From: Heterodontus francisci
Taxonomy: Eukaryota
Reading direction: 5' to 3'
NCBI RefSeq assembly: GCF_036365525.1
Contig: NC_090372.1
Location: 39,618,246-39,682,245, forward strand
DNA: 64,000 bases
This document shows, in pieces, positions 1 through 64,000 of this stretch (position 1 is its first letter; each line of letters begins with the position of its first letter). The notes under the pieces were generated by a model. That model did no database searches, was not told the DNA's origin, and saw only the letters and a program-made list of their open reading frames with translations. The position numbers were made by a program, and so were the translations under genes.

Positions 1-444
1 TTCTTTAAATAGTAGCAATCAGGGACTCCCTCAATTTCAGACTGGGCAGCCTGTGCTAACTCTGTCAGTACTGGGTCGGCTCGTTGAGCCTCAGCTAGGG
101 AAGATCCATTTAATCCATTCCCTTGGTCCTCTTCCAGAAGACCAAGATCCATCCACTTTATGTTCTACCATGTTGATATTCACATGATACAACAGTAATG
201 AAGTTGATGAATAACCATGGAAATCAATCTCTATCAATCACTCTGCAACAGATTCTGACCTGGCATGTTGAAAAGCTTCAGGAACTATAGGTTCAAAGTC
301 AAACTTATTTAATGTCTCCGATTACTTACACATTCTATCCCAAAATAGTCTTTTCTGAAAGAAGTCTATCTAGTTTGCATTCGAATAAATCAATACTTCC
401 TGTGTCCACTGCCTGTAGGAAGCCTGGTTCCACAGAAGCCAGGC

Positions 445-1178
445 CCCAAACACTCCTTTCAGGTGAAGCAGCGATTTACTTGTACTTCTTTCAATGTAGT
501 ATACTGTATTCGCTGCTCACAATGTAGTCTCCTCTACATTGGGGAGGCCAAGCGCAGACTGGGTGACTGTTTTGCAGAACACCTCCGCTCAGTCCGCAAG
601 CAGGACCCTGAGCTTCCGGTTGCTTGCCATTTCAACACTGCCCCCTGCTCTCATGCTCACATTTCTGTCCTGGGATTGCTGCAGTGTTCCAGTGAACATC
701 AACGCAAGCTCGAGGAACAGCATCTCATCTACTGATTAGGCACACTACAGCCTGCTGGACTGAACATTGAGTTCAATAATTTCAGAGCATGACAGCCCCC
801 CATTTTACTTTCATTTTTAGTTGTTTTTTCTTTTTTTACAACCCTCTTTTTTGCATTTATTTCATTTCATTTCAGTTTGCTTACCCACTGTTTTTTTTCA
901 TGTTTGCACTTGCTGCTGTTCAGTATTCAGTCCGTTATCACCTATTCTGTACGAATGCTTTGTCTTTCAACACACCATTAACATATTGTTTGCCTTTGTT
1001 CCATAACCTTTTGGTCAGCTATGTGGCCTTGTCCCGCCTTACTTGCTTATAACCTGTGACATTTTTAATATTTGTCAGTTCCGAAGAAGGGTCACTGACC
1101 CAAAACGTTAACTCTGCTTCTCTTCCCACAGATGCTGCCAGACCTGCTGAGTGGTTCCAGCATTTCTTGTTTTTATTC
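445..1178 (+). mobile_element. Penelope-like retroelement, 3' fragment (GIY-YIG endonuclease plus terminal pseudo-LTR)
   Basis: ORF 463-735 reads FTCTSFNVVYCIRCSQCSLLYIGEAKRRLGDCFAEHLRSV...HFN...RKLEEQHLIY, then past a stop LGTLQPAGLNIEF: the GIY-YIG domain of PLEs. The tail gatgctgccagacctgctgag...catttcttgtttttatt recurs at 23196 and 62103. Confidence 0.85.
1077..1113 (+). ncRNA. Degenerate minimal type-I hammerhead ribozyme motif in the PLE terminus
   Basis: Stem I AGTT/AACT; core CCGAAGA (consensus CUGANGA); stem II GGGTCA-C-TGACCC; AAAAC (consensus GAAAC); palindromic AACGTT as stem III. Confidence 0.5.
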
Positions 1179-2640
1179 CACAGATTCACCATTTACAGTG
1201 AATAACAGGTACAAGAGTGGTGTCGAAGGCTTCTTTGAGGGGCCTGGGGGAGCACGCCTGCTCCTCTTGGCCCACAAGGAATGCCGAAAGAGCCACTTAC
1301 CTTGGGTGGACTGGCAGCTCCAGTCTCCTTTTTTCATTGCCGCGTTTGCTGACCCCGCAGCTACACTTAATTTCAAATCAGTTTCCCAATTGTACTATAG
1401 AAGCCCTACTTAAATAGGTTAACATCCCACCTCCACACAGTGAAACATTGAGACACCCCATTATCTGCCAGGCATAAAAATGGTCGCAGATTGATTTATG
1501 TGCATGTCACCTTATAAACCACCCCTGCCCCCCCCCCTCCCCCCGCCCTATTCAGCCCATCATTGAAAGGGATTTACTTTTGTGTCCAATATTGCTGCAA
1601 ATGAATTTTAAATTTCTTCAATTGTGGGCCATGTCTCGTTCTACAGTTCTGGGCAAGATACAACAAGTTTTCTTAATTCTACAGAGACTAGGTAATGTAG
1701 ATTTTAAATATAGCCATCACGTCACTTCTCAACCTTTTTGTTCTCTCGTGAGAACATGCCCTGTTATGTAATCACTCCTGTTAACCCAGTCTCTCCATTT
1801 CCTCAATCATTCTTGATACAAGAATTCCAAGTGCAGTTACACCATTGGTTTATAAAGTGGCGGGATTGCTTTACTATTAGAGTGCATTACTGCCTTTTTA
1901 ATAAATCCCAGCATTTGATTTGCTTTACTCGCTGCCACCAAGCATTCTTGCAATAGCTTCAATTTGTTGTCAATCAGAACTCAAATTTTTTTTAAATTTT
2001 TGTTTCCCTTTAAATAATAATGCCTTTCTGAATTTTTTTGCCCCATTTGAAGCACATCATATTTTTCTACATTAGGATGATAAATGGCAGATGAAATTAA
2101 GTTCCCAAGTATGTAACCTATCCTGTTTAGCATTGCACAATACTACCGTTATTAATATTGTATCGTGCAAATTTAGCCAATGCACTCGTGACTCCTAGTA
2201 ACGATATGAATGAAATTTTTTTTGCAACTGATAAAACTCAGAATATTGATCTGATTCTGCTTCCTACAATTGCACATTGAACTGTTGCACGGATACCCTC
2301 TAATGTTAAATTCAAGTAAAGCATTAGGAGGGATTGAACCAGAAGTCTTCAGAGGTGATTACATTTAACATTATTTATGCCTGAAAATCCCAGTAATTTT
2401 ACAATTGGAGTATATGAAGTTAGGTCAAAGATCAGCCACGATCTCATTCAATGGTGGAACACTGGAGGGGCTAAATGGCCTCCTCCTGTTCCTAAATAGA
2501 TGTTTGCTGAATGGGAGTGCCCTAGAGGCCCTTCCCATCTGTGTAACCACCAAATAAAGATGAACCCTCGTCATACCACTCACTGCTGACTGTAAACATA
2601 TTCGTATAGAGCTAGATTTGACTATCTGGTGCCAAACACT

Positions 2641-5475
2641 TAGAACATAGAACGTAGAACAGTACAGCACAGTACAGGCCCTTCAGCCCACGAAGTTCTG
2701 CCGAACGTTTAACCTACTCTAAGATCAAACTACCTACATACCCTTCATTCTACTATCATCCATGTACCTATCCAAGAGTCGCTTAAATGCCCCTAATGTA
2801 TCTGCTTCTACTACCACCGCTGGCAGCGCATTCCACGCACCCACCACTCTCTGTGTAAAGAACCTACCTCTGAGATCTCCCCGAAACCTTCCTCCATTCA
2901 CCTTAAAATTATTCCCCCTGGTGATAGCCCTTTCCGCCCTGGGAAAAAGTCTCTGGCTGTCCACTCTATCTATGCCTCTCATCATCTTGTACACCTCTAT
3001 CAAGTCACTTCTCATCCTTGTTCGCTCCAATGAGAAAAGCCCTAGCTCCCTCAATCTTTCTTCGTAGGACATGCCCTCCAATCCAGGCAGCATCCTGGTA
3101 AATCTCCTCTGCACCCTCTCTAAAGCTTCCACATCCTTCCTATAATGAGGCGACCAGAACTGAACACAATATTCCAAGTGTGGTCGAACCAGGGCCTTAT
3201 AGAGCTGCAGCATAACCTTGCGGCTCTTAAACTCAATCCCCCTGTTAATGAAAGCCAACACACCATACGCCTTCTTAACAACCCTATCAACTTGGGTGGC
3301 AACTTTGAGCGATCTATGGACATGGACCCCTCTGTTCCTCCACACTACCAAGAATCCTGTCTTTAAGCCTGTATTCCGCATTCAAATTCGACCTTCCAAA
3401 ATGAATCACTTCACACTTTTCCAGGTTGAACTCCATCTGCCACTTCTGAGCCCAGCTCTGCATCCTGTCAATGTCCTGTTGCAACCTACAACAGCCTTCC
3501 ACACTATCCACAACTCCAGCAACCTTCATGTCATCGGAAAACTTGCTAACCCAGCCTTCCGCTTCCTCATCCAAGTCATTTATAAAAATCACAAAGAGCA
3601 GAGGTCCCAGAACAGATCCTTGTGGAACACCACTGGTCACCGAGCTCCATGCTGAATACTTTCCATCTACTACCACCCTCTGACTTCTATGGGCCAGCCA
3701 ATTCTGTATCCAGACAGCCAAATTTTCCTGTATCCCCTGCCTCCTTACTTTCTGAATGAGCCTACCATGGGGAACCTTATCAAACTCCTTGCTAAAATCC
3801 ATATACACCACATCCACTGCTCTTCCTTCATCAATGTGTTTTGTAACATCCTCAAAGAATTCAATAAGGCTTGTGAGGCATGACCTGCCCCTTCCAAATC
3901 TATGCTGACTGTCTCTAATCAAACCATGCTTTTCCAAATAATCATAAATCCTGTCTCTCAGAATCCTCTCCAATAATTTGCCCACTACCGCCGTAAGACT
4001 GACTGGTCTATAATTCCCAGGGTTATCCCTATTCCCTTTCTTGAACAAGGGAACAACATTTGCCACCTTCCAATCATCCGGTACTACTCCAGTGGACAGT
4101 GAAGACGCAAAGATCATCGCCAAAGGCACAGCAATCTCTTCCCTCGCTTCCCGTAATATCCTTGGGTATATCCCGTCTGGCCCCGGGGACTTATCTGTCC
4201 TCATATCTTTCAGATTTCCAGCACATCCTCCCTCTTAACCTCAACCTGTTGGAGCATATCAGCCTGTTCCACGCTGTCCTCACAAACGGCCAGGTCCCTC
4301 TCACTAGTGAATACTGAAGCAAAGTATTCATTTAGGACCTCCCCTACCTCCTCCGACTCCAGGCACGTTCCCTCCGCTATCCCTGATCGGCCCTACCCTC
4401 ACTCTGGCCATCCTCTTGTTCCTCACATAAGTGTAGAACGCCTTGGGATTTTCCTTAATCCTACCCGCCAAGACTTTTTCATGTCCCCTTCCAGCTCTCC
4501 TAAGTCCATTCTTCAGTTCCTTCATGGCTACCTTGTAACCCTCTAGAGCCCTGTCTGATCCTTGCTTCCTCAACCTTAAGTAAGCTTCCTTCTTCCTCTT
4601 GACTAGCTGTTCCACATCTCTTGTCATCCAAGGTTCCTTCACCCTACCATCCCTTCCCTGCCTCATCGGGACAAACCTATCCAGCAGTCGCAGCAAGTGC
4701 TCCCTAAACAACCTCCACATTTCTGTCGTGCATTTCCCTGAGAACATCTGTTCCCAATTTATGCTCCCCAGTTCCTGCCTAATAGCATTGTAATTCCCCC
4801 TCCCCCAATTAAATATTTTCCCATCCCGTCTGCTCCTGTCCCTGTCTATGACTATAGTAAAGGTCAGGGAGTTGTGATCACTATCACCGAAATGCTCTCC
4901 CACCGATAGATCTGCCACCTGGCCTGGCTCGTTGCCAAGCACCAAGTCTAACATAGTCTCCCCTCTAGTCGGCCTATCTACATATTGAGTCAGGAAACCT
5001 TCTTGGACACACCTGACAAAAACGGCTCCATCCAAACTATTTGCACTAAGGAGGTTCCAATCAATATTAGGGAAGTTGAAGTCACCCATGACAACAACCC
5101 TGTTACTTCTGCACCTTTCCAAAATCTGCCTCCCAATCTGTTCCTCCATGTCTCTGTTGCTATTGGGGGGTCTATAGAAAACTCCCAACAAAGTGACTGC
5201 TCCTTTCCTGTTTCTGACTTCCACCCATAATGACTCAGTAGACAAACCCTCCTTGACGACCTCCCTTTCTGCAGCTGTGATGCTATCCCTGATTAGCAAT
5301 GCCACTCCCCCACCTCTTTTACCTCCCTCCCTATTCCGCGGTTCAGATGTTTCAAAAGGAACATCCAACATCCATTCCTGCCCCTGTGATATCCACGTCT
5401 CCGTTATGGCCACAACATCGTAGCTCCAAGTACTGATCCATGCTCTAAGTTCATCACCCTTATTCCTGACACTGA
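2641..5475 (-). mobile_element. CR1 LINE, 5'-truncated, near-complete but frameshifted ORF2 (APE endonuclease plus RT)
   Basis: ORF 4328-5485 has VAITETW, MGDFNFP, SDHN. ORF 3314-4204 has KSPGPDG, NYRPVSLT, YMDFSKEFDKV, QGSVLGPLLF, FSDD. ORF 2734-3381 has LYKALVRPHLEY. The 3' tail is a (GTTCTAT)n-like microsatellite at 2641-2660. Confidence 0.95.
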
Positions 5476-6239
5476 CACTTGGCACATGCCACCTGATAGT
5501 GCCTTAGAGTAGCAGGGTTCAGAGCTGGGACTCATATTACTATACCCACTGTGGACTGTAAGAAGAAACCGAATGCCTCGAAGAAGCCTGCAGGCTCTGT
5601 GCTGCCATAATACTGTGAATCTTAAAAACTAGCTGGGCTATAAAAAGATTGATCAGGAGATGGAAGGGTTAATTTACAGGAAATATGATGAAGCATGTGC
5701 AGCAACAGCCCAAGTTTTCTTCTGTGCAACGTCAAAGAAAATCCTGCTCCTCCTGGCCTCAGAAAATAAATTAAAACTTGCCTTTGGGCTCCTGTTTGGT
5801 TGCTTAGTACTTAGTGGGGTGTAAGCAATGCACACCCCATCCCGCTCGGTCCTAAAATGGCACTCGGGACTGATATATCTCATAGGACCCAAATTGCATA
5901 TTAAAAGAGCCAACAGCCTGAAACAAGTGAGTGCCCCGAAACTTACATTTAAAAATACCGGAGGATCGCTCCGGAGTGGGGGGGAGGGGTGGCCCCTGAA
6001 AATAAAAAGGCAGGGTTCACCCACAAACCGCCCCCCAACCAACACCGCTGCCTTTTTGGCTGGCGTCAGGAGCCCCGCCTCCGACACAAAATCCAGCCCA
6101 TAGTGTTCCTCGATTTGAACAGTTCTAAGCCCTTCATTTCAGAACATTACCTGTTACTGCATATTTAATGCATTATTTACTGATCTGATTTGTATTTGAT
6201 CAAGTACTTTATCCCTTTTAACTGTTTTTATTTTTGTAG

Positions 6240-6332
6240 ATTGTTGCAGAAGCACCTGGATATTATTCTAAATGGGAGGAAGCAAATCCGTATTTTTTTC
6301 CCACTCTGTGGAAAGTCACTAGATATGAAATG
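6240..6332 (+). CDS. TPMT: TPMT copy 1, internal coding exon (93 bp)
   Basis: ag|A TTG...ATG AAA TG|gt; encodes LLQKHLDIILNGRKQIRIFFPLCGKSLDMK, with TPMT SAM-binding motif I (human [30 protein letters not shown]). Confidence 0.95.
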
Positions 6333-6394
6333 GTATGTAAATTCCTGATCGATAATTAAACGGAGAAAATTTCTCCAGTTGGCCATACAGAAGT

Positions 6395-7310
6395 ATATGC
6401 TGGAAATGTTGGAAATACACAGATGTTCCCGTCCTGCAGAGGAAAAAGAAACAGAGATAGCATTTCAGATTAGTGATCTTTTTGATACTGAGAAATGTTA
6501 GAGATGTAATGGGTTTGAAGCAAGTTCAGAGGCAGGGAAAAGTGGAGCTGGGAGCCAAGGAAAGAACAAAAGAATCGGTCTGTGATGGGGTGGAAGGCAG
6601 GAGTGATTAGAGGACAAAAGGAATGATAGTGCAAGACAAAAGGGAGTGGTATCAGCTTCACATTTGCTGGTGACACTAAATTAGGAAGAACAAATTGTGT
6701 AAACGAAAGAAAGATGTTATAAAGGGACGTAGACAGATTGAGTGAGCAGGCAAAATTGTGACAGATGGAGTTCAGTGTAGAGAAGTGTAAGGTCATCCTC
6801 AATGGATCCAAGAAAGACAAATCAGAATATTTTCTTAATAGCAATAGACTAGAAACTGTGAATGAGAAAATGGATTTTGGATGCCCAGTAAACAAATTAG
6901 CAACAACAACTTTTATTTATATATTGTATTTAACAGAGCAGAAAGTCCCAAAGGACTTCTCAAGAGTGCTAGTAAAACACAATTTACTTGGAGCCACAAA
7001 TGGAGATATTAGTGCATGTGATCAAAAGCTTGGTCAAAGAGGTACATTTTAAGGAGTGTTAGTAAAAAAAAAGGAAAGAGAAGGAGAGACGGAGAAGTTG
7101 AGGGAGGGAATCCCAGTGCTCTGGACCTTGGCAGCTGAAGGCATGGCCGCCAGTAGTGGAGCATTTACAATCGGAGATGCACAAGAGGCCAGAATTGGAG
7201 GAGTGCAGATATCTCTGACCTAATGTACAACTACAAGAAGTAATTCAAAAGACTAATGGAATGATAGCTTTCATCAAGGCTGGAATATAAAGGGGATTCA
7301 CCAGAATAAT
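6395..7310. mobile_element. Cluster of old fragments: PLE terminus (-), CR1 RT piece (+), L2-like 3' piece (-)
   Basis: atgctggaaat...gatcttttgatactg PLE-like tail. FAGDTKLG...MEFSVEKCKVI is CR1-like (6655-6900). 6900-7220 resembles an L2 3' end. Confidence 0.55.
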
Positions 7311-7547
7311 AATGTTTGTATATAACCTGTGGCAGCCCCGACCAGACTAACTTAACCTGCTGCCACTTGGGACTGGACCCCAATTTTTACTGTTGCACCT
7401 GCAGTTCCAGCTTTAACACAGATCTGATAGCTGTTCATTTTCTTCCCTTTCATTGTCATCCCATACCCTCCCCTCTCCTGAGTTTCAGATAATTGTTATT
7501 CAGGATTAGTGATTGTCAAGTTACTTACTGTTTCCTTGAGATTTTTT

Positions 7548-7775
7548 TTATTCATTCATGGGATGTGGGCGACGCTGGCCAGGCCAGCATTTATTGCCCA
7601 TCCCTAATTTCCCCTGAGAAGGTGGTGGTGAGCTGCCTTCTTGAACCGCTGCAGTCCATGTGGGCTAGGTAAACCAACAGTGCTGTCAGGAAGGAGTTCC
7701 AGGATTTTGACCCAGCGACAGTGAAGGAACGGCGATATAGTTCCAAGTCAGGATGGTGTGTGACTTGGAGGGGAT
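7548..7775 (-). mobile_element. 3' end of the same LINE family as 14195-16260
   Basis: Near-identical reverse complement of about 16060-16260, including the (ATGA)n tail. Confidence 0.85.
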
Positions 7776-8684
7776 GAGGTAGATTGCTTTTTTTATACAG
7801 TTGTTTGGTCAGTTCAGTGGACAGAATGTGTCTTTTTTTGTTGAATAATCATTAAGTTGCTAATTGGATTTATCTAATTATTGTTACAAGAAGGGCATTT
7901 TGTTTATGAATACTTACTGATGTCTTTGATATCAAACGACCAAAGGAACAGTTCTGATTTTTTTTTAAATTGAGTTTGTATATCTATTTTGAAGCCTTCA
8001 GTTGCCTAAGATTCTCCGAGTATTTGAGTCATTTTCTTGCCATAATGAAGGTAAATTATCCAACAGTTTTAATTTAAGAAGCATAAATAACACAATAAGC
8101 TGGGCATTAATACAAATAAAAATTAAATTACCAGACTGTTTGAATTAAGAATGGACTATATCCCTAACAACTCATTCTTTATAAATAATGGGGTTGCCAG
8201 TTGGTTGCACTGTTTTTGTTCTGGCATAATTATTTGAAATGGCATAACCGTGCCTACATCCTACATTTTGTCCAACAGTGACCATACTTCAAAAGTACTT
8301 CATTGGCTGTAAAGCACTTTGGGACAGCCTGTCACACTACATAAATTAAAGTCTTTCTTTTAACCCTGCAAAAGATTGCAGAATTTTAAGCACAAATTAC
8401 GTTCAGCACAATCAAGTTTCCACGATCTTTTATGCTAGTTGCGAAAACATTTCATTAGAAGCCAGCCCTGGACAAAACTGGCATCGCCTCCCCAGGACGA
8501 ATTAATCACCTTTTGGGAGTTTCTACTAATTACGCTACTTTCAAGCCTTCAAGGAGGCTCTTAAACTTTAAGCTGGTGCTTTTGGCCCCCAAGTACACCA
8601 AAAAGCACATTTTAAAAGTTTTGAATACTTTTTTAATTTATTAACACTGACTACTTTACCTGAGCTGTCCGCTGTGGCTTGCGG

Positions 8685-9570
8685 TGGAGAGCCGTGACTC
8701 CGTTGGTAGTATTCTTGCCTCTGGGTCGCACGGTTGCTGGTTCAAATCCCACTCTATGGCCGGAATTTAACTGTGGATGGACGGGAGCCAGACTCCGACA
8801 TGAAAGTCGGTGGCGAATCCGCTTCCGCCTAGCCTGGTGATCCGTCCTGTATTTTACAGATCTCCAGGCTTTAATTGTCCCGAGGTGGGACTTCCGTCCA
8901 CTTGAGGGAGGAGGTCCTGCCTCAGTGAGCTGCCAGCCAATCAGCGTGCTGGCAGCTCTTAGTCCTAGCAGCGCCACCGAGTGCGGTGGCCACTGCTGGG
9001 ACTGCAGCCAAGCTGACCCAATGGATCGAGGAGGGAAGGTAAGTAGGGGCATCCTTCACCAGGGGCGATTGGTCCTTCCCTGGTGAGGCTGGCGTGGTCC
9101 TTTGGGGGGAGGGGGATGTCTTGGATCCTGGGGGTGGGTTGGGAGGCAGGGGCGGAACTCAATCGGGCACCCTGTGCCTGACTGCCATACCCCCCCACCT
9201 CCAGGGGCGTGGAAAGGCCAGCAGCTATCGCTGGGCGGCCTTTCACATCCCCAGCACACCCAGTTGCCACAGGTAAAATATCCGTGGAGGCGTGCAGGGG
9301 TCCTTTAGTGGCCGTTAAGTGGCCTGACCTCTGTAAGCTAGTCCGGAGGTGGAAGCGGGGCAGGTCGACCTCCCGGAGCCTGCCACTCAATTTTACGCCG
9401 CCCCCACACCACCATTCGACCCGCTGGGGTGACATAAAATTCTGGCCTATGACTTTAGCACAAAAATCTAGGCTGACACTCCAATGCAGTCCTGAGGGGG
9501 TGCCATCTTTTGGATGAAATTTTAAACCAAGTCCCATCTGTCCTCTCAGGTGGGCGTAAAAGATCCTTCA
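8685..9570 (+). mobile_element. DeuSINE (SacSINE1-like) 5' part, split by a MITE
   Basis: tRNA-like head with A/B boxes (gtgactccgttggtag...ggttcaaatccc) at 8690-8755. Continues at 9451 with ...aggctgacactccaatgcagtcctgaggg..., matching the copy at 46890-47357. Confidence 0.65.
8758..9447. mobile_element. Non-autonomous TIR element (MITE, PIF/Harbinger-like)
   Basis: TIRs GGCCGGAATTT / AAATTCTGGCC; 3-bp TSD TAT (8755-8757, 9448-9450); GC-rich non-coding interior; interrupts a SINE. Confidence 0.7.
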
Positions 9571-9719
9571 TTTGAGACTACTGCCCATGCACTGATTCAT
9601 GGCAAATTCTGCAGTTAGTGAGAAGCAAATGAGTTTGAGTGGAAACTTGAGGGAGAGTAAGAAACTATTTCTCATTACTGGTGTAACTTGTGCCCAGAAT
9701 GCCAATTGCACCCAAAGTA

Positions 9720-10640
9720 GAAATTCTACCCAAGGAGAGAATTGAAAACAAGGATGAGAATTTTATAATCAAAGCAATATAGGTCAGTGAGCACAGGGGT
9801 GATAAGTGAACAAGACTTGGTGTGTGTTTGGATATGGGCAGCAGCATTTTGGATGATCTCAGGTTTATGGAGGGTACAACATGGGAGGCTGGCCAGGAGT
9901 GCATTGGAATAGTCAGATCTAGAGGTAACAAAGGTATGGATGAGGGTTTCAGCAAAAGATGAGCTGATGCAGGGACTGAGTTGGATGATATTAAGGAGGT
10001 GGAAATAGGTGGTCAAAGTAATGGAGTGGATATGTGGTTGAAAACTCGTCTCCGGGTCAAATATGACACCAAGGTTGCAAAAAGTCTGGTTCATCCTCAT
10101 ACAATTGCCAGGGAGAGGGATGTTGGTGGCGAGGGAACAGAATTTGTGCTAAGGACTGAAGACACTGGCTTCAGTCTTCCCAATATTTAGTTGGAGGAAA
10201 TTTCTGCTCATCCAGTATTGATTATTTAGTGGAGGGTGGTGCTGAGGCAGAGCTGGGTGTCATCAATGTGCATGTGGAAACTAATATTTTGTTTTCAGAT
10301 GATGTCACCGAAGGGCACCATGTGGATGAGAAATGAGAAGGTTAGATGCTTGGGGACATCAGAGGTAATGGAGCGGGAAGAGAAGCCATTGCAAGTGATT
10401 CTCTGGTTATGAGTAGATGGATAAGAATGGAACCAGGCGAGTGTAGTTCATCCCAGCTGGTGGACAGTGAAGAGACATTAGAGGAGGATGATGTAGTCAA
10501 CTATGTCCAGACAAGTTAAGAAGGTTGAGGAGGGATAGTTTACCTTTGTCACAGTCACATAGCACGTCATTTGTGGCTTTGAGAGTTGTTTTGGTACTGA
10601 TCGGGGCAGAAACCTGATTGAGAGATTCAAACGTGGTCAA
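9720..10640 (-). mobile_element. L2 LINE, decayed 3' part
   Basis: ORF 9726-10100 has NLGVIFD...HIHSIT..YFHL..I...AETLIHTFVTSRSDYSNALLASLP, typical of the L2 C-terminus. Confidence 0.85.
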
Positions 10641-10663
10641 CTCTTAAACCAATAGTTTTAGAC

Positions 10664-13022
10664 CAGTGCGGCTTAACCTGTGGATGTCTGGAAGTCCACA
10701 GAGAACCTCCAAGAGTCTGTGAAGTAAGCACACTCATTTAGCAGCTTGTGGGTCCATTAAACTGTTGTAGCAGTGATTGCCCATCGCTCTGACTTGCAAC
10801 ATCAGTGCAATTGTAAGGGAATATTTAGAATGTGTACGAACGTGTAGTTAATGACGGACTCATTCAATTGCCACACAGCACCTCATTAATGAACCAATCC
10901 AAGGAGTATTTTCTGATCATATGCAGCCAGTTTTAATAAATCCCCAAACCCTTTGCTGTGGGCATAAGGGACAGCTAAACAAAAAGATTTGGCTACAGCA
11001 GCTAAGAAAATATATGCTTTGTTACAGAGCATCTAAACTTGAGCAGCCCATGGTCTTTGGACTACTCGAGTTATATTGCAAGCTAAGGGTTTAAATTGAT
11101 GTCTTGCATTTTGAGTCTTTACTATGAAACAAAGCCAGCTGCTGATGGTCATCTGTAAAGAGAACAGTGGTAAGCTTTCAGTGGGGAGGCCCTTGATCAG
11201 GTCTTTGCAATACTTGGTTGCTTCATGTGTTGTGTTACTGTGTCTCTAAATAACTGTAAAATTTGGATTTATGGAGCTCAGTGATGGATGACCACAATGC
11301 CTTGTATGCTTACAAATTTTATTCAATGAGGCACTGCAACCTGCAAAACTAAAGTGATACCTTGCTACAAAGCATCTGGAATGTAAAGATAAATTGAAAG
11401 ACTTCTTTGACTGAAAAAAGAACAAGACTGTCATAGGAAAACTCATAAATATAACATCTGTTCCAGAAAAGACCTTGAAAACATCCTTCTTAAGTGTTTC
11501 TAATTGCTAAAAGCAAGCAAACCCAAAAAAGCCCATTCTATCTGAAAGGAGCTGATTCTTCCAGCTGCTGCACAAATGTGTTAAGTGATGATAAGTCAAG
11601 ATGCGGCACCAAAGTTGAAGGCAATACGAGTTTCCAATGACAGTAGAAGAATCTAGGAACTTTCAAGAGATATGAAATGCCAGTTGGCAGGCTTAATGAA
11701 CGTGAGCACTTTGCAATTCAGCTTGATGAGACAACTGACATTGGTAGTGCAGTGCAATTATTTGTTTACGTTTTTTTATTTGGCTGAGGAAAAGTTTTAG
11801 AACTTGTCAGGCATTAGTAGAACGAGTAACAGGCAAGGTAATATTCAAATTACTGGATAACTTCATGAATCGGAATCGCTTAAGTGGGAGAACTGCATTG
11901 CTGTTTGCATAAACGGTGCTGTCGCTAGACAGGAAGTAGGAGTAGTGTTGCAAGAATGGGAGCCATAATCTTAATGGTAATGACACGTTGTGTGTTGCAT
12001 CGCCAAACCCTTGCACCAAAAACAATGGAAACCAAATTACATGCTGTGTTAAATGCAGTTGTGAATTTCGTGAAGTCCAGACCTGTGCATTCACATTTGC
12101 AAAGCTGTGTTCAGAAATGGGTGCAAGACATGAAAATTTGTTTCACACTGAAATATGTTAGTTATCTTGCAGCAGAGTCCTAGAAAGAGTTTTTGAGTTT
12201 TGTAAAGAGCTGCCGGGGTTTCCTTCTGTGCACATCCTGTATTAGCTGAAAATTTATCTGACCAATACATACCTGGCTGGCCCTTTTTAACCTGTTAAAT
12301 ATCCTGAATCCATCAAAAGAAAAGGGCAATATAACAGTACTTGAAGTGAGTGAGATTGCATCATTTGGAAGAAAATTGAGATTTGGAAAATTAGACTGTC
12401 CCTGCTACTGACTGAATTTCTGGATGCAAATGCAATGACAGTTGAGTACTCGTCTCACAACATTGGCAGAGTACTTCAAAGTTTATTTTGAAAATATGAA
12501 CACCTCAGTATAATTGGGTTCACATCAACATGTTGCGTAAGTGGAAAAACGGAAAAGGAGCTGCTGGAAAAGTCTTGTGATCCTCCACTGGGAATTGAGT
12601 TTCAGCAACAAAACACCTTCGCAGTTTTGGTCATTGCCTCTGCTGAGTACCCAGAATTAGTAAAAGAAGCAATGAAAGTGCAACTACCTTTCCCAACAAC
12701 GTATATTTGTGAAACATCATTTTCTGCAATAGCAGCAATGAAGGCCAAGTACATTTCTCGACAAAGTGGAGAATTATTTGCAAGTGGCATTGTTGAACAT
12801 TGCACCAAGGATAGACAGACTGCAGTGAGAAGCAGGCAAACCCATCTCACTGATATCTGTGCATAATACCTGTTTTCTTAAAAGCATTATTAAAGCACTG
12901 TTTACATGCTGTGCTTTTATATTTTGGGTGTTGCATTATATAATTGAGATGGACAGGTCTGTGATTACTCGTCAATTTGAAAAGGGATTCTTCAATCAAA
13001 AAAATTTGAGAACCACTCACTG
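10664..13022 (+). mobile_element. hAT DNA transposon (Buster/Charlie type), full length with decayed transposase
   Basis: Ends CAGTG.../...CACTG; 8-bp TSD TTTTAGAC (10656-10663, 13023-13030) with central TA. Broken ORF shows PQCLVC...QPAKLK..LATKH, FAIQLDETTD, CVLHRQTLA and EYPEL...LPFPTTYICETSFS (hAT dimerization motif). Confidence 0.9.
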
Positions 13023-13587
13023 TTTTAGACAGTTTTTTTCATTATAGCCTGCTCAAGTAGAAACAGCAACAATTGCATTTATATAACACCTTTTAACAAA
13101 GTAGTGTCCAAAGGTACTTTTATAGGAGCATTATTAAACAATATTTGAGACAGAGCCACTTGTGATAAATAGGAATGATGGGCTCGGAACCAGAGCAACA
13201 GCCAAAACCCGAGCACGCGTGGAAGCCAGAACACTCAGTTATGTAGGCCTGGTTGAAAGAGAGTGGTTTATGTACAATGAAGAGTGAGGTGTGTTCTTTT
13301 TCTTTCCCTGAGTTATAAGATCCCATTATTCGACCAGATGGCAAATTAGCGGCCCTGTTATACGATTGAAATAGATCAACTGGTCACTTGTTTTTTTTGC
13401 TGTTTCTGGGACTATGCTGTGTGCCAGTTAGCTGCTGCATTTCCCTACATTATAACTGTGACTGCATTTCCAAAAGTACTTAATTAGTTATAAAATTGAG
13501 GACATGAAATATGTTTATAAATGCAAGTTTGGTTTTTTTTTTCCTGCTATAGAGGATCATTTCTTTTTGTTTATTAATTGTCTATAG

Positions 13588-13720
13588 GCTTGCTGATCAA
13601 GGGCACACTGTTGTTGGTGTGGAAGTATCTAAAATGGCAGTAAGAGAATTCTTTGCAGAACAAAATCTGTCCTACACTCAGGAGTCTGTACCAGGAATGC
13701 CAGGTGCAGAAGTATTCAAG
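13588..13720 (+). CDS. TPMT: TPMT copy 1, coding exon (133 bp)
   Basis: tatag|G...TTC AAG|gtagg; encodes (W)[44 protein letters not shown]; in phase with the previous exon. Confidence 0.95.
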
Positions 13721-14194
13721 GTAGGATAATGGCAAATTATTTCTTTTACCCACAACATATTGAGATTTGTGTTTTTTTTTTAAATGGAAAAATAATGTTA
13801 ATTTACGCAGCGTTTTTGAATTTTCATGACCTTAACAAGCTGATCATTGCTGCAAATGTGCATTTGCGATCTGGAAAATTTGAACAGTTTGCACTCATTT
13901 TGTAAATGAGTTTTTTCAAATTCAGTCAAAACTTAGTTACCACTAGTGATAGCTAATACTTATGGTACTTGGTACTATTCCACATTATCACACTACGTTA
14001 ATTTCTGCTTTAATAGGTTATTGCGCATTGACTAAAATGACAATTAAAGTAACTATTGGGATGCAGATTTCATTTGACTCGGCCATATATTTCACCCCAC
14101 AACAGTGCTAAATCTTTGACGTTTCGTCTTGTTCCTTGGTAAGCTTTCTGACACAGAATGTTAGCCTTTTTGCTTCATTCTAGTTTATTTCAAG

Positions 14195-16260
14195 AATTGT
14201 ACTCAACCACAATCTGTAACCTCATGGCCCAGCATATCCCCCATTCTACCATTACCATCAAGCCAGGAGACCAACCCTGGTTCAATGAAGAGTGCAGGAG
14301 GGCATGCCAGGAGCAGCACCAGGCATACCTCAAAATGAGGTGTCAACCTGGTGAAGCTACAACCCAGGACTACTTGCATGCCAAACTGCGTAAGCAGCAT
14401 GCGATAGACAGAGCTAAGCGATCCAATAACCAACGGATCAGATCTAAGCTCTGCAGTCCTGCCACATCCAGCCGAGAATGGTGGTGGACAATTAAACAAC
14501 TAACTGGAGGAGGTGGCTCCACAAATATCTCCATCCTCAATGATGGGGGAGCCCAGCACATCAGTGCGAAAGATAAGGCCGAAGCATTTGCAACCATCTT
14601 CAGCCAGAAGTGCCGAGTTGATGATCCATCTCGACCTCCTCCTGAAGTCCCCAGCATCACAGATGCCAGACTGCAGCCAATTCGATTCACTCCACGTGAT
14701 ATCAAGAAATGACTGAAGGCACTGGATACTGCAAAGGCAACGGGCCCTGACAATATTCTGGCAATAGTACTGAAGGCCTGTGCTCCAGAACATGCCGTGC
14801 CCCTAGCCAAGCAGTTCCAGTGCAGCTACAACACTGGCATCTATCCTGCAATGTAGAAAATTGCCCAGGTATGTCCTGTACACCAAAAAGCAGGACAAAT
14901 CCAACCCAGCCAACTACCGCCCCATTAGCCTACTCTCAATCATCAGCAAAGTGATGGAAGGTGTCATCAACAGTGCCATCAAGCGGCACTTGCTCGGCAA
15001 CAACCTGCTCAGTGACGCTCAGTTTGGGTTCCGCCAGGGCCACTCAGCTCCTGACCTCATTACAGCCTTGGTTCAAACATGGACAAAAGAGCTGAACTCG
15101 AGAGAGTGACTGCCCTTGACATCAAGGCAGCATTTGACCCAGTATGGCATCAAGGAGCCCTCACACAACTGAGGTCAATGGGAAGCAGGGGGAAAACCCT
15201 CTGCTGGCTGGAGTCACACCTAGCACAAAGGAAGATGGTTAAGTTGTTGGAGGTCAATCATCTGAGCTGCAGGACATCACTGCAGGAGTTCCTCAGGGTA
15301 GTGTCCTAGGCCCAACCATCTTCAGCTGCTTCATCAATGACCTTCCTTCAATCATAAGGTCAGAAGTGGGAATGTTCGCTGATGATTGCACAATGTTCAG
15401 CACCATTCGTGACTCCTCAGATACTGAAGCAGTCCGTGTAGAAATACAGCAAGACCTGGACAATATCCAGGCTTGGGCTGATAAGTGGCAAGTAACATTC
15501 GCGCCGCACAAGTGCCAGGCAATGACCATCTCCAACAAGAGAGAATCTAACCATCTCCCCTTGACATTCAATGGCATTACCATCGCTGAATCCCCCACTA
15601 TCAACATCCTAGGGGCTACCATTGACCAGAAACTGAACTGGAGTAGCCATATAAATACCATGGCTACAAGAGCAGGTCAGAGGCTCGGAATCCAGAGGCG
15701 AGTAACTCACCTCCTGACTCCCCAAAGCCTGTCCACCATCTACAAGGCACAAGTCAGGAGTGTGATGGAATACTCTCCACTTGCCTGGATGGGTGCAGCT
15801 CCAACAACACTCAAGAAGCTCGACACCATCCAGGACAAAGCAGCCCGCTTGATTGGCACCCCATCTACAAACATTCACTCTCTCCACCACCGACGCACAG
15901 TGGCAGCAGTGTGTACCATCTACAAGATGCACTGCAGCAATGCCCCAAGGCTCCTCAGACAGCACCTTCCAAACCCACAACCTATACCGACTAGAAGGAC
16001 AAGGGCAGCAAATGCATGGGAACACCACCACCTGCAAGTTCCCCTCCAAGTCACACACCATCCTGACTTGGAACTATATCGCCGTTCCTTCACTGTCGCT
16101 GGGTCAAAATCCTGGAACTCCCTTCCTAACAGCACTGTGGGTGTACTTACCCCACATGGACTGCAGCGGTTCAAGAAGGCAGCTCACCACCACCTTAAGG
16201 GCAATTAGGATGGGCAATAAATGCTGGCCTGGCCAGCGACGCCCACATCCCATGAATGAA
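14195..16260 (+). mobile_element. Non-LTR retrotransposon of the CR1/Jockey superfamily, second family, 5'-truncated
   Basis: Contains KATGPDNI, NYRPISLLS, QFGFRQGHS, LDIKAAFD, QGSVLGP, FADD and YKAQVRSVMEY, with a few stops/frameshifts; 3' tail (ATGA)n. Confidence 0.9.
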
Positions 16261-16589
16261 TAATTTAAAAAAAATTCAGTGAAACATTCCAAAAGCCTAA
16301 TGCCCCTGAGGTCAGGCTTTATTATTAACATTTAACTTGCATGATAATTGTACTAAATATGTACAAACTACTCATTATAATAAGGATTTTACAAAGGAAA
16401 ATTTGTCGTTGTCATTACAACAACTCCTAGCATCTGCATTTAATTTAATACGCAGTTAAAAGCAGAAATATGTAAGTTGCGCCCAGTGATTTTCCCCACT
16501 TCTCCACAGAGAGCTCTGTTGAAGTCTTCAAAGATGCAAATCAATTCGAAATCAGTGATTTGACATGAATTTCCATTTTTACGCTATTC

Positions 16590-16933
16590 TCAGCGCAGTG
16601 GTTAGCACCGCAGCCTCACAGCTCCAGCGACCCGGGTTCAATTCTGGGTACTGCCTGTGTGGGGTTTGCAAGTTCTCCCTGTGTCTGCATGGGTTTTCTC
16701 CGGGTGCTCCGGTTTCTTCCCACAGCCAAAAGACATGCAGGTTGGCAGGTAAATTGGCCATTATAAATTGCCCCTAGTATAGGTAGGTGGTAGGGAAATA
16801 TAGGGACAGGTGGGGATGTGGTAGGAATATGGGATTAGTGTAGGATTAGTATAAATTGGTGGTTGATGGTCGGCACAGACTCGGTGGGCCGAAGGGCCTG
16901 TTTCAGTGCTGTATCTCTAAACTAAACTAAAAA
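16590..16933 (+). mobile_element. V-SINE (HE1-like, elasmobranch)
   Basis: tRNA head (gcagtggttagc...gggttcaattc), V-domain ttctccctgtgtctgcatgggttttctccgggtgctccggtttcttcccacag, CR1-derived tail gggccgaagggcctgtttcagtgctgta and (ctaaa)n. Confidence 0.85.
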
Positions 16934-17149
16934 CTCTTGGAAAAGGTTACACCTTGTTGAATAAGGTATAACTGGGATTTTAATGATGTCCTAAGTCATA
17001 ATTACTGCTGAACAACCTCTCTGGCCCTGAAAAATAATTTTTTATTTGTGGAATGTTACATTTCTCCATTCCATGATAAAAGTTCCTTAGATATTCAGTT
17101 TTTAAAAACTTTGATGTACCAGCTACTATCTTAATCCCATGTGTTTAAC

Positions 17150-17640
17150 AGAGTGGGTAAAGATCTGACAAATGGAGTATAATGTGGGAAAATGTGAAAT
17201 TGTACATTTTGAAAGGAAGAATAGAAAAGAAGCATATTATCTAAATGGTGAGAGATTGCAGAGCTCTGAGCTGGAGAGGGATCTAGGTGTCCTAGTGCAT
17301 GAATCGCAAAAGGTTAGAATGCAGGTTCAGCAATTAATTAGGAAAGATAATAGAATGTTATTGTTTATTGCGAGGGGAATTGAATACAAAAGTAGGGAGG
17401 TTATGCTTCAGTTATACAGGGCATTGGTGAGACCACATCCAGAGTACTGTGTGCAGTATTGGTCTCCTTTTTTAAGGAAGGATGTAAATGCGCTGCATTT
17501 TTGGTCAGTAAGGGGGTGAAAGGTTATCGGGAGTAGGAGGGAATGTAGAGTCGAGGTTACAATCAGCCATGATAATATTGAATGGCAGAGCAGGCTCAAG
17601 GGGCCAATTGGCCTACCCCTGCTCCTAATTCATATGTATG
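17150..17640 (+). mobile_element. CR1 3' fragment with an internal deletion
   Basis: MEYNVGKCEIVHF...LYRALVRPHPEYCVQYWSP, then jumps to a CR1 3' UTR. Confidence 0.85.
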
Positions 17641-20064
17641 TAAAATTATAAGTGAATGAGATAACCTGTTTGTTAATTCCTGTGTTGTTGCTTAGCCTGC
17701 TTGATGATAAATGTTTCTGGATGCTAGAGATCTCCTACAGCTGGCACCTGAATGAAATTAATGACAGGAAAGGTACCCCACAGAACTTGCAGTTTTGTTT
17801 TATGGGCAGCTTTCTTTGAGGTCGCGAGTGCTGTCACTTCATGAGTTACCTCAAAATCTGAGCCATATATTTATAGTTATGTAGTAAGATTCTACATCTG
17901 ACGAGCTGTGTCCATAAACTAAACAAACTTGTGTTTATCAGGTTCAAGAGGCACCTGAAGATGGTCCACCTTGACTGTAGCTGCAAACTTTCTCTTCGTG
18001 GGCTGCGCACAATCAACTAAGCTGCTAACTGTCTCTATATTTAGGGCTTGAAAACTTTTAGCCTACATGCGTCTTACTATATCTGTCAATCAGGTCATTA
18101 GGCTGAAAGGCTGGATGAAAACATATGAGGAATGAAAGTAATGAACTACGGCATTCTTACCAAACTGTAGGTGTGTTACCACAATAAGTGCATTAATTGG
18201 GCAACTTTTCAAGGTTATAGCTGTCATTGTATGTAACAGTTTACACAAATAGGCACTCTACTCACAATTAGATGTTCTTCATTCATCAGTTGGAGCTATA
18301 ATTCTTCAACTTAATAGTTATTGTACTATGGCAAGGCCATATGATAGATAGTCAAATGATGTTTTCTCAGCAGTATTCTAATTCCTGTTCCATCAGGCTT
18401 GCAGGAATATAACCATCATAAAGATGATGCAGCTTCCTGTTCCCCTATGCGAATGGAAAGATGAATAGCTTTCAAGATGCTGTTCTGTTGGCACCCACAT
18501 GGCCTTCTAAGCTAAACTCAGACCAAAATATTAAGTTAGCACCTGGTCTGGTTATATCAAAGGAATAATTGGTGCCATGAGGTCAATTACAATTGAAAAG
18601 TATACTGGACACTGTTTTAATTTAGAATCTACAAGTCTCTATACTAAACATATATGTATATAAAATAGAGCAAGCATAGCTTCTGTTTATTTTCATTCTA
18701 AATCTAACTTATTTTTATGACTGCAATTTAATATTCTTCTGGTCTGATAAGCAAGCATAAGCTGTGCAATGTAATTTTTTTGACCGAGGGATTGTAATTT
18801 TATTTTGCCAATTTTATGCACTTTTTTTTATCCTGAAGGTGCAGACCTCTCAGTCCACTGCTGTGCTGTGGGCGCTCAACAGCTTTTTTTTGGTACATCG
18901 GTTAACATTGCAAGTGTTGCAATATTTGATACAAATGCCCAATTGTATGATTACAGTTGCATGAGAACATATGGAAATTAAATTCCAATTGTTTGTTTGC
19001 AAGTGGGATAAGCCGCTAAACCCTTGATCTGCATGTGGTGAATGATTATATAAATGGCATTACATGATGGATGGATTGATTTTACGTTACTGTTTTCATG
19101 CTGTTTATATCAATGACATTACTTGATGAATGGATTGAATTTTTTTTTATTACATTACTCTTTTCATGCCATTCAATTCTTTCATTTCTCACTTTAGTTT
19201 GCCACTTTCAAATGTTTTGACTGTGTTATTTGACTTTAGCTTTCAGGATTTTATGACTGCCACAACATTTGAGCCCAACTGTGGATTTTTTTGTAGAAAT
19301 TGTAGGCATCATTACTAGATTACAATTTAACATTTTCGTATCACTATGCTGGAGGGAATGTTTTTGTTTCAATAATGTTACAATGCTTTTTGTAATCATT
19401 TTGTTCAAAGTTCGCAACTCTATTGCTTATGTAGCAAAAATCTAACAACATACTGTGAATATAATTTCTTGAATTCAGGTAAGATGCAGTATTAGATCTG
19501 TTTTGGTAGTTACGTGTTCAGGGCTATGGTAGTAATATTGAAACATTTGGCATTGAAAATTGGCACACAATTGGTCCCACTGCCATCCTAACCCGCACTC
19601 CCGATGCATCTTTGATAGATGCGGAAGAATATGTTAACTTAGATTTTTTGACTAAATCCATAATGAGATAAAACCAGGAATAGGAAATGTGAACTCCATA
19701 ATATGTTACACTATAGTGAAAACATGCTGCTTGTGGACAACTTTGCCAATTTCCAAATGGGTCAATGACTTAAAACAACTCAATTGCAAGAATGTTAGCT
19801 TGGTAGTGGAAAGAGGAGGGATCTGGAGGGAAAGGAGCAACTGACCCCTAGTCCAGCCCGCTATCTCATTCATTCTATTAGACAATTGAGGTACAGCATT
19901 TGCACTTTTGTGTGGCGATAACTGGGTGCAAAGCAGGCTCCTCTCCTAGCCTTAAGAGAAGTACCGTTCTATTGAGAATATGATAGAGGTGGGAAGAAGA
20001 GAATATCTTTATTTCTGAAGCAGGTTACATTTTTAATCAAACTTCTTCTCTCTTTCTATTCCAG

Positions 20065-20117
20065 AGTTCAGATGGACAGCTTTCTTTATTTAACTGTGAT
20101 ATGTTTGATTTCTCAAG
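20065..20117 (+). CDS. TPMT: TPMT copy 1, coding exon (53 bp)
   Basis: ccag|AGT...TCA AG|gtgagg; encodes SSDGQLSLFNCDMFDFS (human SSSGNISLYCCSIFDLP). Confidence 0.93.
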
Positions 20118-21714
20118 GTGAGGCCCTCCTGAGTAGATTTTTTTTAAGTGATTAGATATTTCCATCAAGAAATAGTTTCTTTGTGGGCTCTCTTTTTAGT
20201 TTATACTTCAAATGGTGGGAGTGTAGCTTAGAGGTCAGTAATGAAGTCCAATTTATATCGACTGAAGTTTGGGGAGACTTTCACTTTTATCAAGTGAAAA
20301 ATAGACCGATCCGCTGGCCATTTTAAACAATGGAGACAAAAATCAGGTGATATGTAAAATGGGTGGCCAATCCACTGCTTCCTCTTTTCTGACCAATGGT
20401 AAAAGTGCAAGTCTACTCCTTTTGGGTCTACAGATGATCCAGGGTCTGCAGGTAGATTTTGTTGAACCTGAAGCATTTCAAAAGTTATTCGTCTGGTTTA
20501 TTTTGTAGTAGCAAATGGGGGTAATGCCAATTTGCTACAATACAACTTGGGACATTAAATTTGGGATATATCAGTTTACAGAATTCGATGAATTAAGCAC
20601 AACCAAAGTAATTTGTGTTACCAGCCAAGATATTTGCCTACTGCTAAGCCGTGCTTGGACATATAAGAGCTGAAATTCACAGCATATACTTCAGCCAGGA
20701 TGCATAACCAGAACAAGCTGGCTGTGAACAGTCCACTGATTACAAATGAACAATTAAGGGCCTTCCCAAGTGTTTTATTCTCCCTGAAAGAAAAGGTTTT
20801 TTTTCTAAAATCAATGTCTAAACTTAATATTAAAATTGGACGACTGTATCAGTATCAAATATACCTTCATCAGATACATAGGTTAGGTATTCTGTATTCT
20901 ACCTCAGTAATGTCTCAGTCCAAATCCTTAAAGTGCACCTCCAACCTTTTTTTTCTTTTTGGAAATGGTACAATTGAAGTATTTGACCCGTCAACTTAAT
21001 ACTCATTAAGGTGAGCAGTGACAGTGTGAGGCATTGGTATACTTTGTATTTGATATACATCAATGGATCAAAAGCTTCCATGTCTGCTATAATAATGTTC
21101 TTAAAATCTATTGTATTCTGTCCCTACCCCTCAGCCTCAGAACACCACATACTGTACTGCCTGTTCTCCTGCTAGCTACCCTGTGGTCTGTCTAAAATTG
21201 CTAGTTGAAACAGGTTTGTGCTCTGAATCGATACAAGCTAGGCTCTGGATTGAGACTACCCAGATGTCATGTACGACCTTCTTAGCTCACACAGAATTCT
21301 TATTCTTCCACTTGAAGGTGAAGCAAAATATTGCAGATATGGAAAATCTGAAACAAATGCAGGCAGCATCTGTGGAAAAAACAGACAAGTGAGAGTTTTG
21401 AATGTGCCTTTGTCAGAAGATATTACAGATGAATTGCATTTACAAAAAAACTGTTTATCTGCCATAATGTTCCCATTCTGATAACTTGTCTGTACACTCA
21501 AAACACTAATTAGTTTGTTCTTCCCTCAGGTAGTGCTGACCTGCTGAGTGTTTCAAGCATTTTTCCAGTGCTTTTGTTAGAACGTTTTCAGTACCTGCAA
21601 TTTCTTGAGGTTTATATGCATGCTTATAATATGTATATCCTGCCTATATACTAAAAATGTTATTTTTTGTAATTTTTACGAACTTTTTTGTGTATTTTTG
21701 TTTCCAATGGGTAG

Positions 21715-21789
21715 TTTAATTGCTGGAAAGTTCGATGGGATGTGGGACAGAGGTTCTTTGGTAGCTATCAATCCATCTGATAGACAACG
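21715..21789 (+). CDS. TPMT: TPMT copy 1, coding exon (75 bp)
   Basis: tag|T TTA...CAA CG|gtgagt; encodes LIAGKFDGMWDRGSLVAINPSDRQ (WDRG motif). Confidence 0.95.
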
Positions 21790-21809
21790 GTGAGTAATCT
21801 GTTATCTGT

Positions 21810-22165
21810 TCAAGGGATAGACAGGGTAGATGCAGCTAAGATGTTTCCCCAGTTGGGAGCCTAGAACCAGGGAACATAGTTTCAAAATATGGGGGAAGCC
21901 ACTTAAGACAGAGATGAGGAGAAATTTCTTTACTCAGAGGGTTGTGAATCTTTGGAATTCTCCACCCCAGAGGGCTGTGGAAGCTGAGTCATTGAGTATG
22001 TTTAAAGCAGAGATTGACAGATTTCAAAATACAAATGACATAAGGGGATAAAAGGATAGTGTGGGGAAAAAGGCATTGAAATGTAAGATCAGCCATGATC
22101 ATTTTGAATGGCAGGGCAGGCTCAATGGGCTGAATGGCCTACTCTAGCTCCTAAGTTCCTATGTC
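21810..22165 (+). mobile_element. CR1 3' fragment
   Basis: RRNFFTQRVVNLWNS...FKAEIDRF followed by a 3' UTR hairpin and tail. Confidence 0.85.
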
Positions 22166-23101
22166 CTATCTGCTGTCTTTTATTAATTAACTAACTTTAA
22201 GAAGTTACTGTTCTGCATTTCACCTAAAAAGTGACATAAACTTGTTCCATGTTTTTTGTGAGAGATAATTTAATTGAGTATGATTAATAGTACAAGTTAC
22301 AGGCGAAACCCAGAGTTAACATACTTTGGCTCTCCCACAACTGAGTAAAACCCTGAGTTTACACTCCACTGGTCTCCTCACTTAGCAACAATTAACCCTA
22401 GCATTTCACTTAAATTTTTTTTTTAAAATATGCAATACTTGCTGAAAGCTATGAGTTCAGTGAAGTTTCCTTCTGCCCTGAAAGGAAAAAGGCCACCATT
22501 TGATACCTCTCTGTATCATATTTCAAATCTGAAATTGAATGTATTGGATTATCAACCCTGCAGCCTATTTATTCAATGGTGATGCATGTTAGTATTTTTA
22601 GTAACATAAGTCTAAAGTGTGTTTTTAAAAAAAAACACGTCGGCATAATTGAAGACCGGGAAAAAGCAGATTACTGTATACTTCTCTCTCTCTTTGGTAG
22701 AAGACTTTTCGGCTGCATATGTATGTTCTATTTTTTCAAGAAAAAAATTACAATTAGCATATAGGATATAATTTTAAATCTGCAGTTGTATCTCTCCATG
22801 AGCTTCTTGGGAAATAATATGGTGATTTATAAGAAATCACTTGAGCATTTCACTATCTGGGAAGAAATGTGATTCTACTTGTATTGCTGCATTTTGCTGT
22901 TTGCTTACTGATGTGGGCAAATGCACTGCTCTCCCAAAGATAGCTAATATTAGCTTTGCTGTCCAAGCATGATTGAGCTAGACCAAAAAAATCAAACCTA
23001 AAGTGAATGAAAATAGTAGGGTTAAAAGATTTTTTAAAATGTTAACTGAGAAATATGACATTCTGCTAAATTAGATATTGCATTTTTTATCTTTGTTGTA
23101 G

Positions 23102-23187
23102 TTATGCCAAGCTAATGACTACGCTTATGGCCAAAGGATGTCGCTACCTTCTGGATACTTTGACATATGATCAAAACAAATATGCTG
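23102..23187 (+). CDS. TPMT: TPMT copy 1, coding exon (86 bp)
   Basis: gtag|T TAT...GCT G|gtaagt; encodes YAKLMTTLMAKGCRYLLDTLTYDQNKYA. Confidence 0.93.
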
Positions 23188-23195
23188 GTAAGTAA

Positions 23196-23272
23196 ATAAA
23201 AACAAAGTACTGGAAATACTCAGCAGGTCTGGCAGCATCTGTGTAGCGAGAAGCAGAGACCTTTCATCAGAA
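23196..23272 (-). mobile_element. Short PLE terminal remnant just inside a TPMT intron
   Basis: Reverse-complement match to 1115-1178 (ctcagcaggtctggcagcatctgtg), with CTGATGA on the - strand. Confidence 0.7.
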
Positions 23273-24024
23273 CCTGGTATGCTGATTGTGTGATCCACTC
23301 CCATGTGCTGTAAATGCTTAAGTTATGTAAAGTATAAGCACTTGCATCTGTTTGTGTAAAATAACAAAAGCTTTCTGTAATACAGTCAAGCCCACTTTAA
23401 TAACTGATAAAACAATAAACTCTCTATGCACAAAGTCCATTTCCAGCTTTTCCAATTATAGATGCCCCTGTCCACTCTTAAATGCATAAAACATTTAAAT
23501 CCAGACTTTGGCTATTCATTTATTCATTTTGCCTGTTGTGCGGCTTCATTAAAGTCAATGTGTTGAACCAGTTTTATATAAATGTTTAATAAAAAGAGAA
23601 GATGCTGGAAGTACTCAGCAGTTCAGGCAAAACTGACCAAAAGTTACAGATATAATCAGCTTTAAGCAAAAACAGAGATTGGGAAAGTGGGGGGCGGGGG
23701 GAAAGAACAAAAGAGGGTCTGGTAGGGTGGAAGGCAGGAGAGATGAAATGACAAAGGACTTGATGGTGTAAGCAGGGGTCGGCAATGTGTCCGTACGCTG
23801 ATACCAGTGTCTGTGGAAAACAATTTTGAAGACGTGACCGGTCATTTCAGAGATGAGAAATTCCCCACTGGCTTCTTCTTTCTGACCAGGCCTGCTTAAA
23901 ACTGACCAGCTGTCAGTTTCACAGCTGAATTGGAATTTCAAAACTCAGATCTTTATCTAATACTCGTTAACAATCCCTTTCATATTCAAAGCTGACAGGT
24001 GCTGAGAGTGGGAACGGCAGATTC

Positions 24025-26380
24025 TGAGCCACAGAGAGGGAGAGAGAGAGATTGGGGGGGGGTGGGGGCGCGCCACGGAGAGAGAGAGAGATTGAGATTG
24101 GGGGGGGGGTGCCACAGAGAGAGAGAGCAATTGGGGGGGGGCCAAAGAGAGAGAGAGCGATTGGGGGGGGCCACAGAGAGAGAGAGTGATTGGGGGGGGC
24201 CACAGAGAGAGAGAGTGATTGGGGGGGGGCCACAGAGAGAGAGAGACACACACAGATGGGGGGGGCTACGGAGAGTGACAGATTGGGGGGGCTACGGAGA
24301 GTGACAGATGGGGGGGGCTACGGAGAGAGAGAGAGAGCGATTGGGGGGGGCCACAGAGACAGAGCGATTGGGGGGGGGGGCCACAGAGAGAGAGAGATTG
24401 GGGGGGCCCACACAGAGAGAGAGAGACACACAGATTGGGGGGGCTACGGAGAGTGACAGATTGGGGGGGCTACGGAGAGTGACAGATGGGGGGGGCTACA
24501 GAGAGAGAGAGAGAGAGATTGGGGGAGCACACAGAGAGAGAGAGAGAGATTGGGGGTGGCCACAGAGAGAGAGAGGTTGGGGGGGGTGGGGGTGCAGGGA
24601 GACAGAGAGAGAGATTGGGGGGGCACAGAGAGAGAGATTGGGGGGGCACAGAGAGAGAGATTGGGGGGGCACAGAGAGAGAGATTGGGGGGGCCATAGAG
24701 AGAGAGAGAGAGAAATGGGGGGGGCTACAGAGAGAGAGGGAGAGAGAGAGTTTGGGGGGAGCTACAGAGAGAGAGAGTTTGGGGGGGGCACAGAGAGAGA
24801 GAGAGATGGGGGAGGGCTACAGAGGGATAGGGGAGGGGGGCCACAGAGAGAGAGAGATTGGCTGGGGCCACAGAGAGAGAGAGATTGGGGGGGGGGGGTG
24901 GTACAGAGAGCGAATGAGATTGGGGGGGCCACAGAGGGAGAGAGAGATGGGGGGGGGGGGGGCTACAGACAGAGGGAGAGAGAGATGGGGGGGGGGGGGC
25001 CCACAGAGAGAGAGAGAGATTGGGTGGTGGGGGCCACAGAGAGAGAGATTGGGTGGTGGGGGCCACAGAGAGAGAGATTGGGAGGGGGGGGGCCACTGAG
25101 AGAGAGATTGGGAGGGGGCCACTGAGAGAGAGATTGGGGGGCGCCACAGAAAGAGAGAGATTGGGGGGCGCCACAGAGAGAGAGAGATTGTGGGGGGTGC
25201 CACAGAGAGGGAGAGAGAAAGATGGGGGGGGACCATAGAGAGAGAGTGAGAGAGAGATTTGGGGGGTACAGAGAGAGAGAGAAAGAGAGATTGGATGGGG
25301 CCACAGAGAGAGATTGGGGGGTGCCACAGAGAGAGAGAGAGAGAGATTGGGGGGTGCCACAGAGAGAGAGAGAGAGAGAGAGATTGGCTGGGGCCACAGA
25401 GAGAGAGAGATGGGGGGGGCTACAGAGAGAGAGAGATTGGGGGGCGCCACAGAGAGAGGGAGAGAGAGCTTGGGGGGCGCCACAGAGAGAGAGTGAGAGA
25501 AAGATTGGGAGAGGGGCCACAGAGAGAGTGAGAGAGATTGGGGGGGGGGCACAGAGAGAGAGAGATGGGCGGGCTACAGAGAGAGATGGGGGGGGGGACA
25601 CAGAGGGAGAGAGAGATGGGGCTACAGAGAGAGAGAGATTTGGGGGGCACAGAGACAGAGAGGGAGAGAGAGATGGGGCTACAGAGAGGGAGAGAGAGAT
25701 GGGGCTACAGAGAGAGGGAGGGACAGAGAGATGGGGCTACAGAGAGAGAGAGATTGGGGGGGCCACAGAAGCAGAGAGAGAGATAGAGAAAGATTGGGGG
25801 GGGGGCCACAGAGACAGAGAGAGGGAGAGATTGGGGGTGGCCACAGAGAGAGGGAGAGATTGGGGGGGCCACAGAGAGAGGGAGAGATTGGGGGGGCCAC
25901 GGAGAGAGAGAGAGAAGTTGGGGCGGCCACGGAGAGAGAGGGAGGTTGGGGCGGCCACGGAGAGAGAGAGAGATTGGGGGTGCCACGGAGAGAGAGAGAG
26001 ATTGGGGGGGCCACAGAGAGAGAAGGAGAGAGGGGGTGGGCAGAGAGAAAGAGATGGTGAGCGGGGGGCAGAGAGAGAGGACAGCAGAGACGGTGGGTGG
26101 GAGAGCACAGATGGATGGAGAGAGAGAGAGAGATGGGTTGTTGGGGGTGGACTGACAGAGAGCGAGCAAGCAGGGGGGACCAAGAGCGAGAGAAGGGTGG
26201 GGGCGACCAACTGAGAGAGAGAGGGTGTGGGGACAGAGGGGTCTCACCGTTTGATAGAGAGAGACATGGGGGGTGGGGGCTGACGGAGAGAGAGAGTGGA
26301 ACTGACCTGGGGCAGGGGGCCGTTGGTGTATGACCGAGCGAGAGTGGTGGGGGCGGACGACAGGGAGAGAGAGCGCAAGA
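24025..26380. repeat. About 2.3-kb purine-rich minisatellite, unit about 25 bp: G(5-12)CCAC(AG)nATT
   Basis: Many variable units such as ttgggggggccacagagagagagaga, degenerating toward 26380. Confidence 0.95.
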
Positions 26381-27590
26381 GCACAAACCTTATTGAGTTT
26401 TTCGAGAAGGTGACCAAACAGGTGGATGAGGGTAAAGCAGTGGATGTGGTGTATATGGATTTCATGAAGGCGTTTGATAAGGTTCCCCACGGTAGGCTAT
26501 TGCAGAAAATACGGAAGTATGGGGTTGAAGGTGATTTAGAGCTTTGGATCAGAAATTGGCTAGCTGAAAGAAGACAGAGGGTGGTGGTTGATGGCAAATG
26601 TTCATCCTGGAGTTTAGTTACTAGTGGTGTACCGCAAGGATCTGTTTTGGGGCCACTGCTGTTTGTCATTTTTATAAATGACCTGGATGAGGGTGTAGAA
26701 GGGTGGGTTAGTAAATTTGCGGATGACACGAAGGTCGGTGGAGTTGTGGATAGTGCCGAAGGATGTTGTAGGGTACAGAGGGACATAGATAGGCTGCAGA
26801 GCTGGGCTGAGAGATGGCAAATGGAGTTTAATGCGGAAAAGTGTGAGGTGATTCACTTTGGAAGGAGTAACAGGAATGCAGAGTACTGGGCTAATGGGAA
26901 GATTCTTGGTAGTGTAGATGAGCAGAGAGATCTTGGTGTCCAGGTACATAAATCCCTGAAAGTTGCTACCCAGATTAATAGGGCTGTTAAGAAGGCATAT
27001 GGTGTGTTAGCTTTTATTAGTAGGGGGATCGGGTTTCGGAGCCACGAGGTCATGCTGCAGCTGTACAAAACTCTGGTGAGGCCGCACCTGGAGTATTGCG
27101 TGCAGTTCTGGTCACCGCATTATAGGAAGGATGTGGAAGCTTTGGAAAGGGTGCAGAGGAGATTTACTAGGATGTTGCCTGGTATGGAGGGAAGGTCTTA
27201 CGAGGAAAGGCTGAGGGACTTGAGGTTGTTTTCGTTGGAGAGAAGGAGGAGGAGAGGTGACTTAATAGAGATATATAAGATAATCAGCGGGTTAGATAAG
27301 GTGGATAGTGAGAGTCTTTTTCCTTGGATGGTGATGGCAAACACAAGGGGACATAGCTTTAAGTTGAGGGGTGATAGATATAGGACAGATGTCAGAGGTA
27401 GTTTCTTTACTCAGAGAGTAGTAGGGGCGTGGAACGCCCTGCCTGCAACAGTAGTAGACTCGCCAACTTTAAGGGCATTTAAGTGGTCATTGGATAGACA
27501 TATGGATGAAAATGGAATAGTGTAGGTCAGATGGTTTCACAGGTCGGCGCAACATCGAGGGCCGAAGGGCCTGTACTGCGCTGTAATGTT
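26380..27590 (+). mobile_element. Young CR1 LINE, 5'-truncated, uninterrupted RT/C-terminal ORF
   Basis: ORF 26296-27525 from TNLIEFFE onward has YMDFMKAFDKV, QGSVLGPLLF, FADD and LYKTLVRPHLEY with no stops; CR1 3' UTR follows. Confidence 0.95.
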
Positions 27591-27864
27591 GTAAAAAGAG
27601 AGCAAGGAGGTGTGTGTGTGGGAAGCGACAGAGAGAGGGAGAGTTGGGTGGTACTGAATGAGAGAGACAGCAGTGGGATCGACACTGAGAGGAAGGGGAC
27701 TGAGTGCGATCAAGGGCACTTGTGACAGGTGGACATCTATCCGAAATACTTTGCATCTCTCCAGTGTTTGGGTAGACGTTGACTACCTGTGCAAACAAAC
27801 AAAAAGTCAGCTATCTCACTAAACCGGTGAACATAGTGAGGAGAAAGTAAGTCAATATATTCCA

Positions 27865-28800
27865 AGAACAAAGAAAATTACAGCATAGGAACAGGCCCTT
27901 CGGCCCTCCAAGCCTGCGCCAATCCAGATCCTCTATCTAAACATGTTGCCTATTTTCTAAGGGTCTGTATCTCTTTGCTTCCTGCCCATTCATGTATCTG
28001 TCTAGATACATCTTAAAAGACGCTATCGTGCCCGCGTCTACCACCTCCGCTGGCAACGCGTTCCAGGCACCCACCACCCTCTGCGTAAAGAACTTTCCAC
28101 GCATAGCCCCCCTAAACTTTTCCCCTCTCACTTTGAACTCGTGACCCCTAGTAATTGAATCCCCCACTCTGGGGGGAAAAAGCTTCTTGCTATCCACCCT
28201 GTCTATACCTCTCATGATTTTGTACACCTCAATCAGGTCCTCCCTCAACCTCCGCCTTTCTAATGAAAATAATCCTAATCTACTGAACCTCTCTTCATAG
28301 CTAGCGCCCTCCATACCAGGCAACATCCTGGTGAACCTCCTCTGCACCCTCTCCAAAGCATCTACATCCTTTTGGTAATGTGGCGACCAGAACTGCACGC
28401 AGTATTCCAAATGTGGCTGAACCAAAGTCTTATACAACTGTAACATGACCTGCCAACCCTTGTACTCAATATCCCGTCCGATGAAGGAAAGCATGCCGTA
28501 TGCCTTCTTGACCACTCTATTGACCTGCGTTGCCACCTTCAGGGAACAATGGACCTGAACACCCAAATCTCTCTGTACATCAATTTTCCCCAGGACTTAG
28601 TTCACTCTTGAATTGGATCTTCCAAAATGCCTCATTTCGCATTTGCCCTGATTGAACTCCATCTGCCATTTCTCTGCCCAACTCTCCAATCTATCTATAT
28701 TCTGCTGTATTCTCTGACAGTCCCCTTCACTATCTGCTACTCCACCAATCTTAGTGTCGTCTGAAAACTTGCTAATCAGACCACCTATACTTTCCTCCAA
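27865..28800 (-). mobile_element. CR1 3' fragment
   Basis: ORFs 28597-28821 (ISKFSDDTKIGG) and 27937-28566; 3' tail at about 27865. Confidence 0.9.
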
Positions 28801-30769
28801 ATCACATATTCGTCTTCTCATTTAAGGGTTCTTGACAATAATACACATTTGTTGTTTAAGTTAATAATTTTTAATACCTTTATCTTGCCAAAATTGTCTC
28901 ATCGGTCCCCTATGTATGATTTAAAAATTGTAATGTGACCTCCCACTTGTAAAGGTTGGACACTCCTGTTCTAAACCTTGCGTTTTAAAATAACCTGTGG
29001 CTTGTGTTATGTGAACTCATTTTAAAATGGCAAAAAGTTACGAAGGGAATACCTCGATTTCTATGTTCTGACTCGAATTACTTTCACTTGGGACATGAGG
29101 TCAGTGACATGTTGAAAGTTGCTGGGCTTTTATTTTTATAGAAATGTCCAATTCCACTGCTATTTTTTTTGCTATCACATTGTTCCAGAACTTGTATTGA
29201 AGGGAAAAAAAGGCAAGGAAATCTAAGGAATCTCCAGAAGTCAGCACTCTCAGTTCCTCATGAATATAAGTTTACGGTGTAATGGGGCTGAGTGATATTG
29301 GCAAAAACAGGATGGTGCTGACCCACATAAAATAGTTAGTAAATACAATGTAACTGATAGCTTTAATAAACCTTAGTCTATGATGAACTGTCTATGATTA
29401 CAGAACAAAATCCATGCTGCATTTGCAGTTTTAAAAACTGTTGGGGTATGTTTCAATGACCATGTTAGAAACTGTCATTAACTAATTTTTTTTGCGCCGT
29501 ATTGGATTAAAGGACAAAAGTATGTCAAAGATCAGTTACTGCAGTGTGCATCATTCACTATCCAGTCTGAGGGCAGATAACTGAAGTGGCCAATGTCATT
29601 TGAAAGTTGTCTGGATCATATTACATTTTAAGTGCACCTTTGCTAACAGATAAGAGATTTGGCTTGGACATAAATTGGTTAGTCTGGAGTACAGTCTTGC
29701 AGATAGTGACTAAACATTTTGTAACTGAATAGTACATATAGTAACAGCCGCTCAACTTTTTGCAGTAAACCTTTTTGTTAATTATCTTGTCAGAGCCGAA
29801 TCAGAATTGACAGTGAAAGACTGAGATATAGACATGTGAATTTGAGAGAATCGCTTTATTGGAGGAACTGAAGGGTGCTCTTCATTTGTAATTGTGTTTT
29901 TCTAATTTTGTTGCTAGCTTTGGTGAGTAAATAACATTTTGTCCATGAGCAATACTGTTGTTTCTGTATTCTGGAATCTAGGACCTGGTTTAACAGCCTG
30001 TCAAGATGAATAAACTAGTCTTGGCTACCTACCTTTAATCTCTTTGTCGCTTCCTGTCCCACTCTACTTTTCTGTTTTACATGACAGCTGAAGTCGTATA
30101 TGCTCCATACTATAAAATTCTCCTAATTTGGAGATCACTGTCCTTTTGTTGGATGCCCTGTTCTCACAAATATTACAAGGAGAAGTTGCACAAACATTGA
30201 CCATCACATGGTAAATTTCCTTGTGACAATAGCAGTGTGAGAAATAGCCTGTCTTCCTATTGCTGATTTTTCTACTGGCTCACCTCAATAACCACAATAA
30301 TCTTCTCCTTTAGTGTCATGGTTTATTAGATACATTTGCACTCCTGACAGTGTGAATCCATAGAGGTCATCTGACAAAATCCACCCACCACCCTGTGACA
30401 TGGTGTAGCTGGCTCCATTCTCTCAATAAAAGTAATTTGCAGTGGCATTGCATGCTATTTTGCTTGCTAGTCCAGTTGTGTTACTCTCCATTGATATTTG
30501 TTTGCTTCGCTACTTATAGGGAGAAATGAGTTTTAAATAGGACTGTTTTGATGGCATTCGATTGGCTATACAGATTAATTGCCCCCATGTCCATGGCTGA
30601 ATCAATTTTGTTAAATGTCCATGGCGCAACATGTTGGTGCCTATCCCTGGGTGTAAGGCAAGAAGGTGATAATCGGGTCAGGGGAGAGAAAGTTTTCTTT
30701 TAAAACCTCAAAACCTACCTTAGAAGTGATGAGGTTAAGACTACTAAAGTGTTTTTTTTAAATTAGTGT

Positions 30770-33020
30770 AATTTATTAATAATTAGTAAGAGAGGAGGTG
30801 GCATGGCACTATTGATTCAAGAGTCAATTACTGCAGTAAGGAGGGATGATATCTTAGGTTCCTCAAATGAGGCCATATGGGTAGAACTTAAAATCATAAA
30901 GGGGGCAATCACTTGGCTGGGAGTGTACGACAGGCCTCCAGTCAGGAAGAGATAGAGGAGCAGATATGTCGGCAAATATCAGAGAAGGGGCTGTACTGGA
31001 CCTAATCCTAGGGAATGAAGCCGGACAAGTGGTAGAAGTGGCAGTGGGGTAGCATTTCTGGGATAGTGACCATAACTCTAAGACTTAAGGTAGTTATGGA
31101 AAAGGACAAAGATGGACCGGAAATAAAGGTACTAAATTGGGGAAAGGCCAATTTCAATATGATAAAACAGGATCTGGCCAAAGTGGATTGGGAGCAGCTT
31201 CTTATAGGAAAGTCTACACAACAGTGGGAGGCATTCATAAAGGAAATAGTGAGTGTTCAGGGCCAACATGTTCCTGTAAAGGTGAAGGGTAGGACCAACA
31301 ATTCCAGGGAACCCTGATTGTCAAGGGATATAGAGGATTGGATAAGGCAAAAAAAGGAGGCTTATGGCAGATGTCCTTTTCATCTGCGTTCACTATGCAG
31401 AAGGACGATTTAGATGTAGAGATCAGGGATGGGGATTGTGATATCCTTGAACAAATTAGCATTGAAAGGGAGGCGGTATTAGCTATTTTACCACCTCTTC
31501 AGGCAGTGCGTTCCAGATTCCAACCACCCTCTGGGTGAAAACATTTTTCCTCAAATCCCCTCTAAACCTCCTGCACCTTACCTAGCAGCGCAGGTAGATA
31601 AGGTGCTTAGGATGGCATATGGGATACTTGCCTCTATTTTTCTTTTTATTCATTGATAGGATGTGGGAGTCTCTGGCTAGGCCAGATTGTACTGCCCATC
31701 CCTAGTTACCCTTGAGAAGGTGGTGGTGAGCTGCCTTCTTGAACTGCTGCAGTCCATGTGGGATAGGTACACCCACAGTGCTGTTCGGAAGGGAGTTCCA
31801 GGATTTTGACCCAGCGACAGTGAAGGTACAGCGGTATAGTTCCAAGTCATGATGGTGTGTGGCTTGGAGGGGAACTTGCAGGTGGTGGTGTTCTCAACCA
31901 TGTCCTTCCAGGTGGTAGAGGTCGCGGGTTTTGAAGATGCTGTCTAAGGAGCCTTGGTGCATTGCTGCGGTGCATCTTGTCGATGGTACACACTGCTGCC
32001 ACTGTGCATCGGTGGTGGAGGGAGTGAATGTTTGTTGATGGGATGCCAATCAAGCGGGCTGCTTTGTCCTGGCTAGTGTTAAGCTTCTTGAGTGTTGTTG
32101 GAGGAGCACCCATCCAGGCAAGTGGAGAGTATTCCATCACATTCCTGACTTGTGCCTTGTAGATGGTGGATAGGCTTTGGGGAGCCAGGAGATGAGTTAC
32201 TTCCCGCAGAATCAAGCTCCTGTCTCTCAGTCTTTTAGGTCTGCTAAGAATTATGCTGACAAGCAATTTAAGGTTGTCAGTAGAGCTTGCAGTTTGGCAC
32301 ATTTGCGTGTACCTAAAGCTACATGTATTCATAAACAAGGTCTTGTTCTTTGCAGAGAGAAAGAACATGTACGAACATTGCACCTGTTCCAGCTCAACAA
32401 AATAAAGCCGAGTGCTTGGTTTGCTATTTTTATTGCCTTACTACCCTGTAGTACAGCTTTAATGATTGGTGTATTTGTATTCCAAGGTCTCTTTGTTCCT
32501 CTACCCCACCTCGACTTGCACCTTCCAAGTAATAGGTTACTTCCCTAATCTTTCTATCAAAATGTACTACCTCACATTTATCCATGTTGAACTTCATTTG
32601 CCAATTATTTGTCCATTCTGCAAGTTTATTAGTTCCTTCAGTAATTTGTTGCAGTCCTTCTCAGTATTGACTATTCCTCCCCGCCTTTCATTTGGTGTCA
32701 TCTGCAAATTTAGAAATTGTGTTTTTGATTCCAAACTCCTAAATTGTGAACAGCAGTGGTCCCAGCACTGATGCTGTGCAAAACCACTTCCCACCTTTTT
32801 CTACTCTGAATAGTTACCATTTATTCCCACTCTCTGCTTTCTGATTTGAAGCCAGATAGCAATCCATTCTGCCACGTCCTCTGATCCACATTCTTTGACC
32901 TTATTCATCAGCCTATTATGGGGCACCTTCATTAATGGCCTTTTGACAGTCCAGATAAATTATCATCTTCTCCATTACCATTGTCTACTCTCTTACATCC
33001 TAAAAAATTCAATAAATTTG
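30770..33020. mobile_element. Nested LINE fragments: CR1 endonuclease region (+, 30770-31490), second-family LINE 3' end (-, 31645-32215), old CR1 RT (-, 32395-33020)
   Basis: LDLILGNEAGQV...DSDHN on +; YKAQVRNVMEYSPLAW in ORF 31847-32383; decayed CR1 RT motifs on -. Confidence 0.8.
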
Positions 33021-33387
33021 GCTTGCCATATAAATCAAGTAACTCTTCATGATTCAGTGGCTCTGAATGTCAGACTACACACTTAACATGAATTTGAAAC
33101 TACATTGCCCTGCTGATCTGACCCCAGTTAATTCAGAGAAATAAAACTTAATAAATACTCCTAAATATTTTATTGTATCTTATAAGTAAAGCTCAAACTA
33201 TTCATTCTGGAAGTTGTGGTTTTTAGCCTTGGTCATTGGAGGATCTCTGACATTTGGTGCTCCTTTGTATCCCAACCACAGTTGTCCATCAGTGTACTGG
33301 TCAATAACCTATATTCGTATGAATATATATTTTTGTTCACTGACTTTGAATTAATAACTTAAATGTATATTGGTTTTCTTTTTGCAG

Positions 33388-33432
33388 GTCCACCATTTTC
33401 TACTCCCAGACTTGCAATTCAGGACCTATATG
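33388..33432 (+). CDS. TPMT: TPMT copy 1, coding exon (45 bp)
   Basis: tgcag|GT CCA CCA TTT...TAT G|gtggg; encodes GPPFSTPRLAIQDLY (GPPF motif). Confidence 0.93.
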
Positions 33433-33852
33433 GTGGGTTTGTTTACATTTATTTGAAGAATTTTGCCAAAATATAAAGGTAGTTAAATTCTATGCAAATC
33501 ACAATACAGTATCCTACAGCAATTACATAAAAATGTGGTAATCTGTTTTGGAAGTCATTCTTGGTAGTAGGTAAAAAAGAATCTTTATCTGCCGCAGTAC
33601 TAAAAAAAACCCAAGATAGAGCCCCACAACAGACCTTTTAAGGCCCAAACCACACTTAAATTCCTGCATATCGACAGGCAGCACCGAGTCAGAAGGTCCA
33701 GTTTCACCAATGCAGCCCCACCCCCATACAAACAGAAAGCAGGAAATTGGATCATCATTTAATTCAGAGTGAATTGCACTTCTTAATTGTTGCCCTGGTG
33801 TAATCGCTCCTCAAGAAAACCCATTGTCCTATCTACCATATTTGTTCAATAT

Positions 33853-35327
33853 TGTTATGACCACGTGGTGTAACATGAGTGGTTCCCACTTTTCAACTCC
33901 CCACCCGACCACAGCAAGTGTATTTGTGCTAAGAGTTTAGCCCATTTTCTTATTTTTCAAATAAACAGACAGCGACAGGTTTTCTTTACGGTTTTTAAAA
34001 ACGGAAAGTCAGTTGTTTATTGATCACTACGCCTTATCCTGAAATTGTTGCAACTTCATTCATGCACGCATTCGCTCGCTGGCGCACACACACGCACACA
34101 CACAAGAAACAGGTAGAGGGAAAGAGATAGATGGATTTTAGCGGGGGCAGAAGGATTATGATAATCCTGTTGAATTCTCTTGGGACTCGAGTTATGGAGG
34201 GTTGCAGGCCTCTGATGATTGTAGATTTTTCTTGATTGAAGGTCATTTCTAGCTTTCTGTCTGCTGTGTAGTGTTGATGTCAGATTTTTTTCATGGCATG
34301 TGCTTTCTGGAAAGCCAGCCATTGCAAATAGCTTCACCCTCTGTGTCAGTCTCTCTCTCTCTCTTTCTCTTTTTTTTTTTCTCTGTCTTTCTTTCTTTCT
34401 GTCTTTGTTTAACGGAGTGGCTCATGACAAAGCAGAGCATGTGCAGAGCGATTTTGGAGGTCATCAGTGTGTGCGAACATTTGCCAGTTGCCAGTATGAA
34501 TGCACAGGCTAACATCACCACGCAATGACATCCTCAGCCCTCAATAGTCGCAATTGCCACCTTCAATTTCCCACTCCCGGCTACTTACCATTTGCTCCCC
34601 GCTTCGCCACATCCCCCCCTCGGCCGCTCATTCCTGCCCCTCACTCCCCCCCCCGCTGCTTCTGTGGGCGGGAAGCAAGCAGCCAAGGGGAGGAGGTAGG
34701 GAGCGAGCAGCCAAGGGAGGGAGGTGGGGAGACAGCAGCGAAGCAAAGTGGAGATGGTGGGAGGGAGCGGGGTACTGTTGGGGTGGGATGAAGGTGGCAT
34801 TTGCAGCTATTGAGGGGATTTGAGTTTAATCCTTTCGTGTCAAATTGAGCAGCGCCATCTTTATTAGACCAGTCAATGAGGCTGCATTTGTGCATGTGAT
34901 AGTACTGCGCCACCTAGTGGTTGCATTGTCAGCAAACAGCCTTGTTTTTAAAGGTGAAACTGTCGCTTCTCGCCTCCTGTTGGGAGACATTCTGGTTTCT
35001 TACCCATGGTGATGGCACAATGGCCAAGGGTGTGGCTACTTCACACCTCCTTTGTTTGAGAAGAAGACATTCAATTCCAGAAGGTTTCTATGATAGGTGT
35101 GAGATGGGTTTCATTATCACCTTTTGGCTTTGAAGATTTGTCCTTTGTCTTTGACAGTCTATTTGAATATACAAAAGATTAATCCTCTTCTCTTCAGTGG
35201 CCATTTTGGACCATTGTTCACTTTTCAAAAATAAAGTTTCAGTTTTTAAAGAGGAAGTCTGTTTTTTCATAACTATTCAGCATTTCTCTTTGGATGTTGT
35301 ATCATCGCACCTCTGTTGTGCTTGACA
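33853..35327. mobile_element. Probable solo LTR (about 1.5 kb) in the last TPMT intron
   Basis: Termini TGTTA...TGACA with 4-bp TSD ATAT (33849-33852, 35328-35331); no coding capacity. Confidence 0.55.
34907..34920 (-). promoter_or_regulatory. CTCF core motif
   Basis: CCACTAGGTGGCGC on the - strand matches the consensus CCACYAGRKGGCGC. Confidence 0.5.
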
Positions 35328-35738
35328 ATATGCTCAGCAATAAAACTTTGAATATAAAGAGTAATTGTTCCCATTCCCTACAAAATTGTTTCATAGATGA
35401 CACCGACAAAGAAGGGAGAAGTAACAAAATTACTAAAAGTATTATGTAATAGAGCTAGCAGATGCTTAATAATTGTATCTACATCGAATCCAACCTTGTA
35501 TCTGTTGTCACTATTTTTGTGGCATTATTTATGTTGACATTTTAACATTTGAAAATTTCTAAGTAAATAATTGAGTTTCCCTATGTAAATAGTAACAATG
35601 TCAGTTCACTCTCTTTTAAAATTCATCTGCAATTTTTTCCTCTAATATCTTTATTTTGAACAATTTAACATTATGGAAAAATTGTCAGTTTAAGCTTTAG
35701 CCTCTGGAATATAACATTGCTTGTGTTCTTCTTTCCAG

Positions 35739-35866
35739 GCCAGTCATGCAACATTCAGTTGATAGAATCATCTGATGCTTTGACTGATAGACAGAGATTG
35801 TGGGGTCTGGATTCCTTCACTGAAGAAGCTCACCTAATTACATTGAAGACCGATATGGATTCCTAA
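35739..35866 (+). CDS. TPMT: TPMT copy 1, last coding exon (stop TAA)
   Basis: tccag|GC CAG...TCC TAA; encodes GQSCNIQLIESSDALTDRQRLWGLDSFTEEAHLITLKTDMDS* (human [37 protein letters not shown]). Confidence 0.93.
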
Positions 35867-37250
35867 ACATATGAATACCAAGCTGCATTAACTTTGATAA
35901 ATTTTGCAAAGCTGGGAAGTGAATCTGATTAGGAAAACTAAAACAATAGGTTTCAGATCAAGCAGAAAACTTAAGACTTTTCTCTTAGTAGCAGGTCAGA
36001 TGATGTACATTTTCTTAATTCTGATGTACACATTTTAAAGAGTCCATTCACGCTAGCTGTGGAGTTAGAGAAAAATGAAATAGTTATACAGCATTGCTGT
36101 GGTTAAAGTGTAAATGTAGTTATGCTATAAATGGTTCCCTCTCCTCAACTGCTGTCACCCACCTTCAACCCCTCTGTGCTTGCAGACTATTATCCTTGCA
36201 GCCTGCCTTTCCTCTCTAAGTTCTTGAATATGTTGCCTTCTAAATTGGTATTCATCCTCCCCACCACTCCGTTTTACAATCTCTTGTTTGCATGAGCAGG
36301 AACCTGATACAGCACCAAAAGGGTCTGAACTGGAGTCACAAATGGCTTAATCTGTGACTATGACTATGGCGTATTATGCCTTCTCTCAGAATTTACAGCT
36401 CAGAAACAAACCATTTGGTGCTGAAACCTACCTGAGCTTATTTGCTGCTGAAACCCCCCTTCATGCTTGACTATTGCAAATGTTAAAGTTCCAGCAAATT
36501 ATGGAATAAGTGAGATGCTCCACGAGTTGCGTACAGCCATAATTTGCTGGAATATTTGCACTTCTCTGCCAATAGACTCCCTTAAGCCAATAAAAGTTTG
36601 TTCTTATTTTTGAGCCCATCACTGCAGTCAAAGGCAATTGCCAATTTGCTGGATTTACCCAATTTTTCCTGGGAACAATTGATTTAAGATGTTTTTGGAA
36701 GTTGCAGCTGATTTATCTCTTAGGGCCATGCCTCAATCTTAGTTATGGCGGCTGTTCTCAGTACTTTGTAGGGTCATGCGGTTAGTCTGTAGGGTAAGCC
36801 ATTGGCTGTGTTATCCAGGAGATCCCTGATTCGTCATTGACATCTGTCATTAACAGATCGACATTCCAGCAATTTGTGGTGCAAAGATAGTCCAATATGA
36901 ACAGGGAGCTAAAACGTCCAATTAATAGCATTAGCTGTCAAATGCGCTGTTGGAACAAATGCAGACCCTTGTGTTTGATATCCATCTTTCCAAAGAGTTT
37001 GGTATGTTAATACAAAAATATATTCAGCCTAGTTAGCAATTTACTGCTGCTGCAATAGCTGCTAACTCCGCAAGTATGTAGCCTGGTATTACTGGATTAT
37101 AGAATATTTCCACCTCAGCAACTACAGGTACTCTATTGAGAAAGAAAGAGATGGTCCATTAAAATTTTTTAATGGTAACCTGGAATAGGAACAAATGTGA
37201 CACTGTCCTTAAAGAAAGACTCTCAACCTCAGGATATCCAAAAGCACTTT

Positions 37251-38560
37251 AAGAACATAAGAAATAGGAGAAGGAGTCGGGCACACAGCCCCTTGAGCCT
37301 GTTCTGCCATTCAGTAAGATCTTGGATGATCTTGCACATCAGCTCCACTTGCCTGTCCTGTCTCCTTATCCCTTGATTCTCTGTGTCCAAAATTCTGTTC
37401 ATCACAGTTTTGAACACTCTCCATGACTGAATATCGACAGTCATCTTGGGGGAGAATTCCAAAGATTCACAACCCTCTGAGTGAAGAAATTTCTCCTCAT
37501 CTCAGTATCCTGAGCCCTTGACCCTTCATTCTAGACTCTCCAGCAGGGGGTGGGGTGGGGGTGCAAATGATGAAACAGAGCCTCACATTTGACGCTGTCA
37601 AGTCCTTTAAGAATTTTACACATTTTAATGAGATCACCTCTCAATCTGCTAAACTTCCAGAGAATATAGGCCCATTCTATTCAATTTCTCCTCATTGGAC
37701 AACCCTCTCATACCAGGAATAAATGTAGTAAAGCTTTGTTGCACCCCATTTAAGCTATGTATATGCTTCCTTGAGGTCAAGACCAAAATTGTACACCAGG
37801 TGGGGTCTTAACCAAAGCCCTATATAATTGCAGCAAGACTTCCTTACTCTTTATACTCCAACTCCCTTGTAATAAAGGCAAACATACCATTTGCTTTCCT
37901 AATTGCTAGCTGAACCTGCATATTAAATTTGTGCACAAGGATCCCCAAATCCCTTTGAATACCAACATTTAATAAAGTCTTTCACATTTTTTAAAAAACA
38001 TTCTGCATTTCTATTCTTCCTACTACTTTTCCCCACATATTACATCTGCCTTGCTCTTGCACAGTCACATAACCTGTCTATATCCCTTTGCAGCCTCTTT
38101 GCATCCCCCTCACAGGTTACTTTCCCATCTAGCTTTATATCATCAGTAACCTTGGGATACATTACATTCAGTCCCCTCATCTAAGTCATTGTCTTAGATT
38201 GTAAATAGTTGAGGCCCATGTACTGATCCTTGTAGCACCACACTAATTAAAACCTGCCAAGCGGAAAATGACCTGTTTATTCCTATTCTCTGTTTTTGCC
38301 TCTTAACCAATCCTCAATCCATGCCAATATTTTACCCCAATCCCATGAGCTCTAATCTTGGATAACATCTTATGTGGCACCTAATCAAATGCCTTTTGGA
38401 AATGCAAACAAACTATATCCATTGATTTCCCCCTTATTTACCCTGCTAGTTACACTCTCAAAAAACTCATGGATTTGTCAAACATGATTTCCCTTCCATA
38501 AAACCGTGTTCGCTCTGCCTAGTTACATTACTGATTTTTGAAGTGGCCTGTTATAGATTC
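37251..38560 (-). mobile_element. Old CR1 LINE, 3' part
   Basis: Tail aagaacataagaaataggag and decayed RT motifs along the - strand. Confidence 0.8.
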
Positions 38561-38574
38561 TAGTATTAGTATTA

Positions 38575-38945
38575 CAGCCAATGAAGTACTTTTGAAATGT
38601 AGTACTGTTTTAATGTAAGGAAGTAGAGTGGTCAGTTTGGACATTATTTCATTGCTGTTTATGACCCAGATAATCTGTTTCAGTTATGTTGGTTGAGGGA
38701 TAAATACTGGATAGGACACTTGGAGAGCTTTGCTATCTTTGAAAGAGTGCTGTGGGATCTTTTACTGTGAGGCCATTTGGCTTAAACATTCATGCCAAAG
38801 ACTGCACCTTCAACAATGCAGCACTCCCTCAGTCGTGCACTGGCGAGTCAGCTTAAATTTTGTGTTCTAGTTCTTAATGTAATATGAACCCACAACCTCC
38901 TAATTGGAAAGTGAGAGTGCTGCCACTCGGCCACGGCTGGCACGC
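38575..38945 (-). mobile_element. DeuSINE (SacSINE1-like)
   Basis: Similar to 46890-47357, including cagcactccctcagt and the tRNA head near 38940. Confidence 0.7.
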
Positions 38946-39290
38946 AACGCAACGGTCACCAGACTGCGATTACTTATTTATGACCTTTCCTAACCGAGGG
39001 TCTGGAAAGTTAATTGCAGCATCCTCTCCATCATGCTGGCTGACCTCTGCGAACTAAATGAAAAGCAGCATCGGACTTCTCGGACCTTAAAAGCTCAATT
39101 GATTTAACAGGTTTACATTGCACTCCTCCGGTCTAGGGGGTGCTAACACATCTTTTAAAATATTGGATGTCGGAAGCAGGAAGCGTTTTTCATGTAGCAT
39201 TTTACAACCAATACGACGTTTGTGAAGCCATGTAAACTTTGCGTTCTGAAGAAAGTTGAAGTTACGTAACAGAGAGCTTTCCAGAAGGTA
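38945..39290 (+). promoter_or_regulatory. Candidate promoter / non-coding first exon of the second TPMT copy
   Basis: Non-repeat, locally CpG-enriched sequence with tandem ETS-like CGGAAG/CAGGAAG (about 39171-39183), the palindrome GTTACGTAAC (39261-39270) and a possible donor AAG|gtagtt at 39287/39288. Confidence 0.3.
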
Positions 39291-40089
39291 GTTAAGTATT
39301 TCACTGCAATTTGTTTTAAAATATAATTTTGTGGAAACTGTTATGTGATTAGTCATTTGTTGTAATCTGGAGAAAATGTCTTATGAATTCACTGTAAAGA
39401 AATGACTTTAATTCTGCCCGTTAGATATGTTGACAGGTTGCAAACTGCCAATAAAATCGGTGCCCTTTGTACTGTATAGTGAATCTATGTCCTACCTAAA
39501 ATTTGCAAGTCTGTGAACCAACTCATGACTTTTGGTTCAGTTATTGCCTGAGGCTGTCGGGTGTATGATTTTAATTTCAAAGTTGGTTAATTTCCACAGA
39601 TCTTTGGGGTGGGGGTTCTAATCTTTTTCTGCCGTTTGCCTAGATCTCTGATAGATATTTTATTTTGCCGTCTTTAGCGGGGGAATGCAATGTTGAGATT
39701 CTTGGCCCATCTCCTTAACGATGAAGACACAAACCCCTGCTGTCCTCCTCCTTACATGGGAAACGATATGATCATTTCCCCTCGTTTGCTTAGCTTCGTA
39801 CCAGTCAATCGACCAGTTCGTTTTATACGTAAGGTGAAGTGAGTTACCCCATTGTGATAGGGTCAAGGCACATAAAAGTATTGGAGATGGAAAATATCGA
39901 CGTTCATGGGGTTATTAATTTATTTGTAACAGAAATGGTGATAATCTGGTGCTGTTTCTCCGTCCAGGACATTTTTTTGGAAAAAAAATTCCTTGGCTTG
40001 GCTTCAGAGTCTGACTTATGTTTGGATTGTGTTCATATTTGGACACTATTCCTTCTCTTTCTGATGATTTACTGCTCCAGAAGAAGAAC

Positions 40090-42340
40090 TTAGAGTCATA
40101 GAATCATGCAACATAGCTGTCCAATTTAGTCCCACACAACAGCTTTCCCCCATAACCCTGTAAATTATTTCCCCTCGGATGAAAATTTCAGTGTTATCTG
40201 ATTGCACCACCCTTTCATTTCATATCATAACAATCCTCTGTGAAATAATTTCTCCTAACTTTTCATCACATGCAGTATAAATTGGTGCTCCCTTTGAAAT
40301 TTGGCATTCTTTCATCTGTCTTGATGAGTGCAAGATGAAAAGCTTTGACAGCATGTCTCTTTTTTTTTTCAGCAATACTAAGTTCTGTACTACCAAGCGA
40401 TAATTTCTCCTAATTTTCCCTTTATTTTTTTCACATTGTTTTGAATCTATGATCTCTGGTTACTGACTCACTTGGCAGAGGAAAGGCAAGTAGAAACTGC
40501 TATCAAAGCCCCTTATAATTTTGAATACCCCTAGGTCTCCCCTTAAGCTTCTCTGCTGTAAGGTGATCAATCCCAGCTCCTATAATCTTTCCCCATAATT
40601 GAAGTCCCACATCCCTGGGATCATTCTGATAAACCTCCTTTGTACCCTCCAGAAAGCCTTGCCCAGAACTGTACACAATATGCCAGCTGAGGCTTAACCA
40701 GTGATTTTTAAAGGTTTAGCCTGACTTCCTTGTTTTTTTTGTATTCAATGCCCCTATTTACCAAGCCAAGTATCGCTTAACTACCTTATCAATTTGCCCT
40801 GCCACCTTTAAGGATTTGTGAATATATACTGCAAGGTCCTTCTGCTCTTGTACCCACCTGAAAAATAATACTATTTAGATTGTACTGTCTCTCCATGTGT
40901 TTCTCCCAAAGTGCATTACTTCTCACTTATCCACATCAAAATGCACCTGCCATATGTCTGCCAATTTCACCAGTCTGTCAATGTCCTCCTGAGGTCAGCT
41001 ACTATCCTACTGACTGTTCACTGTGTGGCCAAGTTTTGCATCATCTGCAAACTTTGAAATTGTACTCCCTCTACCCAAGTCCCGATCATTTATATATAAC
41101 AAGAAAAGCAATAGAATCCTGGGGGACCCCTCTGCATATTTCTCTCCAGTCAGAAAAACTTTCATTCACCACTTCTCTCTGCCTCCTATCCCTTAGACAA
41201 TTACATACCCAAGTTCCCACTATCCTTTTAATAACCATGTGCGGCTATTTTCAATATATGTTTTTTCATGCTCGTGAAGTGCAGCAATTGCAAATACAGA
41301 ACTCAAGTTGAAGAGTTGTTAAAATTGGACTCAAAAACAAAAAGGACAATATGCTTCAAAAATGGTCACCAAAGGTAAAATCTGTAAATTTAAACTGTCT
41401 GGTAAAAACAAAAATACATTCCAAAGCTAAGAGGTGTCAATTACAACCATTCTGTCAGTAACCACAGGGAGGAAGATCTTTGTCTCCAAGCAGAGACAAG
41501 ATGTGAGACCATTTTGACACTAAAAGTAGCTTTCTGGAGAAAGAGAATCAGGACAAACATCACCAAAGTCTGTCCAGCTGATGTCTGGAGAAAATCCAGT
41601 AAGAAGGTGCCCTGCTACACTTCAACTTGTGCAGCAGAGAACTGAAAGTGGTCCCCTGCTTCCGGACTGAAATTTCAGCCAACTGAGCAATCTGTAAACA
41701 ACCCAGGCCTGCAACTTTAAAGAAGAAATTGACCTCCGAGAAGATTCAACAGGTTACCATGAAACTGGAATGCCTAACTCACTTCAAATCCCTTACCTCT
41801 TTTCTTCTCTATCTATCTTTTGTCTGTGTGCCTGCAAGTGCAGATGCGGTTGCGACCATTTCAGGAGTGAATATGTGCTCAATAAATAGTTAATATTCTG
41901 TTTTAAACTTACAAGAAAATCTGTAAATCTCTGTTTATTTGACAAAACATAACAGGGTTAAAACCCTAGTAACAAAAACACTTTCTGCGATCAATTGGGA
42001 GTTAAACAGTGGGGCCACCCTCCCCCCTCACCATATGGCCATAACAGTCTGTTATATGGTACTTTATCAAATGCCTTTTGCAAGTCCACATATGCAAAAT
42101 CTACTGCATTGCCTTCATCAACCCCCGTGATGCTTCTTTAAAAAAATTATTAAGGTTCGCAAGACACTATTTGGCTTTAAAGAATCATTGCTAGCTGTCG
42201 TTATTAAACCATGCTTCTTCAAGTGAGAATTAATTTTGTCCTTGATAATGGTCTCTGATAGTTTTCTCACCATTGACATTAGACTGATTTCACCTGTAGT
42301 TGCAAGGTTTATCCCCTTCCCTTTTTGAACAGGGGTATAA
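40090..42340 (-). mobile_element. Old CR1 interrupted by a small hammerhead-bearing insertion (40265-40399) and an LTR-like segment (about 41255-42046)
   Basis: CR1 tail at 40091 and CR1 RT-like text to about 41250. CR1 resumes at 42047 after ...ggccataaca, an LTR-like 3' end with AATAAA at 41881. Confidence 0.65.
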
Positions 42341-42840
42341 CTTGCATTTATATAGTACCTTCCACATTCCTGGGAAGTCGTAAAGTGCTTCAGGTTCATT
42401 GAAATACTTGTAAGCTATAATTATCTTGTAGTCAAACAGGATCACAGATAAAATAAAGTGCCACTGATAGCAATGAGCTAAATGACAAGTAAATTTTATT
42501 GGTGGTTATTAGTTGAAGGGTAAATATTGGCTGGGACACATGCTTCTCTGAATATTGTTTCTATGATTCTCTGAATAGTGCAGTGGGATCTTTTCCATTC
42601 ACCTGGACAGCCTGATGAGGCGTGCAGAAGTGTTTCCTAACTTCTCAACTGAATAACCTGGCTCTCTTTTTAAGGTTATGTTACCTTCTCCTGAATTCTC
42701 CCATCAGTGGAAAATGTTTCTCTCTTTCCATTCTATAATTTCCTTTCAAAATTCTAAAACCTCAATCCAATCATTCCCTAACCTTCTATATTCCAGGGGA
42801 AACCATCCTAATTTATGTAATCTCTCCTCATAATCTAACC

Positions 42841-44815
42841 CAGTGGTTCTAAAATAGGTCGGTGGGCTCCTAGAGGTCATAGAGACTTCTCAGCGGGTCT
42901 GCAAAATATTCTTTCTAGAGGGCGAGCGACAGAAAAACACAAGGGGGCTGGGGGAAGAGAAGGAAGAAAAAAGACATGCCAGCTGTTTTGTATCAATTAA
43001 CAGTTTGTAATAACCCTACACAAGTAGCTGACACGGTTTTCAGTGGTGAGTCTCTCGTTTACTTTTGGCGAAAGGGGAGGGGAGATAGTAGGCCAGCTGC
43101 TGCCAACTCATGCAGTGAGCAAGTGCCATAATAATGCTGCCTGTCCTGCTGAGTATTTCTATTATTTTCTGTTAATCTTAATCCCTTGTTTTTTGATTCT
43201 TGTAATCATGGAAAAGCTGTTAGTTTTACTTGCTTAAACCTTCCATTATGTTGCAATGCTGTAAATTTCTTGAATGATTTAAATAACACTAAGGAACTGA
43301 ACTGAATTTGCACAGATCTGTAAAATATTCCCACGAATGTCATGTTGAAGTGCATATTCCATAATAGAATTGGAGGGAAGGATGTGTGTGTTTGTAGTAA
43401 GGCATTTTTTGAATTAAACTAGGAACCTGCTTTGAGCCTGCTAAACATGTAAGTTGGTGAGACTGATGTTGATACTAATTTGGCAAATAGCTGTTTGTAT
43501 TGGATGTGATCTCTGAACTGATTTGTCTGTTAATAGCATATGTACACAATCTTTAACCATATTAAACGTAGTTCAGTTGGCATGCACTGGAATGTAAGTG
43601 GAGTTAGATTTATCCTTTATCTTTGCTTTGCCTGGTCTGCTTCATCATTGTCTACATCAGTGTAATATTCCTGATTGGTACTCTTACTAAGTATCTGTTT
43701 TCTTAAAAGTATTATTGAAGCACTCTTTACCATGCAACATTTTTGGCCTCAACGTTTATATAAATGACTTAGATGAAAGGACCGAAGGTGTGGTTGCTAA
43801 ATTTGCTGATGACACAAAAATCGGTAGAAAAGTAACTTGTGACGAGGAGATAAAGGGGCTACAAAGGGATATCAATAGGTTAAGTGAGTGGCAAAGACCT
43901 AGCAAATGGAGTATAATGTGGGAAATTGTCCACTTTAGCAGGAAGAATAAAAAAGAAGCATCTTAGGTAAATGGTGAGAGCTTGCAGAGCTCTGAGATGC
44001 AGAGGGATCTGGTTGTCCTAGTGCATGAATTGCAAAAGGTTATTATGCAAGTACAGCACGTAATTAGGAAAGCTAATAGAATGTTATCGTTTATTGCAAG
44101 GGGAATTCAATACATAAGTAGGGAGGTTATGCTTCAGCTTTACAGGGCATTGCTGAGACCACATTTGGAGTACTGTGTACAGTACTGGTCTCCATATTTG
44201 AGGAAGGATGTAAATGCGTTGGAGGCAGTACAGAGAAGCTTTACTAGACTAATACCTGGAATAGGCAGGGTGTCTTATGAGGAGAGATTGGACAGGCTAG
44301 GCTTGTATCCTTTGGAATTTAGAATAGTAAGAGGTGACTTGATTGAAGCATATAAGATCCTGAGAGGTCTTGACAGGGTGGATGTGGAAAGGATGTTTCC
44401 CCGTGTGGGAGAATCTAGAACTAGGGGTCCCTGTTTAAAAATAAGGCGTTGCCCATTTAAGACAAAGATGAGGAAAAAATTTTTCTCTGAGAGTCGTGAG
44501 TCTTTGGAATTCTCTTCCTCAAAAGGTGGTGGAAGCAGAGTCTTTGAATATTTTTAAGGCAGAGGTAGATAGATTCTTGATAAGCAAGGGGGTGGAAGGT
44601 TATCGGGGTTCAGTGGAAATGTGGCGTAATCAGTTCAGCCATGAACTTATTGAATGGCGGAGCAGGCTCGAAGGGCTGAGTGGCCTACTCCTCCTAATTC
44701 ATATGTTTGTACATTCGTATTATTGGTATTATATAGTATAATTTAATTGGCAAGTCCATGATTACCAATCCATTTTAAATGGGGTCCTTCAACCAATACG
44801 GTTCAGGAACCACTG
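42841..44815. mobile_element. Non-autonomous Buster-type hAT element carrying a CR1 insertion
   Basis: TIRs CAGTGGTTC / GAACCACTG; 8-bp TSD ATCTAACC (42833-42840, 44816-44823) with central TA. It interrupts a minus-strand CR1 (about 42620-45420). Confidence 0.85.
43750..44720 (+). mobile_element. CR1 3' fragment nested in the hAT element
   Basis: YINDLD...FADDTKIG and LYRALLRPHLEY, followed by a 3' UTR. Confidence 0.9.
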
Positions 44816-45429
44816 ATCTAACCCTTGGAGCCTTGGTATCATCCTGGTGAAACTGCACTGTACTCCTTTCAAGACCAGTGTATCCTTTCTAATGTGTGGT
44901 GCCCAGAGCTGTATACAGTAATCCAGATGTGATCTAATTGGGGTTTTGTATAGTTGTAGCAAAACTTGGTCCCTCTTGTATTGAAGTCCTCTAGTTATAA
45001 AGGCTGACATTCCGTTAGCCTTTGTAATTTGTTTTTGTATTTGACTACTACATTTTAGTGATATGTGTCCATGAGCCCCTAAATCTCTTTGGACCTCCAC
45101 TGTTTGTAGCTTTTCACCATTTTAAAAAATAATCAGATCTATCCCTTTTTGATCTAAAAATGGATGACCTCATACTTACCTGCATTGAAATCCATCTGCC
45201 ACAGTTCTGCCCACTCACTTAATCTATCAATGTCTCTGTGTAATTTTAGGTTTCTGTCTCAAATACATACTATGTCATTAATCTTTCTGTCATTGGCAAA
45301 CTTGGATATATGACTCTTCCTTACTTTATCAAAGTCATTCATAAATATAGTGAATAGTTGAGCCCTTGGCATAGTTACTTTTGCAATGCCACGAGTCACT
45401 TCATTGCAATTAGAGTACATAGTACTATC

Positions 45430-48400
45430 AGAGTAGCAAAGCACAACAGGAGAGAGTAGCTTTTAAAAACAGCGTGGGAAACACCAGCAGTGCCAGAGCA
45501 GCAAAGCACAAAGAGAGAGAGAGGAGCAGCAGCAGCAAGAGGCAGAGACCTAGTGCGAAATGCCATTGCAGGACGATGTGTGGTGAGTATCCAGGTAAGC
45601 TCTGAATTTTTATTTCAGTATAATTCTGTTCAAATTAATCTACTTCAATGTAAAACTAGATCAATTCATTAGTGTACAACTAAGGCCAATTTGATAATTT
45701 ACAATCAGTGTTCAATTAATCAAATATATGGGATAAAGTTAAAATTAAATAGCAAGGTTTAGTAAGACTAAAGGATTATGAATTTTTCTGTGAATTAAAA
45801 ATCTAAGGTTTTACGATGAGTTAAGTAAAACATTTCAGGTTACCTCTCCAACATAGTGATGTCAGCATAAGACAAGCAGCTGATTGGTGAGTCTTTAGTT
45901 ATACAAGTCGTAAACTTAATCATCGAATAAATAGAGGCATGGCAGGGCATCTAGGTTCTGTGGAGTGCGCATCGTGTTCCATGTGGGAACTCCAGAACAT
46001 TTCTCATGTCCTCGATAACCACATGTGCAGGAAGTGTCATTAGCTGCAGTAGTTTGAGCTCCCAGTTTGGAGCTTGAACAGCAACTGGAGTCATGGTGGT
46101 ACATCCGTGAGGCTGAGAGTTTCGTGGATAGTACATTTATAGATGTGGTCACCCCTCAGCTTAAGGGTAGGCAGGCAGAGAGGGAATGGGTGACCATCAG
46201 GCAGTCAAGGAAGACCAGGCAGGTTGTGCAGGAGTCCATACTGGTGAAAGTGATGGTTCCTCTGGAAAGTGCAGCCAGAGTCTAGTCTATGGCACCGCGG
46301 CTGGCTCAGCTGTACAAGCCGGCAGGAGGAGAGTTGAAAAGGCAATGGTGATATGGGATTCATTAGTTAGGAGAACAGATAGGTGTTTCAGATGTTCAAA
46401 TACAGGATGGTAAGTTGCCTCTCTGGTGCCAGGGTTTAGGATGTCACTAAGCAGCTGCAGAGCACTCTGAGAAGAGAGGGTGAACAGCCAGCAGTTGTGG
46501 TCCATATCCAGACTGACGATCTAGGTAGAAAGAGGGATAAGGTCCTGCAGGCAGAGTTTAGGGAGATGGGAAAGAAATTAGCACGCAGGACCTCAAAGGT
46601 AGTAATCTCCAGATTAGCAATAGAAATATGAGGATACAGCAGATGAATGTGTGTCTGGAGAGATGATGCAGGAGGGAGGGCTTTAAGTTCCTGGGACATA
46701 GGGACAAGTTCTGGGGGAAATTTGACCTCTACAGGCTAATGGGTTTTACCTGAACAGAACCGGGACCAATGATTTGTGAGTGCTATTGGGGAGAGTTTAA
46801 ACTAACTTGGCAGAGGTGTGGGAATCAAGAAATAATATTAGAGAGAAAATTCAAGGTGCATAAAGGATAGCAGTAGAGTAGGAAATAGTAAGAAAAAACT
46901 TGCATTGATATCGCACTTTTCACAACCTCTGGACGTTTCGAAGCGTTTTACAGCCATTGAAGTACTTTTTTTAAAACCGTAGTCACTGTTGTAATGTAGG
47001 AGATGTGGCAGCCATACTGCACACAGCAAACTCCCACAAACAGCAATGTGATAGTGACAGATAATCTGTTCATTTGATGTTGATTAAGAGTTAAATATTG
47101 GCCAGGACAGCTGGGATCCCTCCCCTGCTCTTCTTTGAAATAGTGCCATGTGTTCTTTTGCATCCACCTGAGCAAGCAGATGGGCATCGGTTTAATGTCT
47201 CATCTGAAAGACGGCACCTCCAACAGTGCAGTACTCCCTCAGTCCAACACTGGAGTGTCAGCCTTGATTTATATGCTGATGCCCTGGAGTGGCACTTGAA
47301 CCCAGAACTTTGTGACTCAGAGGCGAGGCTATTACCAACTGAGCCACGGCTGACACATAGCAAGATATTAGGTGGGGTCAGATTAAGAAGGAATGTAATA
47401 AGGTCTAAATTAGGTTTCTGTGCATGTATGCGAATGCGTGGAGTGTGGTAAATAAGGTTGTTGAGCTGCTGGCGCAAATAGCCACATGGAAATATGATGC
47501 CGTGGCGATAACGGAATGCTGCCTCAAAAACGAGCAGATCTGGTTATTAAATATTCCTGGATACAAGGTATTCAGGAAACATAGGGAAGGAAAGAAAGGA
47601 AAAGGGGTAGCAGTATTGATTAAGGAGAACAATATAGTGCTGGAGCAGGAGGATGTTATAGAGGAATCAAGGACAGAATCTATTTAATAAGAGCTAAGAA
47701 ACAATAAGAGGTGCCATTACAATGTTGGATGTATTCTATAGGCTGCCAACTAGTGGGAAAGACATAGAGGAACAACTTTGCAAGGAAATTGCAGAGAGGT
47801 GCAAGAATTATAGATTAGTGATAATTGGGGACTTCAATTATCTGAATATAGACTGGGATAGGATGTTGAGATTTTTCTACAGTATGTTTCCAGTCCAATG
47901 AGGAAGGAGACATTGCTGGATCTGGCTCTGGGGAATGAGGTGGGTCAAGTGGATCAAGTGTCAGTAGGGGAACATTTAGGAGACAGTGATCATTGTATCA
48001 TAAGGTTTAGGTTGGCTGTGGAAAAGGGCAAGGAGCAATCCAGAGTAAACTAATTAACTGGGGGAGGGCCAACTTCAATGGGGTGAGAACGGATCTGGTC
48101 CAGGTAAATTGGAATCAAAAATTGGCAGGCAAAATTGCAATGAACAATGGGCTGCTTTTAAAGAAGCAATAGTTTGGGTACAGTCAAGATACATTCCCAC
48201 AAGGGGGAAAGGTAGGGCAAACAAATCCGAAGCTCCCTGGATGACAAAAGAGAGAGTAATATGAAGCAGAAAGAGGTTGCATATGACAGATGTTAGATGA
48301 ATAATATAATTGAGAACCAGGCTGAATATAGAAGGTTCAGTGGTAAAGTGAAAATACAAATAAGAGAAGCAAAGAGGGAGTATGAGAAGAGATGGGCAGC

Positions 48401-50200
48401 TAACATAAAAAGGGAATCCAAAAGTGTTCTGTAAGCATATAAATAGTGATAAGGTGGTAAAAGGAGGAGTGGGGCTGATTAGGGGCCTAAAAGGGGATTT
48501 ATGCATGGAGGCAGAGGGATGGCTGAGATATTACATGAATATTTTGCATCTCTCCTTACCAAGGAAGAAGATGCTGCCCAAGTCATAGTGGAAGAGGAGA
48601 TAGTTGAGGCACTGGGTGGGCTTACAAAATGCTGAAGAGGAGGTATTAGAAAGGCTGGCCGTACTTACAGTTGGCAAGTCACCAGGACTGAATGAGATGC
48701 ATCCAAGGATACTTCGGGAAGTAAGAGTGGAAATTGCTGAGGCAGTGGCCATAATCTTCCAATCCTCCTTAGGTACAAAGGTGGTGCCAGAGAATTAGAG
48801 AATTGCAAATGTTAGACCTTTTGTTCAGAAGAGTGTAAAGACAAGCCTAGCTTCTACAGGCCTCTCAGTTTAACCTTGCTGATGGGAAAGCTTTTAGAAA
48901 CCAAAGTTTGGGACAAAATTCACAGTCACTTGGACAAATGTGGATTAATTGTGGAAAGCCAGCATGTATTTGTTAAGGTCAAATCATGTTGAAGTAACTT
49001 GATTGAGTTTTTTGATGAGGTAACGGAGAGTAGGTAATGCGATTGATGTGGTGTACATGGACTTCCAAAAGACATTTGATAAAGTGCCACAGAGCAGTCC
49101 TGTCAGCAAAGTTAATGCCCAACGAATAAAAGGGACAGTAGCAGCATGGATATGAAATTGGCGAAATGACAGGCCACTGGGAGTAGTGATGAACAGTTGT
49201 TTTTCAGACTGGAGGAAGGGATATAGTGGTGTTCCCTCGGACTTAGTGTTGGAACCCTGCTTTTCTTGATCTGTATTAGAGACTTGGGTATAGAGGGCAC
49301 AATTTAAAAATTTGCAGATGACACAACACTTGGAAATGTTGTGAACTGCAAGGAGGATTGTGATAAACTTCAAAAGGACATAGACAGGCTGATGGAAGGG
49401 GTGGACAAGTGACATGAAATTTAATGCAGAGACGTGTGAAGTGATAATTTTAGTATGAAGAATGAGGAGAGGCAGTGCAAAACAAAGGATACAATTCGAA
49501 AGAGGGTGCAGGAGCAGAGGGACCTGGAGGTGTATGTGCACAAATCATTGAAGGTGACAGGGCTGGTTGAGAAAGCGGTTAATAAAGTATCTGGGATCTT
49601 GTGCTTTATAAGTAGGGGCATAGAGTACAACAACAAGGAAATTATGGTAAACCTGTATAAAACAATGGTTTAGCCTCAACTAGAGTATTGTGTCCAGTTC
49701 TGAGCACCACACTTTCAGAAGGATGTGAAATTTTTAGAGAGGGTGCAGAAAAAATTCACAAGAATAGGATAAGGAACTTATTTTACTTGGATAGGTTAGA
49801 GAAGCTGGGGCTGTTGTGAAGATTAAGAGGAGATTTGATAGAGGGGTTCAAAATGTGTGGGGTATGAACAGGGTAGATGGGGAGAAACTGTCCACATTGG
49901 CGAAGGATCGAGAATCAGAGGATACTAATTCAAGGTGATTGGCAAAAGAAACAAGTGTGACACGAGGAAAAGTTTTTTTACACAACAAGTGGTTAGGATC
50001 TGGAATGTCGTGCCTGAGGGTGTGGTGGAGGCAGATACAATCGAGGCTTTCAAAAGGAAATTGGATAATTATCTCAAAAAAATTTGTAGGGCGATGGGGA
50101 AAATGTGGGGGAGTGCAACTAGGTGTGTTGTTGTTGCAGAGAGCCAGCACAGACACAACTGGCCGAATGGCTGCCTCTTGTACTGTCACCATTCTATGAT
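45430..50200 (+). mobile_element. Near full-length decayed CR1 (5' UTR, ORF1 zinc finger plus SGNH esterase, ORF2 APE plus RT)
   Basis: ORF1 from ATG 45939: VECASCSMWE...CRKC, then VIWDSLVRRTDR (a GDS esterase-like motif). ORF2 from about 47424: YANAWSVVNK..AITE, GDFNY, KSPGLNEMHPRIL, YMDFQKTFDKV. Tail cattctatga at about 50190. Confidence 0.9.
46890..47357 (-). mobile_element. DeuSINE (SacSINE1-like) inserted between CR1 ORF1 and ORF2
   Basis: The - strand head gtcagccgtggctcagttggta...gggttcaagtgcc has A/B boxes; the body has ctgagggagtactgcactgttggaggtgccgtctttcagatgagac. Confidence 0.8.
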
Positions 50201-50461
50201 AGCCATTATCCCTTCCCTCTTTACCAGGTCAGTAATTTGCTTTCAATTCCATGAGCTGATCAACCTTATCAAATGCCTTCTAGAAGTCCATATAAACTAC
50301 GTCCAGAGATATTCCTCTGTCTAATAGTTTAGTTTTTCCTTCAAAAAAAATTAATTTGGTTCGTTAGTCATAAAAGAAAAAAAGACTTGTATTTATACAG
50401 CACTTTTCATGTTCTCAGAGTATCCCAAAGCACTGTACAGCCACTGGAGTAATTTTGAAGT

Positions 50462-52900
50462 CTCTTCTTCTTTGGCCTCCTTGTCTCAAAAGACAATGGT
50501 TAAGTGCCTGGAGGTGGTCAGTGATTTGTGAAGCAGCTGGAGTGGCTATAAAGGCCAATTCTGGCTGTATCTCTCTGCTCAAAAGTGACACTGTGCCTCA
50601 GGGTAGACACGCTCAGCCAGCTTCTGGAGCCTGTTTAAAATGACTCGAGTGAAGACTTTCCCCAGTATGCTGAGCAGGGAGATTCCACGGTCGTTGTTGC
50701 AGTCACCGCGGTCACCCTTGTTCTTATAGAGGGTGATGATATTGGCATCGCTCATGTCCTGTGGTACTGCTACTTCATCCCAGCACAGGCAAAGCAGTTC
50801 AGAGAATGCTGAAAGTATAGCAGGCTTGGCACTCTTGATTATTTCAGGGGTAATGCCGTCCTTTCCAGGGGCTTTTCCGCTGGCTAGTGAATCAATGGCA
50901 TCACTGAGTTCTGATTTTGTTGGCTGTTTGTTCAGCTCATCTATGACTGGCAGAGACTGGGCTGCATTGAGGGCGGTCTCAGTGACAACATTTTCCCTGG
51001 AGAACAGTTCTAGGTAGTGCTCCACCCAGCAGACCATTTGCTTGTGTTGGTCAGTGATTGTGTCCCCTGATTTAGACGTAAGGGTGGCGATCTTCTTGAT
51101 GGTTGGTCTAAAAGCTCTCTTAATGCCATCATACATTCCTCTGATGTTTCCGGTGTTGGAGGCCAGCTGAATATGACTGCATAGGTATTGCCAGTAGTCA
51201 TTTGCACAGCGCCTGGCTGTTCTTTGTGCAGCGCTTCTGGCTGCTTTAAGTGCTACAGATGCTAACTCGCTGGGGGCTTTCTTGTAGTTCAACAGTGCAA
51301 TGCACTTAGCGGCTATGACAGGTTCCAGCTCTTCAAAGTGAGATTGAAACCAGTCTGCATTCTGCTTCACACGTTTGCCACAGGTGGTAATTGCTGAGTC
51401 TTAGGTGGCACCTCGGATATGGGCTCGCTTGGTCTCTGCATCCCCTGTAGGAGTGTTTTGAAGGGCTTTTTCAAGTGAATTTAGAAACTTATGTAACAGC
51501 TGTGGATAAGAAATTCTGTTAGTGTTGAAATGCAGGCAGCCCTTCTGCTTGGAGTGATGCAGCTTCTTTGGTTTGAGTCGAACCTTGCTGCACACCAGGG
51601 AGTGGTCGGTGTCGCAGTCTGCACTGTGGAAGCTGCGTGTGATTTGAATGCTGTTTAAAGAAGCTCGCCTTGTAACAATGAGGTCCAGCTGGTGCCAACA
51701 ATGTGATCTTGGGTGTCTCCGAGAAACCTGGTGACAGGGTTTAGTATGAAAGAACGAGTCGGTGATGCAGAGGTTGTGATAGGTACACAAGTTAAGCAGT
51801 CTCTGTCCATTCTCATTCATCCTTCCAATGCCATAGTGCCCAAGGCAGGAGGGCCATGAGTCATGGTCGGCCCCAACCCTGGCATTAAAGTCCCCCAGCA
51901 GGAACAGCTGTTCGATATTGGGGATGCTACTAATGATATTATGGAGTTCCTCGTAGAACTGGTCTTTAACTTCAGGTGGGGAGCAGTGTGTTGGAGCTGA
52001 GTAGGTGTACTGGACCAGAGGCGGTGAGCGGTCGGATGGACAGTATGCGTTCCGAGCCATTTGAAGGTCGCTCTATCATGCTGAGCAAGGAGTTTCTGAT
52101 GGCAAAGCCCACTCCATGCTGTCTTGGTTCTTCAGGATCCCAACCCTGCCAGAAGAAGGTGTAGTCTTGCTCTCTTAGAGATCCACTCACAGGGAGGCAT
52201 GTCTCCTGAAGTGCTGCAATGTCCACATTGAGTCTACTGAGCTCGTTGTTAATGATGGCGGTCTTCCGAGAATCGTTGATTTGTGTAAGGTCTTCCGACA
52301 GGCCAAGACACACAGTTCTGACGTTCCAGCTTGCAAAATGAAGGGCCGGTACCTTCTTTACTTTTTTTGTCTGTTTGGTGCGGTGTTACATTCCACTTGT
52401 CAGGCAATGACCCTGAGCTGCAATCACCCATTGAAGCAGGTGGACTGTGGCGGGACTGAACCTTATTGACCGGGGGCTGCCCGGTTTGAAGCAGGCAGTA
52501 GCTGTCCAATGAGATGCGATGACCTCTCCCACCGACAAAGGCAACCCGTGGTGCCCAATCTCTACGCCAATTGAGCTGGACTTATAACCCGTAACTGCTG
52601 CCTTCCGTGTTGTTTTGGTCACTGTGAGGCGACTATGGAGTGACCTCTCCATGGTGCATGCCTGGGCGGATGTATGGAGATTGTGAGTTGCCCAAGCGTC
52701 AAAAACCCCCTCTTGGCCTTCCTGGTGGGGTCCAAAGGAGTGCAGAGCACGACATTTGGCACCGGTATGGCTGCAGGAACTGCCGGAAACATTCCAAAGG
52801 TGACACATGACCGCCTTTGGGGTTCTGCTGCGGATTTTCTGTTAGGGTTTACTCCCTTAGCCTTGGTCTCTCCCGAGACGCCCACAAGGCAGTGGGGTTA
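50462..52900 (-). mobile_element. RTE-clade LINE with 5' UTR and 3' tail but no RT core
   Basis: Endonuclease ELSRLNVDIAALQET...HGVGFAI, LLGDFNARVG, DCDTDHSLV. The linker GKAPGKDGI...RGISLLSILGKVF..VYPEAQC runs straight into the 3' end and (GAA)n tail at 50462. Confidence 0.9.
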
Positions 52901-52925
52901 TTAAGGCCCCTGCTCAGGGATAGGT

Positions 52926-53222
52926 GGGGGGAAGGGGGTGCGGGAAGAGGGGATGGAGGGAAGGGGGTGCGAGGGAGAGCTGGGGAAGTAGGTGCAAGGG
53001 GAAGATGGTGCGAGGGGTGGGGGGGAGGGGGTGCGGGGAGAGGAGATGGAGGGAAGGGGGTGCGAGGGAGAGCTGGGGAAGTAGGTGCAAGGGGAAAATG
53101 GTGCGAGGGGTGGGGGGGAGGGGGTGCGGGCAGAGGAGATGGAGGGAAGGGGGTGCGAGGGAGAGCTGGAGAAGTAGGTGCAAGGGGAAGATGGTGCGAG
53201 GGGAGGGGGGAAGGGGGTGCAG
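52926..53222. repeat. G-rich tandem repeat, 93-bp unit, about 3 copies
   Basis: gctgg(g/a)gaagtaggtgcaagggg recurs at 52979, 53072 and 53165 (period 93). Confidence 0.9.
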
Positions 53223-53689
53223 GTAATAAAACATTTCATCAGCTCCCACACAATGCGATCCCCATGTAAAGTTGGGGTTGCCTTGTGTAGTTTCAACCTC
53301 GACCCAAAATTTTGCCGGTCTAATTTTAAAAAAAAATTTAAACTGCTGTGATTTATTCGCGATATTTTCTTCTAGGATTCTTGGGATGAAATCAATCCTG
53401 CCAGGTCTATCCCTCACTCACTGCACCAAGAGTTTTGAGGAGAAGGGGCTTTTACTGCCTTTTACTCTCCATGCAGGGGGTGCGTGGTGTGAGCTGGGAA
53501 GGGGGTGCTAGGGGAGAAGGGGGGAGGCGTCCGGCAGGGATCGCAACCTGGCGAGCGGGCCCGCCCACAGCCTGCACGGCCTCCTCAAATCTGCGTCCTC
53601 CAGGCTGACGCTGCGCTCGTGGTCGCCATCCACTGACGGTAGAACTTCTTTCCCAGCTCCCAACAGTGACGCCAGAAGGACGACCAAGG

Positions 53690-53997
53690 CCGTGTGAAGT
53701 GTAATTAATGTTGTAATGTAAGGAATGTGGTGGCCAATTTTCACACTGCATGGTCCCATAAAAAGCAATGTGATAACCGGATAATCCATTTCTTTAAAAT
53801 TGTGCCTTAGGATATCTTGAGTCTACTTGACAGGGAAGACAGGTGCCTGGCCTGAAAGATGGCACCTTCAACAGTGCAGCATTCTCTTTGTACTGCAGTG
53901 AAGTATCAAACTAGATTATGTGTTCAAGTGTCTGGCTGAACCCACAACCTTCTGACTCAGAGGCACGAGTGCTACCAACTAAGCCATGGCTGACACT
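53690..53997 (-). mobile_element. DeuSINE (SacSINE1-like), decayed
   Basis: Similar to 46890-47357, with the head at about 53997. Confidence 0.7.
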
Positions 53998-54859
53998 ACA
54001 CTCTCATCAGCTCAAATTTCTTCAAGTGCTCAGTCATGTGGTTCCTAATTATAACATGCAATATATCCTGGTTTCTCTCGCACCTTCCTTAAATAATGGA
54101 GTTAGATTTGTAATTTTCTAATCTAAAGGAACAATTCCTGAATCGACAGAGCTTTGGAAGATTATGGTTAAATCATCTGCAATTTCCTTACTTCCTTTAA
54201 AACTCTGGGGTGGAAACCATCAGGTCCTTGGATTTGTCAGTCTTTAGTGCCATCACTTTTCCCAATACTGTTTACTTACTTTTGTTAACTTGAGTGAGTT
54301 CCAGTCCTTGATTGATCATTGGTTTCCCTGGCATATCAGATATATTATCCTCTTCCTCGACAGTGAAGACACAAAGTAATTATTCAACAAGTCTGCCATA
54401 ACTTTATTTTCATTTGCGATATTACCCACGTTTGTTTTTAAAGGGTCCACATTACCCTTGACTATACTTTTTCTTCTCATGTCACAAGCTTTTTGTGTGA
54501 ATGTTGCTATCCGTCTCATGTTCCATTTCATAGTCCCTTACTGCAGCTCTTACTATCTCTTTTCTATTCCCTTTGGTGTTCTTCATATCTTTCTCAGTTC
54601 TCTGGATCTAAACTATTTGCACTTTTCTATGTTTTTTTCTTTAGTTTTATGTCATCTCTCATCTTTTGTTGACCATGGTTGTTTTATTGGTAAGTAGAGC
54701 TCTTGCCCCTTAGAGGTATATACTAATCCTGTGTTAAACTATTTTTTAAAAACACTTCGCACTGTCCATCACTAATTTTGCCCACTAACAGTGTTGGCCA
54801 GTTTGCAGTCATCAGTCTCTGTCCCATCCTGTTAAGATTCTAGATTTTAGGAAGGTTAA

Positions 54860-55639
54860 TGTTGAAGAAAATCCAGATTGTGCCCAATTGTTGGACAAAT
54901 TCTCCGGACTCAGACGTTGAGAACAAACTTTTTATTGCATGATATCATGGGGGAGCACACCTTACCTAAATGCAGTCCAGTGCTGCTCCCGCCAACTACA
55001 AATCGCCGTGGACTTATATAGTATAAAAGAAGCAGAGCTAGCAGTTTCACAATTAAGCATAAACTACAGGACAACCACAAGACCACCTGCAGCTCTGTGC
55101 CCTTTGCAATGTCCGAGGTCAGTGGAGCGTTAGTTCGAGCATAACAAGCTATTGTTCCCTATTTAACGTACACACTCCAGGTACTATATTTGGCCGTTAC
55201 TTCTGGCTAGGTTGCACAAACATGATAAGAGCGGAAGAGTCAGTAACGAATACTCTGCTTTCACTTCCCCAAAATCCATCATGAGCTCTGTCCTTTCCTA
55301 AGCCAGATGACTGTGGTCAGTTGCTCTGTCTACATTTCCTGATCATTGGTTAGGTTAGCTACAAGCTGCGTCCTGTTTCTCTATTTTTACAAAGTTAAGA
55401 AATAATTAGCAAAGCTCAGAAAATTCTCCAACAATCCCTCCTTTTATCATACCATGATAACACAATATCATCGTATGTGGAGGGGAGAGGTATTTAAGGT
55501 AGTCATTGAAGCATAATTTATTTCCTGCCATCGCGCTGTACCAGCCGCAAGGCCAAGCTAGCAATACATGATTGATTAATCTCAGCTTAAATGTCCCCAT
55601 AAAATTCTGTTCTTAAAATTCTAAAATTCTGTTCTCACA
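54860..55639 (-). repeat. 3' LTR (780 bp)
   Basis: The - strand reads TGTGAGAAC...TTCAACA and is preceded by the PPT AAGAGGGGA. TATATAA at 55020-55014 and AATAAA at 54936-54931. Confidence 0.9.
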
Positions 55640-56043
55640 GTCCCCTCTTGACTGTTCAACAACCCTTTTAAGAATCCTTCCCTTGATCCCACCTAGGTGC
55701 CTTTAATGGTCTCTATTTGTCTAGAAACAGCCTTCAACACCCGGAGGGGTCGCACTCAATACGTCGCCTGCTTATATCACAAGGGGGCAGCGGGAATTTT
55801 GTAAAGGCATAAGTTTTGCAGGGGCTTCAAATACTTGCTTACAACATAAAAGGTGGTACACTTGTACAATTAAAAATTCATTTAAACATCACTGTTACAT
55901 AATCGATTGTATAAACATAATACAATTTCATAAAGTACATTGATCATTCATTTGCTCACTTTAAGTACATCTGAGAAGGTTATCCAATTACCCTTTTTAT
56001 GGCATAACTAATTGTCCCTCCTTTTACAGAGCAAGTTCAAACA

Positions 56044-57760
56044 CTAATTGCTTTTCGGGTAGCTGTCCAACCTGTATTCATACATCCTCTTACATTGCCT
56101 AATTAATTTCTTAAGTTGCCAAATTAAGTACGTCACATCTAACACCATGATACCCAAAACCACTATCAGGACATGGGAGATAATTCTAAACCAGGGGTGT
56201 ATCTGCACCTCTGACCCCCAGTTCCATAAGTCCTCCTTCCAGGTAGAATCATTTATCTTGTCAATCTCATCTTGTCGCATCTTCGACTGTTGTTCCAGCT
56301 TGCAATGGCTTCCAGCTGCTGTCTCTCTTTACCCAAGCGTGTGAGCAATGGCTGGATAGTATATTCATATTCTCGGTGGTAATTTGTCAAATCCTCCTTA
56401 ATACATTCTGTCACAGTTATCGTTTCTGTCTTTTGCTCATGTATCTGTACCAACTCCATCTTCCCTACTCGGGTTGGTAATTGTGGGTTGAACCAAAACA
56501 TACTGTTGTTCACCGGACAAGTCCGTTTATGTCCATACTGGTACTCCTTCGCTGTGGTGGTTAAGCAATATCTCCCCTTTCCCATATAGGCCACATGGGT
56601 TAGTCCTGACAATGCTTTCCTAGTCTTCATGGTGCAATTTACAGTGGTATTAAATCCACATTTTGATTCTGCCGTTTTATATATAGGACGAGGACATATG
56701 ATCACCTCGTTTTCCAGATTACACTCAGACAATGGACAATGTTGTTCCAATTACCTCTTTTCCAATTTCCACAACATATTGTAAAATATTATTGTATTTT
56801 ATGTAATCTTTTCCCCTTATCACTCCTATATTTTCTACTTCATGTAATTGTATCCCTAATTTATCTCTCAGAATTACAGGTATTCCCAACACTACTCCAA
56901 TACTCATAGATCCTGTATTTAAACATTCCTGACCTTTCCAATCTTAGGTTTTCTGAGTTGGCACCTGATAATTTTATCATTTGTGTGACTAGCAAAGTCC
57001 TCCAACTGGGTGTAATTGATCCAAACTGGTACCTGTCCTGCATCAATTTGCCTCCAATTTTCCTTCGTTTGTTCTAACATCCACGGACCATATGTACTAC
57101 AAACACTTTCATTATTTGAAATGTCGTGGACCTCGTTACCTTTTCTATGATATCATTAATAGTATGAGCATGACCTTCCCGTACTCTCACCAGTCCTGTC
57201 ACCGTTTTTGACAGATCCTGTCCTACTTTAGCTACACCACTTCTGTGCCTTTTGTTCCTTTTTTTAAAAATATCCTTTACTAGCTGACTGAGAGTTCTAA
57301 CCTTCTGGTCCACATTTTCCAAATCTATAGTATTGACAATTGAAGTTCCTGTATTAAGGACTGTGGCTGCGTCATTCACTAAACTACGTTTATGACTCTT
57401 TCCCTTTATTATTTTCTCATTACCAAATTCCTGTCTCAACAATTGTTACAGTAATACCTTGTACAACTCTCGGGTCTTCTCAGGGCACCAGTCAGGTAGC
57501 TGGATATCTGAGAAAATCAATATTACCGGTACCAACTCAAGCTTTACATTATCATATACAATTTTATTAGGTTTTATTATCACAAGTCTATTTTCTAGTC
57601 CTGTAGTCAAGACCGGGCAAGGGAGACCAGTCACTTTTGGCTGTTGGGTCGTAACCTTACTCGTCGGTAATTCGGATGTGGGGTTAACCGTGGGGGTTGT
57701 TGCTTCTTGTCTGTTTAATCTCATAACCAGAAATAGGAACAGTCCTTTTTTTTTAGAGCT
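56044..57760 (-). pseudogene. env: env-like class I fusion glycoprotein, broken into about 6 pieces
   Basis: In order: Thr/Pro-rich N-terminus, WCP motif, furin-like SHKR|SLVNDAATVLNTGTSIVNT, heptad-like segment, Cys-rich region (CPLSEC..IICP..KCGF..NC..YCLTT..TCP), Trp-rich membrane-proximal region, TM IISHVLIVVLGIMVL, short tail. Confidence 0.75.
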
Positions 57761-57919
57761 TTAATATCTTGCGCTAGGGGAGTTCGAGGATTGTCTGCAC
57801 TCACTTTTGCTCTGTCTCATGCTTTCCCTATGTTATTATTATTCCCAAGTAAGAAACCTTTTCCTTCATTATCGGTGCCATTTTCAGCCTAACTTTCACT
57901 CTAACCTTCTTGAAGGAAG

Positions 57920-58075
57920 GTGGAATATCGATGGATTATTATAAAATCCCTGGGAGAGACATGTCCAGATGTACTGTTGTCCCTTGAACGTAAATGCAAA
58001 TTTATTTTGACACTCTTGTGCCAACTGTATGGACCGGAACCCATTGCTCATGTCCAACACAGTAAACCACTGATT
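57920..58075 (-). pseudogene. pol: Retroviral reverse-transcriptase remnant (motifs A-B), not in the ORF track
   Basis: Manual translation gives NQWFTVLDMSNGFRSIQLAQECQNKFAFTFKGQQYIWTCLSQGFYNNPSIFH, matching the retroviral RT pattern xFTVLDLxxxFxSIxL...FAFT..QYTWTxLPQGFxNSPxxF. Confidence 0.85.
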
Positions 58076-60611
58076 TGTTATTTTCTAAAACTTTGATTGT
58101 CCTCTTAAATATCAGATAAATTTCCCTTTTAGTGCTTTAAATAACCACTCATATCAATTAAATTTTGTTTATTGATTCCAATTTCTTATGCCCAGACTTC
58201 GTTGTACTTTTTGTACGTTAAGGACAGAAGTGTTTGCAACTATCTTTCCTTCTCAAGCATTTTGTCTCATTGATAAAGATGCTATGATATTTGATGTCTG
58301 CAATTCAGTTTTAAATTCTCTAAGCTGCTGGATCTCTTGTTGTGGCATCAGTTCTCATGTGGCCTTGGAACCTGCCGTCACCTGCTTAAAAAGAATCCCT
58401 TGTGGCACTGCCCCTGAGCCCAATGGTTTAATTTGTCCAATTCTATCTGTCAACTTGGAAATGTAAAATTTGGCAATGTCCAATATGTATAAATTTGACT
58501 CTCAGCTATGCAAAAAGCTGCAGCGGGTTAAGTTCTTTGTTTGTCTCCAAGGGGGCGGAGCAAAACATTCTCAGCTACGTCACTTTACGAAACCTTTCTT
58601 TTCTGATCGAAAAGAACTATCTATTTTAAACCTTTTCAATCCTTTTGGTATCCTTAGGGTTTAAAAACAACACAATCATGTGTAACATTTTTCAACTTCA
58701 AAGGAAAGCATCTCCATCAGGAAAGACAGCATTTTAGATTAAACTCCAATTGTTTCCAAACTTTTTGTATCTCTTGTCAGAGGTTCCTAATCCAAGGAAT
58801 TTTACGACAAAGATGATTCCAATTCCAATTCATTGCAATAATATTTAAAAATCAAAACTGCCGATGTTATATGAGTGAGTCCCCTGTTTGGAACTTAAGA
58901 CTCCTCCAAAACTCGACATGCTAAACTTGAAAGTTCATTGTGGTTGCAAATGACATTTCCAGTTCTTCAACTTAAACAGGTCAATTAACCTTAACAGTAT
59001 TAATTCAATTCAGACTTATTAACTTATAATACTTATTAACTACACACAGAACAGAATAGCACGTGCATATTTTAAAAGATAGGTAAATTACATCATTTTC
59101 TTGCTCTTTCTTCAGGCGCCTTTTCAAATGACTGTAATAAAACCAAAAATTAAAGAAAAAGTTATTTAACATTCTTACAACAAAAGACTTAACACTAGGT
59201 CCTTACACAAACTTTAATCTTTTTAAACAGACAGAATCTTTCCTATACCTCCTTTTCTATCCTTTCTTTCCCTTAAAACAAGATAACAGTCAGTAAAACA
59301 TGTCTTCAAATTTAGACTGTAAAATAAAACAATAGCAGAGTTTCCAATTAAAACAATGTTCCAAACCCCAAATTAGATTTCTGCCAGACATCTTCAGACC
59401 TTCAAGGCTGAAGCTTATCCCTCAGAAAATTGTTCATTGCCTTTTCACAGTTGCAAAACCAACTAAAAATAAAACTTTAACTTAAAATATAATTCAATTT
59501 TATATCCCATTCCTGGGTGCACAATCTTAAATCGAGATGAACACACTCAACAATCACTTTTCACACTCATTCAATTCCAAACAACTTAATAGACTCATGC
59601 TTTTAACATTAAAGCCAGTCAACAAAGAGTTAACGACAGTCAGTTCTACAGAATACAAGCTGTTCTTCCCAGATATTCAATTCATTCGCGGAAGCTTCCG
59701 ACATTCTCACAGTCGAATCAAAGACACAGTTACTTGTTTGACTCTAAAACATACCTATCTTTAAAACACATATTTACCGTGGCGCTTCTGCATCTCCTTC
59801 GAGGGGGCAAACGGACGTGGGTTGCCTTTCTCCAGAGGACATGGTTTACTTGTCCCCGGGGGCAACCCTTCCTTCTTGGAAGCCGTTGAGTCCACTCTTA
59901 CTTCTACTTTCTCAAAACCTTCTAAATTTACGAGTTCTTTTCTATGAATCAAGTAGCATTAAAACACAGGAAAACAAACAAGACACAACAAAACGAATAG
60001 ACACAAGGATACGAACAGGCGCAGTTAATGTTAAATTCTCAAGGTCAGCTAACCGGCACACCCCTGTCTCTCAGGCCAACGCTCTTTCGTTCTCCCTCCG
60101 TCCCACAGCCTCTCTCTCTAGGGCCAGATTCCGGCTCGTGTACTCAGGAGCAACGATCACGTGCCTGTCAGGTCAATTTGGTAGTTTAGTTACAGCCCCA
60201 GTCGTTCACCGTCCCAGACGGTTGACCTAACTCCTTTTGTCCCACAGCCTCTTTACTCCACCCGGTGGAGGAACAGCTCGTGCAAACTCAAATTAGGATC
60301 ACCAAATTCCCAGAATTTAGTACTACTACTACACCGAATTCGCCACATTTTACTGGATTTTCTACTTATCTCCTTTTCAAGTTCCCTTCGCGGAATTTTA
60401 GATCTTTTCTGATCAGGTTTCAGCCAATTCTTCCTTGACCCCTTTAGTCCCCCTCTCCCAGTTATCTGGCCTTCACGTGGGGCCCAGTCGCCCTCTTAAT
60501 TCCGGCTCAGGCTGGGTGATTGAGACACTAGGGTCGCAGAAAAGTTGACTTACCCCTGATCCTGTCGATTTGTTTTTTTACTAGGTTCTTTTGGATCCCG
60601 TGAACTCAGGG

Positions 60612-60629
60612 ATCCTGCCGACTACGCCA
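60612..60629 (-). other. Primer-binding site for tRNA-Ser
   Basis: The - strand TGGCGTAGTCGGCAGGAT is the 18-nt complement of the vertebrate tRNA-Ser 3' end (ATCCTGCCGACTACGCCA) and lies 3 nt from the U5 end at 60633. Confidence 0.9.
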
Positions 60630-60632
60630 AAC

Positions 60633-60866
60633 TGTTGAAGAAAATCCAGATTGTGCCCAATTGTTGAACAAATTCTCCGGACTCAGACGTTGAGAACAAA
60701 CTTTTTATTGCATGATATCATGGGGGAGCAGCACTGGGAGCAGCACTGGACTGCATTTAGGTAAGGTGTGCTCCCCCATGATATCATGCAATAAAAAGTT
60801 TGTTCTCAACGTCTGAGTCCGGAGAATTTGTTCAACAATTGGGCACAATCTGGATTTTCTTCAACA
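60633..60866. repeat. Inverted repeat with perfect 98-bp arms and a 38-bp spacer, replacing the 5' LTR
   Basis: 60633-60730 is the reverse complement of 60769-60866; both arms derive from the LTR end at 54860-54957. Confidence 0.95.
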
Positions 60867-61649
60867 GTTAACATTTACTGTGTTAAGCATCTCCTTTTCA
60901 AACCTAACATGGAATTCAATTGTATAATGATGACTTGGATTAATGCTCCCTTTCTGTTAAATTATTAACTAAGTCTGGCTCATTCCTCATTACTAAATCT
61001 GGTATTGCCTGCCCTCTTGTTGGTTCTGGAACATATTGCTCCTGAAAACTATCTTGAATGCAATCAAGAAATTGAATGTTTTTCTAACTGGAGCTAATTT
61101 GCTGCTCCTAATCTATAGGAAAATTTAAGTCTCCATTAAAATAACTCAGCTTTGCTACAAGCCTCTCTTTAGTTATGAGGAAAGGTGAGAAAAACTGCCA
61201 TTGTTTTCCGTAGAGCAGAGAAGATGGTGATTTAATGGAGGTTGTCAGGAAAAAAAAACTATATGCTTATTGAGACTCATTAATTTCATTGGTTGGAAAC
61301 TTACCTTAGATTTTTAATGGAGAAAAAATCCTATAAGTTAAATTTTAAAAATCTAACAGCCAAGATGGCCACTGCAATTTACATTTGAAACACCAGGAGA
61401 TTGACCTGGAGACAAAAATCTAACAAAAAGCCCAGCCAGGACAATGGCTTGCTCTCAGTGATTGAATTACCTAGAAATAAAGCTAGAATAGCTTTATTAG
61501 CTTGGCCATCAAGGCCATTCCCACCCATTGACTTTGAAGGAGCCAACCCCTCCAAGTATGAATGGACCTCCTGGAACATGTAGAACCTTGAATTTCATTA
61601 GAAGATTCCAGAACCACCTCATTAGAAACAAAGGGGGATTGATAGAACC

Positions 61650-63090
61650 ATGTGACTAATGTAGGGAAACCAGTTGTAAAGATCTGGAATGCACTGCTTG
61701 ATAGGGTAGTCAAAGTAAATTCAATAGTAACTTTCAAAATATATATCCACAAAAAAGAAAATTTCACAGGGATATAGGGAAAGAGCAGAAGAGTAAGACT
61801 GATTAGATAGCTTTTCAAAGAGCCAGCACAGGCATAATGGGTCGAATTGCCTTATTCTGTGCTGTGTGATTCTATGAAATTCTGGAGGAGGCCTGTCTCC
61901 ATGGTCTCCTTTCTCAGAGGTGATAATGCTATGGCAGAATTCAATGCTAATGCACATTAAGTGCTTGTACTCGTACTGATCACAAGTGGAATTTGTCACC
62001 TTACACAGAAATTAAAATTTGGAAACTGGTCATTCAGCCCAACAAGTGCATATTGATGTTTATCCTCCACACAAGTTGCAGTCCTAAATTGTGAGAACAC
62101 GATATAAAAACAAGAAATGCTGGAACCACTCAGCAGGTCTGGCAGCATCTGTGGAAAGAGAAGCAGAGTTAACGTTTCGGGTCAGTGACCCTTCATCGGA
62201 ATCTCAGATCTCTTTATTCCCCTTTCTGTCGACCAATATCTAATCTATTCTGATATGTTATAGTCTGCGTTTCATTAATTATGTCCAGTAGTGCATTCCA
62301 CATCCTCACACCCTTCTATGTTAAAACAAACATCTCATGCCATCTGAGCTAAATCTCCTTTTTCCTGTGATAGTTGGGTGCAGACCTCCTCATTTTATTT
62401 GTTACATGTTACTTTCCTTTTAGTTTGTTTCTTTGTTTCCTTACTTTTTTTCATCCCTGTTGTGCACAGTATCACTATTTGTTCAGACTGATCTTCGGGA
62501 TATCTTGATATCTAAATATTCATATGTTGACTGCTTATTGCTTTTTTATTTCGTCTTTAACTGCTTTCCTCTTTGGATTTCTAAATTGTTTATTTGTCCT
62601 CATCGGCTTAGAATCATCTGTATTTGTTACTGTTTTATAAATAAGTCTTTTTTTATATAAAAAATAGACTGATCACAAAGATATTTTTCACAAGATTTGG
62701 GTGCATACATTCCAAATGCTGGACTGTATAGTCCAGTAGAATTTTGAAAGGAGTTGATAGGGTAGATACAGAAAAGGTTTTTCCACTGGTGGAGGAATCT
62801 GGGATAAGGAACATAACCTTAAAATCAGAGGCCAGACAATTCAGGAAAGAAATTGGGAAAGACTGCTTCACGCAAATGGTGATAAAAGTGTGAAACTCCC
62901 TCAAAAAGCAGCAAATACTAGCTCAATTAATCATTTTCAATCTGAAATCGAGATTATTGCTGGACAAGGGTATAAAAGGATGTAGATCTAGGCAGGCGGA
63001 TGGAGTTCAGATATAGATCAGCCATGATCTCGTTGAATGGCAGAACAGGCTCGAAGAGCTGAATGGTCTACTCTTCTTAATATGTACAAT
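61650..63090. mobile_element. Short CR1 3' fragments (61650-61876 +, about 62000-62360 -, 62735-63090 +)
   Basis: Decayed CR1 C-terminal and 3' UTR text such as ..cagccatgatctcgttgaatggcagaacaggctcgaagagctgaatgg... Confidence 0.65.
62103..62201 (-). mobile_element. PLE terminal fragment with a minimal hammerhead motif
   Basis: Near-identical reverse complement of 1079-1178; the - strand reads CCGATGA-A-GGGTCA-C-TGACCC-GAAACGTT-AACT. Confidence 0.8.
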
Positions 63091-63474
63091 TAAGATTAAG
63101 ATGTATTTATTATCTTGAAACAGGTCCTCAAGTGTTTTCAAACTCATAGCATTACATGATCGGTATGACAGCATTATAATATTGCATGTTTTTTTTTTGT
63201 TGTGCACTCAGTTTTTAATCTAGTGTGTGTATTAAATCAACACGTTTTCCAGGTAGGCGATCCTGCATTAAAATTACAATCTCCTATTTTAAAATGTATT
63301 CCTTTTTTGTCAACAACTGCCATACCTGAAATTCTAAACCAATCTCCAGAGAAAAATTTGTATATTGAGAGTTACAGTTGGCTTGAAGCATTCAAGGCTG
63401 TGATTTGATTTGTTGGGTTTTCTTGTTGCATTGTACACGCAAATGGTAATAGTATCCAATTTTACAGGCTAGCT

Positions 63475-63611
63475 ATGTCTACGGAAGCAGATGCAGTTGG
63501 GAAGACGTCAAACAGGTTTGAAGGAAAGAAGCATGCTGACCTGACTCTGGAATACTGGATCACAAGTTGGGAAAAGCAACAAATTAGATTTCATCTCGAT
63601 GAAGTACATGA
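63475..63611 (+). CDS. TPMT: First coding exon of a second, tandem TPMT-like gene
   Basis: Acceptor tttacag ends at 63467, ATG at 63475. Encodes MSTEADAVGKTSNRFEGKKHADLTLEYWITSWEKQQIRFHLDEVH then GA|gtgagt. Matches the TPMT N-terminal exon ([23 protein letters not shown]) and ends in the expected phase 2. Confidence 0.85.
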
Positions 63612-64000
63612 GTGAGTGGTACATTCCCATTTTGTTCCAAGCCTGAGGAAGTCTAGTGGATGCAATCACCTCCTGGTACTAAGCTGTCTCCAATAAATCT
63701 TCTAAGCAAAGGAAGACCATTGGGGCCTTCCCTTCCCCGTCGTATTAATCAAATAAAGCCTCTGGGTGATCAGACCATTCATCACCAACCACACCCAAAT
63801 GCAGAGTGAATCAACAATGTTATGGCACAAATCCTTTTCAATACAAATCCCGCTCAAAGGTTTCAGAACAGTGCTATCCAGACCCAGTAGATGCTCCATT
63901 GGGGTGATTTCCAACTGGCAGCTGCCCATTTCTTGTGTAAAAAAATAACATGCAGCTGGCAGTTGAAAATCTGGTGAGGCTTTAGGGGACACCTCAACCA

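What the first reader, a model, noticed from the sequence alone, without database searches (positions are those of the whole stretch)
54860..60866. Provirus integrated with two U5 ends: 5' LTR replaced by a fold-back of exactly R-U5
Seen: after the PBS only 98 bp of LTR is present (60633-60730). The sequence then switches strand at a GGGAGCA microhomology, with a small gcactg/ggagca stutter, and runs through an inverted 131-bp copy of the LTR end (60736-60866 = reverse complement of 54860-54990). A GTTAA duplication flanks the whole element and the host CR1 resumes on both sides. The 3' LTR TATA box starts at 55020, which puts the predicted start of R at about 54990, exactly where the inverted copy stops. 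Established: R-U5 is the minus-strand strong-stop DNA. Inference: during reverse transcription the nascent strand switched onto strong-stop DNA through its TGCTCCC 3' end, giving a cDNA with U5 att sites at both ends and no 5' U3 promoter, which integrase still inserted. This would be a fossil of aberrant strand transfer, or a TIR-bounded life form of an LTR element if other copies share it.
Basis: partly seen in the sequence, partly recalled or inferred. Interest (0 to 1): 0.85.

Follow-up and report, generated by a model that had tools for sequence, protein, structure and literature searches.

The report
Provirus capped by self-primed strong-stop DNA
A defective retrovirus-like insertion, likely in a shark genome, lacks its 5' promoter and instead begins with a hairpin made of its own R-U5 end, which likely records a reverse-transcription intermediate that primed on itself (a reaction described as a test-tube dead end for HIV) and was likely still integrated into the germ line.

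Summary
A 6-kb defective provirus with a loki-like env lies on the minus strand between GTTAA repeats. Its 3' LTR is normal (574 bp). Its 5' end is: 131 nt inverted R-U5, a 12-nt repeat of that arm's last 12 nt, 91 nt copied back to the U5 tip, GTT, then the PBS. This is the sequence a minus strong-stop DNA would have after priming on its own 7-bp R hairpin and copying back through U5 and the tRNA. It would then end in PBS and could replace plus strong-stop DNA at the second jump. HIV-1 makes similar products in vitro, where they are called abortive. Other copies of the host repeat span the site with one G(C)TAA, supporting a true duplication. Against: the fold-back and right junctions were not among the read rows shown; the start site is only predicted; and the duplication's GTT matches the U5-PBS spacer, which would also suit a post-integration replication template switch (about 15%). 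A self-propagating TIR form is unlikely. Most likely a one-locus fossil of aberrant reverse transcription in a high-copy family.

The parts
54855..54859 (+). target-site duplication GTTAA, left copy
   Evidence: a contig of another host-repeat copy spans the site collinearly with one G(C)TAA (tables 5/5c, compared by eye)
54860..55433 (-). complete 3' LTR, 574 bp, TGTTG...CAACA; U3 55433-54991; R predicted to start at 54990; TATATAA at 55020; AATAAA at 54936
   Evidence: R start inferred from TATA spacing, not mapped
54951..54990 (-). 5' R hairpin (GGGAGCA, 26-nt loop, TGCTCCC), the self-priming / switch site
   Evidence: inverted repeat list; R-U5 RNA fold z = -3.11, 0 of 200 shuffles; 0.34% of 20,000 resamples have such a repeat ending at this position
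55434..55447 (-). polypurine tract next to the 3' LTR
55954..57625 (-). broken env (stops and frameshifts) of fusion-glycoprotein (loki-like) type
   Evidence: the relative P0015 (residues 250-739) scores 0.94 to PF00523 clusters in the Atlas
57923..58084 (-). reverse transcriptase fragment; no long gag/pol frame remains
   Evidence: PF00078, E = 1.2e-9; three-frame translation
60612..60629 (-). 18-nt primer binding site, tRNA-Ser type
   Evidence: sequence; the tRNA-Ser match is recalled, not from a call
60630..60632 (-). 3-nt spacer GTT between the U5 tip and the PBS
60633..60723 (-). 91 nt of R/U5 in sense orientation, the exact reverse complement of the first 91 nt of the inverted arm (predicted self-primed extension)
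60724..60735 (-). 12-nt stutter, a second copy of the terminal 12 nt of the inverted arm; its last 7 nt are the microhomology
60736..60866 (+). inverted R-U5, 131 nt (predicted minus strong-stop DNA), ending in CA at the host junction
60867..60871 (+). target-site duplication GTTAA, right copy; its GTT equals the U5-PBS spacer
   Evidence: (I2, 101-nt arms)

Best explanation
The provirus has no 5' U3 and begins with a 234-nt fold-back of its own R-U5, which is likely a minus strong-stop DNA that primed on itself during reverse transcription, would then have stood in for plus strong-stop DNA at the second strand transfer, and was likely integrated through two U5 ends. Steps: (1) RT copies U5 and R to the RNA 5' end (inferred; end predicted from the TATA box). 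(2) It slips back on a 2-nt CC:GG match and re-copies the terminal 12 nt (the duplication is shown, the slip is inferred); this tail would also hinder the normal first jump. (3) The 3' TGCTCCC pairs with GGGAGCA in the same strand (pairing shown in sequence) and RT extends through U5, GTT and 18 nt of tRNA (inferred). (4) The new PBS end anneals to the PBS complement of a full-length minus strand made from the virion's second RNA, and both strands are completed (inferred). (5) Integrase joins both CA ends with a 5-bp stagger (CA ends and duplication shown; enzyme inferred). The copy is likely a promoterless one-off in a high-copy family.
For: The sense strand from 60866 to 60612 parses with no unexplained base as 131 + 12 + 91 + 3 + 18 nt. 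The arm ends 30 nt from the TATA box at a C|GGG, and the stutter ends on the same nucleotide. Of 12 seven-mer inverted pairs in the LTR, the one used has the shortest loop and is the one at the predicted RNA start. Both ends stop exactly at CA. An X1 contig of another host-repeat copy crosses the site with a single G(C)TAA, and the host frame runs on with one copy. In vitro, HIV-1 RNA starting with GGG gives strong-stop DNA whose 3'-CCC anneals to an internal GGG and is extended to the primer end, and 2-nt template switches are cited (PMC4668388). Intermolecular second jumps are proposed for integrated HIV-1 proviruses with asymmetric LTRs (PMC9278108). Depth at the U5 tip of the A-bearing arm exceeds mean depth over the G-bearing 3' LTR end (X18 102 vs 27; X1 34,877 vs 6,720), suggesting A is the family state, so the shared A need not mean copying after integration (indirect).
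Against: The RNA start was not mapped. The fold-back and right junctions were not seen in the displayed read rows. The duplication's first 3 nt equal the U5-PBS spacer (background chance about 0.02), which this model leaves as a coincidence or a target preference. The family's normal duplication length is unknown. The sequence cannot separate intramolecular self-priming from an intermolecular switch. The A/G allele count itself was not displayed.
Confidence: 0.55

Rival explanations
1. One reading: while finishing the minus strand, RT left the plus strong-stop template at GGGAGCA and switched onto the TGCTCCC 3' end of a minus strong-stop DNA, then copied it to the U5 tip.
For: Gives the same sequence, with the same 7-nt and 2-nt microhomologies; inter- as well as intra-annealing of strong-stop DNA is named in PMC4668388.
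Against: Needs a stall exactly at the 7-mer plus capture of a second molecule, whereas the hairpin places the two 7-mers together in one strand.
Confidence: 0.2
2. An ordinary provirus integrated first; later a host replication fork switched templates twice, at the R hairpin and at the LTR's terminal inverted repeat, replacing U3 with an inverted copy of R-U5.
For: The outer switch would have 8 nt of perfect microhomology (host AAC + TGTTG) and 12 of 13 overall, which accounts for the GTT coincidence. The two 5' arms are identical while the 3' LTR differs at one site. Such four-point switches occur in ape genomes (PMC7954356).
Against: In that study the copied fragment has median 12 and maximum 128 nt; here it would be 131-143 nt with 443 bp lost. 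It gives no reason for the arm and the stutter both to end at the predicted RNA start. Depth suggests the G in the 3' LTR is the derived base (indirect).
Confidence: 0.15
3. Assembly or library artefact (fold-back chimera).
For: The junction is not among the displayed read rows; a 98-bp perfect hairpin is hard to sequence.
Against: The inversion returns to the host flank exactly at CA with a 5-bp duplication and a collinear host repeat; the junction holds a 12-nt duplication absent from the LTR; 7-nt overlaps are too short to mislead a k-mer assembler (own knowledge).
Confidence: 0.05
4. A self-propagating form of the element bounded by terminal inverted repeats.
For: Depth over R-U5 is several times depth over U3 in X1 and X18, which does not exclude many fold-back copies.
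Against: No 5' U3/TATA; by the standard scheme any read-through RNA would be expected to give ordinary LTRs (inference). 34 X18 reads leave the reference at 55055 on a different U3, which can explain low U3 depth, and one X1 loose end joins the U3 start to non-PPT sequence.
Confidence: 0.03

Closest known systems
Self-primed (abortive) minus strong-stop DNA of HIV-1 (PMC4668388, passages and section 8 read; Guo 1997 and Driscoll & Hughes 2000 seen only as references)
   Same: RNA starting with GGG, 3'-CCC of strong-stop DNA annealing to an internal GGG, extension back to the primer end; hairpin at the start of R.
   Different: There it is an in vitro product described as abortive; here the product would have been completed, integrated with a 5-bp duplication and inherited. 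Their Supplementary Fig. S2 was not seen.
HIV-1 proviruses with asymmetric LTRs (PMC9278108, passages)
   Same: Integrated proviruses whose two ends differ (26 of 88), explained by a second jump between the two RNA copies.
   Different: Those are deletions, mostly in the 3' LTR; the passages seen describe no fold-back or second U5 end.
Guppy foamy-like PrERV-1 with an inverted 5' LTR (PMC5210030, passages)
   Same: Fish endogenous retrovirus with inverted LTR sequence at the 5' end.
   Different: Described only as an inverted 5' LTR, origin called unclear; no R-U5 hairpin described in the passages seen.
Complex LTR-retrotransposon insertions by abnormal template switching (PMC1950507, first of two parts read)
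   Same: Aberrant cDNA integrated once, diagnosed by one flanking duplication.
   Different: Tandem three-LTR fusions in direct orientation, not a hairpin end.
Lokiretroviruses (PMC7947760, passages)
   Same: LTRs, RT and an env resembling paramyxo/pneumovirus fusion glycoprotein.
   Different: Host list there lacks cartilaginous fish (0 hits for shark, cartilaginous or Chondrichthyes); this copy is heavily deleted and RT placement was not tested.
DIRS-type retroelements with inverted terminal repeats (recalled)
   Same: Retroelement bounded by inverted repeats.
   Different: They use a tyrosine recombinase and usually leave no duplication; this element has PBS, PPT, TG...CA ends and a 5-bp duplication.

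Membership tests
Integrase-inserted LTR element / provirus | TG...CA ends with a 4-6 bp target-site duplication | tested here: met
   CA at both host junctions, GTTAA on both sides; other host-repeat copy collinear with one G(C)TAA
Integrase-inserted LTR element / provirus | PBS inside the 5' end and PPT before the 3' LTR | tested here: met
   tRNA-Ser identity recalled
Integrase-inserted LTR element / provirus | Two direct U3-R-U5 LTRs | tested here: not met
   5' end has no U3; it is a fold-back of R-U5
Lokiretrovirus | Env similar to Mononegavirales fusion glycoprotein (PF00523) | tested here: inconclusive
   Atlas features of relative P0015 score 0.94 to PF00523 clusters but also 0.93-0.94 to Baculo_F/Gypsy env clusters; Pfam gave no PF00523 hit in 0 of 8 relatives; profile hits to F0 structures only at E about 6
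Lokiretrovirus | RT groups with lokiretroviruses; dual RNase H | not testable with these tools
   only a 54-aa RT piece was identified; homologue search found no candidate
Self-primed strong-stop product | First arm ends at the RNA 5' end | tested here: inconclusive
   ends 30 nt from TATATAA; no start-site data, RNA runs are contigs only
Self-primed strong-stop product | 3' end pairs within the same strand and the extension is its exact reverse complement through to the primer | tested here: met
   7 of 7 paired, 91 of 91 complementary, then GTT and 18-nt PBS
Self-propagating TIR element | Many insertions share the inverted ends | not testable with these tools
   no own genome held; one search does not resolve it

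The most novel reading that the evidence does not exclude
Self-priming is a recurrent route in this shark retrovirus family: a sizeable share of its many copies carry the same fold-back, so reverse transcription has a second, U3-free way to finish that integrase accepts, repeatedly seeding promoterless proviruses capped by a 98-bp perfect hairpin.
Probability: 0.12. Interest if true: 0.85.

Novelty: new variant of a known kind. Interest (0 to 1): 0.52.

Why it matters
If right, self-primed strong-stop DNA, treated as a dead end of retroviral reverse transcription, can be rescued at the second strand transfer and integrated in the germ line through two U5 ends. The junction would also record the RNA's first nucleotide, a testable prediction. 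It defines a provirus class that LTR finders and primer-based provirus sequencing would likely miss, and that could be sought in any ERV family or HIV integration data. As it stands it is one locus with an untested rival, so the significance is moderate.

Tried and rejected
Own-genome census: no genome held. U5-tip pattern: 0 hits in viral contigs; 5 hits in metagenome contigs, all 21-26 nt chance matches with nothing further aligned. No RNA holder on record listed; X5 is only guessed to be RNA. Pfam on five interior ORFs gave nothing above cut-off; PDB sequence search of the env piece gave one weak unrelated hit. No structure prediction was obtained. Rfam: 3 sub-threshold hits, two of them on the hairpin itself. 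No tRNA genes; the bacterial promoter scan is irrelevant. The shared A in both 5' arms was considered as evidence of post-integration copying and set aside because depth suggests A is the family base. Depth ratios of R-U5 to U3 were tried as a census and are not decisive. Literature searches that found no description of an integrated self-primed strong-stop end: (open-access library only; most older virology papers are missing). Earlier-finding look-ups were empty.
Full report
Observation. The element lies on the minus strand from 60866 to 54860. The 3' LTR is 574 bp, TGTTG...CAACA, with a polypurine tract before it, TATATAA at 55020 and AATAAA at 54936. At the 5' end, 98 nt of the LTR end follow the PBS (60633-60730) and 131 nt recur inverted (60736-60866), each with one mismatch to the 3' LTR and none to each other. 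GTTAA flanks both ends. In one search an X1 contig from another copy of the host repeat crosses the site (54829 to 60881); by eye its intervening letters are collinear with the two flanks and one G(C)TAA. A second bridging contig (54835 to 60877) is less alike. The host frame continues with one copy. The CR1 label is from recalled motifs; Pfam did not confirm it.

What the element is. It is a deleted, non-autonomous provirus: a 54-aa RT piece (PF00078), a broken env and an 18-nt PBS that I recall as tRNA-Ser. The closest env relative is from Heterodontus francisci at 79%, with more distant ones in other sharks and in amphibians, so the host is likely a shark. One relative resembles fusion glycoproteins by Atlas features but not by Pfam, so 'loki-like' is a lead (PMC7947760, passages). 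In X1, two unique flank contigs have depth 9.2 and 11.4, while summed depth over the interior has median 13,804. The tool warns this is not a copy number, but it implies a large family. X5, guessed to be RNA, has 50,000-70,000 over U3/env and about 6-10 on the near flanks, so the family is probably transcribed; that says nothing about this copy.

Anatomy of the 5' end. Read in sense, 60866-60612 is 131 nt of antisense U5-R, then a repeat of its last 12 nt, then the exact reverse complement of its first 91 nt, then GTT and the PBS. The arm's last 7 nt (TGCTCCC) pair with its own positions 92-98 (GGGAGCA). That pair is the base of a hairpin at the predicted start of R in the normal LTR (z = -3.11); 0.34% of 20,000 composition-matched resamples have such a repeat ending there. 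So the microhomology and the R start are one feature of the LTR.

Mechanism. This is the sequence of a minus strong-stop DNA that folded on itself and was extended back through U5 and the tRNA. Such a molecule ends in PBS, like plus strong-stop DNA, and could anneal to a full-length minus strand from the second packaged RNA. Completion gives a linear DNA with U5 at both ends and no 5' U3. The 12-nt stutter fits a slip at the template end on a 2-nt match; the unmatched tail would impair the normal first jump and favour self-priming. All of these steps are inferred. For HIV-1, PMC4668388 (section 8) reports that over 70% of strong-stop DNA from GGG-starting RNA failed the first transfer in vitro, and that the 3'-CCC annealed to an internal GGG and was extended to the primer end; its supplementary figure was not seen. 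PMC9278108 (passages) shows that proviruses with unequal ends integrate and proposes a second jump between RNA copies. A review says U3 and U5 att sites are imperfect inverted repeats with conserved CA/TG and are sufficient for integration (PMC12789967, passages); here the two att sites share 9 of the first 10 nt.

Evidence against and rivals. The right duplication begins with GTT, identical to the U5-PBS spacer (chance about 0.02). With the LTR's terminal repeat this gives 8 nt of perfect microhomology for a post-integration two-switch replication event. Such events exist but had median 12 and maximum 128 nt in apes (PMC7954356, passages), and they do not explain why arm and stutter both end at the predicted RNA start. 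A GT-starting target preference, recalled for HIV-1, could reduce the coincidence but is untested here. The shared A in the 5' arms looked like support for this rival; depth at the U5 tip of the A-bearing arm is four to five times the mean over the G-bearing 3' LTR end in X18 and X1 (two times in X5), which suggests A is the family base. This is indirect, as the allele row was not displayed. At 54930 all laid depth in X1, X5 and X14, and 17 of 22 X18 reads, show C where all three arms have T, consistent with one source lineage. The fold-back and right junctions were not in the displayed rows (15 of 85 joints and 24 of 11,625 pieces shown), so an artefact is not formally excluded, though the clean return to the host flank argues against it.

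Do other copies share it? Not resolved. R-U5 depth exceeds U3 depth several-fold, but 34 X18 reads diverge into a different U3 at 55055, and one X1 loose end joins the U3 start to non-PPT sequence, both fitting an ordinary family with variable U3. A promoterless copy would not be expected to pass the structure on, so repeated cases would be independent accidents.

Novelty. Searches found no integrated self-primed strong-stop end; the library lacks most subscription and older papers. PMC3098202, PMC12440569, PMC13427564 and PMC8922424 were seen as passages; term look-ups in PMC9040795 and PMC12657518 returned nothing relevant. Verdict: a real, probably single-locus product of aberrant reverse transcription (about 75% for either RT route), a new variant of a known kind, interest 0.52.

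Noticed in passing
window 54860-60866 family: A large, apparently transcribed ERV family with a fusion-glycoprotein-like env in sharks (relatives in Heterodontus, Mustelus, Heptranchias, Chiloscyllium). The lokiretrovirus host lists in PMC7947760 and PMC8922424 do not name cartilaginous fish.
   Followed up: partly
P0002, P0003: Horn shark fbxo15 gene models end in this family's env sequence (70-76% identity): exonisation or an annotation chimera.
   Followed up: no
window 54872-54902: U5 folds into a long stem-loop next to the att site, a second structure besides the R hairpin.
   Followed up: no
window 59095-59163: 176 X18 reads begin at 59163 and leave the reference at 59095 with one shared loose end: a single amplified or captured family copy with a different interior.
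   Followed up: no
window 52923-53223: Three 93-bp tandem units at 94-100% identity, 1.6 kb from the provirus.
   Followed up: no
window 24028-26299: Purine-rich degenerate tandem array with strong GC and AT skew.
   Followed up: no
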